The translations under genes were made by a program, and so were the position numbers. A model generated the notes under the pieces. The model did no database searches. It saw nothing but the letters and a program-made list of their open reading frames with translations, and had not been told where the DNA came from. A stretch of 64,000 nucleotides of DNA from an uncultured Holophaga sp. (GTDB taxonomy: Bacteria > Acidobacteriota > Holophagae > Holophagales > Holophagaceae): positions 576,001 through 640,000 of the forward strand of contig OY761614.1 in NCBI GenBank assembly GCA_963664825.1. The letters run 5' to 3'. The number at the start of each line of letters is the position of its first letter. The first letter of the stretch is position 1. Positions 1 to 64,000 of the stretch are shown in pieces.

Positions 1-1
1 C

Positions 2-1799
<1,798 letters not shown>

Positions 1800-1945
1800 T
1801 TCCTGGAGGGGCCCCGCACTCCGTAACATTCGCAAAAAGTAAGGACTAAGCCCTCAGCCACAGACCTCGTAACATGATGCAGCCCCCGTCCCACACCCTT
1901 GGGTCCGGGCCTTCCTGTTCCGAATATGTGGAAAGGACCCTCGTC

Positions 1946-4198
1946 ATGTCCAAGCCCTCGCCCTTCCCGGTCATCGCGCTGGCCTCCCTGTCCCTGGTCT
2001 CCCTGGAGATCGTGTGGACCCGGATCTTTTCGGCGGAGTTCTACTACATGTTCGCCTTCCTGATCCTGTCCCTGGCGGTGCTGGGGCTGGGCCTCGGAGG
2101 GCTGGCCCTGCGCATCTTCCCGCGCCTTCAAGAGCCTCGGAAGCTGGGGCTGTACCTGCTCCTGACCGCGATACTGGCCCTGGCGAGCCCCATCCTCGTG
2201 CTCCACCTGGGCCTCGAATTCACGCGCGTCTTCTCCGGCTGGGCCATGTTCGGCCGACTGGTATTGACGATCCTCCTGCTCAGTTCGGCCTTCGGCACAG
2301 GGGGTATGGTCCTGTCCCTGCTCTTCCGGGGCCATCACCCGGAGATGCCCCGCCTGTACAGGGCCGATCTCCTGGGGGCCGCCCTCGGCGTCGCCCTCGC
2401 CATCCTGCTCATGAACGGAGTGGGCACCCCCGCCACCACGCTGCTGCTGGCCCTGCCCCTGGCCTTGGCGGCCTTCCTGGCGGGAGGCACCAGGACCAGG
2501 GTCTTGGCCACCCTTGCGGCTCTTAGTGCCATTGCCCTGCTCCCCTATTCGGCCCGCCTCATCGCCAAGCCCCGCCAGAACCACGCCCCCGTCATCTACA
2601 CCCACTGGGATGCCATGGCCCTCATCAAGATCCTGGATTTCCCGGGGGCCCGGGGCATCAATATCGATAACTCTGCCAATACGGCCATCAATGCCTTCGA
2701 CGGGAACGTGGAGACCCTCCGCAGGGAATCCGACCCCTTCATGGTGGATCCCAAGCCCCTGATGGATGCCATGGGTGGCACCTGCACCTTCATGTCCATT
2801 GGTTCCGGTGGCGGCGGCGATGTGCTCATGGCCCTCCAGAACGGGGCCCGGGAGATCCACGCCGTGGAGGTCAACCCCACCATCAATCGCATGCTGACAA
2901 AGGGCGGCATGTACGCAGACTATTCGGGCCGCATCTATGACCGCCCGGAGGTACGGGTCGTCACCGAGGATGCCCGGGCCTATCTGCGGCGCTTCGATGG
3001 CAAATTCGACATCATCTATTCCCTCAGCTCCAACACCTTCGCGGCGCTGGCCAGCGGCGCCTTCGCCCTGGCGGAAAACTACGTCTTCACCTCCGAGGCC
3101 TTCCAGGATTACTACCGGGCCCTGAGCCCTCGGGGCTTCCTGGTGATGGAGCACCAGTTCTACATGCCCCGGGTGGTGAGCGAGGCCCTGGAAGGGATGA
3201 AGCTGAGCGGAGTGACGGATCCCGAAAAGCACATCGCCGTCTATACGCTGCCCGGCCTCCGGCGCCAGGTCCTCGTCCTGGGCAAGGCGCCTCTCAGTCC
3301 GGAGGTCATCCAGGGGGCCTTGAGGGGCCTGGAGACCCGCGATTTCCATAAGATCCACCGGGTCTATCCGAACCCGGATCCCGGGGCCAGCCCCACCATC
3401 TCCCGCATCGTGAAGGAAGGCTGGAGAAAGGTCGGCCGGGATCTGCCCGTGGATATCTCCCCCTCCACCGATGACCGGCCCTTCATCGCCCAACAGGGCC
3501 TCCTGAAGAACGTCCACCTCAAGGCCTTGAAGGCCATCGACCCCATGGAATTCCGGGGCTATCCCCTCTCCAAGCTCATCGTCCTGGCCATCCTGGGGGT
3601 GGTGCTGCTGCTGGTGGTGCCCCTGAACCTGCTGCCCTACCTCCAGAAGGGACCCAAGCTCAAGGCCCGGGGATGGCTGTATTTCTTCGCCATCGGCCTG
3701 GGTTTCATGGCGCTCGAGATCGTCCTGATCCAGCAATACACCCTCTTCATCGGCGCTTCCGCCTATAGCCTGGTGGCGATCCTCTTCACCCTGCTCATCG
3801 GCTCGGGGCTGGGTAGCCGCTTCGCGCCTCGCTTCGGGGGCCGGATCCCATTCCTCGCGATCCTGGCCTGGCTGTTGCTGGATATCCTCCTGTTCGGACA
3901 CATCACCCACGCCGCCGGAACGCTCACGATGCTGCCCCGCATCCTGATCACGGCAATCCTGGTGGCGCCCTTGGGATTTTTCATGGGCATGCCCTTTCCC
4001 CAGGGCGCCTTGCGCGTGGGAGAACTCATCGACTGGGGTTTCGCCGTGAACGGCGCGGCCTCCGTGCTGGGCAGCGCAGCCATCATGCTGGTGAGCTTCA
4101 CCTGGGGCTTCACGGCGGCCCTGGCAGCGGGCGGCGTGGCCTACCTTCTGGCCATGATCCTGGCCACGGGGTCCAATCCATGGGTGCGAGAAGCCTGA
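1946..4198 (+). CDS. Polytopic membrane protein with central class I SAM-dependent (spermidine-synthase-like) domain
   Basis: N- and C-terminal TM bundles flank IGSGGGGDV / EIHAVEVNP / VVTEDAR / FDII motifs; ATG 1946 follows GAAAGGA. Confidence 0.85.
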   Translation: MSKPSPFPVIALASLSLVSLEIVWTRIFSAEFYYMFAFLILSLAVLGLGLGGLALRIFPRLQEPRKLGLYLLLTAILALASPILVLHLGLEFTRVFSGWAMFGRLVLTILLLSSAFGTGGMVLSLLFRGHHPEMPRLYRADLLGAALGVALAILLMNGVGTPATTLLLALPLALAAFLAGGTRTRVLATLAALSAIALLPYSARLIAKPRQNHAPVIYTHWDAMALIKILDFPGARGINIDNSANTAINAFDGNVETLRRESDPFMVDPKPLMDAMGGTCTFMSIGSGGGGDVLMALQNGAREIHAVEVNPTINRMLTKGGMYADYSGRIYDRPEVRVVTEDARAYLRRFDGKFDIIYSLSSNTFAALASGAFALAENYVFTSEAFQDYYRALSPRGFLVMEHQFYMPRVVSEALEGMKLSGVTDPEKHIAVYTLPGLRRQVLVLGKAPLSPEVIQGALRGLETRDFHKIHRVYPNPDPGASPTISRIVKEGWRKVGRDLPVDISPSTDDRPFIAQQGLLKNVHLKALKAIDPMEFRGYPLSKLIVLAILGVVLLLVVPLNLLPYLQKGPKLKARGWLYFFAIGLGFMALEIVLIQQYTLFIGASAYSLVAILFTLLIGSGLGSRFAPRFGGRIPFLAILAWLLLDILLFGHITHAAGTLTMLPRILITAILVAPLGFFMGMPFPQGALRVGELIDWGFAVNGAASVLGSAAIMLVSFTWGFTAALAAGGVAYLLAMILATGSNPWVREA

Positions 4199-4278
4199 TC
4201 GAGGCCCTGCATCATGCGGGGCACAGCCTCGAAGTGCAGGTGGACCTCATGTGGATCGAGGGGGAGGATATCGAGAAT
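4192..4278 (+). pseudogene. Diverged 87-bp copy of an internal pyrG segment (1119-1205)
   Basis: Ungapped manual alignment gives 76/87 identical nt; [29 protein letters not shown] vs pyr[30 protein letters not shown]. Confidence 0.9.
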
Positions 4279-4291
4279 TCGGAAGGCACCC

Positions 4292-4876
4292 TTACAGCTT
4301 CCCTTCCGGCTCGACGCCCTTCCCGATGCTGAACGCCTTACCCAGCGCGCGACCGATCCCGAAATAGTCCTGGTGTGCCGGGTCGAAGATCAGCGGCTGA
4401 ACCTTTTCGAGGTCCGGATTCCCCTTCTCACCGATCACGGATTCCTCCGCCTTCACGTCGAGAATCTCTCCCACGAACAGCGTGTGAAGTCCGATCTCGA
4501 GCGTGTGGAGCAGGCGACATTCCAGGACCAGCGGCGCTTCCGCGACGTATGGCGCGTCCACCAGATCACTGCGCACCGGGTTCAGGTGGCAGGCGGCGAA
4601 CTTGTCCAGGTCGGCCCCGGATGCCATGCCGACGAAATCGGCCATCTTTACCTGCGCTTCCGAGGGGATGCTGAGGGTGAAGGCCTTCCGAGCCTCGATG
4701 GAGGCGTAGCTGTACGTGGCCCTGCGGAGGGAGATGGCGACGCAGGGAGGTTTTCCACAGCAGATCCCTCCCCAGGCCACCGTCATGATATTGGGCTTGC
4801 CCGCCGTATCGAAGGTCCCCACCAGCCAGACGGGAGTCGGCATCGCCAAGGTCTTGGCTCCACAAGATCTTTTCAT
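4292..4876 (-). CDS. Flavin reductase family protein (flavoredoxin-like)
   Basis: PTPVWLVGT, PNIMTVAWGG, APLVLEC, GLHTLFVGEI motifs. Confidence 0.92.
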   Translation of the reverse strand: MKRSCGAKTLAMPTPVWLVGTFDTAGKPNIMTVAWGGICCGKPPCVAISLRRATYSYASIEARKAFTLSIPSEAQVKMADFVGMASGADLDKFAACHLNPVRSDLVDAPYVAEAPLVLECRLLHTLEIGLHTLFVGEILDVKAEESVIGEKGNPDLEKVQPLIFDPAHQDYFGIGRALGKAFSIGKGVEPEGKL

Positions 4877-4969
4877 TTCAAGTTCTCCTCATGGTCGTGG
4901 CCACCAACAGGGCGGACCAGACTTTAGCATCACGTGGGCCGCCGTGAACGCTGCCTGGATTCGTGGAAA

Positions 4970-4997
4970 CGCCCGGGATTCCTTCGAATCCCGGGCG
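4970..4997 (-). terminator. Hairpin downstream of cupin gene
   Basis: CGCCCGGGATT-ccttcg-AATCCCGGGCG inverted repeat followed by a short TTT on the minus strand. Confidence 0.55.
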
Positions 4998-5016
4998 CGA
5001 TGGGGAAACCTCTGGA

Positions 5017-5412
5017 TCAGAGCCAGCTGGGCTTGCCTTCAGCGGGCACACCATCGTTCTGTGTGAACTGGGCCAGGCTCCCCACCTGGGTCTGAATGCA
5101 GACATAGCGGATCGGGCCCTGGGCATCGGCCTTGATGCACCTGGCACCTGCGGGATCCACCCGGATCGCATCGCCTTCGGCCACGAGGAATTCCTCGCCA
5201 TCGAGGTAAAACTGCCCCTTGCCCTTCAGGATGATGTAGACCTCCTCATTCTGCTTGTGGGTGTGGACGAAGGGGACGCTCGCTCCGGCGGGGAGCTCGT
5301 TGATGGAGATCTCGGAGCCTGTGAGTTGCAGCTCGTCATGGAGGGTGACGCGTCCCAGTGTCTGGATATCGCCGATCGAAGTCGTGCCGTAGTTCTTCCC
5401 AGCCTTAGCCAT
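5017..5412 (-). CDS. Cupin domain protein
   Basis: PFVHTHKQNEEVYIILKGKG cupin motif; AGGAGA SD before ATG 5412. Confidence 0.88.
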   Translation of the reverse strand: MAKAGKNYGTTSIGDIQTLGRVTLHDELQLTGSEISINELPAGASVPFVHTHKQNEEVYIILKGKGQFYLDGEEFLVAEGDAIRVDPAGARCIKADAQGPIRYVCIQTQVGSLAQFTQNDGVPAEGKPSWL

Positions 5413-5566
5413 GGATTCTCCTATTGGGTTTTGTGAAGTTCGAGACTCATGTCCCGCTGTTTGTTTGGACGAGGCGCGGGGGGCCACTGTGAAGAGGTAT
5501 GGGAAAATTCTTTGGCACTCCGGGCAGCAGGCGATGAGCCTGGCGATGTCTTCCTGGCCAGGGACA

Positions 5567-6436
5567 TCAGCAGCGGCCGCAGTCGCTACATCCATTGCAG
5601 ATGGGGCGGCTGCCGCAGCGCTCGCACCGGGAGCGGTAATGCGGCACGTAGAGTTCCTCGGGCTCCAGCGGCCTTCCCAGTCCATCCCTCAGGATGAAGT
5701 GGATGGGCCTGCCGGGGCAGCTCATGGCGGATTTCCAGGCCATCTCGCTCTGGATCTGCTTGGTGGGCAGGTGGTAGGAGCGCCCATCCTTGATGAATCG
5801 GGTGCCCGTCTCGATGAAGCTGAAACTCACCCGATGCCGCTGACAGCTCTCGCGCAGTGAGCGGATCCAATGGAAGTCGCAGGGGCGGGAGCCATCGTAG
5901 TTCTCGCCCCCCGCGATGATCTGCTCGATCTGCCCGCTCTCCAGGTAGGGATCCAACTCCAGGGGTCCGATCAGGGGGGCAGCCATGATGCCCTTGTGCC
6001 TGAAGGGAAGCCTCAGCAGGACTGGAATCCGCTCGTCGGCCCTCGCCTGGTTCTCGCAACTGACGTTGAAAAAGATGTTTTCCCAGCCATCCCCCCAATG
6101 GGCGGGAAGGCAGTCCCTCACCCGTTCGGGCCGCTTGGTCAGGAGGAAGAAGCGAACATCGCTGCGCTCCTGCATCATGGCCCAGGCCTCTTCCCGCCAG
6201 GGATCGGCCTCCTCCAGGAAGAAGTCCGAGGTCATGCACACACGGATCAGCTCGCCGCTCTGGATCTTGTAGGCTCCCCGGCGATCTCGCTGGACCGGTG
6301 CCCGGAAGCCGGTCCGGGTCCGGTAGATGTCCGCACCATCCCGGTGCCTGAGTCGATCGAGGGAGAACATGTAGCAGTTCTGGCAGCCTTCGCTCACCTT
6401 CCGGCAGCCATGCCAGGGATTCCAGATGTCATGCAT
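5567..6436 (-). CDS. DUF5131 (phage Gp37/Gp68-like) family protein
   Basis: WNPWHGCRKVSEGCQNCY, CMTSDFF, LLTKRPER, GGEN motifs; Cys-rich C-terminus. Confidence 0.88.
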   Translation of the reverse strand: MHDIWNPWHGCRKVSEGCQNCYMFSLDRLRHRDGADIYRTRTGFRAPVQRDRRGAYKIQSGELIRVCMTSDFFLEEADPWREEAWAMMQERSDVRFFLLTKRPERVRDCLPAHWGDGWENIFFNVSCENQARADERIPVLLRLPFRHKGIMAAPLIGPLELDPYLESGQIEQIIAGGENYDGSRPCDFHWIRSLRESCQRHRVSFSFIETGTRFIKDGRSYHLPTKQIQSEMAWKSAMSCPGRPIHFILRDGLGRPLEPEELYVPHYRSRCERCGSRPICNGCSDCGRC

Positions 6437-6451
6437 CCCGGTCCTCGCAGG

Positions 6452-7303
6452 TCATGAGTCCAGGTTCTGATCAAAATGGGGCTCGAGGGAATCGATCAAG
6501 CGTTTGGCGAAATCGATGGAGGAGGCCCGGGGCTGGGTCGTCCGATGCACCTGGAGGGCCCACTGGGCCTTGTCCACCTTCCGGATGATCGCCCGGGTCT
6601 GCTCAAAGGAAGACGCTTTCGCCGCCAAGGTGCAGGCCTCTGCCTGGAGACGGCCCGACTTCAGGGCGCCGGGGACCTGGCGATTGCATCGGCAGGGCGC
6701 CTGGTCCGAGACCAGGCCGCAGTAGGACTTGGTGAAGCGTACAATGGCAGCGCGGGCCAATTGCAGCCGTTTCCGGAACAGCTCCGGTGGGATCTCCAGC
6801 ACCTCGGCGGCCTCCGGCCCAGGCAGCTCCAGGATCTCACCCAGCACGTAAGCCATCCGCTGGGATCGGTCCAGGCACTGGAGCATGCCAAGCGTGCATC
6901 CGACCTTGACCTCCTCAATGAGCAGGGATTGTTCGGATTCCGGCAGCACATCCTGGCTTGGCACTTCGGAGAGGCCCTCGGCCAGGCGTACGAAGCTCAT
7001 GTTGAGCCGCTCCGCCGCGCTCTTCTTCATGTCCAGGATGTAGTTCACCGCCACACGGTAGGCCCAGGTCCGCACGGAGCTTCGGCCATCGAACCGGGAG
7101 AGGCGAGTGACAATCCGGACCAGGATCTCCTGGGTGGCGTCCTCGGCCTCCTCCCGGTTGGCCAACATCCGGAGCGATAGTCCGTAGAGATTCCCCTGGA
7201 GAGCCTGGACGAAGGCATTGACAGCCTCTCGGTCCCCCGCAACGGCGCGCTTGACAGTCAATGCAAGGTCGCTTGCGCCTGGATCGCTTTCATCGGCCTT
7301 CAT
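6452..7303 (-). CDS. ECF RNA polymerase sigma factor with Cys-containing C-terminal extension
   Basis: AEDATQEI, FDGRSSVRTWAYRVAVN (region 2), region 4 HTH FRKRLQLAR, tail YCGLV...CRC; start uncertain (7303 or 7330). Confidence 0.88.
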   Translation of the reverse strand: MKADESDPGASDLALTVKRAVAGDREAVNAFVQALQGNLYGLSLRMLANREEAEDATQEILVRIVTRLSRFDGRSSVRTWAYRVAVNYILDMKKSAAERLNMSFVRLAEGLSEVPSQDVLPESEQSLLIEEVKVGCTLGMLQCLDRSQRMAYVLGEILELPGPEAAEVLEIPPELFRKRLQLARAAIVRFTKSYCGLVSDQAPCRCNRQVPGALKSGRLQAEACTLAAKASSFEQTRAIIRKVDKAQWALQVHRTTQPRASSIDFAKRLIDSLEPHFDQNLDS

Positions 7304-7453
7304 ATGCCACCTTCTTTCTGCCGCTGGCATCCCCCTTCAGAGGACGGGAACGAGCTCTGGCCAAGATGATAATTGGTCATCGGCGGACTGGAAGGATTCC
7401 CTGTCCCCCTTCCCCCTTTCTTTTGGGAGAATGGAAGATTCTCGAGGTGATTC

Positions 7454-9433
7454 TTGACATTCGCTGCCACCAATCTTGACAAGCTCTGCATCGGCACCAT
7501 CCGCTGCCTCGCCATGGACGCGATCCAGAAGGCCAATAGCGGCCACCCCGGCGCCCCCATGGGCCAGGCTTCTGCGGCCTACGTGCTGTGGACCCAATTC
7601 CTCAAGCACAATCCGCTCAATTCCCACTGGGCCGACCGGGACCGCTTCGTCCTCAGCTGCGGCCACGCCTCCATGCTGGAATACAGCCTGCTGCACCTAG
7701 CGGGCTACGGGCTGGAACTGGAGGACCTCAAGCAGTTCCGCCAGTGGGGCTCCAAGACGCCCGGGCATCCCGAATACGGGCACACGACCGGCGTCGAGAC
7801 CACCACGGGGCCCCTGGGCCAGGGCTTCGGCAACGCCGTGGGCATGGCCATCGCCGAACGCTGGCTGGCGGCGCGCTTCAACCGCCCCGGCCACCGGATC
7901 CTGGACCATCGCACCTACGCCTTCGCGGGCGACGGCTGCCTGATGGAGGGGATCACCTACGAGGCCGCCAGCCTGGCGGGCCACCTGGGCCTGGAGAAGC
8001 TCATCGTCCTCTGGGACGACAACCGGATCACCATCGAGGGCAGCACAGACATCGCATTCACCGAGAATGTGCCCAAGCGCTTCGAGGCGATGGGCTGGCG
8101 CGTGCTGAAGGTCGAGGATGGCGAGGACCTGACGGCCCTCCACGAGGCCTTCCAGACCGCCCAGGAGCCCTGCGGCAAGCCCACCCTCATCGACTGCCGC
8201 ACCATCATCGGCTGGCCCGCCCCCACCAAGCAGAACACCCACAACGCCCACGGAGCCCCCCTGGGAGCCGAAGAGATCAAGGCCACCAAGCGCATCCTGG
8301 GCTTCGATCCCGAGGCCTCCTTCTGTGTACCTGCCGAGGCCCTGGCCCATTGGCGCCAGTGCCAGGACAGGGGCGCGCAGTGGGAGGCCGATTGGAACAA
8401 GCGCTTCGAGGCCTACCGCAAGGCCTTCCCCGTAGAGGCCAAGGAACTCGACGCCTTCCTCAACGGCGAACTGCCCGTGGACTGGGAAGGGGCGCTGCCT
8501 TCATACGCCGTGACCGAGAAGGCGGCCACCCGCGAGACCGGCGGCCAGGTCCTCAACGCCCTGGCTTCGGTGATCCCCAACCTCATCGGCGGCAGCGCCG
8601 ATCTGGCCCCCTCCAATAACACCAATCTCAAGGGGGGCGGAACCTTCAGCCCCACGGAATCCGGACGCAACTTCCACTTCGGCATCCGCGAACACGCCAT
8701 GGGGGCCATCCTCAATGGCATGAGCCTGCACGGCGGCCTGCGCGTCTTCGGCGCCACCTTCCTCATCTTCAGCGACTACATGCGCCCCAGCGTGCGTTTG
8801 GCCTCCCTGATGAAGCAGCCCGTCACCTACGTCTGGACCCACGATAGCATCGGCGTGGGCGAGGACGGTCCCACCCACCAGCCCATCGAGCAGATCATGA
8901 CGCTGCGCATGATCCCGGGCATGACCCTGATCCGCCCCGCAGACGCCAATGAGACCGTGGCGGCCTGGAAGGCCTGCATGACCTCCAAGGGCCCCGTGGG
9001 ACTGGCCCTCACCCGCCAGAAACTGCCCGTACTGGATCCCGCCAAGGCTGTGATGGCCTCCAAGGGCGCCTACATCCTGGAAGAAGCCAGCGCCGCGCCC
9101 AGGCTCATCCTCATCGGCTCGGGCTCCGAAGTGCATCTGGCCGTGGAAGCCCGCAAGGTGCTTGAAGCCCAGGGCATCCCCACCCGGGTCGTCTCCATGC
9201 CCAGCTGGGAGCTCTTCGAGGCCCAGCCCCAGAGCTATCGCCAGGACGTGCTGCCCCCGGCCCTTCAGGCCCGGGTTTCCATCGAGGCCGGCATCACCAC
9301 GGGCTGGCAGCGCTACGCCAGCACCTGCATCGGCCTGGATCACTTCGGCGCCAGCGCGCCGGCCGAGATCCTCTTCGAGAAGTTCGGCCTCACTGTCGAG
9401 AAGGTGGTCGAAGCCGCCAGGCATCTGGTCTAG
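7454..9433 (+). CDS. tkt: Transketolase
   Basis: [46 protein letters not shown] start after GAGGTG. Confidence 0.98.
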
Positions 9434-9445
9434 CTTCCTTCCCTT

Positions 9446-9475
9446 TCCCCTGGAGCTTCGAGGCTCCGGGGGGAA
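9446..9475 (+). terminator. Hairpin after tkt (no clear U-tract)
   Basis: TCCCCTGGAGC-ttcgag-GCTCCGGGGG inverted repeat with G-U pairs. Confidence 0.4.
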
Positions 9476-9481
9476 TGGGAG

Positions 9482-10435
9482 ATGCCCATGCACGCCGCGA
9501 CCCTCGTTCTGTGCCTTGCCGCCCTTACCCTTGGGGCCCAGGAGACGCCCCGCCCCAACCGGGTGGCCTGGCTGGAAGTCTTTCCAGAGCCCCTGCCGGA
9601 TGGCACTCGGCAGATCACCCTGGAGATGACCAGCCAGTTCCTCCGGCCGGACTTCGAACAGAGTGCGGATGGCCGCACGGCCGCCCGCCTGGACGGCGAG
9701 GAATGGCAGCTCATGGAAGACCTCCCCATCGCCCTGGGCCCCGGTATCCTCAATGTCCGCCTCCGGGTCGCCCATCGTAGCGGGGGCGTCGCCGATCAGC
9801 TCCTCCAGTCCTGGCACAGGCTGCTGGGCACGGATACAGGCGGCCGGGATCTGGCGCCCAAGGGGCGCCTGAGCTATGACCTGGAAAGGGATGGCGTGCT
9901 CGTCGCCCGTCTGGATCGCCCCGGCCTCCATCTGCTGGATACCGATATCGCCTATGTCCTGCCCTGGGGGCACCCGGCTTCGGGGGGGCGACTGGGCGTC
10001 TCCCTGCAGCTTCCCACCGGCCAGCGGGAGGACTTCTCCGGCAGCGGAGGCCTGGATGGCACCCTGGGCCTAGCGGCCTGGAAGGCCTTCGGGATCTGGC
10101 GCCTCCATGCTCAGGCCGAACGGGTCGTCATCGGCCTTCCCGAGGGCAGCCCCTACCGCGCCGTCCTGGAACACCGGGCCTTCAACCGCGCCTGGGCCGG
10201 TTTCGGCTTCCAGGGCCGGGGACCGGGATTCTGGAAGGGCCTGGGCCTGGATATCACCCTGGCCTATGAGGCGAGCCCCTACCGGGTGGAAATCCCGCGC
10301 ATCGATCGCGCCGGTTGGCAGCAGCACTGGACCTTCAGCCACACGGCGATGCCGAACTGGCGCCTGGGTTTCAGCGAAGAGGCCGGGACCTACACGGCCC
10401 CCGATATCACGGCCTTCGTCTCGCGCAGTTTTTAA
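9482..10435 (+). CDS. Exported/outer-membrane protein, DUF3187-like
   Basis: Signal peptide; SGGVADQLLQSWH and LPTG...SGSG motifs; C-terminal Phe. Confidence 0.65.
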   Translation: MPMHAATLVLCLAALTLGAQETPRPNRVAWLEVFPEPLPDGTRQITLEMTSQFLRPDFEQSADGRTAARLDGEEWQLMEDLPIALGPGILNVRLRVAHRSGGVADQLLQSWHRLLGTDTGGRDLAPKGRLSYDLERDGVLVARLDRPGLHLLDTDIAYVLPWGHPASGGRLGVSLQLPTGQREDFSGSGGLDGTLGLAAWKAFGIWRLHAQAERVVIGLPEGSPYRAVLEHRAFNRAWAGFGFQGRGPGFWKGLGLDITLAYEASPYRVEIPRIDRAGWQQHWTFSHTAMPNWRLGFSEEAGTYTAPDITAFVSRSF

Positions 10436-10438
10436 TGT

Positions 10439-11374
10439 TCAGAAGCCCCACAGGGCCAGCCTCGCTTCACCCCAAGCCTTCCAACCACCCGGCAATCTCC
10501 CGCTGGTTTGGCAATGACCCGCACCCGCCACCACGGTGAGGTCCGGGTGATGGCGCGCGATCCGTCTCACACCCTCCAGGGGTGTCTCTGGATCCGCATC
10601 CCCTGTTACCAGGGCGATGGGTGTGCCGAGTGAATCCGCCGCCCGGGCGGGCGAGACTTCGCTGGGATCAAAGGCGGCGAGTCTGCCAGCCCGCCGCAGG
10701 GCCACCCACTCGGCGGGCCTCGCCAGGCATTCGAAGGAGCCCAATACCAGTCTCAGATGGTTCTTGGCTGCCTGGCCGATATCCTCGTACGGGCACTCCA
10801 GCAGCGCACCCGCCAGGGGCGCCCCGGTCTTCTCCAGATCCGAGAGGGCGAGAAGGGCCACGCCGGCGCCCTGGCTCCAGGCCGCAATGAGGACCTGCGA
10901 CCGTGCCACCCCCATGGCCTCCAGACGCTTCACCACCGCCACCACATCCGCGCGCTCCCACCCCCCGAGCGTGCAAGGAACCTCGGGATGTAGGTCCCGA
11001 CCACGAAAAGTGAAGCCCACCGCATCCCATTCCGGAAGCTCCGCGGCCCGGCCGATAGTGCCCCACATGTCATCTCCGAAGCCATGGAGATAGATCACCA
11101 CACCCTTCGGATGCGGACGATGGAGATGCCAGATCTCCAATGCACGTCCCTCGCCACCCTTCAGCTCCGCATGCGTCCAATGGGCCCCTGGCGTGAGGAG
11201 CTTCCCGCGCACATCGTCCCGGTGGGTCTCGCTACGAACAGGCACAGGTGCGTTGAGAAGCATGGGAGGCAGCAGCCAGTGACCCACCGCGACATTGACC
11301 AGGAGCCAGAGGGCGAGAATCGCAGCGGATGAAAGGGCGAGGAGGCGGCGCATTCCATCGATACGCCCAGCCAC
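10439..11374 (-). CDS. Alpha/beta hydrolase with N-terminal TM anchor
   Basis: YLHGFGD oxyanion motif, AWSQG nucleophile, TGDAD Asp, GAGH His; start could be 11353. Confidence 0.85.
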   Translation of the reverse strand: MAGRIDGMRRLLALSSAAILALWLLVNVAVGHWLLPPMLLNAPVPVRSETHRDDVRGKLLTPGAHWTHAELKGGEGRALEIWHLHRPHPKGVVIYLHGFGDDMWGTIGRAAELPEWDAVGFTFRGRDLHPEVPCTLGGWERADVVAVVKRLEAMGVARSQVLIAAWSQGAGVALLALSDLEKTGAPLAGALLECPYEDIGQAAKNHLRLVLGSFECLARPAEWVALRRAGRLAAFDPSEVSPARAADSLGTPIALVTGDADPETPLEGVRRIARHHPDLTVVAGAGHCQTSGRLPGGWKAWGEARLALWGF

Positions 11375-11427
11375 CCCATTCGTTTACCTTATTCACCCTG
11401 TCTAAAAACGGCGGATTTTCGCCGTTT

Positions 11428-13548
11428 TTAGATCCCCATGATGGCCCGGTACGCCTCCAGGAAATCACTAGCCTGGGGCAGGATCTCATCCTCCAGGCTG
11501 GGATGGTAGGCGATCCAGGTGTCCTTGGCGCCGATGCGGCGCAGGGGGGCGTCCAGCTCGAAGAACAGCTCGTCGGCGATGCGGGCGGCGAGCTCGGCGC
11601 CGTAGCCCCAGGACTTGCCGTCCTCATGGGCCACGATCACCCGATGGGTCTTCTTCACCGTGCGCTGGATGGCCTCCCAGTCGTAGGGGCTGAGTGTGCG
11701 CAAATCGATGACCTCGACATCGATGCCCTCGGCCTCGGCCAGGCGGGCCGCCTGGACGGCCCGGTAGACGGTGCTGCCGTACGTGATGACCGAAAGGCTC
11801 GTGCCTTCCCGCACCGTGCGGGCCTTCCCGAAGGGGATCATGAAATCCGGGCCGGGCTCGGCGCCCTTGTTGTGGATCTGGCGATAGAGATGCTTGGGTT
11901 CCAGGAAGAGCACGGGATCATCGCAGCGGATGGCCGTGCGCAGCAGTCCCGCGGCATCCAGCGCGGTGCTGGGGTAGACCACCCGCAGCCCAGGGATGTG
12001 GGTGAAGATGCTTTCGCCCGACTGGCTGTGGTAGACGCCGCCCCCCATGAGGTAGCCGCCTATGGGCACCCGCACCACCACGGGCGCCTTGAAGTCGTTG
12101 TTGGAACGCCAGCGGAAATTGGCCAGCTCGTCGCGAAGCTGCTGCATGGCCGGCCAGATGTAATCGAAGAACTGGATCTCCACCACGGGCTTGAAGCCCC
12201 GGCCCGCCAGGCCCAGGGCCCGGCCGATGATGGTGGCTTCGGCCAGGGGTGTGTTGTAGACCCGGTGGCTGCCGAAGGCCCTCTGGAGCCCGTGGGTGGC
12301 CTTGAAGACGCCGCCCTTGCCCTTCACCTCGACAAGGATCTCCTCCCGGCTGGCATCGGCCACATCCTGGCCGAAGACCAGGATCCGGGGATTCCGGGCC
12401 ATCTCTCCCTTCAGGGTGGAATTGATGAGATCGATCATGGTTTTTTGAAGACCCGCCGGATCCGGCGCCGTGTGTTCCGTATCGAAGGCCAGGGAGGTGG
12501 GATCCACATCCTCGCTGTAGAGGTACCTGTAGTAGCTGCCGGAATCCGGCGGAGGGGCGTCCTCGGCCTGCTCCCAGGCCAGATCGATCTCCGTCTGAAT
12601 CTCGGCCTTGAGTTCTTCCAGCCCCGCTTCCGTGAGATCCCCCAGTTCCAGAAGCTTGGCACCGAAGGTGAGGACGGGATCCCGCTTCTGCTCCTCGATC
12701 CTCTGGGCGGCGGTCTTGTAGAGGGCCTCGTCGTCCGAGAGGGAATGGCTGTAGGGCCTTATGGTCCGTGCGCGCACCAGGGCCGGGCCCCGGCGGGCCC
12801 GACAGTGCTCGGCGGCCCGGGCCATGGCGTGGACGGACGCGATGGGGTCGCAGCCATCCACGTCATCGATGACCAACAGCCCATGGGGCTCCCAGCCCTT
12901 GAGCAGGGCGGCCACATCGGCCCCGGCGTACTGGACTTCCGTGGGGGTGGAGATGGCGTATCCGTTATCCTCCACCAGGAAGAGCACGGGAAGCTTCAGG
13001 TTCACGGCGTTGTTCAACGCCTCCCAGAATTCCCCCTGGCTCACGGTGCCGTCCCCGGTGGTGGCCAGGGCGATCTCGTCGGGCCGGGCATCCATTTCAA
13101 GAGCGAGGCCCCCCTGCTCGGCCCGGCGCACGGCCTCCACGCAGCCCACGGCCTGGAGGAACTGGCTGCCCGTGGGGCTGGAGCTGGACCAGATGCGGCG
13201 CTGGGAGCTGCTCCAATGGGTGGGCATCTGGCGACCGCCGGTGGCCGGATCCAGCCTGGAACCCACGCTGGCTAGGAACATCTCCAGGGCCGTCACCCCC
13301 AGGCCATAACAGAGGGCCCGGTCCCGGTAGTAGAGGAAGAACCAGTCGTGGCCGCTCTTGAGCACCATGGCTGCCGCGGCACCGATGGCCTCGTGGCCCA
13401 CGCCATTGATCTGGAAGAAGACCTTGTTCTGGCGCTTGCCGGCGATCTCCCGGTCATCGATCCGGCGGGCGGCATAGATGGTGCGGAAGAGGGCCAGGCG
13501 CTGCCCGCGGGTGAGTTGGGGATCGAGTTCAGGGACTTCTAAGGCCAC
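11428..13548 (-). CDS. 2-oxoacid dehydrogenase E1, fused alpha/beta subunit (probably branched-chain type)
   Basis: GHEA, YYRDR, TGDG...EALN ThDP motif, PYSHSLSD; beta part [28 protein letters not shown]. Confidence 0.93.
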
Positions 13549-13645
13549 AGGCTCTCCTGAGGGTTAGACAGATGCGGGCTGGAGGCCCGCAGGCAAAGGG
13601 CGACATAGCTTCGATGCCCTTTCTCCGGCTTCGTTCAACGAGAAG

Positions 13646-14995
13646 CTACAATCCCAGCAGTTCCCTCAGCCGAGGCACCGCCCCCCGGCGGACCTTGAGT
13701 TCCAGATGTTCCCCGACCCGTGCCCTGGCGCGTCCCCCGAAGGCCGGTCTGAGGGCCACCACGGTCTCGGGGTGCAGCAGCACATGGCGCTGGATCCGCA
13801 GGAACAGGGTGTGCCGAAAGACCTCTTCCACCTCCCCCAGGTTTCGCCAGGAGGTGCCATAGCGCTTCTCCTGGCACCAAGCCCACACATGGTCATCCCT
13901 TTCCTCGAAATGGGTGGTCTGCTTCAGGTCCAGGGTCAGGCGCCGATCCCCGGACAGGGCGGTATAGGCATCCGGAGGGCTCGGAATCTCGGGCTCGAGA
14001 GGTTTCGGCACCCTGGGTTCCAGCGTCTCCGAAGACTGGATGGGCAGGGAAGGTGCCTTCGGTTTCCCCTTTGCCCTGGGCGATTTAGATTCCTCAAGGC
14101 GTGGCTTCGGTGAGCCCTCCAGACCCACCTCCATCCGGCAGGCGCGGAAGAGGGCCGAGAGATCCTGGGCGCCGAGTCCCTTGGCCTTGGCGGCCTTGAG
14201 CCTCTGAGAGAGGAGATCTGCCATCGGCAAGACGATGCCCATCTCCTCCAAGGCCCGGAAGACCCATTGGGTGCCCTGCATCGCCTGCTCCAGGCTCAGA
14301 TCCGCGGGCTCGAAGGCGTGGCGCACCATCAGGCCGCCATAGGTATCCATCATGGGGGACTTGAAGATCGCGGTATTGAGAAGGCGCAGGAATTCCGCAG
14401 GTGGCAGGCCCGCCTTTTCGCCCAAGGCCAGGACCTCGGCAAGCCCCTCCACCACGACCGCCGTCAGCATATCGCCTCCCAATTTCACGGCGTGGGCCAC
14501 TTCTGGAACGAGGCCCACCCGCGTCAGACCGCGCCCCAACGCGTCAAAGATTCCGAGGCAGCGGGTCACGGGAGCCTCGGCGCCCCCCACCACGATCCAG
14601 AGATGACGGGAGGCCGCCGCGCCGGGCCTGCCGAAGACCGGTGCTGCCACGTATCCCTGGCCCTTCTCACCGTGGGCTGCGGCCAGGTTCCGGGAGGTCT
14701 CCACACCGAGGGTGCTCATGCAGAGATGGATGGCCCCTGGTGGGAGATGGACGAGAAGCCCGGAGGGACCAAAGGTGAGAGCCTCTTCCGCCCCGTCGCC
14801 AGCCACCATGGTGAGGGCGACCTGGGCCTCGCCAACGGCCTCGGCCACCGTCGAGGCGATGCGCCCCACGGTGGAGCCAAGCTCGAGGGCTCGGGCTGGG
14901 GTGCGGTTGTAGAGCGTGACTTGGTGCCCGACCGCGGCAAGGTTACGCGCCATGGGAGCACCCATCCTGCCCAGCCCAAGGACCGCGATGCGCAT
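13646..14995 (-). CDS. 3-hydroxyisobutyrate-dehydrogenase-family NAD(P) oxidoreductase fused to C-terminal LytTR-like domain
   Basis: MRIAVLGLGRMGAPMARNL, YNRT, APVFG, AVKL; Pro/Lys linker; tail FLRIQRHVLLHPETV...LKVRRGAVPRLRELLGL; GGAGG SD before ATG 14995. Confidence 0.85.
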   Translation of the reverse strand: MRIAVLGLGRMGAPMARNLAAVGHQVTLYNRTPARALELGSTVGRIASTVAEAVGEAQVALTMVAGDGAEEALTFGPSGLLVHLPPGAIHLCMSTLGVETSRNLAAAHGEKGQGYVAAPVFGRPGAAASRHLWIVVGGAEAPVTRCLGIFDALGRGLTRVGLVPEVAHAVKLGGDMLTAVVVEGLAEVLALGEKAGLPPAEFLRLLNTAIFKSPMMDTYGGLMVRHAFEPADLSLEQAMQGTQWVFRALEEMGIVLPMADLLSQRLKAAKAKGLGAQDLSALFRACRMEVGLEGSPKPRLEESKSPRAKGKPKAPSLPIQSSETLEPRVPKPLEPEIPSPPDAYTALSGDRRLTLDLKQTTHFEERDDHVWAWCQEKRYGTSWRNLGEVEEVFRHTLFLRIQRHVLLHPETVVALRPAFGGRARARVGEHLELKVRRGAVPRLRELLGL

Positions 14996-15061
14996 GGGAC
15001 CTCCGGAAGCCCCCATCCTAGCCCCTCGCCCCCGGAGAATGTCCCTCAAAAATGGACGCCC

Positions 15062-15100
15062 AAAAAGGCTTCGGCGCCCTAGAAACAGGACGCCGAAGCC
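15062..15100 (-). terminator. Rho-independent terminator of amt1
   Basis: GGCTTCGGCG...CGCCGAAGCC stem followed by TTTTT on the minus strand. Confidence 0.85.
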
Positions 15101-15119
15101 ATCAGAAGAGGGAGGCCGA

Positions 15120-16370
15120 TCAGAGCCCCTGGGGGTAGGCTTCCTCGCCGTGCAGTTCGGCGTCGAGGCCATGTTCTTCGGCTTCCTTGTCCACCCGGAC
15201 AGGCGTGATGCGGTCGATGATCCAGAGCATCCCGTAGGTGAAGCAAAAGGCCCAAATGGAGGAGACCGCCACGGCCACCAGCTGCTTGAAGAAGAAGCTC
15301 GTGCCTCCACCCATGAGGAGACCGTTGGTCACAATGGCGGGGTTCCATTCCTTAGCCGCGAAGAGGCCCAAGAAGATCACGCCGATGAAGCCCCCCACAC
15401 CGTGGACGCCCCAGACATCCAGCGCGTCATCCCAGCCCAGCTTGTTCTTCATGGCCACGGCGTAGAAGCAGATGCAGCCCGCCATGATGCCGATGAGGGC
15501 CGCAACCGCAGGGCTCACGTAGCCCGCACAGGGTGTAATGGTGGCCAGACCCGCCACAGCCCCCGTGAGCAGGCCCACGAGCTTGGGCTGCTTGGCATTC
15601 ATCCATTCGATCATCAGCCAGGTGGCCGCAGCGAAGGAGGCGGCGATATCGGTATTCAGGAAGGCGGAGGCGGTGATGCTATCCACGCGCAGTTCGGAAC
15701 CTGCATTGAAACCGTACCAACCGAACCAGAGAAGGCCCGTGCCCAGTGCGATGAGGGGCACGTTGTGGGGGATGTTTTCGACCACCTTGCGGCGGCCCAC
15801 GTAGAGGATGGAGGCCAGGGCCGCGAGACCGGCTGTGTTATGCACCACGATGCCGCCGGCGAAGTCCAGCACACCCCACTTGGCCAGGATGCCCTCGGGG
15901 CTCCACACCATGTGAACGAAGGGGAAGTAGACGAAGATCAGCCAGGCCGTGAGGAAGAGGAAGTAGGCCTTGAAGGTGACGCGATTGGCGAAGGCACCGG
16001 TGATGAGGGCCGGCGTGATGATGGCGAACATCATCTGGTAGGCCACATGGACGATGAGGGGAATGCCCGCGTCGTTGCCCGTGAACATCGTATGGAGGGT
16101 GATATTACGCAGGAAGGCGTAGTGGCCGGGGTGGCCCACGATGCCGTGCCAGGTGGGGCCAAAGCACATGGAATAGCCGAAGGCGAACCAGAGCACCGTG
16201 GTCCAACCCAGGCTCACGAAGCTCTGGGTCATGATCGTCAGCACGTTCTTGCGGCCCACCAGGCCGCCGTAGAAGAACGCGAGGCCAGGCGTCATCAGCA
16301 TCACGAGGCTGGCGCATATCAGCATGAAGGCGGTATTGCCGAGATTGATCGGCATGGGAGCGGGATTCAC
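15120..16370 (-). CDS. amtB: Ammonium transporter (Amt family), copy 1
   Basis: MTPGLAFFYGG, YQMMFAIIT, DFAGGIVVH, WFGWYGFNAGS, DDALDVWGVHG (twin His intact), GLD..LHGEEAY; AGGAGG before GTG. Confidence 0.97.
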   Translation of the reverse strand: MNPAPMPINLGNTAFMLICASLVMLMTPGLAFFYGGLVGRKNVLTIMTQSFVSLGWTTVLWFAFGYSMCFGPTWHGIVGHPGHYAFLRNITLHTMFTGNDAGIPLIVHVAYQMMFAIITPALITGAFANRVTFKAYFLFLTAWLIFVYFPFVHMVWSPEGILAKWGVLDFAGGIVVHNTAGLAALASILYVGRRKVVENIPHNVPLIALGTGLLWFGWYGFNAGSELRVDSITASAFLNTDIAASFAAATWLMIEWMNAKQPKLVGLLTGAVAGLATITPCAGYVSPAVAALIGIMAGCICFYAVAMKNKLGWDDALDVWGVHGVGGFIGVIFLGLFAAKEWNPAIVTNGLLMGGGTSFFFKQLVAVAVSSIWAFCFTYGMLWIIDRITPVRVDKEAEEHGLDAELHGEEAYPQGL

Positions 16371-16548
16371 AAAACCTCCTCGGGGGGGTGAAGGAAAGGG
16401 AATGGGATCGGAACGGCGGGATAGAGCTCCCGCCGCTCCCGTTCAAAACCGGAAGCAGCCGGTACATGCGGGACGGGTGAACCCCACCAGGCTTCCAGGC
16501 GCCTGCGCCAGGGCTGGAGGGTCGAAGATATTTAACCCTAGGCCTGGA

Positions 16549-16590
16549 TTTTTATGCCATCTTTACGCGTATTTTTACGTGATTTTTACA
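16549..16590. promoter_or_regulatory. T-rich direct-repeat array (KdpE-box-like) upstream of amt1
   Basis: TTTATG 16551, TTTACG 16562, TTTACG 16574, TTTACA 16585 (spacing 11/12/11); matching array at 18059. Confidence 0.7.
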
Positions 16591-16640
16591 CCGCTCCCAG
16601 TGGGGAGGGCATGCCTTGGATTGCGGTGCCTCCTCCCCCC

Positions 16641-16680
16641 AAAAAGGGAGGGACCCCAGGCCTGATGACCTGGGGTCCCC
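16641..16680 (-). terminator. Rho-independent terminator of porin gene
   Basis: GGGACCCCAGG-8nt-CCTGGGGTCCC stem, then CCCTTTTT on the minus strand. Confidence 0.8.
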
Positions 16681-16706
16681 GCTTTGTCGTGCCTTTGGGA
16701 ACGGCT

Positions 16707-17873
16707 TCAGAAGCTGGTGCCGAAGCTCCACGTGAGGCTGGTGGCGTCCCGGAAGGACTTGAACCCATCGGAAACGCCCGACAGGACGTCCTTATTCAGG
16801 CTATCGCGGCGCACTTCCAGGCGGCTGAAGGTGGCGGCCCATTTTCGTTCCAGGCCGAGGGCCACGGACGTGGCCTTGAGGTTGGCGTTCAGGAGCCCTG
16901 CGAAGGCCGTCCCAGCGGCATTGACCAGGCTCCCATTGATGCTGGGATCGGCCAAGAGGCGGACACCCTTGTCATCCTTCAGATACTCGCCCCGGGCGAA
17001 GAGGGCCCAGCGCTCATCGAGCTGAAGCTTGTAGATGGCACCGAGGCCTGACCAAGCAGCCTTCACATCACCCTGCCCCGCAGCGCCACGGATGGCCTCG
17101 GCAGCGAAGGACTCCTGACCGTATTCCAATTCCCACTGGAGCGTCGACGCTCCCCAAACCCACTGACCCAGAATGCAGGCTCGTTCCCGAGGACGTCCCT
17201 CGGCACCCGTATTGACGCTAGCCTGCTCGACGCCGCGGTAGACCATCAAGGACGCGAATTTGTCCGCAGCTCCTGCATGGTTGTAGGTCAGACCCAGTCC
17301 CAGGGTCTTGCCCTTGTTGTTGTCCCGCACCCGGTCCTCACCGTTGAAAGCCCAGACGTCCGTGCTCCAGGAGGACGTGAAGGCGTGGTGCCAGTTGATC
17401 CCCACCTGGGCAAAGGGATCGGCGTAGGTATAGAGGAGCCCTCGGCTGGCGGTCACATCCTGGGTGTGGTCCACGACCTCCATGCCAAGACTGGTCCACA
17501 TGCGCCCGAGCTTCACCGTGTCATGGCCCCCTGTCCAGATGAGCATGGCCTCCGGATAGGCGATGGAACCCGTCTCCTGGGCGTTGGTGGCGTTCAGGAC
17601 CTTCGCGCTCTGTCCCCCTAGCACCGTGAACTTGGCCGACCAGCCCTGGGCGAGGGTGACGTCGGCGCCGAACTGGAGGCCATCCAGGGCGATCTGGCCC
17701 TCTCCCGCGTCCACACCCCGCAGGAAGAGGCCGTCATCGGTGGTCTGGCGGTCGGAGGCGGCCCCGGAGGCCCACACGGCCCCTCTCCACTTGATGGATG
17801 GGCCCGGTACCGTTTGGGCTACGAGCAGCGCCCCCGTCGAGGCGAGAAGGGTGAGTAGGAGCGGATATCGCAT
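16707..17873 (-). CDS. Outer-membrane beta-barrel porin (BBP2/PF07642-like)
   Basis: Signal peptide; GRMWTSLGMEV, SRGLLYTY..PF, NGED...DNN.GK, ARGEYLKD, RLEVRRD; terminal Phe. Confidence 0.78.
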   Translation of the reverse strand: MRYPLLLTLLASTGALLVAQTVPGPSIKWRGAVWASGAASDRQTTDDGLFLRGVDAGEGQIALDGLQFGADVTLAQGWSAKFTVLGGQSAKVLNATNAQETGSIAYPEAMLIWTGGHDTVKLGRMWTSLGMEVVDHTQDVTASRGLLYTYADPFAQVGINWHHAFTSSWSTDVWAFNGEDRVRDNNKGKTLGLGLTYNHAGAADKFASLMVYRGVEQASVNTGAEGRPRERACILGQWVWGASTLQWELEYGQESFAAEAIRGAAGQGDVKAAWSGLGAIYKLQLDERWALFARGEYLKDDKGVRLLADPSINGSLVNAAGTAFAGLLNANLKATSVALGLERKWAATFSRLEVRRDSLNKDVLSGVSDGFKSFRDATSLTWSFGTSF

Positions 17874-18058
17874 GGTTTCCTCGAAGGGCAAGGGGTGAAA
17901 GGCGGATCATCGACGGGCCCAGGGGGCTCCCCGAACAGAAGGGCAGACCTCCATCTAGGGGGCGGCGACCCACAGACAGTCTGTTGGCGCATTCTGCCAC
18001 CTTTTGAGCCCCACCGAATCATCGAAGGCCTACCCCTGCGAAGGGCGACATGGTTCTG

Positions 18059-18100
18059 TTTTTATGGAATTTTTGCACGAGCATTTACCTGATTTTTACG
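18059..18100. promoter_or_regulatory. Second T-rich direct-repeat array (KdpE-box-like) between porin and amt2
   Basis: TTTATG 18061, TTTGCA 18072, TTTACC 18084, TTTACG 18095 (spacing 11/12/11); 31/41 nt identical to the 16549 array, ungapped. Confidence 0.7.
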
Positions 18101-18353
18101 CACATATCCAATTAGCCTTTGGAAGGCCACTCCATGCCTTTGGGGTGTCACCGCTAGAGTTGCTCCCCATGGCCGCAGCCTTTCAATTTTTTTCAATATG
18201 GGGCCTGGCCTAGTGCTGCGATTCGTTCATGCCAATAGTTAAATGTATTGTCCATATTGCGACGTCACTCACACGGAACTCGAAAAGCCTTTTACCAAAA
18301 GGCACCACGAAACCCCTTCACAACCACGGACCTTCATTCCAGAGGAGAACGAA

Positions 18354-19577
18354 ATGACCCCCGCTTTAGACACAGGCAATGTAGCCTTCATGCTAGTTGC
18401 CGCCAGCTTGGTGATGCTCATGACACCCGGGTTGGCCTTTTTCTACGGTGGACTGGTCGGCCGCAAGAATGTGCTGGCGATCATGATCCAGAGCTTCGTA
18501 TCCATGGGCTGGACCACCTTCCTCTGGTGGGCCTGCGGGTATTCCCTCGTCTTCAGCGGCGGGGAGGGCGCCATCATCGGCAACCTCAAACTCGCCTTCA
18601 TGCATGGCGCCATGCCGACGGATATCCATGTCGCCAGCGGGATGCCCCTCTTCGTGGTCTTCGTCTACCAGATGATGTTCGCCATCATCACCCCCGCCCT
18701 GATCACGGGCGCCTTCGCCAACCGGATCAAGTTCTCGGCCTACCTGATATTCCTCACCCTGTGGATGCTCTTCGTCTACTTCCCCATCGCCCACATGGTC
18801 TGGGGCGGAGGCCTCTTCGCGAAGTGGGGCGTGCTGGACTTCGCCGGCGGCACGGCCGTCCATGCCACGGCCGGGTTCGCCGCTCTGGCTTCCGTGATCT
18901 ACGTCGGCAAGCGGAAATTCGCCGACAAGGGTCCCCACAGCATTCCCCTGGCGGCCCTCGGCACGGCCCTGCTCTGGTTTGGCTGGTACGGCTTCAATGC
19001 CGGCAGCGAGATGAAGGTCGATCACGTCACCATCACCGCGTTCATCAACACCGATATCTGCGCCTCCATTGCCGCCATCACCTGGCTGGCCATCGCCTGG
19101 AAGTTCGAGAAGAAGCCCAAGTTCGTGGGCCTTCTCACGGGCGCCGTGGCGGGCCTGGTGGCCATCACCCCCGCTGCGGGCTATGTCAGCATCAATGGGG
19201 CCGTGGTCATCGGCGTAATCGTCAGCGTCATCTGCTACCTGGCCGTAGAGCTCAAGAACAAGATGGGCCTCGATGACGCCTTGGATGTCTGGGGTGTCCA
19301 CGGCGTCGGTGGCGTGGTGGGCTGCATCTGCACGGGCATCTTCGCCACCAAGCTCTGGAACCCCGCCGGGGCCGATGGCCTCCTCCGCGGTGGCACCCAT
19401 TTCTTCTGGATGCAGGTCCTCAGCGTGGCCATCACCGCCGCTTACGCCTTCGTGTTCAGCTACGTGGCCCTCTGGCTCATCAATAAGGTGACCCCCGTAA
19501 AGGTGACCCCCGAGGAAGAAGAAGAAGGGCTCGATACCGCCATGCACGGCGAAGAGGCCTACATCTCCATCGACTAA
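18354..19577 (+). CDS. amtB: Ammonium transporter (Amt family), copy 2
   Basis: Same Amt motifs (DFAGGTAVH, DDALDVWGVHG, GLDTAMHGEEAY); AGAGGAG SD before ATG 18354. Confidence 0.97.
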   Translation: MTPALDTGNVAFMLVAASLVMLMTPGLAFFYGGLVGRKNVLAIMIQSFVSMGWTTFLWWACGYSLVFSGGEGAIIGNLKLAFMHGAMPTDIHVASGMPLFVVFVYQMMFAIITPALITGAFANRIKFSAYLIFLTLWMLFVYFPIAHMVWGGGLFAKWGVLDFAGGTAVHATAGFAALASVIYVGKRKFADKGPHSIPLAALGTALLWFGWYGFNAGSEMKVDHVTITAFINTDICASIAAITWLAIAWKFEKKPKFVGLLTGAVAGLVAITPAAGYVSINGAVVIGVIVSVICYLAVELKNKMGLDDALDVWGVHGVGGVVGCICTGIFATKLWNPAGADGLLRGGTHFFWMQVLSVAITAAYAFVFSYVALWLINKVTPVKVTPEEEEEGLDTAMHGEEAYISID

Positions 19578-19596
19578 AAGACCCGTTCAGACAGAG

Positions 19597-19632
19597 AGGA
19601 GGGGCGGCGCCCGAGGCGCAGCCCCTCCTTCT
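19597..19632 (+). terminator. Hairpin between amt2 and kdpD (weak U-tract)
   Basis: AGGAGGGGC...GCCCCTCCT stem followed by TCT. Confidence 0.5.
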
Positions 19633-19718
19633 GCCTAGGGCTCCCTTTCATACACGCGGCCTTCGAGGCCTCCGCCCATGAGATCATCTGAGAAGCAGTC
19701 CTCAGGAGCGAAACCCGG

Positions 19719-21686
19719 ATGAACAACGCGTTCCCGAACGATACCTCGCCCATCCTGGTGGCCCTGGGCTCCGAGGCGCGCACCCTGCGCCTCGTGCATG
19801 TGGGCTTCCGGATGGCCCGGGAACAGGGCCGCCCCTGGGTGGCCGTCCACGTGGAGGTGATGGGCTGGGAGACGGCCGAAGAGGCTGACCAGGCCAGGGT
19901 CTGGCTGCAGGAGGCCCATGAACTCGGGGCCGAAGTGACCTGGGTGAAGGCCTCGAGTGTCGTCAATGGGTTGGTGGTGGAAGTCCGCAGGCGCTTGGCC
20001 TCCACCCTCATCATGGGCAAGAGCGCTCCCCAGGGCCTCTGGGGGCGCCTGGAACACTCCAAGGCCCAGGGCATCCTGCGCCGCACGCCGGATCTCCGCA
20101 TCCTGGCCCTGGCCCTCGACGCTTCCACCCCCAAGGGCGAGGCCTTTCAAAGCCTCGAAGACACCATCGGCATCTACCTGGCCATGGCCGTGCTCCTGGT
20201 AGTCTGCACCATTGGAGCCGCGGCCTTCTCTGCGGCCATCGGATTCCCGGCAATCCCAGCCGTCTTCTCCATGGGCGTAGCCTTCGTGGCCTATCGATGG
20301 GGCCGCCGGATCTCCATTCCCGCCACCCTGCTGAGCGCCCTGTTCTACGACTATTTCCTCGAAAACCGCTTCAGTTTCTTCATTGAAGACTGGCTCAAAT
20401 TCTTCTACTTCCTGGGCACCCTCGTCACCGTGCAGGTGCTGGTGGACCTGGTGCGCCGACTGCATCTCGAGACCCGTGCCGGTCGGCGGCGGGAGGCCGA
20501 AACCGTCCTCCTGATGCTCCTGGGCCGAGCCCTGGCCCGGTGTTCCACGATCCAGGAGGTCTCGGAGGTCCTCTCCCGCCGCTTGCAGAGCCTCTTCCAG
20601 TGCAAGGCCAGCCTGCTGATCCCCGGGGAGGGAGACACCTGGATCCGCATGCCGGAATGCACCAACATCCCGGACTGCCCGCCCCCCAGTGAACTCCTGC
20701 CCGAATTCAGCCACGCCTCCACCCGGGAGGATCCCCTGGAACCCCTGTTCCGGGAGGGGTGTTCCTTCGTCTCCCTGGCCAGCACCGGGGGCACGGAAGG
20801 GCTGCTTCGGATGCGGCTGGCGAACGACGCGAAATTCCCCCAGGAGTCCTGGGGTTCCCTCCAGGCCTTCGCCATCCAGGGCACCCTGGCCCTGGAGCGG
20901 GTGCGCTGGGTGGAGGCCGCCCAGAGCGCCCACCTGGAAAGCGAGACGGAGCGCATGCGCAGTTCCCTGCTCAGCTCCATCTCCCATGATCTGCGCACGC
21001 CCCTGGCCGGGATCCAAGGGGCGGCCAGCAGCCTCCTCCTCCCGGCCACCCTGCCCGAATCCACCCGGCGCGACATGCTCTCCATGATCCACGACGAAAG
21101 CGAGCGCCTGGCCCAGCTCATCGGCAATCTCCTGGATATCACGCGCCTGGAGAGCGGAGCCATCCAGCTTCGCAAGGAATGGCAGCCGTTGGGCGAAGTG
21201 GTGGGAGCGGCCCTGCGGCGGGCCGAATCCGGCAGCGGCCTCCAGAATGTCCGGCTGGATCTCCCCGAAGATCTCCCCCTGGTCCCCCTGGACGCGGTGT
21301 TGGCCGAGCAGCTCCTGATCAACCTCCTGGTGAACGCCCGGCGCCATGCCCCCGAGAGCCCCGTGGAACTGAGGGCTTGGCCCGAATCAGAGAGCCTCGA
21401 ACTGGAGATCGCCGATCGAGGCCCCGGCATTCCCCAGGCCTACCGTGAACGCATTTTCGATAAATTCTTCCGACTCCCGGCCTCGACGGCCGGGGATGGC
21501 GGAGTGGGCCTGGGCTTGGCCATCTGCCATGCCATCGCCAAGGCCCACGGAGGGAGGATCTGGGTCGAGGATCGAAGCGGCGGGGGGGCCTCCTTCCGGG
21601 TCTCCCTCCCCCTCACAGGCACGCCCCCCCCGCCCCCGGATTCCGAGCCCCCCCCCGAAGAGGAGTGTCCATGGCCCTGCCCCTGA
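19719..21686 (+). CDS. kdpD: KdpD-like sensor histidine kinase lacking the N-terminal KdpD domain (USP-TM-GAF-HisKA-HATPase)
   Basis: USP-like start ILVALG...WVAVHVE; DUF4118-like TM bundle; ETERMRSSLLSSISHDLRTPL; DRGPGI; GVGLGLAIC. Confidence 0.85.
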   Translation: MNNAFPNDTSPILVALGSEARTLRLVHVGFRMAREQGRPWVAVHVEVMGWETAEEADQARVWLQEAHELGAEVTWVKASSVVNGLVVEVRRRLASTLIMGKSAPQGLWGRLEHSKAQGILRRTPDLRILALALDASTPKGEAFQSLEDTIGIYLAMAVLLVVCTIGAAAFSAAIGFPAIPAVFSMGVAFVAYRWGRRISIPATLLSALFYDYFLENRFSFFIEDWLKFFYFLGTLVTVQVLVDLVRRLHLETRAGRRREAETVLLMLLGRALARCSTIQEVSEVLSRRLQSLFQCKASLLIPGEGDTWIRMPECTNIPDCPPPSELLPEFSHASTREDPLEPLFREGCSFVSLASTGGTEGLLRMRLANDAKFPQESWGSLQAFAIQGTLALERVRWVEAAQSAHLESETERMRSSLLSSISHDLRTPLAGIQGAASSLLLPATLPESTRRDMLSMIHDESERLAQLIGNLLDITRLESGAIQLRKEWQPLGEVVGAALRRAESGSGLQNVRLDLPEDLPLVPLDAVLAEQLLINLLVNARRHAPESPVELRAWPESESLELEIADRGPGIPQAYRERIFDKFFRLPASTAGDGGVGLGLAICHAIAKAHGGRIWVEDRSGGGASFRVSLPLTGTPPPPPDSEPPPEEECPWPCP

Positions 21687-22357
21687 TACTACTCATCGAG
21701 GACGAGGCCACCCTCCGCCGCTTCCTGGCCCCCACCCTGCTCAACCAGGGCTACCAGGTCATCCAGGCCACCACCGGAGCCGAGGGGCTCACCATGGCCC
21801 GCAGCTACAACCCGGACTTGGTGCTTCTGGACCTGGGGCTCCCGGATCAGGATGGCCTCAAGGTGCTCGAAGGCATCCGCTCCTGGAGTCGGCGTCCCAT
21901 CCTCATCCTCTCGGCACGCAATCAGGAGCGCGTGAAAGTCCACGCCCTGGACCTGGGCGCCGACGACTACCTCACGAAACCCTTCGGGGCCCCAGAGCTC
22001 CTGGCGCGGATCCGGGTGGCCCTGCGCCACTCCGTGCAGGACCTCAACCCGGAATTGGTCTTCGATCAGGGAGGCCTGCGGGTGGACTTCGAGCGGCGGG
22101 AGGTGAGTCTGGAGGGGCGCTCCATCCATCTCACGGCCCTGGAATACCGTCTGTTGGAAGCCCTCGTCCAGCGCGTCGGCAAGGTGGCCACCCACGCCCA
22201 GCTGCTGGCCGATGTGTGGGGTCCCAGCGGTGAAGGCCAGAACCACTACCTCCGCATCTACATGGCCCAGCTGCGCAAGAAGCTCGAGGCCGACCCCAAC
22301 CGCCCGAGGTTCTTCCTCACGGAACCCGGGGTGGGCTACCGACTGAATGCAGAGTGA
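21671..22357 (+). CDS. kdpE: KdpE-like OmpR-family response regulator
   Basis: LLDLGLPD, GADDYLTKPFG, HYLRIYMAQLRKKLEADP.RPR..LTEPGVGYR; overlaps kdpD end. Confidence 0.92.
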   Translation: MALPLILLIEDEATLRRFLAPTLLNQGYQVIQATTGAEGLTMARSYNPDLVLLDLGLPDQDGLKVLEGIRSWSRRPILILSARNQERVKVHALDLGADDYLTKPFGAPELLARIRVALRHSVQDLNPELVFDQGGLRVDFERREVSLEGRSIHLTALEYRLLEALVQRVGKVATHAQLLADVWGPSGEGQNHYLRIYMAQLRKKLEADPNRPRFFLTEPGVGYRLNAE

Positions 22358-22488
22358 GGGGGTTCATACCGGGAGTGCACCTTCATTTACGGGAACTCAC
22401 CGACACGTGGCGTTCCAGCCTCCAGCGCTGGGCGATGAGGGAGGTTTCTACAGAATCCTGGCGCCAAGCAAGGGGGAAAGCCCTCTCC

Positions 22489-22989
22489 TCACCCGAGGAG
22501 ATTCAGGGTGCTGGAGGTCTGGGTAGCCTGAGCCGAGGCAATGGCCGAACTCGCGGAACTATCCGTACTGCTGGAAGTCGTGCTCAGCTGATAGCCGTAG
22601 GCGACCAGGGCCGTGGCGATATTGGAGTTGATCGCCGCACTGGAGAAGCCGAGAAGCCCCTTGGAGGACGATCCCAGGCTTTGGAGGAGGCTGGAGGCCG
22701 AGGAGGAATCCAGCCCTCCGACCGATACAGAGGAGAGATCCAGGCTCGTGGCGGTGGAGCCCTCCGTCACGGAGGCCGAATAGACGCCACTCACCAGGGC
22801 GCTCAGGCTTCCGCTGCTCCCGGCTGCGGTGGAAAGGGCATCGGCTTTGGGCAGGAGATCGCTCACCGAGGAGCCACTCCCACTGTAGGCGGTAGTCAGC
22901 GCCTGCAAGACAGCGCTGGATTGCCCGCTGCTCTTGAGGGTGGTCTGGTAGTTGTAGAGGTTCAGTGCGCTCGCCACTGAGACATCCAT
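22489..22989 (-). CDS. Ser/Ala/Thr-rich low-complexity hypothetical protein
   Basis: GAGGTG SD before ATG; coherent codon bias; ends STLNLLG. Confidence 0.7.
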   Translation of the reverse strand: MDVSVASALNLYNYQTTLKSSGQSSAVLQALTTAYSGSGSSVSDLLPKADALSTAAGSSGSLSALVSGVYSASVTEGSTATSLDLSSVSVGGLDSSSASSLLQSLGSSSKGLLGFSSAAINSNIATALVAYGYQLSTTSSSTDSSASSAIASAQATQTSSTLNLLG

Positions 22990-23049
22990 GGAGGCACCTC
23001 GTGCTTTCTTTATCGGCCGAGGAGGGACATTCCTGGAGTAACAAAGGAG

Positions 23050-23083
23050 GAAAGCCCAAGGTCCCTTTAGACCTTGGGCTTTC
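23050..23083 (-). terminator. Terminator hairpin after the 23126-23710 gene
   Basis: Perfect 14-bp stem GAAAGCCCAAGGTC/GACCTTGGGCTTTC, 6-nt loop, then CTCCTTTGTT on the minus strand. Confidence 0.75.
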
Positions 23084-23125
23084 ATGGGGCGCCTCCTGGG
23101 ATTCAAGTAAGACCAAGGGCCCCAC

Positions 23126-23710
23126 CTATCGAAGGGAGGATTCCGGCGTGCCCAGGACGACGATCCGGGCCAGGCCTTCGAAGAGCGGCAGGCTGGCCTT
23201 GCGGCTGTACGTGATGCCCGCGGGCAGGTTCACCGTCACCGTGCCGATGTTCTGATCGGTCACCAGCACCTCACCGTTGGTGCCCTCCCCCAGGCAGAAC
23301 ACGGCGCCCTGGGCCAAGGACTTGGGTGTCGTCCCAACCGCAGGGATGCCGCGCTGGGCGAGACTGTGGATGGCCACCGTGGCACCTATGGAACCATCGC
23401 CAGCCATCCGGTCCTTGGGCAGCAGCACCAGGAAGTGGGCCTGATGACTGGCCAGCATCTGAGCGCCCCGCTGGGCTTGGTCGGTGCTACGGATATCGGC
23501 GATCGTGAGGGTGGCCTCGGGCCCCGCGGCCCGGGCCAGATCTTCCACCTGCGCCCGGCTGAACCGGTAATCGCAGATCACGCCGAGATGGGTCTTCTCC
23601 GGCCAGATCGTCTTGGTCACCTGCATCAGGGAGGAGAAGTCTTCGGCCTGGAGGCCCAGGCCCCCGAGGAGCAGCGCTACTGCGCCAAGGGTCTTGGAGA
23701 GGGTGAACAT
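23126..23710 (-). CDS. Secreted hypothetical protein
   Basis: Signal peptide ending LQA; AGGAGA SD; alpha/beta alternation. Confidence 0.75.
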   Translation of the reverse strand: MFTLSKTLGAVALLLGGLGLQAEDFSSLMQVTKTIWPEKTHLGVICDYRFSRAQVEDLARAAGPEATLTIADIRSTDQAQRGAQMLASHQAHFLVLLPKDRMAGDGSIGATVAIHSLAQRGIPAVGTTPKSLAQGAVFCLGEGTNGEVLVTDQNIGTVTVNLPAGITYSRKASLPLFEGLARIVVLGTPESSLR

Positions 23711-24010
23711 GGCATCTCCTGTGGAAAGGCCCTCCGAGTGGAGGGGAGGCTTGGGGAAAAGAGGAAGGCCTCAGGGCCGCACCTCTCGAGCCTTCAGGTT
23801 GGCGCCCCAGGGGGCTTCCACCATGCCTTCGCGCTTATCCGTTCAAACGGCGTTTCCATAGGGCTTACGAAGGCCTGATCAGACCCTGGTCATCCCGGGA
23901 TCAGACTTCAGGTAAAAAGAGACGCCCATAGCTCGAGCACTCCTATATTTCTGGGTGCGTCCAGGACGGCATTCCGGATTCCTGAAGAGGTGGGTCCTGA
24001 TCGCAGATCC

Positions 24011-25951
24011 ATGATGGTCAACACTTCCCAGCATGTTCGCTATCGTTTCGCGGATTTCGAATTGCGCGAGCATTCCGGTGAACTGCGACATGGGGAGGAG
24101 CTCCTCCGACTCCCGGAGCAGGCCTGGGATGTGCTGCTCGCCCTGCTCAGGGCCTCGGGAGATCTGGTCACCCGGGAGGAACTGAGGCAACAATTGTGGC
24201 CAGACCGGACCTTTGGCGATTTCGACGGAGGGCTCAATGCCGCCGTGCGAAAGCTCCGTCGAGCCCTGCATGATGACGGGGCGGAGCCTCATCTCATCGG
24301 GACCCTCCCCAAGCACGGGTATCGGATGCTCGTCACCGTGGAGGCCCAGGAGGAGGCTTCCCCGAGTGCCGCCCCCCTTAGTCCCAGCGCCGAGGATGCG
24401 CCCCCCAGGCCTGCACGCCCCGCCTTCGCCCGTTTCCTGTGGGCCTGGGCAGCCATGCTCGCGGTGGCCTCCGGCCTCGGACTGTGGGCCATTCGCGCTC
24501 AGAACGACCGGAAGATGGCACCCGTCAGGATCCATTCCATCGCGCTCCTGCCCCTGGCCAACCCCAGCGGGGACCCGGCCCAGGATTACCTGGCCTCAAG
24601 CCTCACCGAGCACCTGATCCAGGAGTTGGCCCTGCGCCGCGATATCCAGGTCGCCCCCTTCGCGGCTGTGGCCTCCCTTCGCCAACAGCGGGTGCTCCCC
24701 GGGGAACTCTGTCGCCAACTGGGGGTGGAGGCCTTCGTGGAGGGTTCCGTCCAACGGGAAGGCGGCCGCTTGATCCTCCATCTCAGACTCGTCCCTGCCC
24801 ATTCAGGCCTGGCGACCTGGGCCCAGACCCTCGATATGCCCTGGCAAGATATCAGTGATGTCCCTGCGGCCGGGGCCTCCCAGCTCGCCCGGGGGTTGCA
24901 ATTGCCCTCCAACCCCAGCCGAGTGGCGGGGGGATCCCGGGATGCCGAAGCTACGGCGGCTTACTGGGAGGCTCGCTACGAAGTCTCTCTGCTGAATTCC
25001 AGTGGCATCGAAAAGGCCCTGGCCCTGTACAGGCGGGCCACCCAGAGGGATCCCCGCTTTGCTTCCGCCTACGGAGGCCTGGCCAGCGCGGAACTCTGGC
25101 GGGGGCTCCTGGACAGGTCCGTGACCGATTCGGCCCTGGCGGAATCCTACCGCTACGCCACCCGCGCCCTGGAACTCGAGCCCTCCTGCGGTGAAGCCTA
25201 CCTCGCCCTGGCGTTCATCCACTGGCTCCACGACTGGGATTTCACCGCCGCGGAAGCCAATTTCCAGAAGGCCCTGGAGGCCAATAAGGGTTCGGCCCAG
25301 ATCCACGCAGCCTACGCGTCCTATCTCTTTTCCCGAGGCCGAAGCAGCGAGGCCGAACCCCATCTGGTCCTGGCGCAATCCAACGCCAAGGGCGATCCGG
25401 TCGTGGCCATGGACGTGCTCCGGTGCTACACCCTGGCGAGGCGCCCTCAGGAGGCCATCGCCTTCGGACGTTCCATCCTGGCGGCACGGCCCCACTCGGC
25501 CTGGGCTCAAGGGCACATTTTCGAGGCCTGCGTGGCCACGGGCAAGACAGGAGAGGCCATCGAAGCCAATCTGGCCGCCGTGGCCGATCTGCCGGAACTC
25601 GCGAAGCACCTGAAGGGGCTGCGGCACAACAACGATCTGAAGACAATGCTGCGCCGGGAAGCCACCTGGAACGAGGCCCGCCATGCCCGAGGACGCCCCT
25701 TCGAGGGACCCGGCGTGGTGGCCTACCTGTGGGCCGCCCTGAGGGAGAGGGATCGGGCCCTGCGCTGGCTGGAAAGGGCCGTCGAAGTCAAGGACTACGA
25801 CGCCCTCTTCGTCCTGCGCTACCCCTACTGGGATGCCTTCCAGGGCGATCCTCGCTTCGAGAAGCTCCTCCAGCGCATGGGCATACGAGGAGATGCCCGG
25901 ATCCCGACGCGCAGGGTTCAGGCACCCTGGGCCGCCGAGGGCCAGGGATGA
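24011..25951 (+). CDS. Membrane-anchored CadC/ToxR-like regulator: OmpR-type winged helix, TM, TolB-N-like domain, TPR repeats
   Basis: YRFADFEL, LVTREEL..LWP, LNAAVRKLRRAL.D, TLPKHGYR; TM; SIALLPLAN; TPRs; DPRF tail. Confidence 0.9.
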   Translation: MMVNTSQHVRYRFADFELREHSGELRHGEELLRLPEQAWDVLLALLRASGDLVTREELRQQLWPDRTFGDFDGGLNAAVRKLRRALHDDGAEPHLIGTLPKHGYRMLVTVEAQEEASPSAAPLSPSAEDAPPRPARPAFARFLWAWAAMLAVASGLGLWAIRAQNDRKMAPVRIHSIALLPLANPSGDPAQDYLASSLTEHLIQELALRRDIQVAPFAAVASLRQQRVLPGELCRQLGVEAFVEGSVQREGGRLILHLRLVPAHSGLATWAQTLDMPWQDISDVPAAGASQLARGLQLPSNPSRVAGGSRDAEATAAYWEARYEVSLLNSSGIEKALALYRRATQRDPRFASAYGGLASAELWRGLLDRSVTDSALAESYRYATRALELEPSCGEAYLALAFIHWLHDWDFTAAEANFQKALEANKGSAQIHAAYASYLFSRGRSSEAEPHLVLAQSNAKGDPVVAMDVLRCYTLARRPQEAIAFGRSILAARPHSAWAQGHIFEACVATGKTGEAIEANLAAVADLPELAKHLKGLRHNNDLKTMLRREATWNEARHARGRPFEGPGVVAYLWAALRERDRALRWLERAVEVKDYDALFVLRYPYWDAFQGDPRFEKLLQRMGIRGDARIPTRRVQAPWAAEGQG

Positions 25952-26067
25952 AGGCCTCGGATGGAACGCATCTCCTTTCACCGGTAAACTAGTGGTTTCG
26001 GCTTTCCCAGAGGCGCGAAGCGCGCGCAAGCGCGCCCACCCCTTAGAACTTCTTGATCGGAATCCTC

Positions 26068-28767
<2,700 letters not shown>

Positions 28768-28794
28768 ATTACCTGAACCCCTTGGAGTGGCTCC

Positions 28795-29193
28795 ATGGAA
28801 TTCGTCGAGTGGACCGAACGTTTCAACACCGGCAACCCGCTGGTGGATGCCTATCACCAAGTCTTCTTCCAGATGGTCAAGGAGTTCGGCGCGAGCCTCC
28901 AGCAGGAGAACCCTGCGCCCATGGCCGATCGCATCGCCTTCCTGGTGGACTACACCTTCATGCACTTCGATTCCGAGGAGCGCCTGATGGAGCGCGCCGC
29001 CTACCCGGACCTGGCCGCCCACCGGGAGATCCACGCCCGCTTCAGGGAGCGCGTGGAGGCCGTCCACAGGCAATTCCAGGAAAACCCCAGCACATTCAGG
29101 GCCGAAGAGGTGCTCTCGCTGGTGCAGGACTGGTTCGCCCATCACATCCTGGGCGAGGATATGCGGTTCAAGCCCTGGGTGCTGGGGAACTGA
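28795..29193 (+). CDS. Bacteriohemerythrin
   Basis: W...F.TG..VD..H, HF..EE.LM....YP...H...H, W...HI..ED di-iron ligands. Confidence 0.93.
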   Translation: MEFVEWTERFNTGNPLVDAYHQVFFQMVKEFGASLQQENPAPMADRIAFLVDYTFMHFDSEERLMERAAYPDLAAHREIHARFRERVEAVHRQFQENPSTFRAEEVLSLVQDWFAHHILGEDMRFKPWVLGN

Positions 29194-29269
29194 AATCGGT
29201 TTCCCTGCCGCCTCAAGGTTTCAGCGCAGGGGGGCAAGCCTCGCAATACAATGGTCGTCGGCCCCTTCC

Positions 29270-31372
29270 GTGAGGATTTCCATGCAACTCCTTGGCACCG
29301 CCGCCCTCATCATCGCCTCCATGACCACTCCCGTATTCGCAGGCCCCACCGCCCCCGTCCACGCGACAGCGAAAGTCGAACTCGGCGCCTCCATGAAGCG
29401 ACTGGAGGGCGAACTGGTGCAGAAGCATGGCGAGGGCCAGCGCCCGCGCATCCAGCGCGGATTGAAGCAGGCCTCGGCCTTCTGGAGCGCCCAGGACGGG
29501 ACGGCGGCCGATTTTGAGGTGTTTGCTCTCGCCCACTTCGCCCCCGAGGGGCCTGCCCTGGATGGCCTCTTCCAGCGCATGGAATTCGCGTTGGAGAGCC
29601 TCAATGGCCACATGGCGGAGATCGGCCGGGACTTCAAGTGGAACTCGGATCTGGATCTGGGACCCATGCTGCCCGTGGACGAGATTCTCTCCGGCTACGA
29701 CGCCAGCTCCCATTTCCTGGATGACGCCTTCGCCAACAAGCTGGCCTTCGCCGTCCTGCTCAACTTCCCCATGTCCACATTGGAAGAGCGCCTGAAGGAG
29801 GGCGAAGGCTGGACGCGCCGCCAGTGGGCCGAGGCGCGGCTCGTGGACCTCTTCGCCAAGCGCATCCCCGCCGAGGTCAATCTCGCCATCGCCGACGCCT
29901 CGGGCCAGGCCGAGCGCTACATCGCCTCCTACAACATCTGGATGCACCACCTCCTCAACGACCAGGGCCAGCGTCTCTTCGAGCCCGGCAAGCGCCTGCT
30001 CTCCCATTGGAATCTCCGGGACGAGCTCAAGAGCCGCTACGCCGAAGGCAAGGGAGGCCTGGAACGCCAGCGCATGATCCAGAAGGTGATGGAGCGCATC
30101 GTCACCCAGACCATCCCCGCTTCCGTCATCGATAGCCCCTTCCTGGACTGGAATCCCTTCACCAACGCAGTCCAGGTGGCCGCCGCGAAGGACACCGACG
30201 CCCCTGCGCCGAAGGATCTTCAGATCAGCAACGCCCCCGAGCCCGATACCCGCTACAAGGTGCTGCTGGACTGCTACAGGGCTGTCCGGAAATCCGATCC
30301 CTACAGCCCCACGGCCCCCACCCACATCTTCCGCAGCTACGAAGAGGGCCGTCAGATCCCCGAGGCCCGGGTGGTGAAGATGCTGGAGGATGTGCTCTCC
30401 AGCCCCCGGGTGAAAGAGGTGGCCAAACTCATCGAGAAGCGCCTGGGCCGCAAGCTGGAGCCCTTCGACGTCTGGTTCAACGGCTTCCGCCCGGGCGCAA
30501 GCCTCGACGAATCCAAGCTGGACGCCCTCACACGCGCCAAATACCCAACGGCCAGCGCCTACAAGAAGGACATGCCAAACCTCCTGAAGGGCCTGGGCTT
30601 TTCAGATGAACGTGCGCAATGGCTGGCCAGCCGCATCGAGGTCGATCCCGCAAGGGGCAGCGGCCACGCGCTGGGCGCCCAGCGCCGGGGCGATAACGCC
30701 CATCTGCGCACCCGGGTGGGCAGGGACGGCATGGACTACAAGGCCTTCAATATCGCCGTCCACGAAATGGGCCACAACGTGGAACAGACCTTCTCCATGA
30801 ACAACGTGGATCACTGGCTGCTCAACGGCGTGCCCAACACCGCCTTCACCGAGGCCCTGGCCTTCGTCTTCCAGGCCCAGGACCTGAGGCTGCTGGGCCA
30901 GCCCGCCCCCAACGCCCAAGCCCTCGCCGAAAAGACCCTCAACGACTTCTGGATGATGTATGAGATCGCGGGCGTGGGGCTGGTGGATAGCGCCGTCTGG
31001 CACTGGATGTACGAACATCCGGAGGCCACGCCGGGACAACTCAAGGAGGCCACGCTTCAGATTTCACGGGAGATCTGGAACCGCTACTACGCCCCCGTGC
31101 TGGGCCAGAAGGACTGTGTGCTGCTGGGCGTCTACAGCCACATGATCCACAGTTTCCTCTACCTGCCCGACTACCCCATCGGCCACATGATCGCCTTCCA
31201 GATCGAACACCAGATCGAGAAGACCGGTCGGCTGGGCGAAGAGTTCGAACGCATGGCCACTCAGGGGCGCCTCACGCCCGATCTCTGGATGATGAAGGCC
31301 ACGGGTCGCCCCGTGGGCCCCGAGGCCCTGCTGGAAGCCACGGAGAAGGCACTGAAGGTCATCGAGAAGTAA
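29270..31372 (+). CDS. Secreted putative zinc metallopeptidase (gluzincin-like)
   Basis: Signal peptide; AVHEMGH (HExxH) with downstream FTEALA Glu; YLPDY. Confidence 0.7.
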   Translation: MRISMQLLGTAALIIASMTTPVFAGPTAPVHATAKVELGASMKRLEGELVQKHGEGQRPRIQRGLKQASAFWSAQDGTAADFEVFALAHFAPEGPALDGLFQRMEFALESLNGHMAEIGRDFKWNSDLDLGPMLPVDEILSGYDASSHFLDDAFANKLAFAVLLNFPMSTLEERLKEGEGWTRRQWAEARLVDLFAKRIPAEVNLAIADASGQAERYIASYNIWMHHLLNDQGQRLFEPGKRLLSHWNLRDELKSRYAEGKGGLERQRMIQKVMERIVTQTIPASVIDSPFLDWNPFTNAVQVAAAKDTDAPAPKDLQISNAPEPDTRYKVLLDCYRAVRKSDPYSPTAPTHIFRSYEEGRQIPEARVVKMLEDVLSSPRVKEVAKLIEKRLGRKLEPFDVWFNGFRPGASLDESKLDALTRAKYPTASAYKKDMPNLLKGLGFSDERAQWLASRIEVDPARGSGHALGAQRRGDNAHLRTRVGRDGMDYKAFNIAVHEMGHNVEQTFSMNNVDHWLLNGVPNTAFTEALAFVFQAQDLRLLGQPAPNAQALAEKTLNDFWMMYEIAGVGLVDSAVWHWMYEHPEATPGQLKEATLQISREIWNRYYAPVLGQKDCVLLGVYSHMIHSFLYLPDYPIGHMIAFQIEHQIEKTGRLGEEFERMATQGRLTPDLWMMKATGRPVGPEALLEATEKALKVIEK

Positions 31373-31408
31373 TCAGGCCCCTTCCCAGCCTGGAAGCCCA
31401 AGGCAGGG

Positions 31409-32083
31409 CTACATCGCCGGATTCCGGTGTTCCGGTTCGGCCATCAGCAGTCTGTTCTTGGGCGTGATATCCCCGGGGATCAGCTGCGTGCAGACCCGGT
31501 ACCCTCGAGCCCGCAGTCGGGATACGCGGGTGACATCCATGGCCAGCGGACCCTCCAGCCATCCCTCCAGGCCGCCGAGATCCCCGGTCTTGAGGTCGTG
31601 GCAGCAGGGCAATACCGCAACGCGGGCCCCCACGTCCACCGCTCGCTCCAGGATCAGATCGGTCAACCCGCCGCAGGCATGCGCCGATACGACCAAGTCA
31701 TCGCGCTGCAGGGACACGTTCCTCAGATCCGTCTCGATGAAGCGAACCCGGTCCCGCAGGCGCGGCCATTCGGCCCCCAGCGCCGCCTCCAGGGTCGCAG
31801 CACTCTTGGGAATTCTCTGATCGACAGCCAGGGCCACCGGAGAGCTATCGTCCAGCAGCAGGAGGATCTGCGCCACCAGACCATGGCCGCAGGCCAGATC
31901 CACGATGCGCCCACCCCTGAAGCGGCGCCGCACCCGCCGCGCGACCTCCCAGGCTTCAAAGAGTTCCTTGCGCGGCAGGCAATGGGCACGGCAGACGGCC
32001 CTGCCGATGGCATCGAAAAGCGTCTCTCCGGCAAATACAGGGAGGAGTTGTTCCGTGAGCCGACTGCGCGAAGATCGATCCAT
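31409..32083 (-). CDS. SAM-dependent methyltransferase (Methyltransf_32-like)
   Basis: VDLACGHG, HACGGLTD, LPCCH, TPKNRLL. Confidence 0.88.
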   Translation of the reverse strand: MDRSSRSRLTEQLLPVFAGETLFDAIGRAVCRAHCLPRKELFEAWEVARRVRRRFRGGRIVDLACGHGLVAQILLLLDDSSPVALAVDQRIPKSAATLEAALGAEWPRLRDRVRFIETDLRNVSLQRDDLVVSAHACGGLTDLILERAVDVGARVAVLPCCHDLKTGDLGGLEGWLEGPLAMDVTRVSRLRARGYRVCTQLIPGDITPKNRLLMAEPEHRNPAM

Positions 32084-32125
32084 GAGGCGGTGACCCCTTA
32101 CAAGCGAGGACCAGGCCCCACGCGT

Positions 32126-32692
32126 TCATTTCCGGTGATAGCGCCCCGTCCCGTTGCACGTCACGCATGGGGCTTGGAACGTGAGGCTGCCGCCGCATCG
32201 CTTGCAGACCACGCTCAAGGAACCGGTGCCCGCGCACTTGGCGCAGGGGGTGGAAAAGGAGATCTGGACCTTGTGTCCCTTGCAGCGGGGGCATTTATGG
32301 CCATCCGCCAGCACGCCCGTGGCCTCGCAACGGGTGCAGGGCCCGGCCTTCTGCGCATAGGTCCCGCTGCCGGAGCACTTTCGGCAACTCACGACCATCG
32401 TGCCGCGCCCCTTGCACATATCGCAATCACTGAGCACGTGGCCGACGCCATCACACCTCAGGCATTTAACGCCAGGGTCAGCCGCGTCGCTCTTCGGGGG
32501 AGGAGGCACCTTTTCGCCAGACGTGGGGTCCAAGGGAGGACACAGAGCGAGCTCGAGCGAGCGGGCGGTCCCCCCTTTCAGGGCAGGCTCCTCAGGCATT
32601 TCCGCAGCGATTTTCTTGATGACCCTTTCCAGCTTCTTCCTCTTTTCCGTTTCCCGCTTGCGCTTCTCGAGCTGAGCATCCGTCTTGGCCAC
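32126..32692 (-). CDS. DnaJ-type CXXCXGXG zinc-finger repeat protein without J domain
   Basis: Eight CXXC(XGXG) motifs; basic N-terminus; GAAAGGA SD before GTG. Confidence 0.8.
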   Translation of the reverse strand: MAKTDAQLEKRKRETEKRKKLERVIKKIAAEMPEEPALKGGTARSLELALCPPLDPTSGEKVPPPPKSDAADPGVKCLRCDGVGHVLSDCDMCKGRGTMVVSCRKCSGSGTYAQKAGPCTRCEATGVLADGHKCPRCKGHKVQISFSTPCAKCAGTGSLSVVCKRCGGSLTFQAPCVTCNGTGRYHRK

Positions 32693-32806
32693 TGGGTTCC
32701 TTTCGGGAGTGGGATGTCAAGGATACCCGAGTCGGATGAACGACCGGGTTGGGGGAAGGGGACGGGGGGAATGAAGGCGCTGAAGACGATCGGGAGCTAG
32801 AACCGA

Positions 32807-35005
32807 TCAGGGCAATCCCGCAGCACGGAGCTGTCTCTGGAGGCGCTCCGTGCGGCCCAGGGCCCGGAGTGCAAGCTCCTGATCGGCCTCGTCCAAAAGT
32901 GAGCCCTTGGCCATGCGCCGCCCAAGGGCCTGGATACGGGTTCCCAGGGCCATCAGCTCATCCAGGCGCTGCTGTCGCCAGAAGTGGATGAGGAGCAGGG
33001 GCAGGAATTCTGCCCGTTCCTGGATCTCTCCCTCGAGCCTGGGCATGCGTTCCAGCAGCTCCATGGCCTTCAGGAGATTCCGCTCCAGCCCCTTCCCATC
33101 CAACTGGCTGCAGATGGCAGCCATGGAGACATCGACCTCGATCAGAAGCTGTTCGTGGCCCGGTGAGGCCTCCAGAATGCACTGGGCCCTTTCGAGGGAT
33201 GGGAGGCCCTTATCCCCCTGCCTCTCCCCCAGATCGGCCAGCAACTCGGCCACCAGGACATGAGAAGCACTCAGCTGTTTTTCGGCATCCTGGATCAACT
33301 GTTCCAGCCCATCCATTCCCATGGCGCCGGAGGGAAGGCGGCTCCAACGCCAGCGCAGGGCCTCCTCGGCCTTGGTCGGCTGAAGGTCTTGAGGAGCCTC
33401 CGGATCCAGGGCGACCAGGATGCGCCAAGGTTCCCGGGCCAGCAACGCCCCTTGACCGGACAGAAGGCGTGCCCCGTACCGCGCCACGAGAGGTGCGAGG
33501 GCCTCTGGCCGGGCCTGGAACCAGGGAATGGCCGCACTGAGTCCCGGCAGGCGCGGGAACACTTCCGGAGCATGGAACCCCAGCGGCCCCGAAGGCTCCT
33601 CCGGAATCTCCGGGGCGGCCACGAGCCAAGCCTCGATCCATCGCTTCGCCTCCGAGACCTCGCCCAAACCCAATGCCGCGCGGAAGCGCCATCCAAGCAC
33701 GCGCTCGGATTCCTGCTCCCGGGGCGCCCCCAGGAGTTCCTGGAGTTCCTTCCAGCGGCCCAGGTTCGCCAGGAGTTCGCATCTGGCCGGAAGGTCCTGG
33801 CCCTTGGGGTCCGCCAGATCCAGGCAGATACCGAGCAGTTCTTCCGCTTCAAGGGCGTGGCCCGCGTTGGTCTGGAACGCGGCCCAAGCCTCCAGGTGCT
33901 GCGCAAGACCGTCGACGCTTCCAGAATGGGCCAGGGCCTCGAGCCTCCAAGTTCCCGTTTCCAGCAATCCTCCGTCCCGGTGCTCCCCCAAAAAGGATTC
34001 CGCCTCCCCCAGAAGGGCGAAGATTGCGTCCCTGGACGTGGCTTCCGCGAGAGCCCCCCTCAGGAGCCCCGCCCAGCCTCCCCAATCCTCCAAAGTCTTG
34101 GCGATGCGGCGACGAAGGGGGTCCTGAGCCTTGTTCCCCTCCCGGAGCCTCATATCCAGGCGCTTGAGCAGGCTTCTGGCGGCGCCTTCCAACGGCGTTC
34201 CCATCAAGGCCTTCCCCAGTTCCAAAAGGGTATCCACGCCTGCTTCCTGCGCGCATTCGCGCATCACCGTCTCCGGATCCAGGCGATCCACCAGGGCCGC
34301 TAATTCGAGGCGTTGGCTCTCGGAGGCTTCCTTGGCCGCGAGCCCCCACACCCGGTGGGCATCGGGTTTGAGGCCGAGCCTCATCACCTGCCGGGTCAGC
34401 TGGCGATCGTCGGAGTAGTTCTCCCAGACCCGCGCCAGGTGATGGCTGAACTCCAGCATGGGCTCGAGCTCCACCACGGTGAGCCAGGGGCCGTAGTGAT
34501 CCTCCACCGCCGCGGCCAGATCCTTCTCCAGGAGGGGGTCTGGAGTCCGGGCAATCCCCGCGCGGATCCGCAGGGCCTCGTCCCGCCAATTCGAGGCCCG
34601 CAATCCGCCCAGCTCGTAGAGGAGGGTCAGGTTTTCGAGTTCCGGCAGAAGCCGGAGATTTCCCCGCCCCCATTCCTTCTGCCCATTCCTCCAGCGCAGG
34701 GCCAGGTTCTTGGCCGCCCGCCCGTACCGCTTTTCCCCCTTAGCCTCCTCGCCCGTGGCGACCTCCAGGGCACCCAGGGCGGCCTCCAGCAGGGGCAGGG
34801 AACGGCTCTCCGAAGGTAGGGACTTGGTGCAGACGGATAGCATCGTCGTGGCTTGGCTGCGCAGGGCCTTCAGGCTCGAGGGCTTCGTCGGGGCCTCCCA
34901 GCCCATCTGCGGGGCCACCTCCCGGCAGAAATCCAGGGCCGCATTTTCCAGAGGCGGCGGGGCTGGCGCCCTTTCAACGGCAGGAGGAATGAGGAATGGG
35001 ATCAC
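32807..35005 (-). CDS. Large alpha-helical (TPR-like) hypothetical protein
   Basis: 732-aa Leu/Ala/Glu/Arg-rich ORF that fills the gap between neighbours; no recognisable catalytic motif. Confidence 0.65.
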   Translation of the reverse strand: MIPFLIPPAVERAPAPPPLENAALDFCREVAPQMGWEAPTKPSSLKALRSQATTMLSVCTKSLPSESRSLPLLEAALGALEVATGEEAKGEKRYGRAAKNLALRWRNGQKEWGRGNLRLLPELENLTLLYELGGLRASNWRDEALRIRAGIARTPDPLLEKDLAAAVEDHYGPWLTVVELEPMLEFSHHLARVWENYSDDRQLTRQVMRLGLKPDAHRVWGLAAKEASESQRLELAALVDRLDPETVMRECAQEAGVDTLLELGKALMGTPLEGAARSLLKRLDMRLREGNKAQDPLRRRIAKTLEDWGGWAGLLRGALAEATSRDAIFALLGEAESFLGEHRDGGLLETGTWRLEALAHSGSVDGLAQHLEAWAAFQTNAGHALEAEELLGICLDLADPKGQDLPARCELLANLGRWKELQELLGAPREQESERVLGWRFRAALGLGEVSEAKRWIEAWLVAAPEIPEEPSGPLGFHAPEVFPRLPGLSAAIPWFQARPEALAPLVARYGARLLSGQGALLAREPWRILVALDPEAPQDLQPTKAEEALRWRWSRLPSGAMGMDGLEQLIQDAEKQLSASHVLVAELLADLGERQGDKGLPSLERAQCILEASPGHEQLLIEVDVSMAAICSQLDGKGLERNLLKAMELLERMPRLEGEIQERAEFLPLLLIHFWRQQRLDELMALGTRIQALGRRMAKGSLLDEADQELALRALGRTERLQRQLRAAGLP

Positions 35006-35026
35006 ACGTCATCCTAACGCTGGGTC

Positions 35027-35497
35027 TCAGCGTTGGGCCTTGAGGAGGGCCTGGAGCAGATCATCCAGCTTCTGGAGGAAGCGTGAGCGGTCCCGGGGCT
35101 CGAAGGGGGCCGGGCCGCCGTTGACGGCCCCCGAATCCCGCAGGTAGGCCATCAACTCCCGGCTGGCCAGGGCGTCCCCGATGGATTCAGGCGTGAAGAC
35201 CTTCCCCTTGGGATCCAGCACCCGCGCCCCCTTGGCGAGGCAGCGCGAGGCCAGGGGGATATCGGAGGTGACGGCCACATCCGTTTCCGTGATGTGCTCG
35301 ACGATCCAATCGTCGGCCGCATCGAAATGCCCCGTCACCACGATCATTTCCACCAAGGGACCCGCCGGAATCCGCAGCCGCCCGTTGGAGACCACGAAGA
35401 CCTTGAAGCCGTAGCGCTTGCCCACACGAAAAATTTCCTCTTTCACGGGGCAGGCATCGGCATCCACGTATATCTGGATCAAGGAGTGTCCTTTCAT
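35027..35497 (-). CDS. YaiI/YqxD (UPF0178) family protein
   Basis: IYVDADACPVK, DAADDWI, VTSDIPLA. Confidence 0.92.
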   Translation of the reverse strand: MKGHSLIQIYVDADACPVKEEIFRVGKRYGFKVFVVSNGRLRIPAGPLVEMIVVTGHFDAADDWIVEHITETDVAVTSDIPLASRCLAKGARVLDPKGKVFTPESIGDALASRELMAYLRDSGAVNGGPAPFEPRDRSRFLQKLDDLLQALLKAQR

Positions 35498-35567
35498 GCG
35501 GGGGAATAGGGCATCGACAGACCGAGCGCCCGTTGAACCAGTCTACCGGCTGGCCCACACTGAGCCC

Positions 35568-36206
35568 ATGCAGCTCCACCTCACGGCCGCCCTGAAATAC
35601 GCCCTCACGGCCCTGGACGCACCCGCCCAGGAAGGGGCGCGCCGGGCCGTCCTCCGGGAGGCGAAACGAATCCGGGACCTCCCCCCTGGAGCCCTGCGGG
35701 CCCAAGGCCTGCATGACAGGCTCGACGCCGGGATCCAGGCTTTCCTCGAATCCAGGCCCGATCTGGCCGGCGCCATCCGCTGCGGGAAGGGATGCGCCCA
35801 CTGCTGCCGCATTTTCGTGGGCATCACAGGGGATGAGGCGCGGCTCCTGGCCCAAGAGGCCAGGGCAGGAAGAGCGAGTCTTTCGGAGCCCAGGCTGGAA
35901 ATCCAGCGGCACTGGGACTCTCCTGCGGACTTCGCCACCCATTCCAGAGAGGAGACGGCCTGCGTGTTCCTCCAGGGCGACGGGAGCTGCGGCGTCTACG
36001 AGCACCGCCCCAGCGCCTGCCGCGCCCTCCTGGTGGCCAGTGACCCCGAGGGCTGCCGCCAGGCGGGCCGCAGCACCCGGATCCTCGCCATCATCAACCC
36101 CAGCGCCGAAGGACTGGTATCGGCCGCCCGCACAGCGGACGCCCTCGAGACGGGCGCCCCTTCCCATCCGCTGGCCCGGCGCCTGTGGGAGGCCCTCCAG
36201 AGGTAG
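35568..36206 (+). CDS. YkgJ-family cysteine cluster protein
   Basis: CGKGCAHCC, CVFL, CGVYEHRPSACR. Confidence 0.88.
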   Translation: MQLHLTAALKYALTALDAPAQEGARRAVLREAKRIRDLPPGALRAQGLHDRLDAGIQAFLESRPDLAGAIRCGKGCAHCCRIFVGITGDEARLLAQEARAGRASLSEPRLEIQRHWDSPADFATHSREETACVFLQGDGSCGVYEHRPSACRALLVASDPEGCRQAGRSTRILAIINPSAEGLVSAARTADALETGAPSHPLARRLWEALQR

Positions 36207-36247
36207 AGGGGCCGTGCCTCGGCAGCTACCGGGAGGCGCACCTTTTG

Positions 36248-37180
36248 CTAGCCGGCGACTTCCTCGAGCCGGGCCTGCATCTTCCGCTGGGCCCGCTGGG
36301 TGCTCCAGAAGCCCCAGAAGGCGCCCAGGGCGCCCGTGCAGATGCCCGTGGATCCGAGGAGCACCAGGCTCCCCAGGGAGAAGAAACCGCTCCGGGCCAG
36401 CTGCACCAGCAGGGGCGATAGGCCTCCCAGACCCCGACTGAGGGGCAGCCAGAGGGCCAGGAGGGAGAGGACGGCCAGCATGCTGGCCAGGAAACCCAGC
36501 ACGGCCCCCTCTACCAGGAGGGGCGTGCGGATGAAGCTCTCGGTGGCGCCCACCAGGCGCATGATGGCGATCTCTTCTTCCCGGGCCAGGATGCTCATGC
36601 GGATCACATTGCCCGTGGAAAAGCCCGCGGCGATCAGGAGCAGGACACCCAGGGTGCCCAGGGCCTGGCGCAGGAGGGCTGCGGATTTCTGAAGGGTCTC
36701 CAGGCGATTCTGATCCACCACCACGTCCCCGACCCCGGGGATCCGCTTGAGGCTCTCCCCAACTTCCGTGGCCCTGCGGGCCGCCAGCAGGTCCGGGCGC
36801 AGGCTCAGTTCCAGACTCTCGGGGATGGGCTCCCGGCCCAGGCTCTCCAGCATCAATCCGGCCTCCCGGGTGGTTTCGAGAAAACGCCGCGTCCCCTCCG
36901 CACTGGTGATCCGCTTCACCTCGGTGAATCGCGGGTCCCGCCGGAGCCCGGCTTCGGCTTCCTGCAGGTTCGACCCATCGGCGGCGAAGACCGTCACCCG
37001 GGCCAGGGACTCCATCCGGGAGACCCAGCGATCCAGGCTCTCCACCGCCAGCAGCCCGCCCCCCGCCAGGAGCAGGCCGGAGGCCAGGGTGAGCACGGCC
37101 AGGATGTGCTGCCCTCGGTGCCGCAGGATATCCTTCACGACATCCCGGAGCAGCAAGCCCACTAGGCGGAACCAGGCCAT
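36248..37180 (-). CDS. ftsX: Cell division permease FtsX
   Basis: TM1, periplasmic domain ending IPGVGDV, NVIRMSILAREEEIAIMRLVGATESFIRTP. Confidence 0.88.
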   Translation of the reverse strand: MAWFRLVGLLLRDVVKDILRHRGQHILAVLTLASGLLLAGGGLLAVESLDRWVSRMESLARVTVFAADGSNLQEAEAGLRRDPRFTEVKRITSAEGTRRFLETTREAGLMLESLGREPIPESLELSLRPDLLAARRATEVGESLKRIPGVGDVVVDQNRLETLQKSAALLRQALGTLGVLLLIAAGFSTGNVIRMSILAREEEIAIMRLVGATESFIRTPLLVEGAVLGFLASMLAVLSLLALWLPLSRGLGGLSPLLVQLARSGFFSLGSLVLLGSTGICTGALGAFWGFWSTQRAQRKMQARLEEVAG

Positions 37181-38311
37181 TCAATTGCTCCCGTCGAAGG
37201 CCAGGCCGGAGATGGTGCCGGAAGTGAGGGTCAGGGATTGAGGATCCCCGCCCAGGCTGGGGTTCTTCCAGAGCCAGATGCGATTGGAGAAGGCCTTGCT
37301 CGTGAGATAGTCGGCTCCCCCCAGCCAGTCCTTGTTCCCACCGTGGGCGATGATGCGCAGATTGGGCTGAGTGGTGAAGCTGCCCAGGAAGCGGCTGGGG
37401 GCCTGATCATACGAGGAGGTGAAGTCCCCGGAGGAGAATACGGCGATGGGGCCCCCGCTGGCGGTGTTGGTGCGGAAGACATAGAGGAAGTTGTTCCCCG
37501 TATCCAGGGCTAGGCAACCGCCCGTACCGGAATCCGTCAGGGTGGTGGAAGAACCCACGATCACCTGGGAACTGAAGGCCGAAGAGGTCCCAACCCGGAG
37601 CCGGGCTCCCGTATAGCTCACATCGCCCGTGGCCGAGGGCACAGAGGCACCCCCCGAGAAATAGCCGTAGACCTTCCCCTGGCTCACGGCCACACCCGTC
37701 CCGCCCTTATCGGGGCCCCCACTCGTGAAATCCAGGCTGGTCGTCTGAAGGGCATGGAGGGGAGCCGAGCTCTCCTGATAGGACCCGCCATAGTTCCCGG
37801 GGTTGGCCACCACCCAGATCCGCGTCTCGGAGGTGCCGGTCTCGGTGACGTAGAGGGTGCCAGTGCTGGGGTCCACGGCCGCCTGTCCGAAGGAGCTGCC
37901 ATTCAGCCGATTGCTGCTATCCAGCGTGAAGGTGGCGATATCGGTCGAAGAGGATCCGATACCGCCGCTCTGCTTATCGACGCGCTCGATGCGCACCACG
38001 GCTCCCGTGGAATCCACCAGAAAGAGCCGCTTGGCGCTGATATCGAGGCAGAGGCTCCCCACCACGGGGCTCGTGATATTTCCGGTGATGACCGAACTGG
38101 TGATGGTGCGGCTGGGGGCCGTGTCCCCCCCGGAGACGATATTGGCGTAGAGGGTGGCTGTGTCATCCCAGGCCTTCACGGCTGTGCCATCGAAGGCATA
38201 GAGCGCGGTGCTGGAGGTGGAACCGCCCTCGCCCACATCCACACAGGCCAGCTGGAAAGAGAGCGACAACAGCGCCGCCCCAGCGAAACCGAGGATTCTG
38301 CGAAGGTTCAT
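37181..38311 (-). CDS. Ser/Thr/Gly-rich lipoprotein, probable beta-propeller
   Basis: Lipobox-like QLAC; repeated blade-like motifs AVDPSTGTLYV, ALDTGNNFLYV, GLAFD. Confidence 0.75.
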   Translation of the reverse strand: MNLRRILGFAGAALLSLSFQLACVDVGEGGSTSSTALYAFDGTAVKAWDDTATLYANIVSGGDTAPSRTITSSVITGNITSPVVGSLCLDISAKRLFLVDSTGAVVRIERVDKQSGGIGSSSTDIATFTLDSSNRLNGSSFGQAAVDPSTGTLYVTETGTSETRIWVVANPGNYGGSYQESSAPLHALQTTSLDFTSGGPDKGGTGVAVSQGKVYGYFSGGASVPSATGDVSYTGARLRVGTSSAFSSQVIVGSSTTLTDSGTGGCLALDTGNNFLYVFRTNTASGGPIAVFSSGDFTSSYDQAPSRFLGSFTTQPNLRIIAHGGNKDWLGGADYLTSKAFSNRIWLWKNPSLGGDPQSLTLTSGTISGLAFDGSN

Positions 38312-38329
38312 GGCGACTCCGAAACGCAT

Positions 38330-39346
38330 TCACTTGCTGAAGAGTGCCTTGAGCTGGGCATTGAGGTTCTTCATCATTTCGGCGTCACATCCGGCATCCA
38401 CCGCCCCCCGGGAGATCGCCAGGGCCAGGTTCTTGACCGGCTCGGGGCCTTCGCCGGCATTCACCCGCTGGGTGGCCTCTTCCAGAAGAGTATTGATCAT
38501 GCCGTGATGCTGGGGAGGCAGGACGCCCCGAGCCGCCGTGGCGATGCGCTGGGAGAAAGCGTTGAGCTTGGTGATCTTCACCGGATCGGTCACGGTCCCC
38601 GGGTGCTTGGGCACCACGGGCTTCGGCGGCACAGGAGGCGGAATCACCACAGGGTGTTCGGATTCGAAGGGTTCGGTGGCTACAGGGAAACCCTGGGGAG
38701 GCAGATTCACCGGAGGCAGAACGTAGGAGGGCTCTGCGGCCTGGGGCGCTGCGGAAGGCGCAGGGGCGAATTCGGCAGGCAGTTCGGGCTTCCTCCCGGA
38801 GCGCACCCCCTTGAGGATCACCTGACCGGTCATCACCAGATCGTAGAGGTCCTTGGCCACGGTGAGGACGGGTTTCTGCATGACCTCCGCCAGTTCGGCC
38901 ACGGTGAACCAGCCGCTGATCAGCCCCAGCAGCTTGGCCTGGCGCGGATTGATGCCCTGGGGCGTCTCCCCCGGCAGGAGCGTCGATGAAGGATAGAGGT
39001 CCAGGGAACTGATCTTGGCGCTGATGACGCGCCATTCGTCCATCCGGCGGTGCATCTCCATGAGCACACCGGCGTTGGATTTGGTGATCGAGGGCACGAC
39101 ATCGCTGCTGCCCTCCTCGAAGTGATAGCTTCCATCCAGCCACAGCGCCACTTCGTAGACGGCGTCCAGCCCTTGAGCATCGTTGGTCACGGCGTGGATC
39201 AGCTTGCCGTCCTTCATGTATATCTTCGCCCGCTTGGGCTCATCGAGCACATGGAAACAACCGCTCTTCCCGCTCTGGCTGACCAGCTGGATGATGTCGG
39301 GAAGCGGCGCTTCGCGCATGGAACCTTGGATGAGACCCTGGGACAT
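38330..39346 (-). CDS. DUF4388 (PATAN-like) domain protein
   Basis: IQGSM....LPDIIQLVSQSGKSG, DGKLIHA, W.DGSYHF, RRMDEW; Pro-rich linker. Confidence 0.85.
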   Translation of the reverse strand: MSQGLIQGSMREAPLPDIIQLVSQSGKSGCFHVLDEPKRAKIYMKDGKLIHAVTNDAQGLDAVYEVALWLDGSYHFEEGSSDVVPSITKSNAGVLMEMHRRMDEWRVISAKISSLDLYPSSTLLPGETPQGINPRQAKLLGLISGWFTVAELAEVMQKPVLTVAKDLYDLVMTGQVILKGVRSGRKPELPAEFAPAPSAAPQAAEPSYVLPPVNLPPQGFPVATEPFESEHPVVIPPPVPPKPVVPKHPGTVTDPVKITKLNAFSQRIATAARGVLPPQHHGMINTLLEEATQRVNAGEGPEPVKNLALAISRGAVDAGCDAEMMKNLNAQLKALFSK

Positions 39347-39549
39347 TCGAAATCCCCTTCTCCGAAAAGCGATATGGGCTAGAAACCCGATGTTAGCACG
39401 ATGGCGGGCCTCCCAAGAGCCCCTTCCCCTCGGAATGAAGGGGCCCCAGGACATCCGTCAATTGCGGTTCCTCCCGGGTCCGGAAAAGAAGTACATTGGA
39501 CCCTGCGGCTTCGGTCTTGAGGCTGTCGCCATCCCCCCCTGGAAGCCCA

Positions 39550-40044
39550 TTGATCGATACGTCCTTCCTCACCGATTCGCCGTTGTTCAGCAACCTGGAC
39601 GAAACGGAGCGCGCCCAGATCCTGATCATCGGGCAGGTCAAGGCCTATGAGGAGGGCCAGGTGATCTTCCGGGAAGGCGATGCCGGGGACGGACTCTTCG
39701 TCCTGGTGAAGGGCTCCGTGCGCATCTCCAAGCAGGGCGCCACCGGCGAAGAGGCCCTGGCGATCCTCGAACCCCATGCCTTCTTCGGCGAGATGGCCCT
39801 CATCGATCTCTCCCCCAGGGCCGCCGATGCCATTGCCAACGACCCCACCCATCTCTTCTTCCTCCCCCTGACCGAACTGCGAGCCCTCTTCGAATCCCAT
39901 CACCAGATCGCCCTCAAGGTCCTCTACGCCCTCTGCGAAGTCTTGGCCCAGCGGCTGCGGGAAACCAACGAGCGGTACATGAACGTCTTCACCATTGCCC
40001 AATGGGGCGGCATCGCCCAGAGCGGCTTCGTCCCCCTGCCCTGA
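39550..40044 (+). CDS. Stand-alone cyclic nucleotide-binding domain protein
   Basis: IFREGDAGD, FFGEMAL, PRAADA; start uncertain (39496 or 39550). Confidence 0.88.
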   Translation: MIDTSFLTDSPLFSNLDETERAQILIIGQVKAYEEGQVIFREGDAGDGLFVLVKGSVRISKQGATGEEALAILEPHAFFGEMALIDLSPRAADAIANDPTHLFFLPLTELRALFESHHQIALKVLYALCEVLAQRLRETNERYMNVFTIAQWGGIAQSGFVPLP

Positions 40045-40080
40045 ACGCGCCGAGGCAGGCGCATCTTTCGAGAGGAAAAA

Positions 40081-40401
40081 ATGTCTGATCTCGTCAAACA
40101 CATCACTGACGCCGAATTCCAGGGCACCGTGGCCAGCGGCGTCACCCTCGTCGATTTCTGGGCTCCCTGGTGCGGCCCCTGCAAGATGATCGCGCCCATC
40201 CTGGATGAGCTCGCCGGTGAGCTGAACGGCAAGGTTCAGTTCGTGAAGATCAATATCGACGAGAACCCCCTGGTGGCCGGCCAGTTCGGCATCATGTCCA
40301 TCCCCACCCTGCTGCTCTTCAAGGACGGCAAGAAGGTGGACCAGAAGGTCGGCGCCCTGGCCAAGCCCGCGATGAAGAACTTCGTGGAAGCCGCGCTCTA
40401 G
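40081..40401 (+). CDS. trxA: Thioredoxin
   Basis: DFWAPWCGPCK, SIPTL. Confidence 0.98.
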   Translation: MSDLVKHITDAEFQGTVASGVTLVDFWAPWCGPCKMIAPILDELAGELNGKVQFVKINIDENPLVAGQFGIMSIPTLLLFKDGKKVDQKVGALAKPAMKNFVEAAL

Positions 40402-40411
40402 AAACGCGCAC

Positions 40412-40452
40412 GAGCAGAGCGGCGGCTCCTTTCCGGGGCCGCCGCTCTGCTC
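40412..40452. terminator. Hairpin between convergent genes
   Basis: 15-bp perfect stem GAGCAGAGCGGCGGC/GCCGCCGCTCTGCTC. Confidence 0.7.
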
Positions 40453-41368
40453 ATATTCGCTTCTTCCTGAGCACCATTCGGATCTGGTTGCCCTTGGCGT
40501 TGTGATGCACTTCGTCCATGACCATGTGGATCATGGCGAGGCCTCGCCCGCACTGGCGTGCCAGGGTCTCATCACAGATGCGGGAGACCTTCCGCGCGTT
40601 GAAGCCCGGGCCTCCATCGGTGATGACCACTTCGAATTCATCGGGGGTCGCCTCCATGAGGACCTCGATGGGGCGGGCGGCGTATTCGGGATCCGAGCGA
40701 CGTTCCTGGAGGAGGGCGGTGTAGGAGTCCTGCGCGCTGAACAGATCGTCCTTCAGGCTGGAATCCATCTCGAAGTTGCCGTGCTCCAGGGCATTGACCA
40801 GCGCCTCGTGATAGGCCATGGCGATGACGTCCACATTCGTGGGCAGGGCGAAACCCATGGGCACCAGCCGATCCGTGAGGTGCATCACGGTGCTGGGGAT
40901 ATCGAGCTCGTCACTCCGGAACAGGAACAGGCGCGTCTCCTTGGCGAGGCCCTTGAGGCCGGCCTCGGCTCGGCACAGTTCCCGGTGGAGCCCCACCAGG
41001 TGGAAGACGCTATTGACCAGTTCCCGCAGGGTCAGAGGCTTTTGGAAGAGATTGGCCGCACCCATGCGCATGGCCCGGATAGCGTAGTCCAGGGAGGCCT
41101 GGCCCGTCATCAGTACCACGGGCAGGCTGGGATGGATGGACTTCACCCTGTGGATGACATCGAAGCCGTCCATCCCCTCCATGTTGATATCGGAAATGAC
41201 CAGATCCACCTGGGGACCCTGGGGATCCTCCAGCAGCTCCATGGCCTGAGACCCCTCCGAGAAGGGATGGACGGCCATCCCGTGATGGGCCAGGGCATCA
41301 CTGATCATGCTGAGCACAGCCTGATCGTCATCGATCACCATGACATGTGGAACGGCGGGACGCTTCAT
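40451..41368 (-). CDS. Receiver domain fused to RsbW-like (anti-sigma kinase) HATPase domain
   Basis: VIDDD, SDINM, QKP receiver; EALVNALEHGN, DGGPGF, GRGL. Confidence 0.9.
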   Translation of the reverse strand: MKRPAVPHVMVIDDDQAVLSMISDALAHHGMAVHPFSEGSQAMELLEDPQGPQVDLVISDINMEGMDGFDVIHRVKSIHPSLPVVLMTGQASLDYAIRAMRMGAANLFQKPLTLRELVNSVFHLVGLHRELCRAEAGLKGLAKETRLFLFRSDELDIPSTVMHLTDRLVPMGFALPTNVDVIAMAYHEALVNALEHGNFEMDSSLKDDLFSAQDSYTALLQERRSDPEYAARPIEVLMEATPDEFEVVITDGGPGFNARKVSRICDETLARQCGRGLAMIHMVMDEVHHNAKGNQIRMVLRKKRI

Positions 41369-41395
41369 CCGGGCTCCGGGAAGGGGGCTAGGAAA

Positions 41396-42661
41396 TTATA
41401 ATCGGTCGATCGGCAGGAAATTCTTAAGAAATGAACAAGTTCTTCCCAGTGCCCCCCGGAGGGACTCCGGCAGATTGGGTTCCTCTTCCCTGAAACCAGG
41501 CCGCAGCGGGGCCCCGGAGAGGGAGCGCCCCAGGGCCTCGGCCAGGGCTTCCCGGGCAACCACCCGCAGGAGCCCCGCCCCCTGAAGGGGGTCTACTAGG
41601 TCCCTGAAATTCTCGAAACCGGGGCCGATGAGTGTGGGCAGTCCCCAGCGCACAGGTTCCAGGGGGTTGTGCCCGCCCTGGCCGGTCCAGCCGCCCCCCA
41701 CCAGAGCCACCGTCCCTTCCCGATAGGCCAGGGGCAGTTCCCCCAGGGTATCCAGCAGCAGCACATCGACCTCGGACCAGGCCGTCACCGATTGGGGCCA
41801 GAGGCCGGAGGCCCTGTGAAAGCGCAGGCCCTCTGTGGCAAGCGTGGCAGCCACCTCCGGGAAGCGGCGCGGTTGGCGGGGCGCCAGGATCAGGCGCAGA
41901 TCGGGCACGGATTTCCGGGCCCTTCGCCACTGTTCCAGGATCAGGGCCTCCTCGCCAGGCACCGTGTTCCCGGCCACCAGCATGGGAAAGGCCTTCCAGG
42001 CCTCCCGCAGGATCTCCCAGCTGGCATGGAGGGGCACGGGGCGGGGCAGGTCGGCCTTGAGATTGCCGCCCAGCTCCACCAGGGGTGCCCCCAGGACCCG
42101 GAAGCGGTCCAGGCTCTCGGGATCCCGGGCCGAGACCAGCGAGAGCCGGGAGGCCGCCCGGCGCATCCAGGGCCCCCCCCGCTCCAGGCTGCGCTCCGTG
42201 AGGCGCCCATTGACGATGATCCGCGGGATGCCCCGTGCCTCCAGCTCCCGCAGCAGATTGGGCCAGAGTTCGGTCTCCAGGGCGATGAAGAAGGCCGGGG
42301 GATGATGCAGGAAGGGCCTCATCCCCGCCGGATCATCCACGGGAAAAGCCCCACCGCTCACCCGACCTGAGCCCTGATCCCATCCGGGAAGTTTCTTGGC
42401 CACTAGCGCCAGGCCCGCAGGCGTGCCCGTCGTGACGTGGACGCGCAGCCCCTGGTCCCTCAACCAACCGATGAGGCCATCGGCCAGGATCAGTTCGCCG
42501 ACGCTCACCGCATGCACCCAGATCCAGTGCGGCGGGAGATCCTCGGGGGGCTCGGCCTCCAGGCGCAGCCTCCACCCATCGGGCAGACCCCGGCGCAGCG
42601 CCCGTGCCCCTGCCCCCAGGAGACTCACACCCATCACGTAGCTCAGATCGATCCAGTCCAT
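41396..42661 (-). CDS. waaA: 3-deoxy-D-manno-octulosonic acid (Kdo) transferase
   Basis: WVHAVSVGE, ETELWPN, GNLKAD, DTLGEL, GGHNPLEP. Confidence 0.92.
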   Translation of the reverse strand: MDWIDLSYVMGVSLLGAGARALRRGLPDGWRLRLEAEPPEDLPPHWIWVHAVSVGELILADGLIGWLRDQGLRVHVTTGTPAGLALVAKKLPGWDQGSGRVSGGAFPVDDPAGMRPFLHHPPAFFIALETELWPNLLRELEARGIPRIIVNGRLTERSLERGGPWMRRAASRLSLVSARDPESLDRFRVLGAPLVELGGNLKADLPRPVPLHASWEILREAWKAFPMLVAGNTVPGEEALILEQWRRARKSVPDLRLILAPRQPRRFPEVAATLATEGLRFHRASGLWPQSVTAWSEVDVLLLDTLGELPLAYREGTVALVGGGWTGQGGHNPLEPVRWGLPTLIGPGFENFRDLVDPLQGAGLLRVVAREALAEALGRSLSGAPLRPGFREEEPNLPESLRGALGRTCSFLKNFLPIDRL

Positions 42662-42694
42662 GCCAACAGCCTCCCACAACGGCATCATGTTGGG

Positions 42695-43699
42695 ATGGTC
42701 AAAGCGTCCCGAGCCCCCCTTCAAGTCCTCCTGGTCACCGGCCCCCTGGGGGCGGGCAAGACCACGGTGGTCAACCGCCTGTTGAAGCGCGAGATCGCCG
42801 AAGGACGCCGGGTCTCGGTACTCCTCAACGAATTCGGATCGGTGAGCGTGGATGGCGCCCTGGTGGAAGCGGAGCGCCCGGAGTTGGCGGGCATCGCCAA
42901 TCTCGTGAACGGATGCGCCTGTTGCAGCCTGCGGGGGGATGTGGTGGCGACCCTGGCCACCTGGTGCGATCTGCCCGAGGAAGACCGCCCCGAGCGGGTG
43001 GTGCTAGAGACCACGGGCCTGGCCGACCCCACGGACCTGGTGGATCTGGGCACAGAGGCCCGGCTTCTGGGCAGGGTTCAGATCAGCGGGTGCCTCACGA
43101 TCGTCTCCTGCCTCACGCCCCTTCCACACCTGAGGCAGCGGGAACTGCTCCAGCGCCAGCTGGCCCTGGCCAACCTGATCTACGTGAGCAAGGCCGATCT
43201 GGATCCCAGCCTGGCCATGGCCTGGGAGAGCGAAATCCGCACCCGCTTCAGGGGTGCCACCCTCGTGCAGTCGCGCCTGGGGAAAGCCCCGGAGGGCAGC
43301 CCGGATCCCTGGTGCGGCGATCCCATGCCCCTCCCCGAAGAGCGGTCCCCCCTGCCCCGCCATGCTTTCGCCGATGCCCGTGTCCTGAGCCTTCCCTTGA
43401 ATCATCCCGTCTCCCCGGAGGCCATGGAGGAGCTCTTCCTCCGTGCGCCCGCACCGGGAGAACTCCTGAGGGCCAAAGGGATTGTTTCTTTTGAGGGCTG
43501 GCCCCCCAGGGAGGACGGCAGCGACCGCTGGGCCTTCCAGCTGGCGGATGGCCGCCTGGAGATCCTGCCCCTGCCCCCCCAGGCCGATGGAAGCCCCGTG
43601 CCCCGGATGGCCGTCGTGATCGGCCGGGGCCTCGATCTGCCGACCTGGAGGACGTCCCTGGGGCAACTGGAGCGCCCCGTTGAATTCCGAAGTCTGTAA
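42695..43699 (+). CDS. CobW/COG0523 family G3E GTPase metallochaperone
   Basis: GPLGAGKT, NEFG, GCACC, ETTGLADP, SKAD, RAKG. Confidence 0.92.
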   Translation: MVKASRAPLQVLLVTGPLGAGKTTVVNRLLKREIAEGRRVSVLLNEFGSVSVDGALVEAERPELAGIANLVNGCACCSLRGDVVATLATWCDLPEEDRPERVVLETTGLADPTDLVDLGTEARLLGRVQISGCLTIVSCLTPLPHLRQRELLQRQLALANLIYVSKADLDPSLAMAWESEIRTRFRGATLVQSRLGKAPEGSPDPWCGDPMPLPEERSPLPRHAFADARVLSLPLNHPVSPEAMEELFLRAPAPGELLRAKGIVSFEGWPPREDGSDRWAFQLADGRLEILPLPPQADGSPVPRMAVVIGRGLDLPTWRTSLGQLERPVEFRSL

Positions 43700-43720
43700 C
43701 CAACCCCGAGGCCCCCGGTA
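43695..43720 (+). promoter_or_regulatory. Putative ECF-sigma promoter, copy 1
   Basis: TGTAACC-N14-CGGTA directly upstream of the ECF gene; repeated at 45023. Confidence 0.6.
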
Positions 43721-43741
43721 ATCCATTACAAGGAGCACCTC

Positions 43742-44320
43742 TTGGAAGAGCTGGACGATGCCGAGCTGATGGCGCGGGTCCGCGCCGGTCAGGCGGAACC
43801 CCTGGCCCTGCTCTTCGAACGCCATCACAGACCCCTCTACGGCTTTCTCTACCGGATGACGGGGCACACCGCCACCAGCGAGGATCTGGTGCAGGAGGTC
43901 TTCCTGCGGGTGCTGCGCTACGCCAGCAGCTTCAAGGTCGGCGCGCCCTTCCGCCCCTGGTTCTATCGCATCGCCCGCAATGTCCTGGCCGATCACGGTT
44001 CCCGATTCCGGCAGGAGGTGCCCCTGGAGCCTCACGCCACCGGCCTCTGCGCCAGCGAACCCTCCGCCCATGCCCGCCTGGAGACCGCCCAGGAACAGGA
44101 CCGATTGACCCAGGCCTTGGCGCAACTGCCTGTGGAGAAGCGCGAATTGCTGCTGCTTTCCCGGGATCCGGATCTGAGCTGCGGCGACCTGGCCGAACTC
44201 TATGGGTGCAGCCCAGGGGCACTGAAGGTGCGGGTGCACCGGGCCCTCCGGGAACTGCGCGCCCACTTCCTCGAGGACCATGCCACCCCTGAAGCCGAAA
44301 CCCTTGTGGAGGTGCCGTGA
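43742..44320 (+). CDS. ECF RNA polymerase sigma factor
   Basis: SEDLVQEVF, WFYRIARN, LKVRVHRA; AAGGAG SD before TTG. Confidence 0.93.
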   Translation: MEELDDAELMARVRAGQAEPLALLFERHHRPLYGFLYRMTGHTATSEDLVQEVFLRVLRYASSFKVGAPFRPWFYRIARNVLADHGSRFRQEVPLEPHATGLCASEPSAHARLETAQEQDRLTQALAQLPVEKRELLLLSRDPDLSCGDLAELYGCSPGALKVRVHRALRELRAHFLEDHATPEAETLVEVP

Positions 44321-45027
44321 TGCCCTGCGAAGCCATCCAGGAGTTCCTTCTCGACGGTCTGAAAAGCCCCCTGCCCGAGGGCTTTGATACGCACCTGGAG
44401 ACCTGCGCGGAATGCCGGGAACTCTGGGATACATGGCAGGCCCTTGGCGAAGTCCCCTCCCCCGACCCGGGGCTCAGCGCCCGGTTCCGGAGCCGCCTCC
44501 TGCGAGAAGGCCCCCAGAAACCCGCCGTCCACCGGCTCACCGGCTGGGGCCTGCCCCTGGCCGCGACCTTCCTCATCCTGCTCGGCAGCGCCTTCGCCGC
44601 GGGCTATGCCTTGCGGGGGAAGCCCGAGCCTTCCACCCCTCAGCAGGCCGCCCTGGAAGGGTTGCGGCGAGGCAGTCCGACTGACCGGATGCAGGCCATC
44701 GCCCTCGTCACCTCCCCCAGGAGCGGCGATCCGGATCTGGTGGAAGCGCTGATGGAGCGCGTTACCAGGGACCCCAACCCGGAAGTGCGCCTCGCGGCGG
44801 TGGAGGCCCTGTACCTCTTCGGATCCGATCTCAGCCTCGGCCAACGGCTCGCGAAGGCCCTGCCCCACCAGGATTCCCCCCGTGTCCAACTGGCCCTGGT
44901 GGACCTTCTGGTGGCCCTGCGGGAGCGCCGCGCCTCTGAAGCCCTGCGGCGCCTGCTGCGGGAAGAGCGCCTCGGCCCAGACGTGCGCCGCCACGCCGAA
45001 TCCCGCCTGACCGAAGCGCGCTTGTAA
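44317..45027 (+). CDS. Anti-sigma factor: zinc finger (HxxxCxxC), TM, HEAT repeats
   Basis: HLETCAEC, TM helix, DPNPEVRLAAVEAL; GTGA overlap with sigma gene. Confidence 0.88.
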   Translation: MMPCEAIQEFLLDGLKSPLPEGFDTHLETCAECRELWDTWQALGEVPSPDPGLSARFRSRLLREGPQKPAVHRLTGWGLPLAATFLILLGSAFAAGYALRGKPEPSTPQQAALEGLRRGSPTDRMQAIALVTSPRSGDPDLVEALMERVTRDPNPEVRLAAVEALYLFGSDLSLGQRLAKALPHQDSPRVQLALVDLLVALRERRASEALRRLLREERLGPDVRRHAESRLTEARL

Positions 45028-45049
45028 CCCGCTCGGTTCCATCCCGGTA
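45023..45049 (+). promoter_or_regulatory. Putative ECF-sigma promoter, copy 2
   Basis: TGTAACC-N15-CGGTA, 30 nt upstream of ATG 45079. Confidence 0.6.
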
Positions 45050-45078
45050 TGCCCTTCTGAACGAAACTCGAGGTTCCC

Positions 45079-46467
45079 ATGAAGACCTTCCTCCAGCGCC
45101 TAGGCATCTGCATCGGCGGACTGCTCGTCCTATTTGTTCTCTTCCACCTGGTGGAGAACTGGCGGGGCAAGCGGGCCTGGACCCAGTGGAAGCAGGCCCG
45201 GGAAGCCCGCGGCGACAGCTACGACCTCGCCCGCCTCGCTCCCCCCCAGGTGCCGGATGGGGAGAACTTCGCCCGGGCCCCCTTCTTTGAAAAACTCGTG
45301 ACTCCAGATCCCCTGAACGCTGGCCCCAAGGAGCCGGTCCTGCCGACCTTCTTTTCCAAGACCGGTGTACTGGGAGATTGGCGGACGGGCCACAAGGCGG
45401 ACCTGGAAGGCCTCCAGAGGGAACTGAAGCTCAAGAGCCTGCAGGAGATCCTCGTGCCCTGGGAACCTGAACTGGCCGCCCTGACGGAAGCCGCCAAGCG
45501 TCCCCACTGCCGCCTGGAAAAGGACTACGCGGACGCTGACACCATCACGCCCCTCCTGGGGATGCGGTCGCGGGCCCGCATGCTCAGTTTCCGGGCCCTG
45601 GTCTCGCTCCGAGACAGGCAGCCTGACACGGCCATGGAGGATATCCTCACGGGCCTTCGTGTGGCGGCCCATCTGCAACAGGAACCCAAGCTCCTCAGCC
45701 AACTCCTGCGCGTGGCCTGGGTGAATATCCTGATGCAGCCCATCTGGGAGGGATTGCAGGAGCACCGCTGGAACCAGGCCCAGCTCGCGAAGCTCCAGGA
45801 GGCCTTGCGCCCCGTCGATCTCGTGGATTCCATGTCCCGGGCCTGGCACTTCGAGCACCTCCACATGACTAATGAATTCGAGAAGATGGCTAAGACTTCG
45901 CCTTGGACCCGGCTCGACAGGTTCGAGGAGGAAGAACAGAAGAGCCACCGCATGGGCCTCCGGCTTCGCAGCCTATGCTGTCCCAAGGGTTGGCTCTACC
46001 AGAACCTGCTCCGGGCCGACCTCTATTGGGCCGCCCAATTCCAGGACGTGTTCGACCCCCCGAGGCACCGCATCCTTGCCAGCGCCAGCAGGACCGCAAC
46101 GGCGGCCATCACAAAGATGCGTCGGATGCCCTACACCTTCCTGCTCGCCCAGACGGTGCCAGCCTTGTCGGGCCAGAACATCCGCGTGGCCCGTTCCCAA
46201 TCGGGCCTGGACATGGCGGTGATCGCCTGCGCCCTGGAGCGCTATCGCCTGGCGAAGGGCAGCTATCCCCAGATACTGGAAGCCCTGGTGCCCTCCTTCC
46301 TACCCAAGGCCCCTCGCGATGTGGTCGAGGGCCAGCCCCTGCGCTACGCGCCCCGAGGCCGGGAGGGCTACAGGCTCTATTCCCTGGGCTGGGATCTCAC
46401 AGACGAGGGCGGCCAGCCCACACCTAAGGATTCCCCAGACAAGGGCGACTGGGTCTGGAGCCGATAG
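45079..46467 (+). CDS. Membrane-anchored helical hypothetical protein
   Basis: N-terminal TM; C-terminal ALERYRLAKGSYP..LEALVP..L...P.D...LYSLGWD..DEGG, pseudopilin-G-like. Confidence 0.78.
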   Translation: MKTFLQRLGICIGGLLVLFVLFHLVENWRGKRAWTQWKQAREARGDSYDLARLAPPQVPDGENFARAPFFEKLVTPDPLNAGPKEPVLPTFFSKTGVLGDWRTGHKADLEGLQRELKLKSLQEILVPWEPELAALTEAAKRPHCRLEKDYADADTITPLLGMRSRARMLSFRALVSLRDRQPDTAMEDILTGLRVAAHLQQEPKLLSQLLRVAWVNILMQPIWEGLQEHRWNQAQLAKLQEALRPVDLVDSMSRAWHFEHLHMTNEFEKMAKTSPWTRLDRFEEEEQKSHRMGLRLRSLCCPKGWLYQNLLRADLYWAAQFQDVFDPPRHRILASASRTATAAITKMRRMPYTFLLAQTVPALSGQNIRVARSQSGLDMAVIACALERYRLAKGSYPQILEALVPSFLPKAPRDVVEGQPLRYAPRGREGYRLYSLGWDLTDEGGQPTPKDSPDKGDWVWSR

Positions 46468-46494
46468 ATCGCAGAAATCGAACCCCCAGCCCCT

Positions 46495-47955
46495 TCATTC
46501 CGGGGCTGGGGTCGGAGAGTTCGGCGCCGCAAGTAACTGATATAGTTCCAGGTAGCGCTTGGCGGAGGCACGCCAGCTGAAGTCCTGCTTCATGGCATTC
46601 TGCTGGACCCGGGCCCAATCCTTGGGGTGGCGGGCGTAGCGTTCGCAGGCGCGGCTGAGGGTCTCCCCCAGCGCCAGGGCCTCCACGGGGTCGAAGACGA
46701 ATCCCGTGGCTGTGCCCCCTGCGAGCGTAACCTCTGTCGTATCCACCACCGTATCGGCCAGGCCTCCCGTGCGGCGCACCACGGGCAGGGCCCCGTATCG
46801 AAGGGCATAGAGCTGGGTGAGGCCGCAGGGTTCGAAGCGGCTGGGCACCAGCAGGGCGTCGGCTCCGGCCAGGAAACGGTGGGCCAGGGCCTCGTCATAG
46901 CCGATCCGCACGGCCACCTGGCCCTGGTGGCGGCGGGCCGCAGCCTTGAAACCCTGTTCCAGCAGGGGATCCCCCGAACCGAGAAGAGCCAGCTGGGCCC
47001 CCAGGGAAACCAAGTGCTCGACATTGGCCAGCACCAGATCCAGGCCCTTCTGGGTGACGAGGCGGCTCAGCACGGCAAAGAGCGGGGCCCGCGCCTCCTC
47101 CGATAGATGCAGTTCCCGCTGGAGCAGGTTCTTGCAGATCTTCTTGCCCGAAGGATGGAGGGCATCGTAGTGCGAGGCCAGATGGGGGCTGGTGGAGGGA
47201 CTCCAGACCCGGCCATCGACGCCATTGAGGATCCCCACCAGATCCTGCCGACGGTGGGTGAGGAGCCCGTCCAGCCTCTCCCCGAAGGCAGGCTCCTGGA
47301 TCTCCTGGGCGTAGGTGGGGCTCACGGTGGTGATGCGATCGGCGAAGTGGAGCCCCCCCTTCAGGAAGCTGAGATCGCCGTAGAACTCCGCTCCTTCCAT
47401 CTGGAAGGCCTCCGGCGGCAGCCAGAGCCCTTCCAGAACCTCCCTGCCGTAGATGCCCTGGTAGGCCAGATTGTGGACCGTCATCACCGTGGCGGGGCGA
47501 TCCCCCCCCCACAGGGCCAGGTAGGCCGGAGCCAGGGCCGTCTGCCAATCGTGGCAGTGGAGGATGCGCGGCCTCCAGCCATGGCCATCGCCATGCTGGG
47601 CGAGCCAGGCGGCCCCAAAGGAGAGGGCGCCGAAGCGCAGGCAGCTATCGCCGGTCTCCTCGTAGGGTCCCCCGGGACGGTCGAAGAGGGAGGGCGCGTC
47701 CAACAGGTAGAGGGGCACACCCGATGGCGTCCGGGCCAGCAGGAAGCGCGCGGGCCCCGAGCCGAGAAGATCCTCCAGCCTCCCCACCGGCTCGGCCTCC
47801 GGGAAGGCCTGTTTCAGCGCGGGATAGGCCGGCAGGAGCATCCGGGCCCGCACGCCGATCGCCCGCTGGGCCTCAGGCAGGGCGGCCAGGACGTCGCCCA
47901 GGCCTCCCACCTTCACCCAGGGGTAGAGTTCCGAAGCCACATGGAGGACTCGCAT
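46495..47955 (-). CDS. glgA: Glycogen synthase
   Basis: KVGGLGDV, HCHDWQ, PSRFEPCGLTQ. Confidence 0.97.
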   Translation of the reverse strand: MRVLHVASELYPWVKVGGLGDVLAALPEAQRAIGVRARMLLPAYPALKQAFPEAEPVGRLEDLLGSGPARFLLARTPSGVPLYLLDAPSLFDRPGGPYEETGDSCLRFGALSFGAAWLAQHGDGHGWRPRILHCHDWQTALAPAYLALWGGDRPATVMTVHNLAYQGIYGREVLEGLWLPPEAFQMEGAEFYGDLSFLKGGLHFADRITTVSPTYAQEIQEPAFGERLDGLLTHRRQDLVGILNGVDGRVWSPSTSPHLASHYDALHPSGKKICKNLLQRELHLSEEARAPLFAVLSRLVTQKGLDLVLANVEHLVSLGAQLALLGSGDPLLEQGFKAAARRHQGQVAVRIGYDEALAHRFLAGADALLVPSRFEPCGLTQLYALRYGALPVVRRTGGLADTVVDTTEVTLAGGTATGFVFDPVEALALGETLSRACERYARHPKDWARVQQNAMKQDFSWRASAKRYLELYQLLAAPNSPTPAPE

Positions 47956-47960
47956 CGGAC

Positions 47961-49226
47961 CTAGGATACCAAGCGATCCAGCATGCGCTGGGAGACCAGG
48001 GTGATGCCGCTGGGCGTGCGGTAGAAGCGCTCCGCATCGGCCTTGGGATCATCTCCCACCACTAGGCCCGGAGGGATCTGGGTGCCCCGGGTAACCACCG
48101 CCCGCCGCAGCCGGGCATGGCCGCCAATATTGGCGTGGGGCAGCACCACTGTCTCCTGGATATGGGCATGGGAATGGACCCGCACCCGGGAGAAGAGGAG
48201 TGATTGATACACCGTGGCGCCGGACACGATGCAGCCGTCGCCGAGCACGCTGCTGATGGCCAGGCCATTCCGGTGGGGCCCGCTGTGGACGAACTTGGCG
48301 CCGGGCAGCTGCTCCTGATGAGTGAAGATCGGCCAATCGTCGTCGTAGAGGTTCAAGGCGGGATCCACGTAGGTGAGGTCCATATTGGCTTCCCAGTAGG
48401 CGTCCACGGTCCCCACATCCCGCCAGTAGGGCGGCTTGTCCAGATTGGGGATGCAGCTCTTCTCGAAGGAATGGGCGCATACCCTGGCCTTGTCCAGCAG
48501 ATAGGGGATCAGATCCCGGCCGAAATCATGGGTGGACAGCGGGTCCTCCGCATCCCGTATCAGTTCACGGAAGAGGAAGTCCGCCTTGAAGAGGTAGATG
48601 CCCATGGAGGCCAGGCAGACGCCGGGTTTTCCGGGAATGCAGGGAGGCTCTTCGGCCTTCTCCACGAAATCCACGATCCGCCCGGCCTCGTCCACCTGGG
48701 CCACGCCGAAGGCCTTGGCGTATTTCTGGGGCACTTCCAGGCAGGCCACGGTCAGATCCGCGTCCATCCGGAGGTGATCCTCCAGGAAGATCCGGTAGTC
48801 CATCTTGTAGATATGATCCCCCGCCAGGATCAGCACGTTTTCGGGGTCGTGGGCCCGGATATTGGGGATGTTCTGGTAGACGGCATCCGCCGTGCCGCTG
48901 TACCACACCTCCCGCTCGTTGTTCTGCTGGGCGGGAAGGGGATGGACGAACTCGTCCAGGATGGTGGAGAGGAAGGACCACCCGTACTGCAGATGCTCCA
49001 GCAGGGGATGGGAATTGTACTGGGTGAGCACCATGATCCGACGAAAGGCCGAATTCACGCAGTTCGACAGGGCGAAATCGATGATCCGATACTTGCCGCC
49101 GAAGTCGAGGCCGGGCTTGGACAGCTCTCGGGTGAGATCCATGAGCCTGGATCCCCTGCCTCCCGCCAGGATCACGGAGATCGTGCGCTTGGGAGCAAAG
49201 TAGATATCCCGTGCCGAAAGCTGCAT
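47961..49226 (-). CDS. glgC: Glucose-1-phosphate adenylyltransferase
   Basis: LAGGRGSRL, FGGKYRIIDF, GTADAV, GDHIYKMDY, YWRDVGT. Confidence 0.97.
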   Translation of the reverse strand: MQLSARDIYFAPKRTISVILAGGRGSRLMDLTRELSKPGLDFGGKYRIIDFALSNCVNSAFRRIMVLTQYNSHPLLEHLQYGWSFLSTILDEFVHPLPAQQNNEREVWYSGTADAVYQNIPNIRAHDPENVLILAGDHIYKMDYRIFLEDHLRMDADLTVACLEVPQKYAKAFGVAQVDEAGRIVDFVEKAEEPPCIPGKPGVCLASMGIYLFKADFLFRELIRDAEDPLSTHDFGRDLIPYLLDKARVCAHSFEKSCIPNLDKPPYWRDVGTVDAYWEANMDLTYVDPALNLYDDDWPIFTHQEQLPGAKFVHSGPHRNGLAISSVLGDGCIVSGATVYQSLLFSRVRVHSHAHIQETVVLPHANIGGHARLRRAVVTRGTQIPPGLVVGDDPKADAERFYRTPSGITLVSQRMLDRLVS

Positions 49227-49461
49227 GAACACTCCTAGCCGGGCCGTCGGCAGCCGCCAACAAACCTCCGGCCTTTCATACAAAAGTCATCGAGCAGGTC
49301 CATCCTGAACATTAATTTTCACATGCAGTTGCATAATTATTCATATCTTAGTCCCCACGAGATCCAGGAGGCCCCTGGAGACGAGCTCCCGCGCTCCTTT
49401 CGTCCGAAGCGTGGCCCCCGTCTGCCGGTAGGATGGACAGGTTCCTTCCTCTTGGATTTCC

Positions 49462-50592
49462 ATGCGCTTCCTCCATACCTCCGACTGGCACCTGGGCAAG
49501 ACCCTCTGCAATGCGAACCTGCTGGAGGACCAGGCGCACGCCCTGGAACAGGCCATCGCCATGATCAAGGACACCAAGCCCCAGGCCTTGGTCATCGCCG
49601 GGGACGTCTACGACCGCGCGGTGCCACCCAAGGAGGCCGTGGCGCTCCTGGACGAATTCCTGAGGCGGGTCGTGGGCGATCTCCGGGTGCCGGTCCTGAT
49701 GATCGCGGGAAACCATGACAGCCCCGAGCGCCTGGGCTTTGCCGCCGATTTCCTCGAGCCCCAGGGCCTTCACGTGGCGGGCCTCCTGGCTCCCGACCCC
49801 GCACCCGTGGTGATTGGCGAGGCCGCCTTCCACTTGATGCCCTACGCCGATCCCGCCGCCGCCCGGCACGCCTTCCAGGACGAGAACATCCGCACCCATC
49901 AGGATGTTCTCACGGCCCAACTCTCCCGGGCCTGGAGCCACCATCCCCAGAGCAAGCGCTTCATCGCCGTGAGCCATGCCTTCGTGGCTGGCGGTCTCTG
50001 TTCCGAATCCGAGCTGGGCCTGGATGTGGGTGGCAGCGGCGAAGTGGATCCCAGGCTCTTCGAACCCGCCGATTACACGGCCCTGGGCCATCTCCACCGC
50101 CCCCAGGACGCGGGATTCCCCCATGTCCGCTACGCGGGCAGCCTGCTCAAGTATTCCGCCTCCGAGGCCAGCCACCTGAAGGCCATCACCCTGGTGGAGC
50201 TGCCCACCCAGGGCAAGGCCCGCACCGAGCCCCTGCCCTTCACGCCCCGGCGGGATCTCCGCAAGCTCCGGGGCGCCTTCGAGGATCTGCTGCGGGAGCC
50301 CACGGAAAGCCGGGAGGACTACCTGTTCGTGGAACTCACCGACGGAGGCCCCGTCCTGGACGCCATGGCCCGCCTGCGACGGATCTATCCCAATATTCTG
50401 GGCATCCAGACGGGCTCCGAGCGCGCCTCCGAGGACCTCTCCCCCCTGCGCTCAGATCCCCGCAACCTCGACCCCGAGAGCCTCTTCCAGACCTTCATCC
50501 AGGAGAGCACGGGCCAGGAGCTCAACGAGGAGGAGATGGCCATCTTCCGCGAAGTGGCAGGAAAAGCGCTGCTGACAGGAGACCGGCCGTGA
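49462..50592 (+). CDS. sbcD: Nuclease SbcCD subunit D
   Basis: HTSDWHLG, AGDVYD, GNHD, LGHLH. Confidence 0.95.
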   Translation: MRFLHTSDWHLGKTLCNANLLEDQAHALEQAIAMIKDTKPQALVIAGDVYDRAVPPKEAVALLDEFLRRVVGDLRVPVLMIAGNHDSPERLGFAADFLEPQGLHVAGLLAPDPAPVVIGEAAFHLMPYADPAAARHAFQDENIRTHQDVLTAQLSRAWSHHPQSKRFIAVSHAFVAGGLCSESELGLDVGGSGEVDPRLFEPADYTALGHLHRPQDAGFPHVRYAGSLLKYSASEASHLKAITLVELPTQGKARTEPLPFTPRRDLRKLRGAFEDLLREPTESREDYLFVELTDGGPVLDAMARLRRIYPNILGIQTGSERASEDLSPLRSDPRNLDPESLFQTFIQESTGQELNEEEMAIFREVAGKALLTGDRP

Positions 50593-50741
50593 GCGCGAAG
50601 CAGGAGCAGAGCGCCACCGTGCGCAGCACGGCCCCGAAGGGGTGCCGCGCAGGGAGATGTCGCGTGAGCGCGAAGCAGGAGCGGAGCGCCACTTTGCCGA
50701 AGGCAAAGCCCGAAGGGCGCGGCACAGGATGTGCCGCGTGA
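50589..50741 (+). repeat. MIRU-like tandem intercistronic repeat (75+74 bp) bounded by GTGA, carrying a 50-codon mini-ORF
   Basis: GTGA at 50589, 50664 and 50738; first 29 nt of the two units 28/29 identical; GNA-triloop hairpins. Confidence 0.8.
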
Positions 50742-53700
50742 AGCCCCTCCGTCTCGTCCTCCAGGCCTTCGGCCCCTACGCGGGCCGCCAGGAACTGAAT
50801 TTCGCCGATCTCCAGGGCCAGGATTTCTTCCTCATCCATGGGCCCACGGGCGCAGGCAAGACCAGCATCCTGGATGGCCTCAGCTATGCCCTCTATGGGG
50901 AAACCAGCGGCGGCCTGCGGGAGGCCAGGGATATGCGCAGCCACTTCGCCGATCCCGCCCTGGAGACCCGGGTGCGCTTCGAGTTTCAGCTGGGGGACCA
51001 GATCTACCGCGTGGATCGCTGCCCGGAACAGATGGTCCCCAAACAGCGGGGCGGGGGCCTGAAGAAACAGAGCTACACCGCCAATCTGTGGGTCATGGAG
51101 GCGGGGGAGGCCACCCCCCTGGCCACGGAGAAACCCACGGCGGTCGATGCCCGGGTGATCGAGCTCATGGGCTTCAAGGCCAGCCAGTTCCGGCAGGTGG
51201 TGCTCCTGCCCCAGGGGCGCTTCCAGGAATTCATGCTGGCGGGTTCCACCGAGCGTCAGGCCATCCTCCAGGTGCTCTTCCAGACCGAGCGCTATGCCCG
51301 CATCACCCAGGCCCTCACCGACGAGGAGAAGGCCCTGAAGGAGGCCATGAGGGCCACCCTGGCCGAATCGCGGCAGCTGCTGGAACAGGTGGGAGTGGAA
51401 TCCGTGGAGGAGCTGCCCGGCCTCATCCGGGAGGCCGAGCACCGAGGGGCCCTACTCAAGCAGGAGCAGGAGAGCGTCATCGAAGCCGCCGCCGCCGTCG
51501 CGAGTGCGCTCCAGGAGGGCCTCCGCGCGGAGACCCTGGTCAAGGAGCAGGACGCGGCCATCGCCGAGCGGGCCGAACTCGGCGCCCGGACCCAGAGCAT
51601 GGACGTGCGCCGCACGGAATTGGAGCGCGCCCAGCGGACCGAATCCATCCTCCCGGCCGCCCGTCGCCTTCAGGAGGCCCAGGACCGCACCCGCGATCTG
51701 CGGGAGGAGGAAGGGCGCCTGGCCGAAATTTCCGAAGTCCAGGCCCAGACCCTCGCCACCTCCGAAGCACGGCTCACCCAAACCCTGGGACAGGAGATCC
51801 GGCGGGAGGAACTGCGCCACAGCATCGCCCGGCTCAAGGAGCTCGAGCCCAAGCTCGCGGCCCTGGAGGAATCCCGCAGGGAGGTCCGCAGTTCCGCCCT
51901 GGAGCGGGGACGCCTGGAGGACGAGGTTTCCGAGGGCAGGCGCCAGGGCGAACGCATGGGACAGGCCCTGGCCAAGCTCCAGGAGCAGCGCCAGGAACTT
52001 CAGGCCCAGGCCGACCAGGCCGATGCCCGGGAACACCTGCTCTATCTCGTCAAGAAGCAGCGGGGCCAGCGCGATGAGCTAGAGCGCTACTGGATGCAGG
52101 CCAAGGATGCCAAGGCGGCCCTCGAGGAAGCCGAGGCCACCCTCGCCTCCACCCGGGAGGAGCGAAGCGCCGCCCAAGAGGCCCTCCAGCACATCCTGGC
52201 CCGTCGCCAGGAGGCCCAGGCCGCTTCCCTGGCCCGCCATCTGGAGCCCGGAGCCCCCTGCCCCGTCTGCGGCAGCACCGAACACCCCATTCCCGCCCAG
52301 AGCGGGGCCGATCTGCCGGACGAAGATTCCGTCCACCTCGCCCAGGACCGCTTCGATCTCAGCGAAGCCTCCCTGTCCAGGGCCCAGGAGAACGCCCAGC
52401 AGCGCCACATCACCTACGAAGGGCTGCGCGCCCGCACCGACGGGCTCCTGGACGCCCTCGGAGACCTGGCCGAACAGCCCGCCGAAGTCTTCCAGGCCCA
52501 GGAGGCCGAGCGGCGTGCCGACCTGGAACGAAGCCGGAATGCCAGCACCCGGTTGCCCAGCCTGGAACTGGATGTGGCCGACGCCGAAGGGCGAAAGGCC
52601 ACTGCGGACCAGACTCTGGACGCGAGCCTGCTGCGACTGGATGAGCTGCGCACACGGGAGACGGAGGCCAAGGCCAAGGTCCGCTTCCTGGAGGAGAGCC
52701 TCCTCTCCGAACTCCGCGCCCCCGGGGCCCTCTCCACCCGGCGGGAGCAGGCCGAGCGTGAACTGGCCGAATCCGAACGGGAATTCCAGGAGTCCAGGGA
52801 CGCCCGGGACGCCGCCCAGGGCCAGTCCCACGAATCCAGGGCCCGGCTGGAGGCCCACCGGGAGCGCATGCGCGATGGGTTGGGCGAGATCAGCCGCTGC
52901 GAACTCGAACTGGACGAGGCTCTCGCCACCGCCCGCTTCCGGGATCGTTCGGACTTCGATCTGGCCAAGCGGCCCCAGGCAGACCAGGAAGCCATGGCCC
53001 AGGAACTGGAGAGCTTCGCCTCGGCCCTCCAATCGGCCGAGGACCGCCTCCGGCGGGCCCAGGAACAGGCCCGGGACATCGTGGCCCCGGATCTAGCCGC
53101 CCTCCGGGCCGCGGTGGAGGCCGCCCAGGCTCGGCTCTCCCGGGCGGGGGAGGAGCTGGGTCAGGCCCAGGGCCACCTCGAGAACCTGAGCAGGGTGAAG
53201 GGGATCCTGGAGGCCAAGGATACGGAAATCGCATCCATGGACCGCCGCTACCGCGTGCTGGGTCGGCTCGCCCGAGCCGCCAAGGGCGAAGAGGGTCCGC
53301 GCATCTCCTTCGAACGCTATGTCCAGGGCGCCATCTTGGACGAGGTGCTGATCTCGGCCAGCGAGCGGCTGCGCAAGATGAGCAAGCAACGCTACGCCCT
53401 GCGCCGGGCCCTGGGGGCCGGCGATCTCCGCAAGGCCGGGGGCCTCGATCTCGAAGTGACCGACACCCATACCGGACGGGCCCGGGCCGTGAGCACCCTC
53501 TCGGGCGGCGAGGGCTTCCTGGCCAGCCTGGCCCTGGCCCTGGGCCTATCGGATGTGGTCCAGCGCAATGCCGGCGGCATCCGTCTCGACACAGTCTTCA
53601 TCGACGAGGGCTTCGGCAGCCTGGACCAGGAATCCCTGGATCTGGCCCTGCGCACCCTGGAAGAACTCAAGCAGGGCGGGCGTCTCGTGGGGCTCATCTC

Positions 53701-53791
53701 CCACCTCGAGGAGGTCAAGGCCCGCATCCCCGCCCGCCTGGAAGTCATCCCCGGCCCCGGCGGCAGCCGCGCCGAATTCAAAGTGGGCTGA
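50738..53791 (+). CDS. sbcC: Nuclease SbcCD subunit C (Rad50-like ATPase)
   Basis: VKPLRLVLQAFGPY start, GPTGAGKT, CPVCGS zinc hook, LSGGE, FIDEGFG; the 50642 ORF start lies inside the repeat. Confidence 0.95.
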   Translation: MKPLRLVLQAFGPYAGRQELNFADLQGQDFFLIHGPTGAGKTSILDGLSYALYGETSGGLREARDMRSHFADPALETRVRFEFQLGDQIYRVDRCPEQMVPKQRGGGLKKQSYTANLWVMEAGEATPLATEKPTAVDARVIELMGFKASQFRQVVLLPQGRFQEFMLAGSTERQAILQVLFQTERYARITQALTDEEKALKEAMRATLAESRQLLEQVGVESVEELPGLIREAEHRGALLKQEQESVIEAAAAVASALQEGLRAETLVKEQDAAIAERAELGARTQSMDVRRTELERAQRTESILPAARRLQEAQDRTRDLREEEGRLAEISEVQAQTLATSEARLTQTLGQEIRREELRHSIARLKELEPKLAALEESRREVRSSALERGRLEDEVSEGRRQGERMGQALAKLQEQRQELQAQADQADAREHLLYLVKKQRGQRDELERYWMQAKDAKAALEEAEATLASTREERSAAQEALQHILARRQEAQAASLARHLEPGAPCPVCGSTEHPIPAQSGADLPDEDSVHLAQDRFDLSEASLSRAQENAQQRHITYEGLRARTDGLLDALGDLAEQPAEVFQAQEAERRADLERSRNASTRLPSLELDVADAEGRKATADQTLDASLLRLDELRTRETEAKAKVRFLEESLLSELRAPGALSTRREQAERELAESEREFQESRDARDAAQGQSHESRARLEAHRERMRDGLGEISRCELELDEALATARFRDRSDFDLAKRPQADQEAMAQELESFASALQSAEDRLRRAQEQARDIVAPDLAALRAAVEAAQARLSRAGEELGQAQGHLENLSRVKGILEAKDTEIASMDRRYRVLGRLARAAKGEEGPRISFERYVQGAILDEVLISASERLRKMSKQRYALRRALGAGDLRKAGGLDLEVTDTHTGRARAVSTLSGGEGFLASLALALGLSDVVQRNAGGIRLDTVFIDEGFGSLDQESLDLALRTLEELKQGGRLVGLISHLEEVKARIPARLEVIPGPGGSRAEFKVG

Positions 53792-53800
53792 TCGAAAGGA

Positions 53801-54526
53801 CTATCTCCGGATCCGCTCGATGAGGGATTCCACGGCCCCCAAGAGATCCAGAAGGCCCGGCCCCGAGGGACGGGTCTCCGCCTCCAGCCAGCCTCCCGTA
53901 GAAGGCAGGGGAGCCGCCAGCTGGGCCTGGCGCTTGCTGTCTTCCAGTTCCTGGATCTGGCGCTCCCGGGACCTGTCCAGGCCCCCGGCTTCGATGAAGG
54001 CCAGCACCCGGCGCAGCTCATCCCGATCGAACCAGAGCCCATGCTGCTTGCAGGCATCCAGGACCACCCCCGAGATGCGGCCGTAATTGGTGCGGTTCAT
54101 GAGATGCCCGCACTCGGGACATGGGCGGTAGCGCACGTTCGTCTCCAGCACCTCGGCCTTCTCGGGGGCCCCGGGCAGGGCCCCCAACACCTCTCCCCGC
54201 TCCTCGCGATCCGCCGCCAGGCGCTCGAAGAGCTGAAGGGGCAGCCACAGTCCCCCGCAGCGATGGCACTGCTCCAGCTGAAGGGCCCCCACGGTGCTGG
54301 CCGCCAGGGGAATCCGGCACTCCGGGCAGGCGTGCTGGGTGGCCGATTCCGCCTGGACCTGGATCGCGGTGCCGCAATGGGGGCAATGCTGGGTCCCTAA
54401 AGATACGAGCCCGAAGCAATGAGGACAGGCCACGGTGGCCAGCTGGGAATGGCAGTAGGGGCACTGGAGAGCATCCCCCCCCACGCTGGCGCCGCAGGAG
54501 GGGCAGCGGAAGGTCGCGGCCTCCAT
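53801..54526 (-). CDS. Multi zinc-ribbon protein (zf-TFIIB-like)
   Basis: Multiple CPxC pairs; CHRCGGLW and CKQHGLWFDRDEL. Confidence 0.82.
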   Translation of the reverse strand: MEAATFRCPSCGASVGGDALQCPYCHSQLATVACPHCFGLVSLGTQHCPHCGTAIQVQAESATQHACPECRIPLAASTVGALQLEQCHRCGGLWLPLQLFERLAADREERGEVLGALPGAPEKAEVLETNVRYRPCPECGHLMNRTNYGRISGVVLDACKQHGLWFDRDELRRVLAFIEAGGLDRSRERQIQELEDSKRQAQLAAPLPSTGGWLEAETRPSGPGLLDLLGAVESLIERIRR

Positions 54527-54528
54527 CC

Positions 54529-55356
54529 CTAACCCCTGGGGGAAGGCTCGGGAGCCTTGGGCGCTTCAGGGGGCGTAGGGGGTTCTGGAACCACAGGCGC
54601 CTTGGGGGCCACGGCCGGTTTGGGCTCAAGCGTCCCGGCCTGCGGGGCCTCGGTGGGGCGCTCGTCCTCCTGCTTCACACCGTACCAGCGGGGCTGGGGC
54701 AAGGGCATCCAGTTGAAGTGCTCCTGGATCTTGAAGACGACCACCCGGGAGAAGGCCTTGGCCTCCTCCTCCCGGATACGGGATTCGTCATCCTGTTCCC
54801 CCCTGCGGATAGGATCCATGGCCTCGATGACCTCATCGGGCTCCACGGAAAAACTATCCAGGGGCTCGGGATCTCCGGCGCGGTAGAGGGCCACTTGGGC
54901 CTCCATCCGCTGGGGACGATAGCCCAGACGGGCCATGTCGTGGCGCCGGGTCGCCGAAGCGTGGCCACCGGCCCAGAGGCCCCAGAAGAATCCATCGAAG
55001 ACCGCATCCCGGTTCCCAGCCATGGCGCTCAGCGCACCCACGGCCACGCCCGTGATGGCGCCCACGGCCGCCGGGGAGGGATCGGAACCCCCGCCCCGCA
55101 GTTCGGTGATGGCGACCCTCAATTCGGCGGCATTCGCGGGCGCCTTCATGCCCTCGGGCACCACCACCGTGCGGGTGGCCAGCTTGGCCCGGAGGGCCGC
55201 GGCATATTCCTGCTTCACCTCCACCCCCGTCGGGACATTCCCGGGAATGGTGAAGGACACCACGATGGGGGCCGGGTTCCGCTTGAAGGCCTCCACTTCG
55301 GGACGCTGACAGGCCAGGAGGAAAAGGAGGGGCAGAGCGGCAAGCATGCGTTTCAT
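54529..55356 (-). CDS. Lipoprotein, hypothetical
   Basis: MKRMLAALPLLFLLAC lipobox; glycine-zipper-like segment; Pro-rich tail. Confidence 0.78.
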   Translation of the reverse strand: MKRMLAALPLLFLLACQRPEVEAFKRNPAPIVVSFTIPGNVPTGVEVKQEYAAALRAKLATRTVVVPEGMKAPANAAELRVAITELRGGGSDPSPAAVGAITGVAVGALSAMAGNRDAVFDGFFWGLWAGGHASATRRHDMARLGYRPQRMEAQVALYRAGDPEPLDSFSVEPDEVIEAMDPIRRGEQDDESRIREEEAKAFSRVVVFKIQEHFNWMPLPQPRWYGVKQEDERPTEAPQAGTLEPKPAVAPKAPVVPEPPTPPEAPKAPEPSPRG

Positions 55357-55523
55357 GGGGGACCTCTCACATCTCATGACGAAGGATTGCGGAAAATTCC
55401 CAGGATTCAAGGGCGTCCATTCCAAATCCTACCCCTATGGATCAGGGAAGGTGATGCCGAGGGCCGAATTGCCGAAATCCCAGGCCGGGTGGATTCCCTC
55501 TACCATGTTCAAGGAGTGAAGCG

Positions 55524-56558
55524 ATGCTCATCCTCATGGAACGCGGCGCCACGCCGCAGCAGATCCAGGCCGTTCTCGCAGTCCTCGAGGCGGCGGGGGT
55601 GCGGGCCCACATCCAGGAAAGTCCCGGCGCCCTCAGCGTCCTGGCCCCCCATGCCTCCCAGGCCCTGAAGCCGGACCGCATCGAGCCCATGGGAGGCGTC
55701 GCCAAGGTCGTGCCCATCACCTCCCCCTACAAGCTGGCGGGGACGGATGTGACCGCGGGACGCACTGTCGTAGAGGTCCGGGGCGTCCGCATCGGCGGGG
55801 AAGAACTGGCCATCGCGGCCGGTCCCTGTGGCGTCGAGAGCCGCGAGCAGCTCTTCAACGTGGCGCGCTATGTGGCGGAGAGCGGCGTGAAGCTCCTGAG
55901 GGCAGGCGCCTTCAAACCCCGCACGAGCCCCTATGCCTTCCAGGGCCTGGGCCTGGAGGCCTTGAGGCTGCTGGAAGAAGCCCGGGAGACCTTCGATCTG
56001 GGCCTGGTGATCGAAGCCACCGAGGTGGAGACCTTCGATGAGGTGGAGCGGGTGGCCGATCTGGTGCAACTGGGCGCCCGCAATATGCAGAACTTCGCCC
56101 TCCTCCGGCGCGCGGGGCGATCCGAAAAGCCCATTCTCCTCAAGCGAGGCCCCGCCGCCACCCTGGAGGAATGGCTCTTCGCAGCCGAATACGTGCTCTC
56201 CGAAGGCAATCGCAACGTGATCCTCTGTGAGCGCGGCATCCGCACCTGGGCCGATCACGCCCGCAACACCCTGGATGTGAGTGTCATCCCAGCCGCCAAG
56301 GCCCTCACCCACCTGCCGATCATCGCCGATCCCAGCCACGCCGCGGGGCGCCGGGATCTCGTCATTCCATGCGCCCGGGCCGCCGTGGCCGCGGGCGCCG
56401 ATGGCCTGCTGGTGGAAACCCACTGCCAACCTGACCAGGCCCTCAGCGACGGGCCCCAGGCCCTCCTGCCTTCGGATTTCCTCCAGATGGTCGAGCAGGT
56501 CCGCGGCATCCACGCAGTCGTGCGCGGCATCGAGAAGCGGGCCCAGCTGCTGTTCTAG
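55524..56558 (+). CDS. aroF: 3-deoxy-7-phosphoheptulonate synthase (type I-beta, N-terminal regulatory domain)
   Basis: AGPCGVE, FKPRTSPY, GARNMQN, LCERG, DPSH. Confidence 0.95.
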   Translation: MLILMERGATPQQIQAVLAVLEAAGVRAHIQESPGALSVLAPHASQALKPDRIEPMGGVAKVVPITSPYKLAGTDVTAGRTVVEVRGVRIGGEELAIAAGPCGVESREQLFNVARYVAESGVKLLRAGAFKPRTSPYAFQGLGLEALRLLEEARETFDLGLVIEATEVETFDEVERVADLVQLGARNMQNFALLRRAGRSEKPILLKRGPAATLEEWLFAAEYVLSEGNRNVILCERGIRTWADHARNTLDVSVIPAAKALTHLPIIADPSHAAGRRDLVIPCARAAVAAGADGLLVETHCQPDQALSDGPQALLPSDFLQMVEQVRGIHAVVRGIEKRAQLLF

Positions 56559-56605
56559 GAGCCTTCCGAAAGAGCTGGGCCAGGACTTGGGTATTCCAGG
56601 GGCTG

Positions 56606-57376
56606 CTAGAACCTGACGACGACGCCGAAGCCCGCTCCCGAACGCTTGATGTTGAGGATCAGATCGTCCTTGATGGAGCCCTTCGGCACATCGAAATTTT
56701 CATCGTCCAGGAAAGCCCTCAAGCCGAGCCAATCCAAGGGGAAGTAGCGCAAGTCACCCTGCCAGCGGTGATAGCTGGCGCCCTTGTAGCGCAGGAAGTG
56801 GAAGCCCACGCGGGCCACGATGCGATCGCCGAAGGCCTTGCCGCCCACGGCTAGGCCCAGCTGGGGAATGGGCACGGGGATCTTCTCGGCGGCCGTGGTG
56901 GGGGCCGTGTCGCCGGGGAGCACGCCGGAGGCCTTCATGTCCAGGTCCCAGACATGGGCGCCGAGATCCACGCCGATCCAGGCCTGTTCCCACGTCAGGG
57001 CGCGAATGGTCCAGTTCAGGTCATAGCTCTTGAGCTTGACCAGGGAGTCCACCCGAGTGCCCACGGGATAGTCCTTGCCGTCCAGGCTCACCGTGCGCGT
57101 GACGGTGGCGCTGCCCTTGTAGTCCTGGGCATCGGTAGAGAGCGTGAACCCGAAGCGGTGGCCCTGGTATTCGAGAGCCACGCCGGGACGGGTCTTGTCC
57201 CTCTCCAGGGCCAGATCGTTCTTGAGATCGAAGGAGATGGGCTGGCCGTCCTCCGTGCCCTCGAAATGCCCTTCCAGGGTGGAGGGGAGGCCATGGAGCG
57301 CGAAGCTCCACTTCCGCTCCGGCACCTGGGCCACCAGAGGCAAGGTGGCGAGAAGGAATAAGGCCACAGCGCGCAT
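56606..57376 (-). CDS. Outer-membrane beta-barrel protein
   Basis: Signal peptide, amphipathic beta strands, PVPIPQLG, terminal VVVRF. Confidence 0.75.
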   Translation of the reverse strand: MRAVALFLLATLPLVAQVPERKWSFALHGLPSTLEGHFEGTEDGQPISFDLKNDLALERDKTRPGVALEYQGHRFGFTLSTDAQDYKGSATVTRTVSLDGKDYPVGTRVDSLVKLKSYDLNWTIRALTWEQAWIGVDLGAHVWDLDMKASGVLPGDTAPTTAAEKIPVPIPQLGLAVGGKAFGDRIVARVGFHFLRYKGASYHRWQGDLRYFPLDWLGLRAFLDDENFDVPKGSIKDDLILNIKRSGAGFGVVVRF

Positions 57377-57465
57377 GGGTTCTCCTCTAGGGGGGGCTTC
57401 GTTCCCCTATCGGACCCTTGGGCTTCCAGCATGAGAATGAGGGAGATCCCGCGTCTATGCCCGGA

Positions 57466-58974
57466 TTACGGAGTGATCAAACCCGATACCACGTCCGCAT
57501 AGCCATAGGGCAGGGTGCAGCGGTAAGGAGCGGAGAGCATGTCCAGGCCCTGCTGGATCACCCGGATCCGGAAGACATAGGTGTTGCCCGCCACGAGAAT
57601 GCCGGGAGGTGTCGACCCACTGGTGGCCGGTCTGCGCAAATCGGCCACCACGGTGCCCTCGGTAGAATTACCCACCGCGTCGAGTCGGTAGATGGTCACG
57701 ATATATCCCGAGGGTGAACCCAAGGAAGGCACCTCCCAGGAGAGGGTGGGCGTCAGCCCCACGCCGCTCCTGTCCGCCAGCAGACCGAGGTCGTTGATCT
57801 TGGGGTTCAGCACAGGCGTCACTAGGGGGCGCAGAGGCGCGGTGGCCGTGGGTAGCGTGGTGGTATTCACCGAGATCGTGGCGTCCAGATTCCAAGGCGC
57901 CGTCGTGCCAGGAAGGGTGTAGCTGTTCAGGTAGGCGCAGGACGCTTCGAGGACCTTATCCCAGGCGGAGGGGTAGGGATTCCCGTAGGAGATTTCCCCC
58001 AGATCGAAATCGTTGGTGAAGGGGATATAGGGGAAAAAGTCCGCCAGATCCCCCGAATACCCGGCGGAAATGATCCCCTTGGCCGCCGTGAGATAGAAGG
58101 CCTGATCGGAAAGCTCGGCGCTGGGGCCCATGATCGCGGCGTTGGGCGTAAATTCCGAGGCTTTCACATTGAGGCGGAGGGTTCCCGTCTGAGGGAGGGC
58201 CACAAAGGAGCCGTTGAGCGTGGTGCTCTGAGCATCCACCTGGGTGTACGAGGCCGGTTCGAACACCCTTTGCGCCACTTGGTACAACCAATTGGCATCA
58301 GAAGTGCCGACCATCTGCACCAGATAGGGATGATCGCCCTTGGCCCCATCGTTCAAATGGGAGGGATTGGGGGAGAACCAGTCGATCGTCAGACCGGCCA
58401 GGGCAGTGGCGCCATCGGTGGGGGCGTTCCCGCGGGCATACCCTTCAAGCCCGTAGATGTAATCGTTAGCGTTGTAGTTGTAAAAGAGGAGATTATCCGC
58501 GCTGGAATTCCAGGGATTTAGGTTCGAGACGTTGAAGACCACATCCGTGCTCTTGGATGGAAGCTGAGCGTCCCTTCGCCCGCCCAGATCCTGGCCCAGG
58601 TCGAGGCTGACCTTATGGGTCCAAAGGTACAGAGAACCGAATTTGAGCCAGTAATACCCCGTGGGCGTGGCGTTGATGCTGAAGGTGCCGTCAGCCTTGC
58701 CGCCCCCCACCACCGTGGTATACCCACCCAAGCCATCGGGGATCAGGGCGGCGATGCTACCGGAGGGATATTCCGCGGGATTGGAAAGATCCACAGGCTG
58801 AGGAACATCCCCCGCGCTGAGGGTGTGGTAATTGGAAATGCAGGTGCCCTGGATGATCGTGGGAGTGGGGGGCGGGGGGGTCTTGTGCCCACCACCTCCA
58901 CAGGCGAGTGCCATCCCACCCACCAGGGCCGAGATCGGAATCACATGAGAGAGCGCGCCTGCGAACTTCATCAT
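57466..58974 (-). CDS. Extracellular beta-rich lipoprotein
   Basis: ALAC-GGGG lipobox, Pro linker, C-terminal Fn3-like TPTLSWEVP...YVFRIR; GGAGG SD. Confidence 0.78.
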   Translation of the reverse strand: MMKFAGALSHVIPISALVGGMALACGGGGHKTPPPPTPTIIQGTCISNYHTLSAGDVPQPVDLSNPAEYPSGSIAALIPDGLGGYTTVVGGGKADGTFSINATPTGYYWLKFGSLYLWTHKVSLDLGQDLGGRRDAQLPSKSTDVVFNVSNLNPWNSSADNLLFYNYNANDYIYGLEGYARGNAPTDGATALAGLTIDWFSPNPSHLNDGAKGDHPYLVQMVGTSDANWLYQVAQRVFEPASYTQVDAQSTTLNGSFVALPQTGTLRLNVKASEFTPNAAIMGPSAELSDQAFYLTAAKGIISAGYSGDLADFFPYIPFTNDFDLGEISYGNPYPSAWDKVLEASCAYLNSYTLPGTTAPWNLDATISVNTTTLPTATAPLRPLVTPVLNPKINDLGLLADRSGVGLTPTLSWEVPSLGSPSGYIVTIYRLDAVGNSTEGTVVADLRRPATSGSTPPGILVAGNTYVFRIRVIQQGLDMLSAPYRCTLPYGYADVVSGLITP

Positions 58975-59054
58975 GAGATTCCTCCACATAAGAGTCGAAT
59001 TCTTTGCAGGGTGAACGAAGGTTTGGCATTCCATCTAAAGGTGAATGCGAAGGT

Positions 59055-60407
59055 TTAGGACGGAGTCTCCAGGGAATGGATCAGGGCCTGGAACCGGGGA
59101 TGCTGGCGCAGGGAATCCAAGTCCCCATCATGGAGGAACCAGTCCTTCTGGGAGAGACCTGCTGCCACCGCCTGTTCCAGGCATTCCAGGGCCCCTTCCC
59201 CATCCCCAGCTAGGGCATGGATGCAGCCCAGGTTGTAGAGGAGCATGGAATCCTCCGGGTCCACGCTCCGCGCCATTCGGGCCCAGGCCAAGCCCTTTTC
59301 GATCTCCCCCAGGGCGACGAGGGCATTGGCTCCGAAATACCGGGCCCGCACATCCTCGGGAGATCGCTTCAGGCGGGCTTCCACCAGGGCAAGGCCCTGC
59401 CTTCGGGCCCGCGCCGCCTCGTCCACCACCCCCAGGCTGGCGTAGGCCTGGGCCACCAGCAGGATCGCCTGGAAGTCCTCGGGACGAAGCGCCGCGGCCC
59501 ATTCGAAATAGTGGATGGCCTCTTCCATGCGCCCAGCGGCAAAACAATGGCGGGCGTAGAAGTAGGCGCCCTCGTAAAGATTGGGATCCAGCCGCAGCGC
59601 CGTCTCGAAGGCCTCCACAGCCTCCGTAGCGCGACCCAGGGCGGACAGGGCCACTCCCCGGGAGGCCTGGGCCTCGGCTAGCCCCGGATCCAGCTCCAGG
59701 GCCCTGCGGCTGGCGGATTCGGCCCGCTCACGATGGGCCGCGCTCCGGTCCACGTAGATGTAGAGGTAGGCCGCGCAGTTGGCCACCCCCGCCCAGGCCG
59801 CCGCATAGCCCGGGGCGAGCTTCAGGGCCTGTTGGAAGAGTCGGCTAGCATCATGCATGCCCTGACGGTTGTAATGAAAGTAGTGCTGGCGACCCCGCAG
59901 GTAGAAGTCGTAGGCGTCCAGGTCCACCGGGGAATGCCTGTGATCGGGAGCGGATAGTCCCAGCGCCGCGGCGATGGCACCGACCACGCCATCGATGAGC
60001 GAGAAGAGATCGGCCCCCCCACGTTCGAAACGGCCCGACCAGGTTCGGGCTCCCGTCTCCACCTCGATGAGTTCAGCCTCCAGCACCAATCGGGCAGGGT
60101 CTTTCAGCAGATTGCCTGCGAGAACGTGGCGGACGCCGAGATGTTTCCCGATCTCCCGGACAGGCAGTTCGGCACCCTGGAACAGGAAGGAGGAGGTGCG
60201 GGACAGGACCCGGAGCCCCTCCACGCGGTTCAGGCCCAGCAGGATCTCATCGGAGAAGCCCTCACAGAAATGGCCCTCCCCTTGTTCCGGACTCAGGTCG
60301 AGGAGAGGCAGAATGGCCACAGAGGGAAGGCCCATCCAGGCCGCTTTCGACGCCCGCCAGGGAGCTTCCCGAATCACCTCAGCAGAGCTGGATCGTTCCT
60401 CGGCCAT
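59055..60407 (-). CDS. TolB-N-like plus TPR repeat protein
   Basis: SVAILPL, RVLSRTSSF, AYDFYLRG, TPRs, DGDLDSLR.HPRF. Confidence 0.88.
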   Translation of the reverse strand: MAEERSSSAEVIREAPWRASKAAWMGLPSVAILPLLDLSPEQGEGHFCEGFSDEILLGLNRVEGLRVLSRTSSFLFQGAELPVREIGKHLGVRHVLAGNLLKDPARLVLEAELIEVETGARTWSGRFERGGADLFSLIDGVVGAIAAALGLSAPDHRHSPVDLDAYDFYLRGRQHYFHYNRQGMHDASRLFQQALKLAPGYAAAWAGVANCAAYLYIYVDRSAAHRERAESASRRALELDPGLAEAQASRGVALSALGRATEAVEAFETALRLDPNLYEGAYFYARHCFAAGRMEEAIHYFEWAAALRPEDFQAILLVAQAYASLGVVDEAARARRQGLALVEARLKRSPEDVRARYFGANALVALGEIEKGLAWARMARSVDPEDSMLLYNLGCIHALAGDGEGALECLEQAVAAGLSQKDWFLHDGDLDSLRQHPRFQALIHSLETPS

Positions 60408-60523
60408 GGGTCCACCTCCGGGAAGGCGTGGGGCAACCTGGGGATATTTCTAGTGACCTTCCCAGTTTAAGCCGTTGTCACGGGATGACCATGCCATTGG
60501 CATTCGGAGCACTGGCGAAAGGA

Positions 60524-61603
60524 TCAGGCCGGCATCCGGTAGACCACCGCATTGATATTCATGCCGGCCCCCACCGAGGCCAGGGCGATGGTATCGCCGG
60601 GGCGCAGGACCTGACCTTCCAGATCCCCCTTCCGGATGAGATCGAGCATGGTCGGAATCGTCGCGACAGAGCTATTCCCAAGCCAGGAGATCGTCATGGG
60701 CATGAGGCCTTCCGGTGCCTTCTCCAACCCATAGAGCTTGCAGAGAGCTTCCAGGATCGCTTCGTCCATCTTCAGGTTCGCCTGATGGATGAGGAGCTTG
60801 GACAGGGACCGGAGATCCACGCCGGCGCGGTCGAGGCATTCCTTGATGGCTCCGGCCACGTAATTGAGGGCATAGCGATAGAGCTTGCGGCCTTCCATTT
60901 TCAGGAAGGAGGTCTCCGGGAAAGCCGATTCCTTGTAGGAAGGCCCCATGAACAACATCTTGGAATGCTCGAAGGTATCGGAACGAACGGCATGGGCCAG
61001 GATGCCCTCGGAGAGGGAAGTCTCTCGCCCCTCGAAGATCGTGGCTCCGGCCCCATCGGCATAGATCAAGCTATCCCGGTCATGGGGGTCCGATATCCGG
61101 GACAGGATATCGGCGCCGATCACCATCACGCGCTTCACCATGCCCGATCGGATCATGTAGTCGGCCTGGATCACGCCCTGAAGCCACCCCGGGCATCCGA
61201 AGATGAGATCCATGGCGACCGTCCGGGGGTTCACGATGCGGAGCCGGGCCTTGACCTGGGCGGCCAGGGAGGGCACCAGATCCGAGCGATGACTGCCGGG
61301 CCGCACGTTCCCGAAATTGTGGGCCACGATGATGTAGTCGAGGGATTCACGATCGATATTGGAAGAGCGCAGGGCATCCTCGGCGGCCTCGAAGGCGATA
61401 TCCGAAGTCAGCAGATCATCGGAGGCATAGCGGCGCTCGCGGATCCCCGTGATCGATTCGAACTGCGCCAGGATCTCGGCATTCGATTTTTCGATGGGCT
61501 TGTGGTCCGGGCCATGGAAGGTGTGCTGTAGGAAGTGGTCGTTCGGCACCACGAGGGCAGGAATGAAGCGACCACTTCCGGAAATGAGGGTTTGGATTGT
61601 CAT
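60524..61603 (-). CDS. fabH: 3-oxoacyl-ACP synthase III family protein
   Basis: TGIRERRY, FGCPG (Cys), IHQAN, GNSSVA. Confidence 0.9.
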   Translation of the reverse strand: MTIQTLISGSGRFIPALVVPNDHFLQHTFHGPDHKPIEKSNAEILAQFESITGIRERRYASDDLLTSDIAFEAAEDALRSSNIDRESLDYIIVAHNFGNVRPGSHRSDLVPSLAAQVKARLRIVNPRTVAMDLIFGCPGWLQGVIQADYMIRSGMVKRVMVIGADILSRISDPHDRDSLIYADGAGATIFEGRETSLSEGILAHAVRSDTFEHSKMLFMGPSYKESAFPETSFLKMEGRKLYRYALNYVAGAIKECLDRAGVDLRSLSKLLIHQANLKMDEAILEALCKLYGLEKAPEGLMPMTISWLGNSSVATIPTMLDLIRKGDLEGQVLRPGDTIALASVGAGMNINAVVYRMPA

Positions 61604-61673
61604 AGAGTGTCCCTGCCCAAAAGATTAGCCTGGGAGCGCCGGAAGGGCGAGTGGAGGCCGAAGGAACCCGTTC

Positions 61674-62153
61674 TCAAGCCTCTTTCGGCTTGTGCACCCA
61701 CAGCGATAATCCCATGAGGATCGCCCCGCACACGATGCAGCTATCGGCGATATTGAAGGTCCAGTAGCGCCACCCGAAGAAGATGAAATCAAGAAAATCC
61801 ACGACTGCGCCATGGTTCAGCCGATCCAGGCCGTTTCCCAACGCCCCTCCCAGGATCAGTCCCAGGGCGAAGCGCTGAAGGCTGGGAGTGCCCGCCTTGA
61901 GGAATTCGAAGCCGAAGTACCCGAGGGCGCCCAGGCCCGCGACGGCGAATAGGATATGCCGAACCCCATCGGGCGCCGTGGACAATACGCCGAAGATGGC
62001 GCCGGAATTGAAGCCCAGGGTCAGATTGAAGAACCCGGAGATGACCGGAAGAATCTCCCCGGGGTGGAGGTGGGCCAGGATCCACTGTTTGCTGGCCCAG
62101 TCCAAAGACAGAGCTAGCGCGGGGACCAGGAGCCAATAGAGGCGATCCTTCAT
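61674..62153 (-). CDS. lspA: Signal peptidase II
   Basis: NSGAIFG, GALGNGLDR, VVDF, FNIAD; ATGA overlap with ileS stop. Confidence 0.95.
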   Translation of the reverse strand: MKDRLYWLLVPALALSLDWASKQWILAHLHPGEILPVISGFFNLTLGFNSGAIFGVLSTAPDGVRHILFAVAGLGALGYFGFEFLKAGTPSLQRFALGLILGGALGNGLDRLNHGAVVDFLDFIFFGWRYWTFNIADSCIVCGAILMGLSLWVHKPKEA

Positions 62154-64000
62154 TGAGCCCTCTCTGCGCTCACGACCGTCCAGCAGCGGGGACAGAGCTC
62201 CAGATCCGTGCCCGCCCCGGCGCCGCCCAGATGGTTCCAGCACCGAGGGCACTTGGTGCCGCCGTGGGTGGCCACCTGGACATCCAGTGCCTCGCCCTCC
62301 ACGATCCTCAGGCCCGATACGACCAGCAGATCCTCGACCGATTCGCCAAGCCTCCTTAGCAGCGCCTGATCAGGTGCCCCGAGGGCGATCGTCACTTCCG
62401 CATCGAGGCTGGTGCCGATGGTCTTGGCCGCCCGATGGGGTTCCATCGCCGCCTGGACGGCCTCCCGGATCTCCCAAAAACGAGCCCAATCGCTGGACAG
62501 AGCCTGTCCAGGGTCCTCGGGAAAGCGCTGTTCGAAGACATGGCCCTCGGAGCAGGGAATGTTCTCCCAAGCTTCGTCGGCAGTGAAGCTGAGCACGGGC
62601 GCCATGAGCACGGCCATCCCCTCAGCCAATCTGCGGCAGACGGTGCGACAGCTGCGACGACGGGAACTGTCCAAGGCATCACAATAAAGGCGGTCCTTGA
62701 TGATCTCGAAGTAGCGGCCCGAAAGCTCCACCTGGCAGAAGGAGAGGATCGCTTGGGTCGCGGTGAGAAAGTCGTAGGAGAGATAAGCCTGGCGCACATC
62801 CTGGGCAAGGCGCAGGAAGGCGTTCCAGGCCCAGCGATCCAGGGGAGTCCAGGTTTCCTCCGGCGCGTTGTCACGAACGGGATCGAAATCCGCGAGGGCG
62901 CCCAGGAGGAACCGCATGGTGTTACGGATCTTCCGGTAGGCGTCCGCATTGCGTTGCAGGATGTCCTTGGAAATGCGGACATCCTCGCTGTAATCCACAC
63001 TGGCTACCCAGAACCGCAAGATATCGGCGCCCAGGGTCTTCATGATCTCGTCGGGGCTGATGACATTATTAAGGGACTTGGACATCTTCTGTCCCTTGCC
63101 ATCCAGCACGAAGCCGTGGGTCACCACGGTATCGTAGGGTTTATCGCCACTGGCGGCCAGATTGAAGAGCAGGCTGGAGTGGAACCAACCGCGGTGCTGG
63201 TCGGAGCCCTCCAGATAGATGAAGTGCCCGTAGTCCTCGGGACTCAGTTCGGGACTGGTGCGGCACACCACCGTGGCGGAAACACCCGAGTCGATCCACA
63301 CATCCAGGATATCGGTTTCCTTCTGGAAATGCTCGGAACCACAGGCGGCACAGACCGCGCCCGCAGGCTTCAATTGTTCCAGGGGAAGTTCCGACCAGGC
63401 CTCGATGCCCGCCGATTCGATGGCCACGGCGGCCTTCTCGAAGACATCGGCGCACACCAAGGGCTCGCCGCATTCGGTGCAGCGCAGCACGGTGATGGGG
63501 GTTCCCCAACTGCGCTGGCGGGAAATGCACCAGTCGGGGCGGCCACTGATCATCGCGTGGATGCGGTTGCGACCCTGGGCCGGCACCCAGGTGGTGGAAT
63601 CCACGCCCTCGAGCCCCAGTTCCCGCAGGCTCTTGCCCTTGCCCTTGAGATCGTCATCCATGGTGATAAACCACTGCTCTGTCGCGCGGAAGAAGATGGG
63701 CGTCTTGGTGCGCCAGCAGTGGGGATAGCTGTGCAACAGTTTTTCCTCGTGCAGCAGCGCGCCCATGGCCCGGAGTTTTTCCACCACGATCGGGTTGGTA
63801 TCGAAGATGTTCTTGCCTTCCAGATCAGGGTCATTCACCGCCGGAACGAAGCGGCCATCGGGGCCCACGAGCTGGAGAAGGCCGAGATGATGGGCGAGGT
63901 TGAAGTCATCGACGCCATGATCCGGCGCCGTATGCACGAGACCTGTGCCGGTGTCGGCGGTGACGTAATCCGCGAGCAGCACAGGCGAGGGCCTATCAAT
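62150..64000 (-). CDS. ileS: Isoleucine--tRNA ligase, 3' part (gene starts beyond window)
   Basis: GTGLVHTAP, YPHCWR, DWCISRQRSWG, EGSDQHRGWF, KMSKS, C-terminal CPRCW zinc finger. Confidence 0.98.
   Translation of the reverse strand: MDRPSPVLLADYVTADTGTGLVHTAPDHGVDDFNLAHHLGLLQLVGPDGRFVPAVNDPDLEGKNIFDTNPIVVEKLRAMGALLHEEKLLHSYPHCWRTKTPIFFRATEQWFITMDDDLKGKGKSLRELGLEGVDSTTWVPAQGRNRIHAMISGRPDWCISRQRSWGTPITVLRCTECGEPLVCADVFEKAAVAIESAGIEAWSELPLEQLKPAGAVCAACGSEHFQKETDILDVWIDSGVSATVVCRTSPELSPEDYGHFIYLEGSDQHRGWFHSSLLFNLAASGDKPYDTVVTHGFVLDGKGQKMSKSLNNVISPDEIMKTLGADILRFWVASVDYSEDVRISKDILQRNADAYRKIRNTMRFLLGALADFDPVRDNAPEETWTPLDRWAWNAFLRLAQDVRQAYLSYDFLTATQAILSFCQVELSGRYFEIIKDRLYCDALDSSRRRSCRTVCRRLAEGMAVLMAPVLSFTADEAWENIPCSEGHVFEQRFPEDPGQALSSDWARFWEIREAVQAAMEPHRAAKTIGTSLDAEVTIALGAPDQALLRRLGESVEDLLVVSGLRIVEGEALDVQVATHGGTKCPRCWNHLGGAGAGTDLELCPRCWTVVSAERAQ

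Follow-up and report, generated by a model that had tools for sequence, protein, structure and literature searches.

KdpD and KdpE form the textbook K+-sensing two-component system, which normally activates the KdpFABC K+ pump, while Amt expression is the textbook case of nitrogen control, with amtB usually paired with glnK. Operons of amtB and glnK under NtrC may have porin genes upstream or downstream, as in Herbaspirillum nlmA-glnK-amtB, and the Ks-Amt5 histidine kinase is an Amt-based ammonium sensor. NH4+ and K+ are near-isosteric. The locus described here joins a KdpDE-type pair to amt and porin genes at positions 15067–22357 of the window, the 64,000-nt stretch of DNA that was analysed.

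Organization and distribution of the locus

15067–15100, minus strand: intrinsic-terminator-like hairpin 3' of amt1 (15-pair stem and T run)
15120–16355, minus strand: amt1 (PF00909, E 1e-110; TIGR00836 over cut-off)
16548–16591, plus strand: operator array 1, candidate; four TTT(A/G)Y half-sites at 16551, 16562, 16574 and 16585
16649–16680, minus strand: terminator-like hairpin 3' of the porin gene, from sequence
16707–17873, minus strand: porin, BBP2 type (PF07642, E 1e-29)
18058–18100, plus strand: operator array 2, candidate; four TTT(A/G)Y half-sites at 18061, 18072, 18084 and 18095
18354–19577, plus strand: amt2 (PF00909, E 7e-117)
19719–21686, plus strand: kdpD2 (655 aa; DUF4118, HisKA and HATPase)
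21671–22357, plus strand: kdpE2, overlapping kdpD2 (OmpR-family response regulator; best family KdpE)

Profile matches establish that the five genes of the preliminary description (amt1, porin, amt2, a shortened kdpD and kdpE) are real, and kdpFABC and a P-II gene (glnK or glnB) are indeed absent within the window. The wording "instead of KdpFABC" is true of the locus but not of the genome, in which a complete kdpFABC-kdpDE operon with its own full-length KdpD1 and KdpE1 lies 21 kb away (G000:C1:562–570 kb, ending ~6 kb before the window begins). P-II was not found genome-wide (one contig, 96.6% complete), nor were GltB, GlnD or an above-cut-off NtrC in this genome. The synteny, which might have been unique to this genome, recurs in 63 of 133 genomes of the Holophagaceae, a count that overstates independence as 39 of the 63 represent one genus; KdpA is matched in 54 of these 63. 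The usual order across the family is porin←amt1←operator→kdpD2E2, and the presence of two Amts with the porin between them is a local rearrangement. In this genome the hairpin at 16649–16680 is predicted to keep the porin and amt1 transcripts apart. An amt gene lies upstream in 60/60 scorable KdpD2 loci, amt1 being the predicted conserved target of the module, while a porin ortholog adjoins amt1 in 27/60 and unrelated porins fill that slot at 4 more.

KdpD2 and KdpE2 form a separate paralog pair

KdpD2 and KdpE2 group as a paralog clade separate from KdpD1 and KdpE1 in trees built on hand-picked sets (19 of 57 KdpD2; 50 Amts), both protein trees coming from a quick IQ-TREE search with SH-aLRT only and the KdpE tree from FastTree. 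The predicted architecture of KdpD2 is a Usp-like domain, four transmembrane helices, GAF, DHp and CA. The best NCBIfam family is KdpD, matched over profile positions 252–886 and below cut-off. PF02702, the N-terminal KdpD serine kinase with Walker A and B motifs, gives no match in the window protein and is absent from 57/57 aligned KdpD2. The four-helix DUF4118 region followed by GAF, DHp and CA is present, the phospho-His H423 and the N-box are intact, and the H-box HDLRT occurs in 57/57 KdpD2. Residues 11–132 of the structure model adopt an alpha/beta fold; the Usp profile PF00582 scores below cut-off in the window KdpD2 (E 0.0017) and over cut-off in two orthologs. A fold search with the whole model returned generic histidine kinases only, and a related-locus search using KdpD2 as query gave no match. 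A broken or mis-started kdpD2 is ruled out by the same length and start in ~60 genomes, and 120 KdpD2 homologs are mostly 620–700 aa. Pairing with a separate serine-kinase chain is likewise ruled out, the genome's single PF02702 sitting in the full-length KdpD1. The wider library has many short KdpD forms, with dozens of clusters of 500–700 aa.

The membrane region sets the two paralogs apart. The canonical membrane/loop motif (D/N427, M430, D460, P466, T469, D474) is kept in 20–21 of 21 KdpD1, whereas KdpD2 has no equivalents of D427, M430, D460, D474 and H477: position 427 is L/A/G/M, 430 is mostly P, 460 and 474 vary, and P466 is often kept (45/57). Residues P466, T469, L470 and V472 of KdpD are those that we take to have a role in external K+ sensing. 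Identity within the membrane region is 0.35–0.46 among KdpD2 versus 0.52–0.72 among KdpD1, and the DUF4118 score of KdpD2 is 41 bits versus 102 bits. Two invariant tryptophans, W194 and W225, have been gained (57/57). These changes are equally compatible with decay and with a new ligand.

KdpE2 scores 247 bits with its best family, KdpE, under the NCBIfam equivalog cut-off of 325, and its best PDB match is also KdpE (E 2e-65). It consists of a receiver and a winged helix that keeps R193 and R200, and its recognition helix, HYLRIYM, is that of E. coli KdpE, with YLRIY in 59/59 scored KdpE2. Position 194 of this helix is V in KdpE1 and I in KdpE2. A code in which residue 194 (Ile or Val) distinguishes TTTA from TTGA operators proved insufficient, as it fits 59 KdpE2 and 12 KdpE1 and is broken by one Burkholderiales genome (L164), where a V helix is paired with a TTTAC site.

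Operator arrays and the amt1 promoter

The matching KdpE-like arrays reported before are present, both holding E. coli-type TTTAY half-sites in an 11-bp repeat, with identical 11-12-11 spacing. The E. coli KdpE half-site TTTA(T/C)A given in PMC3264566 is that of the module, and R193 and R200 are the residues kept in KdpE2. The strict pair TTTAY-N6-TTTAY has three matches in the 3.47-Mb genome, all inside the two arrays, against an expectation of 0.4 that assumes independent half-sites; this count is weak alone because other spacer lengths yield 0–5 matches. With training on relatives alone, a weight matrix places the window sites at genome ranks 1–3 (30.3, 28.1 and 22.4; next 20.4) and predicts a KdpE2 regulon of amt and porin only, with no KdpE2 site at glutamine synthetase or glutamate dehydrogenase genes among the top 40 matches.

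The evidence for the operators is their placement rather than the genome-wide count. The TTTA(T/C) direct repeat with 11-bp period occurs upstream of the target promoter at 59/60 scorable KdpD2 loci, and one of these (L049) carries the same array as array 1 at equal distance. The spacing between the operator and a YAnnnT −10 box of amt1 is precisely 39 nt in 43/49 loci, the corresponding distance at E. coli kdpF being 42 nt (counted by eye). In the window itself a −10 box was not found at the conserved 39 nt, and a sigma-70 consensus scan of the module found no promoter. The operator stays 93–173 nt from amt1 even where inserts push kdpD2 300–800 nt off (L092, L100, L054, L056), and it is missing at 9/9 amt1 orthologs of genomes with no KdpD2 match, most of which still have KdpA and KdpD1. 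Array 1, at 3.1 kb from kdpD2, can serve amt1 only; array 2, between the divergent porin and amt2 genes, could serve either or both. These observations support the proposal that the arrays behave as KdpE2 operators for amt1, and KdpE2 is very probably wired to amt and porin. Since the arrays would lie ~52–68 nt ahead of the probable start site, activation of amt1 (and the porin) is the likely effect.

The operator of KdpD1/E1 is different, CTT(G/A)AY. A TTTAY pair was not found at the kdpF promoter of this genome, nor in other kdpA-upstream stretches (0/20, a set in which roughly half of the stretches probably do not reach the promoter). The strict TTGAY pair failed as a universal KdpE1 site (3/20), the looser CTT(G/A)AY pair reaching 8/20.

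Amt proteins and porin

Both Amts display the twin-His, the Phe gate, the Trp/Ser binding site, D160 and the C-terminal ExxGxD, amt1 keeping the equivalents of AmtB F107, W148, D160, H168, F215, S219 and H318. The amt2 product is 62% identical and belongs to the same clade, in which GAF[AST]NR replaces the ER motif, NR being located in the second cytoplasmic loop. No P-II gene adjoins any clade member and none was found in this genome, in line with the suggested GlnK independence of these Amts. In contrast, K+ as an Amt substrate is not supported and K+ transport is rejected: the K+-permeable Amt variants described in PMC9040831 have the twin-His replaced by an acidic residue or Ala, and both His are kept in all clade members of the tree set. 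With the twin-His pore kept, the Amts should carry ammonium rather than K+. The porin, a putative outer-membrane beta-barrel by its PF07642 match and C-terminal Phe, is the likely outer-membrane entry for ammonium.

Members of this Amt clade meet Kdp genes independently elsewhere. Of 78 Eremiobacterota genomes having both the clade and kdpA, 50 place the two at most 10 kb apart, and the divergent Amt-kdp region carries one shared repeat array, which is not of KdpE type and might have opposite effects on its two sides. A third paralog, KdpD3/E3, adjoins the same clade and retains the canonical motif of the membrane region (L107/L145, L055). The Burkholderiales genome L164, a single case among 201 searched, has the order kdpDE←TTTAC operator→amt.

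Proposed mechanism and the signal of KdpD2

We propose that a dedicated KdpDE-type duplicate, whose sole output is a GlnK-independent Amt and porin route, is triggered by the internal cation state, a scheme to which, taken whole, we give slightly less than an even chance. By its domain content KdpD2 has kept the kinase core and lost the KdpB-phosphorylating domain, a loss expected of a kinase that no longer targets the pump. Phosphorylated KdpE2 would, with high probability, bind the TTTAY 11-bp repeats; the Amts would then move ammonium and not K+, and the ammonium would probably enter through the porin. The weak step is the trigger, which may be the internal monovalent-cation state, most simply falling cytoplasmic K+, read by the cytoplasmic domains because the canonical membrane motif has decayed in KdpD2. 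Ammonium would then substitute for K+ as a cation, or buffer the pH, where the K+ level cannot be brought back, the module acting as a second tier behind KdpFABC. Internal K+ is read by KdpD through its C-terminal cytoplasmic part, according to PMC5936718, and PMC1609136 mentions that in some bacteria K+ is replaceable by ammonium and that low K+ makes ammonium toxic to yeast. PMC5573677 argues that basic amino acids may account for the rescue of K+-limited cells by ammonium. A KdpE1 site before amt1 would suffice if the signal were simply K+. The duplication, separate operator and changed sensor suggest another signal or threshold.

That KdpD2 reads internal K+ or cation status is a tentative assignment, somewhat below even probability. 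It competes with a less probable reading in which KdpD2 has been retuned to sense low NH4+, whether at a membrane site that has been remodelled, inside the cytoplasm or via Amt, inducing high-affinity uptake in place of Ntr/P-II. The KdpDE logic of making the transporter of a scarce ion and the regulon of amt and porin only are as such a sensor would have them; divergence is greatest in the membrane region of KdpD2, and W194 and W225 could form a cation-pi site, but the KdpD2 genera have no conserved acidic or polar residue in the membrane. The module does not appear to be an Ntr output, given the absence of P-II beside clade members and of P-II, GltB, GlnD and above-cut-off NtrC here, and a nutritional role is plausible in genus g1, which has P-II in 0/8 and GltB in 0/8 genomes and this Amt as its only one; glutamate dehydrogenase would require high internal ammonium. 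In contrast, genus g5 keeps separate canonical amt-glnK units, and most of its module genomes also have GltB. A Gcw_chp porin that occupies the porin slot in 2 loci also stands behind a canonical amtB-glnK (L192), a pairing that would suit the low-NH4+ sensor, whereas the two other Amt-linked KdpD paralogs keep the canonical motif and Eremiobacterota tie the clade directly to kdpFABC. The comparative evidence leans to cation status. It is possible, but unlikely, that a KdpD-derived NH4+ sensor drives uptake across the outer and inner membranes without P-II, GlnD or NtrC, as one of several independent Kdp recruitments of one Amt clade in three phyla.

Ammonia release or acid defence, in which acid, ionic strength or a ligand of the Usp domain would be the signal of KdpD2 and the Amt and porin would export ammonium, is improbable. 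The exported ammonium would come from amino-acid catabolism or from mis-import by Kdp. The nearest plasmid-borne Amts (62–66% identity), nested inside the clade, lie in urease islands but may equally recapture ammonia. Other clade neighbours release ammonia or move cations or H+ (amidase, cyanase, aromatic amino acid lyase, AllG, Na+/H+ exchanger, MgtE, P-type ATPase), but outside the family the neighbourhoods are mostly unrelated housekeeping genes, as annotated by rough ORF calls for 131 of 227 candidates. A 2-oxoacid dehydrogenase E1 gene beside the module in most loci and the Usp-like domain, the best conserved input domain of KdpD2, also suit release, whereas the direction of Amt flux is unreadable from sequence and E. 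coli AmtB-type transport, which is electrogenic, favours uptake. Least probable by far is that the genes are mere neighbours, the repeat autoregulating kdpD2E2 or being read by KdpE1, with amt no target of KdpD2E2. The site mostly lies between amt1 and kdpD2 with its TTTAY strand as the kdpD2 sense strand, and the small V/I difference between the helices, with the L164 pairing, makes cross-reading possible. Yet array 1 has amt1 as its only possible target, the site moves with amt1 in the four displaced loci, its distance is fixed to the amt −10 box and variable to kdpD2, genomes without KdpD2 lack it although most of them have KdpA and KdpD1, and the canonical kdpF promoters lack the TTTAY pair within the limits of the 20 stretches given above.

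Significance and comparison with known systems

In titles and abstracts, mainly outside subscription journals, no prior description of a KdpDE paralog controlling amt was found; the domain-architecture supplement of PMC11018627 may list a KdpD2-like form. A conserved KdpDE paralog dedicated to Amt would join K+ sensing to nitrogen-type Amt control and hints that potassium and ammonium handling are connected in a way not yet described. If K+ is read, the module would supply the genetic programme behind an old chemostat finding, that ammonium can take the place of K+, to which no genes are attached in searchable papers; if NH4+ is read, it would be a new kind of ammonium sensor. KdpD1 and KdpD2 in one genome offer a natural experiment on the discrimination of two near-isosteric ions and on the ion-binding place of KdpD, and both readings are directly testable because cultured Geothrix and Mesoterricola strains encode the module proteins.

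The closest system is E. coli KdpD/KdpE-kdpFABC (PDB 6LGQ, 4KNY), which shares the Usp-4TM-GAF-DHp-CA kinase, the overlapping kdpD-kdpE genes, the HYLRIYM helix with R193/R200 and the TTTA(T/C) direct-repeat operator at activator distance. In contrast, KdpD2 has no N-terminal serine-kinase domain and a decayed membrane motif, and the pair has amt and porin as predicted target and coexists with canonical KdpD1/E1. Split KdpD systems, with serine and histidine kinase on separate chains, similarly have a histidine-kinase chain without the N-terminal domain; as portrayed in PMC11018627, that chain is a TM/GAF/DHp-CA kinase serving kdpFABC, whereas KdpD2 retains Usp, adjoins amt and occurs in a genome that already has a full-length KdpD. 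The NtrC-controlled amtB-glnK operons also co-locate a twin-His Amt with an outer-membrane barrel, but the module has neither glnK nor a genomic P-II, its Amts form a distinct clade with ER changed to NR, and its predicted promoter is of KdpE type and not sigma54/NtrC. The urease-island Amts of Hafnia and Providencia plasmids belong to the same clade and are also GlnK-free, although their context is urea hydrolysis and their annotated neighbours include no KdpDE paralog. Ammonium transport proteins are likewise coupled to signalling in Ks-Amt5 and fungal Mep2; there the Amt is the sensor, whereas in the present module the KdpD-derived kinase is the predicted sensor and the Amt the output.

Genes of the module and genomic background

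Gene calls and family matches place all five genes of the module (amt1, porin, amt2, kdpD and kdpE) at the positions reported in the preliminary description. The two Amt proteins share 62% identity, and the gene between them encodes a putative porin of the BBP2 family. The transporter genes and the two operator arrays are located as follows:

15120-16355, minus strand: amt1, full-length Amt protein
16548-16591: operator array 1, four TTT(A/G)Y half-sites
18058-18100: operator array 2, four TTT(A/G)Y half-sites
18354-19577, plus strand: amt2, full-length Amt protein

The short sensor of the window, KdpD2, comprises 655 residues; its alignment to KdpD starts at the Usp domain and runs onward, the PF02702 domain being absent in a profile search. 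Its AlphaFold model (mean pLDDT 85) displays a Usp-like α/β domain, four membrane helices, a GAF domain and the kinase core. The nearest family of its partner, KdpE2, is KdpE. Beside the module, a gene at 13646-14995 (minus strand) encodes a 3-hydroxyisobutyrate-dehydrogenase-like enzyme with a C-terminally fused LytTR DNA-binding domain, a further example of which is found in locus L035. Right of kdpE2 lie two ORFs without a Pfam match (22489-22989 and 23126-23710, both minus strand), one very rich in serine and the other with a signal-peptide-like start.

The pair had been proposed to serve Amt transporters and a porin instead of KdpFABC. The genome (one contig, 96.6% complete) does hold a complete kdpFABC-kdpD-kdpE operon outside the window, 21 kb from amt1 (G000:C1:562-570 kb), with its own KdpD1 of 922 residues in which PF02702 is present; thus, the window pair constitutes a second system. 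The kdpFABC promoter displays CTTGAC/CTTGAT repeats with an 11-bp period, not TTTAY. P-II, TrkH and Kup gave no match in this genome; of the three families of K+ importers searched for, only Kdp was found. Similarly, GltB and GlnD have no credible match and NtrC none above the family cut-off, and two glutamine synthetases and two Glu/Leu/Phe/Val dehydrogenases are encoded. Neither GltB nor P-II was found in the genus of the window, g1 (0/8 each; G000-G008), with genera g7, g14 and g16 flagged alongside.

Several canonical kdp loci display variations of their own. In two relatives (L046:4300-8750 and L048) the kdpD1 position beside thiC is without kdpFABC, and in L046 it holds a multiheme cytochrome cluster, the pump being located elsewhere. 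In approximately half of the canonical operons sampled (L259, L263, L264, L267, L269-L275), a small hydrophobic ORF lies ahead of kdpF. Extra kdpA-kdpB clusters with only a short KdpC-like piece occur in genus g9 (L255, L256, L257, L258), where the filter segments of KdpA are altered (TNT(N/D)(L/V/I)QH) and its GE motif is lost.

Conservation across Holophagaceae

Named homologs assign the organism to Holophagaceae. KdpD2 is encoded in 63 of the 133 family genomes and 7 of the 16 genera (E below 1e-20), comprising 39 genomes of g5, 12 of g9, 6 of g1, 2 each of g2 and g6 and 1 each of g8 and g14. All 64 KdpD2 loci were fetched and, after four with less than 400 nt upstream were set aside, 60 were scored. 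An amt gene lies at most 4 kb upstream of kdpD2 in all 60, so the amt-kdpDE synteny seen in the window recurs across genomes, and the strict operator is present in 59 (exception L057). In the usual layout kdpD2-kdpE2 diverges across the operator from amt1, which is followed by the optional porin gene and a 2-oxoacid dehydrogenase E1 gene. A BBP2 ortholog comes next after amt1 in 27/60 loci; the slot is otherwise taken by a Gcw_chp porin, a distant BBP2 protein or a chemoreceptor (2 loci each). The latter, a methyl-accepting chemotaxis protein right behind amt1 in L082 and L087, is a candidate ammonium- or cation-related receptor. Two amt genes are also found in some g6 and g9 genomes, and a porin sandwiched between them is specific to G000. 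A KdpA match exists in 54 of the 63 KdpD2 genomes; thus, the amt module comes in addition to the pump.

In phylogenetic trees both KdpD2 and KdpE2 constitute clades of their own, separate from KdpD1 and KdpE1. When 1.84 billion representatives are searched with a profile, KdpD2 is recovered as three clusters at 797-1039 bits, followed by a gap down to 525 bits, under which short KdpD-like proteins are common. A sister clade of KdpD2 (L042, L043, L044), in which the Usp domain is also gone (TM-GAF-HK), is another re-use of KdpDE; its kinases adjoin RND-type efflux genes in L042 and L043, the latter with a P-II-like gene.

Operator arrays and their probable target

The whole genome contains three copies of the strict pair TTTAY-N6-TTTAY, all inside the two arrays; other spacer lengths give 0-5 genome matches, so the count alone proves little. 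A weight matrix trained on relatives gives the array sites the three highest scores in 3.47 Mb. Four lines of evidence point to amt1 as the gene served by the operator. Of the 49 loci that have just one site nearby, 43 display a YAnnnT hexamer on the amt strand at precisely 39 nt from the operator, a distance constant across genera though the hexamers differ, which places the operator at about -52 to -68; the E. coli distance, 42 nt when counted by eye, is close to this geometry. The operator co-segregates with amt1, remaining beside it where inserts displace kdpD2 (L092, L100, L054, L056). In the window, the amt1 promoter is the only one available for array 1 to serve. In addition, the operator is missing from all nine amt1 orthologs (81-88% identical) hand-picked from two genera in genomes without a KdpD2 match, with a best matrix score of 9.1; the 58 linked loci, which are also the training set, score at least 24.2. 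Counting against this assignment, most genera have the operator in reversed orientation relative to amt1, g9 alone having the E. coli-like orientation. The window has no -10 box at 39 nt, the candidates lying 33 and 43 nt from the distal pair.

The half-site matches TTTA(T/C)A, as given for E. coli KdpE in PMC3264566, and KdpE2 retains the DNA-binding residues R193 and R200. Among 20 canonical kdpA-upstream stretches (800 nt fetched, the promoter probably outside in about half), none contains the TTTAY pair and 8 contain a CTT(G/A)AY pair. KdpE2 very probably controls amt1, the porin and amt2 being probable further targets, and its effect is likely to be activation.

Changes in the sensor

The serine kinase domain is lost from KdpD2. 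In KdpD this N-terminal domain phosphorylates KdpB S162, as described in PMC11018627, and with KdpB as its target the loss is consistent with a system that has ceased to serve the pump. Conservation of the kinase core is the same in KdpD2 and KdpD1 (DHp 0.75-0.77, CA 0.64-0.71). Of the input parts of KdpD2, Usp is kept best (0.52-0.58); the membrane region has diverged most (0.35-0.46, against 0.52-0.72 in KdpD1). Residues D427, M430, D460, D474 and H477 (E. coli numbering), near-invariant in 21 KdpD1, are lost or variable in 57 KdpD2, in all of which W194 and W225 are invariant. The external K+ site of E. coli KdpD is presumably formed by loop residues 466-472. According to PMC5936718, E. coli KdpD has an external site for sensing K+ outside the cell, and it reads internal K+ via its C-terminal cytoplasmic part. 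In the simplest reading of the sequences, KdpD2 would have lost the external site and kept cytoplasmic sensing; alternatively, it may have acquired a new cation-π site.

The Amt clade and its links to Kdp

Amt1 and Amt2 both keep F107, W148, D160, H168, F215, S219, H318 and ExxGxD. K+ had been proposed as a possible substrate, but its transport by either protein is unlikely because the twin histidines H168 and H318 are kept and, as reported in PMC9040831, wild-type AmtB displays no K+ current, K+ flux requiring twin-His changes. Both fall into a clade with good support, whose hallmark is that NR replaces the conserved ER motif (named in PMC4852598). P-II matches occur in 2 of 151 loci screened (including duplicates and a few amt-less loci), neither with a clade member, and the 8 canonical amt loci fetched as a control had P-II. 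The clade extends to Paraburkholderia, Aquitalea, Acidobacteriaceae, Eremiobacterota and others, and contains the urease-island Amts of two enterobacterial plasmids.

In one order of Eremiobacterota the clade is present in 90/151 genomes. Among the matches listed, six kdpA matches lying outside them, it is found within 10 kb of kdpA in 50 of the 78 genomes with kdpA (opposite strand in 49), and in 13 genomes another kdpA with the same orientation lies at most 2.5 kb from amt. The layout is kdpCBAF divergent from a barrel protein gene and amt. An array of the GGATNATCC type, which is not a KdpE-type site, is present in 22/22 intergenic stretches inspected (taken from the 30 top-ranking loci), and in most it can be seen to lie between two -10-like boxes. 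In L219-L253 (e.g. L249:7400-14600) the outer-membrane barrel gene and amt precede a Na+/H+ exchanger gene, and a second, stand-alone kdpA often accompanies amt; the GGATNATCC repeats of the shared intergenic region, about 12 bp apart, form a putative site for a regulator other than the KdpE type. Separate links also exist in Holophagaceae, where a third short KdpD paralog, which descends from the KdpD1 group and retains the canonical membrane motif, lies ahead of amt in two loci, and in one Burkholderiales genome (1/201 searched in its family), where a proteobacterial-type short kdpD-kdpE is divergent from amt and a TTTAC pair precedes amt by 60-80 nt.

Signal and relation to known systems

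The trigger of KdpD2 may be the internal K+ or cation status, a reading held with low confidence. It is favoured because the Amt clade is repeatedly tied to Kdp and never to glnK, shares no regulon with assimilation genes and, in g5, provides a module Amt redundant with amt-glnK. Ammonium in place of K+ is reported for some bacteria in PMC1609136 and disputed in PMC5573677. The main rival, somewhat unlikely, is that KdpD2 senses ammonium itself, since the duplication, the new operator partition and the changed sensor imply a different input and the module Amt is the only one in g1. PMC5401905 reports induction of canonical Kdp by high NH4+ in M. smegmatis and E. coli, so KdpD proteins already respond to ammonium, directly or not. 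A role in acid defence or export, based on the urease-island relatives of the Amt clade, appears improbable.

A literature search at the level of titles and abstracts found no description of a KdpDE paralog wired to amt. The parts of the module belong to known families, and it is the wiring that appears to be new. Compared with KdpDE, the KdpD2/KdpE2 pair works alike and departs from it in two defining features, the N-terminal domain and the kdpFABC target.

Follow-up and report, generated by a model that had tools for sequence, protein, structure and literature searches.

MIRUs, short repeats of mycobacteria, sit at start codons and carry an open reading frame coupled with −4 spacing, as described in the MIRU passages of two reviews (PMC12548453, PMC3184786). 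They number 40–50 per genome (PMC3184786), and both tetranucleotide direct repeats and imperfect terminal inverted repeats are ascribed to them (PMC12548453, PMC3184786). In those passages, coupling-preserving insertion is given for mycobacterial MIRUs only, its benefit is called likely and the mover goes unnamed.

The Holophagaceae repeat described here appears to work like a MIRU, the likeness being one of design. Both are dispersed repeats of about 40–100 bp, the Holophagaceae unit measuring 74–75 bp with 16 units in the source genome and up to 32 in its relatives. Going by the same review passages, they also share the start-codon site, the −4 coupled frame, empty and filled sites, GC-rich internal inverted repeats, tandem variation and an unnamed mover. 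Unlike MIRUs, which are described with both repeat types, the Holophagaceae unit has end purines that match no better than chance and no visible terminal inverted repeat; the MIRU descriptions in those passages mention neither insertions in frame within coding sequence nor nested modules nor gene-tail duplications, all of which the Holophagaceae repeat shows. The family belongs to the Acidobacteriota, a phylum different from that of MIRUs, as the first-pass annotation had supposed. With a probability of about 0.7, we read the present locus, from its sequence and that of its relatives, as a tandem pair of this small, non-coding mobile repeat at an RTGA start codon, with a stop-free frame that runs onto a rebuilt start and likely passes ribosomes from sbcD to sbcC as they passed before insertion. 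The features of the locus are listed below; the window is the whole 64,000-nucleotide stretch analysed.

49462–50592, + strand: sbcD, 376 amino acids, matching NCBIfam TIGR00619 above its cut-off; its TGA lies within the first GTGA
50589–50663, + strand: unit 1, 75 bp, with a decayed last hairpin; 60.5 bits with the covariance model
50589–50617, + strand: hairpin 1 of unit 1, its conserved left end; GNA-type triplets face each other and the loop is AGGA
50617–50642, + strand: two GNA-triloop hairpins of unit 1, read from the sequence
50651–50656, + strand: SD-like AGGGAG, 7 nt 5′ of the unit 2 GTG
50664–50737, + strand: unit 2, canonical 74 bp; 100 bits with the covariance model
50664–50692, + strand: hairpin 1 of unit 2, from folding and covariation
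50692–50718, + strand: two GNA-triloop hairpins of unit 2, from folding
50718–50738, + strand: last hairpin of unit 2, with an SD-like AGGA in its loop and a stem that closes on the G of the sbcC start codon
50589–50741, + strand: relay mini-ORF of 50 codons, without a Pfam match, putatively translated
50738–53791, + strand: sbcC, 1,017 amino acids from the GTG in the third GTGA, the name backed by NCBIfam

The first-pass annotation had described two tandem units between three GTGA words, and its description stands in detail. Because GTGA occurs at 50589, 50664 and 50738, the units are 75 and 74 bp long; the first GTGA contains the TGA of sbcD and the last the GTG of sbcC, and the 50-codon frame translates as quoted there. 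Unit 1 is a multiple of three, and its frame therefore continues into unit 2. SD-like motifs precede the next GTG by 7 nt (AGGGAG) and 8 nt (AGGA), and all five quoted hairpins are present. The best-conserved part, which that annotation overlooked, is the first hairpin, which spans 29 nt counted from each GTGA and contains an AGGA loop as well as two GNA triplets that face each other. A 19-mer occurs twice in the 64-kb window against 0.07 occurrences expected. Compared with shuffled sequences, unit 2 folds with z-scores of −4.4 as DNA and −3.7 as RNA; unit 1 alone, its last hairpin having decayed, folds no better than shuffles (−1.6 and −1.1). The sbcC frame is already open from a GTG at 50642; SbcC of relatives begins M/V-K/R-P-L, which places the start at 50738. 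Contigs of a public run show zero differences from the window across 50200–50694 and 50675–50828, a match that counts only against an assembly slip since the run may be the source sample itself. Two RNA runs contained 5–6% of the words. Divergently from sbcD, the minus strand carries glgC (NCBIfam) and then a glgA-like ORF (window 46495–49283), an ordinary arrangement.

The units belong to a dispersed family, as had been predicted. In the source genome, searches with a covariance model derived from 52 units detect 14 of them at E 0.001 and, with the threshold at E 0.1, 16 units at 14 loci; BLAST with nhmmer recovers 13 copies with E < 0.01, the best match in a reversed-genome control having E 0.044. 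The model matches 43 of 60 Holophagaceae genomes (assigned to the family by their titles) with 1–32 copies each, and none of 95 genomes from other Acidobacteriota families; counting the genomes without a match, copy number in Holophagaceae runs from 0 to 32, and certain sites are common to several genera. A scan for an exact pattern across 185,579 species genomes, which favours well-kept copies since it demanded an intact left end, gives 74 loci. Most are labelled Holophagaceae, Geothrix, Holophaga, Mesoterricola or unranked Acidobacteriota, with five Solibacteraceae, two Deltaproteobacteria and no actinobacterial record among them. For two weak regions of one genome (G095; L243, L244), nhmmer gave no usable match. 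Viral contigs and phage records hold no unit, and seven weak partial matches in plasmids, at most 31% in coverage, were taken as chance.

The claim that structure is kept while sequence differs is borne out by compensatory changes, with two-sided changes at 15 of the 25 base pairs. In the consensus structure, 91.5% of cells are paired, versus 34–49% when partners are slid, a control that is lenient because the structure was drawn from the same sequences. The canonical 74-nt unit (2 modulo 3) opens at its left RTG, is stop-free in that frame, ends in an AGGAGG-type motif (in 44 of 55 units AGGAGG itself is found in the final loop) and closes on the RTGA of the gene. Neither the mini-ORF (Pfam) nor the unit (Rfam, best E 1.4, far from any gathering score) matches a catalogued family, and membership among Rfam structured RNAs fails accordingly. 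Our literature search, which covered the main text of openly available papers, found no published account of this repeat in Holophagaceae. We regard the family as real and apparently undescribed, the MIRU-type concept itself being already known.

At the sbcD/sbcC junction, both states are seen. A plain −4 RTGA overlap occurs in six relatives, one of the same genus, and one relative (L010) reads ccGTGAagccc, the very empty site that had been predicted. The junction is filled in five genomes, including the source, with gaps of 145, 187, 207, 465 and 472 nt that contain different nested repeats; in all five an unbroken chain of frames runs from the sbcD stop to the sbcC start, opening with TTG in the 187-nt gap. 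In an SbcC tree, the filled genomes all lie on one side of a branch with support 86/98. One insertion followed by remodelling is thus the simplest history, and the five filled sites are not five independent insertions. A close strain's contig from a public run carries a 12-nt in-frame deletion within unit 1. Copies also lie in frame within rnr and rlmN, where the 75-bp form adds residues and the orthologues in the genus are empty. At two loci (L003, L004), the sbcD/sbcC gap holds long imperfect tandem-inverted repeats with an open relay frame of 58 and 159 codons; long imperfect tandem-inverted repeats likewise fill gene junctions 3′ of guaA (L280–L301). These are presumably of the kind that flanks GxxExxY genes.

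Across the family, the preferred target is the RTGA start codon. We sorted all model matches of six genomes, 76 arrays in total, by script and by eye: 26 form a stop-to-start relay, 22 sit at a start without a linked stop, 9 lie in frame within genes, 9 at duplicated gene tails and 10 at none of these. The first-pass expectation of a preference for stop–start overlaps thus stands for gene starts (48 of 76 arrays), but only 26 of those 48 tie to an upstream stop. A start target, and not an overlap, agrees with the wording on MIRUs in the relevant passage of PMC12548453. In the source genome, 9 of 14 loci are at starts, and by crude gene calls start codons make up about 1.8% of its RTGA words. 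Start-attached examples include atpF/atpH, a kinase/regulator pair and two efflux operons. Between the genes for ATP synthase b and delta, a 44-nt truncated unit (L180, G000:C1:1013114-1013161) has a 15-codon relay, and a 29-nt minimal form (L241:1088-1120), the first hairpin alone between two GTGA, still has a relay of 10 codons.

Frame preservation, the other part of that expectation, is nearly complete. Over all loci retrieved, 150 of 151 distinct start-attached arrays keep the relay, among them 62 of the 63 whose length is non-canonical; counted by distinct gene starts the figure is 92 of 93, all in genomes that are kin. Among 27 distinct segment lengths, 19 are 2 modulo 3, 7 are divisible by three and 1 is 1 modulo 3; this last, 205, is probably 131 + 74. 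Segments divisible by three fuse frames with the next unit, with the next gene or inside a gene. An A follows the start RTG in 150 of 151 arrays versus 147 of 439 SD-led starts genome-wide (33%). All 55 canonical units have an open relay frame, as against 43 and 51 of them for the other sense frames; the antisense frames are open in 50–54, so openness is partly a matter of GC content. The source genome has at least three further families of small hairpin repeats, which are present both on their own and nested in units by frame-keeping steps (G000:C1: 350091-350144, 553338-553404, 1875819-1876001, 2302716-2302941, 2826672-2826751 and 3443493-3443566), and one of the nesting families appears to land in GGAG (SD-like) loops.

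The ends of the unit bear on how it enters. RTGA stands at both ends, as in a MIRU-style tetranucleotide direct repeat. The left purine is the same as the right one in 38 of 71 units, near the 33 or so expected from the margins, although later mutation could blur such a match. In 49 of 55 units, the final purine, just 5′ of the right TGA, has its pairing partner within the unit; some right ends read TGC or TGT. Units also occur at duplicated gene tails that begin at NTG(A) inside a gene, the gene itself staying whole. The loci are as follows.

guaA tail: L033, L036, L037, L059, L075, L084, L274
uvrA tail: L215
htpX tail: L188
ArgZ-like gene tail: L062, L064
lepA tail: L013, L017, L191, L201

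Duplications of guaA (six distinct copies), uvrA, htpX, the ArgZ-like gene and an integrase gene are antisense, and the four of lepA are sense, with a displaced start of GTC, not GTG. At uvrA, a 348-bp block is present three times. A nuoD-like tail in the source genome and at L203 is similar by eye. Among the 18 duplication matches, 7 are tandem units or a unit-bounded repeat (L146, L063 three times, L052, L196 and L207) and stand outside the antisense count; L207 was placed in the tail class of the by-eye tally. At these junctions, the base preceding TGA is that of the target, whether A, T, C or G; at L042 the original site reads TGT and the junction TGA. There, an antisense unit lies right behind a tyrosine recombinase gene with a duplicated gene tail (L042:1-1367); we take this recombinase, by recognition, to resemble an integron integrase. 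The guaA end is reportedly an integrase-island hotspot in other bacteria. Inserts 3′ of guaA of about 7.7 kb (L302, G074:C81) and 1.5 kb (L303, G003:C4) end in a second guaA tail, like integrase islands.

Together the junctions suggest that there is no true 4-bp target duplication. We infer an element that would run from TGA to a purine, enter at N|TG without duplicating its target and at times carry flanking DNA with it. Two rivals bear on this junction model: palindrome self-correction after insertion could produce a paired final purine without selection or element-borne ends, and the tail duplications may be ordinary duplication scars.

The search for a mobiliser has been negative so far as it went. 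The first-pass annotation had suggested a RAYT- or IS200-like HUH transposase, and no such partner was found in the source genome, its relatives or the unit-bearing loci. The source genome has no Y1 transposase (PF01797) and no reverse transcriptase; its candidates are one IS110, one Y2 beside a tyrosine recombinase, three GxxExxY loci and two GIY-YIG, none with a unit in the locus examined. At G000:C1:830461-832816, an IS91-type Y2 transposase, a tyrosine recombinase and a GxxExxY gene stand together, with no unit nearby. Among 61 genomes that are kin, Y1 occurs in 10 of 44 repeat-bearing versus 3 of 17 repeat-free genomes (Fisher p 1.0) and Y2 in 13 of 44 versus 9 of 17 (p 0.14, in the wrong direction). 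Units are absent from 30 Y1 loci and from 50 loci with Y2, integrase, IS110, GxxExxY and GIY-YIG genes (12 of 14 integrase matches covered). In 294 unit-bearing loci, tblastn with 11 candidate mover proteins gave nothing, and Pfam searches of 110 of 194 clusters of flanking ORFs showed no transposase. GNA mini-hairpins are especially stable in DNA, and the GNA loops of the units are a hint of single-stranded DNA.

Known families of hairpin repeats fit only in part. As portrayed in the pertinent sections of PMC6006769 and PMC3733652, REP/REPIN–RAYT repeats and IS200/IS605 ends resemble the unit in being small hairpin repeats with a plausible single-stranded substrate and occasional coding insertions. 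The Holophagaceae alignment begins with RTGA and lacks a GTAG/CGTC tag at the hairpin foot; the unit has four hairpins rather than one, a start-codon target and a Y1 gene neither nearby nor co-occurring. Membership in REP/RAYT fails on the absent foot and on the lack of a Y1 transposase flanked by the repeat. For a non-autonomous element of IS200/IS605 type, the ends are compatible, but no guide tetranucleotide is evident by eye, the 14 source-genome loci show no leading/lagging strand bias (6 versus 8) and no autonomous partner was found. Rickettsia palindromic elements, as treated in part of PMC3733652, insert in frame in working genes, as the Holophagaceae units do in rnr, rlmN, an RND pump and uvrA; in Holophagaceae, however, such in-gene copies are a minority (9 of 76) and most of the niche is at start codons. 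Bacterial MITEs are likewise non-autonomous and dispersed, with empty sites; membership fails because the Holophagaceae ends are direct (RTGA...RTGA), pairing is local, and neither terminal inverted repeats nor a sign of true target duplication is seen.

In our preferred reading, an enzyme supplied in trans would copy a unit, folded as single-stranded DNA, to new sites. The unit likely enters at N|TGA and brings its own leading TGA and final purine, so that the RTGA at both ends probably does not stem from target duplication. Slippage or unequal exchange would then give tandem copies, further small repeats would nest within units, and selection would purge changes that disrupt the relay. Until a ribosome on the mini-ORF unfolds it, the last hairpin would mask the SD and the first base of the start codon. 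A ribosome relay through the mini-ORF is strongly implied by the conserved frames, and the peptide itself likely has no function of its own. Alternatively, the unit may restore independent downstream initiation through its own SD, the open frame being a by-product of fixed length and high GC. The AGGAGG loops fit this, as do the 22 of 48 start-attached arrays with no upstream stop to relay from, but an SD alone needs no frame, and the frame survives many different indels in the arrays of non-canonical length and even reaches 159 codons; moreover, the SD is buried in a stable hairpin whose stem reaches the start base, and we judge this account improbable. A domesticated regulatory RNA element or a gene for a functional peptide, to which covarying stems and the persistence of some sites across genera might point, is very hard to credit given the unrelated neighbours (ATP synthase, efflux, kinases, RNases), the varying copy number, the antisense and in-gene copies and the blank Rfam and Pfam searches.

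As to what moves the unit, an HUH enzyme of IS200/IS605, RAYT or IS91 type acting in trans by peel-and-paste would name the enzyme of the preferred reading and is not opposed to it. The unit has sub-terminal hairpins without terminal inverted repeats, a short fixed target and ends that look element-borne, and the gene-tail duplications begin at the NTG target, as expected from flank capture. A Y1 class 3 of Acidobacteria is described in PMC6006769 as flanked by hairpins with a CnGA foot, and the class 3 hairpins listed in that paper's supplements may bear on the mover. Against this stand the missing PF01797 gene, the failure of Y1 and Y2 to track the repeat, the empty candidate and unit-bearing loci and the guide that the eye does not find; we entertain it as a tentative candidate. 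Spread by host processes (templated insertion, template switching or excised-circle recombination) would need no dedicated enzyme, selection alone setting the surviving sites. It accords with the lack of any tracking mobiliser and with the absence of the repeat from viral contigs and phage records, but we consider it unlikely: both junctions fall exactly on NTG(A) at 93 gene starts, within genes and at tail duplications of six gene types, a precision that suggests sequence-specific cutting. A broader and rather doubtful proposal is a class of start-codon-targeted single-stranded DNA elements, of which MIRUs would be one branch. Its enzyme would lie outside the catalogued Y1 and Y2; its members would make no target duplication, would bring their own stop, SD and start, and by flank capture would leave a repaired gene and a displaced tail.

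For annotation, the units are a hazard: they give rise to spurious genes of 25 codons, to N termini that are falsely extended and to inserts of 25 residues within conserved proteins. Their tandem variation could serve strain typing. The Holophagaceae family is a large natural test of coupling-preserving insertion, and the survival of the relay through many indels in nearly every array argues, at the level of sequence, that keeping a −4 overlap pays even across 100–470 nt. The junctions also give clues to the cut site and, if a class of single-stranded DNA elements is indeed at work, they would define the cut site for a mobility of which our literature search gave no explanation.
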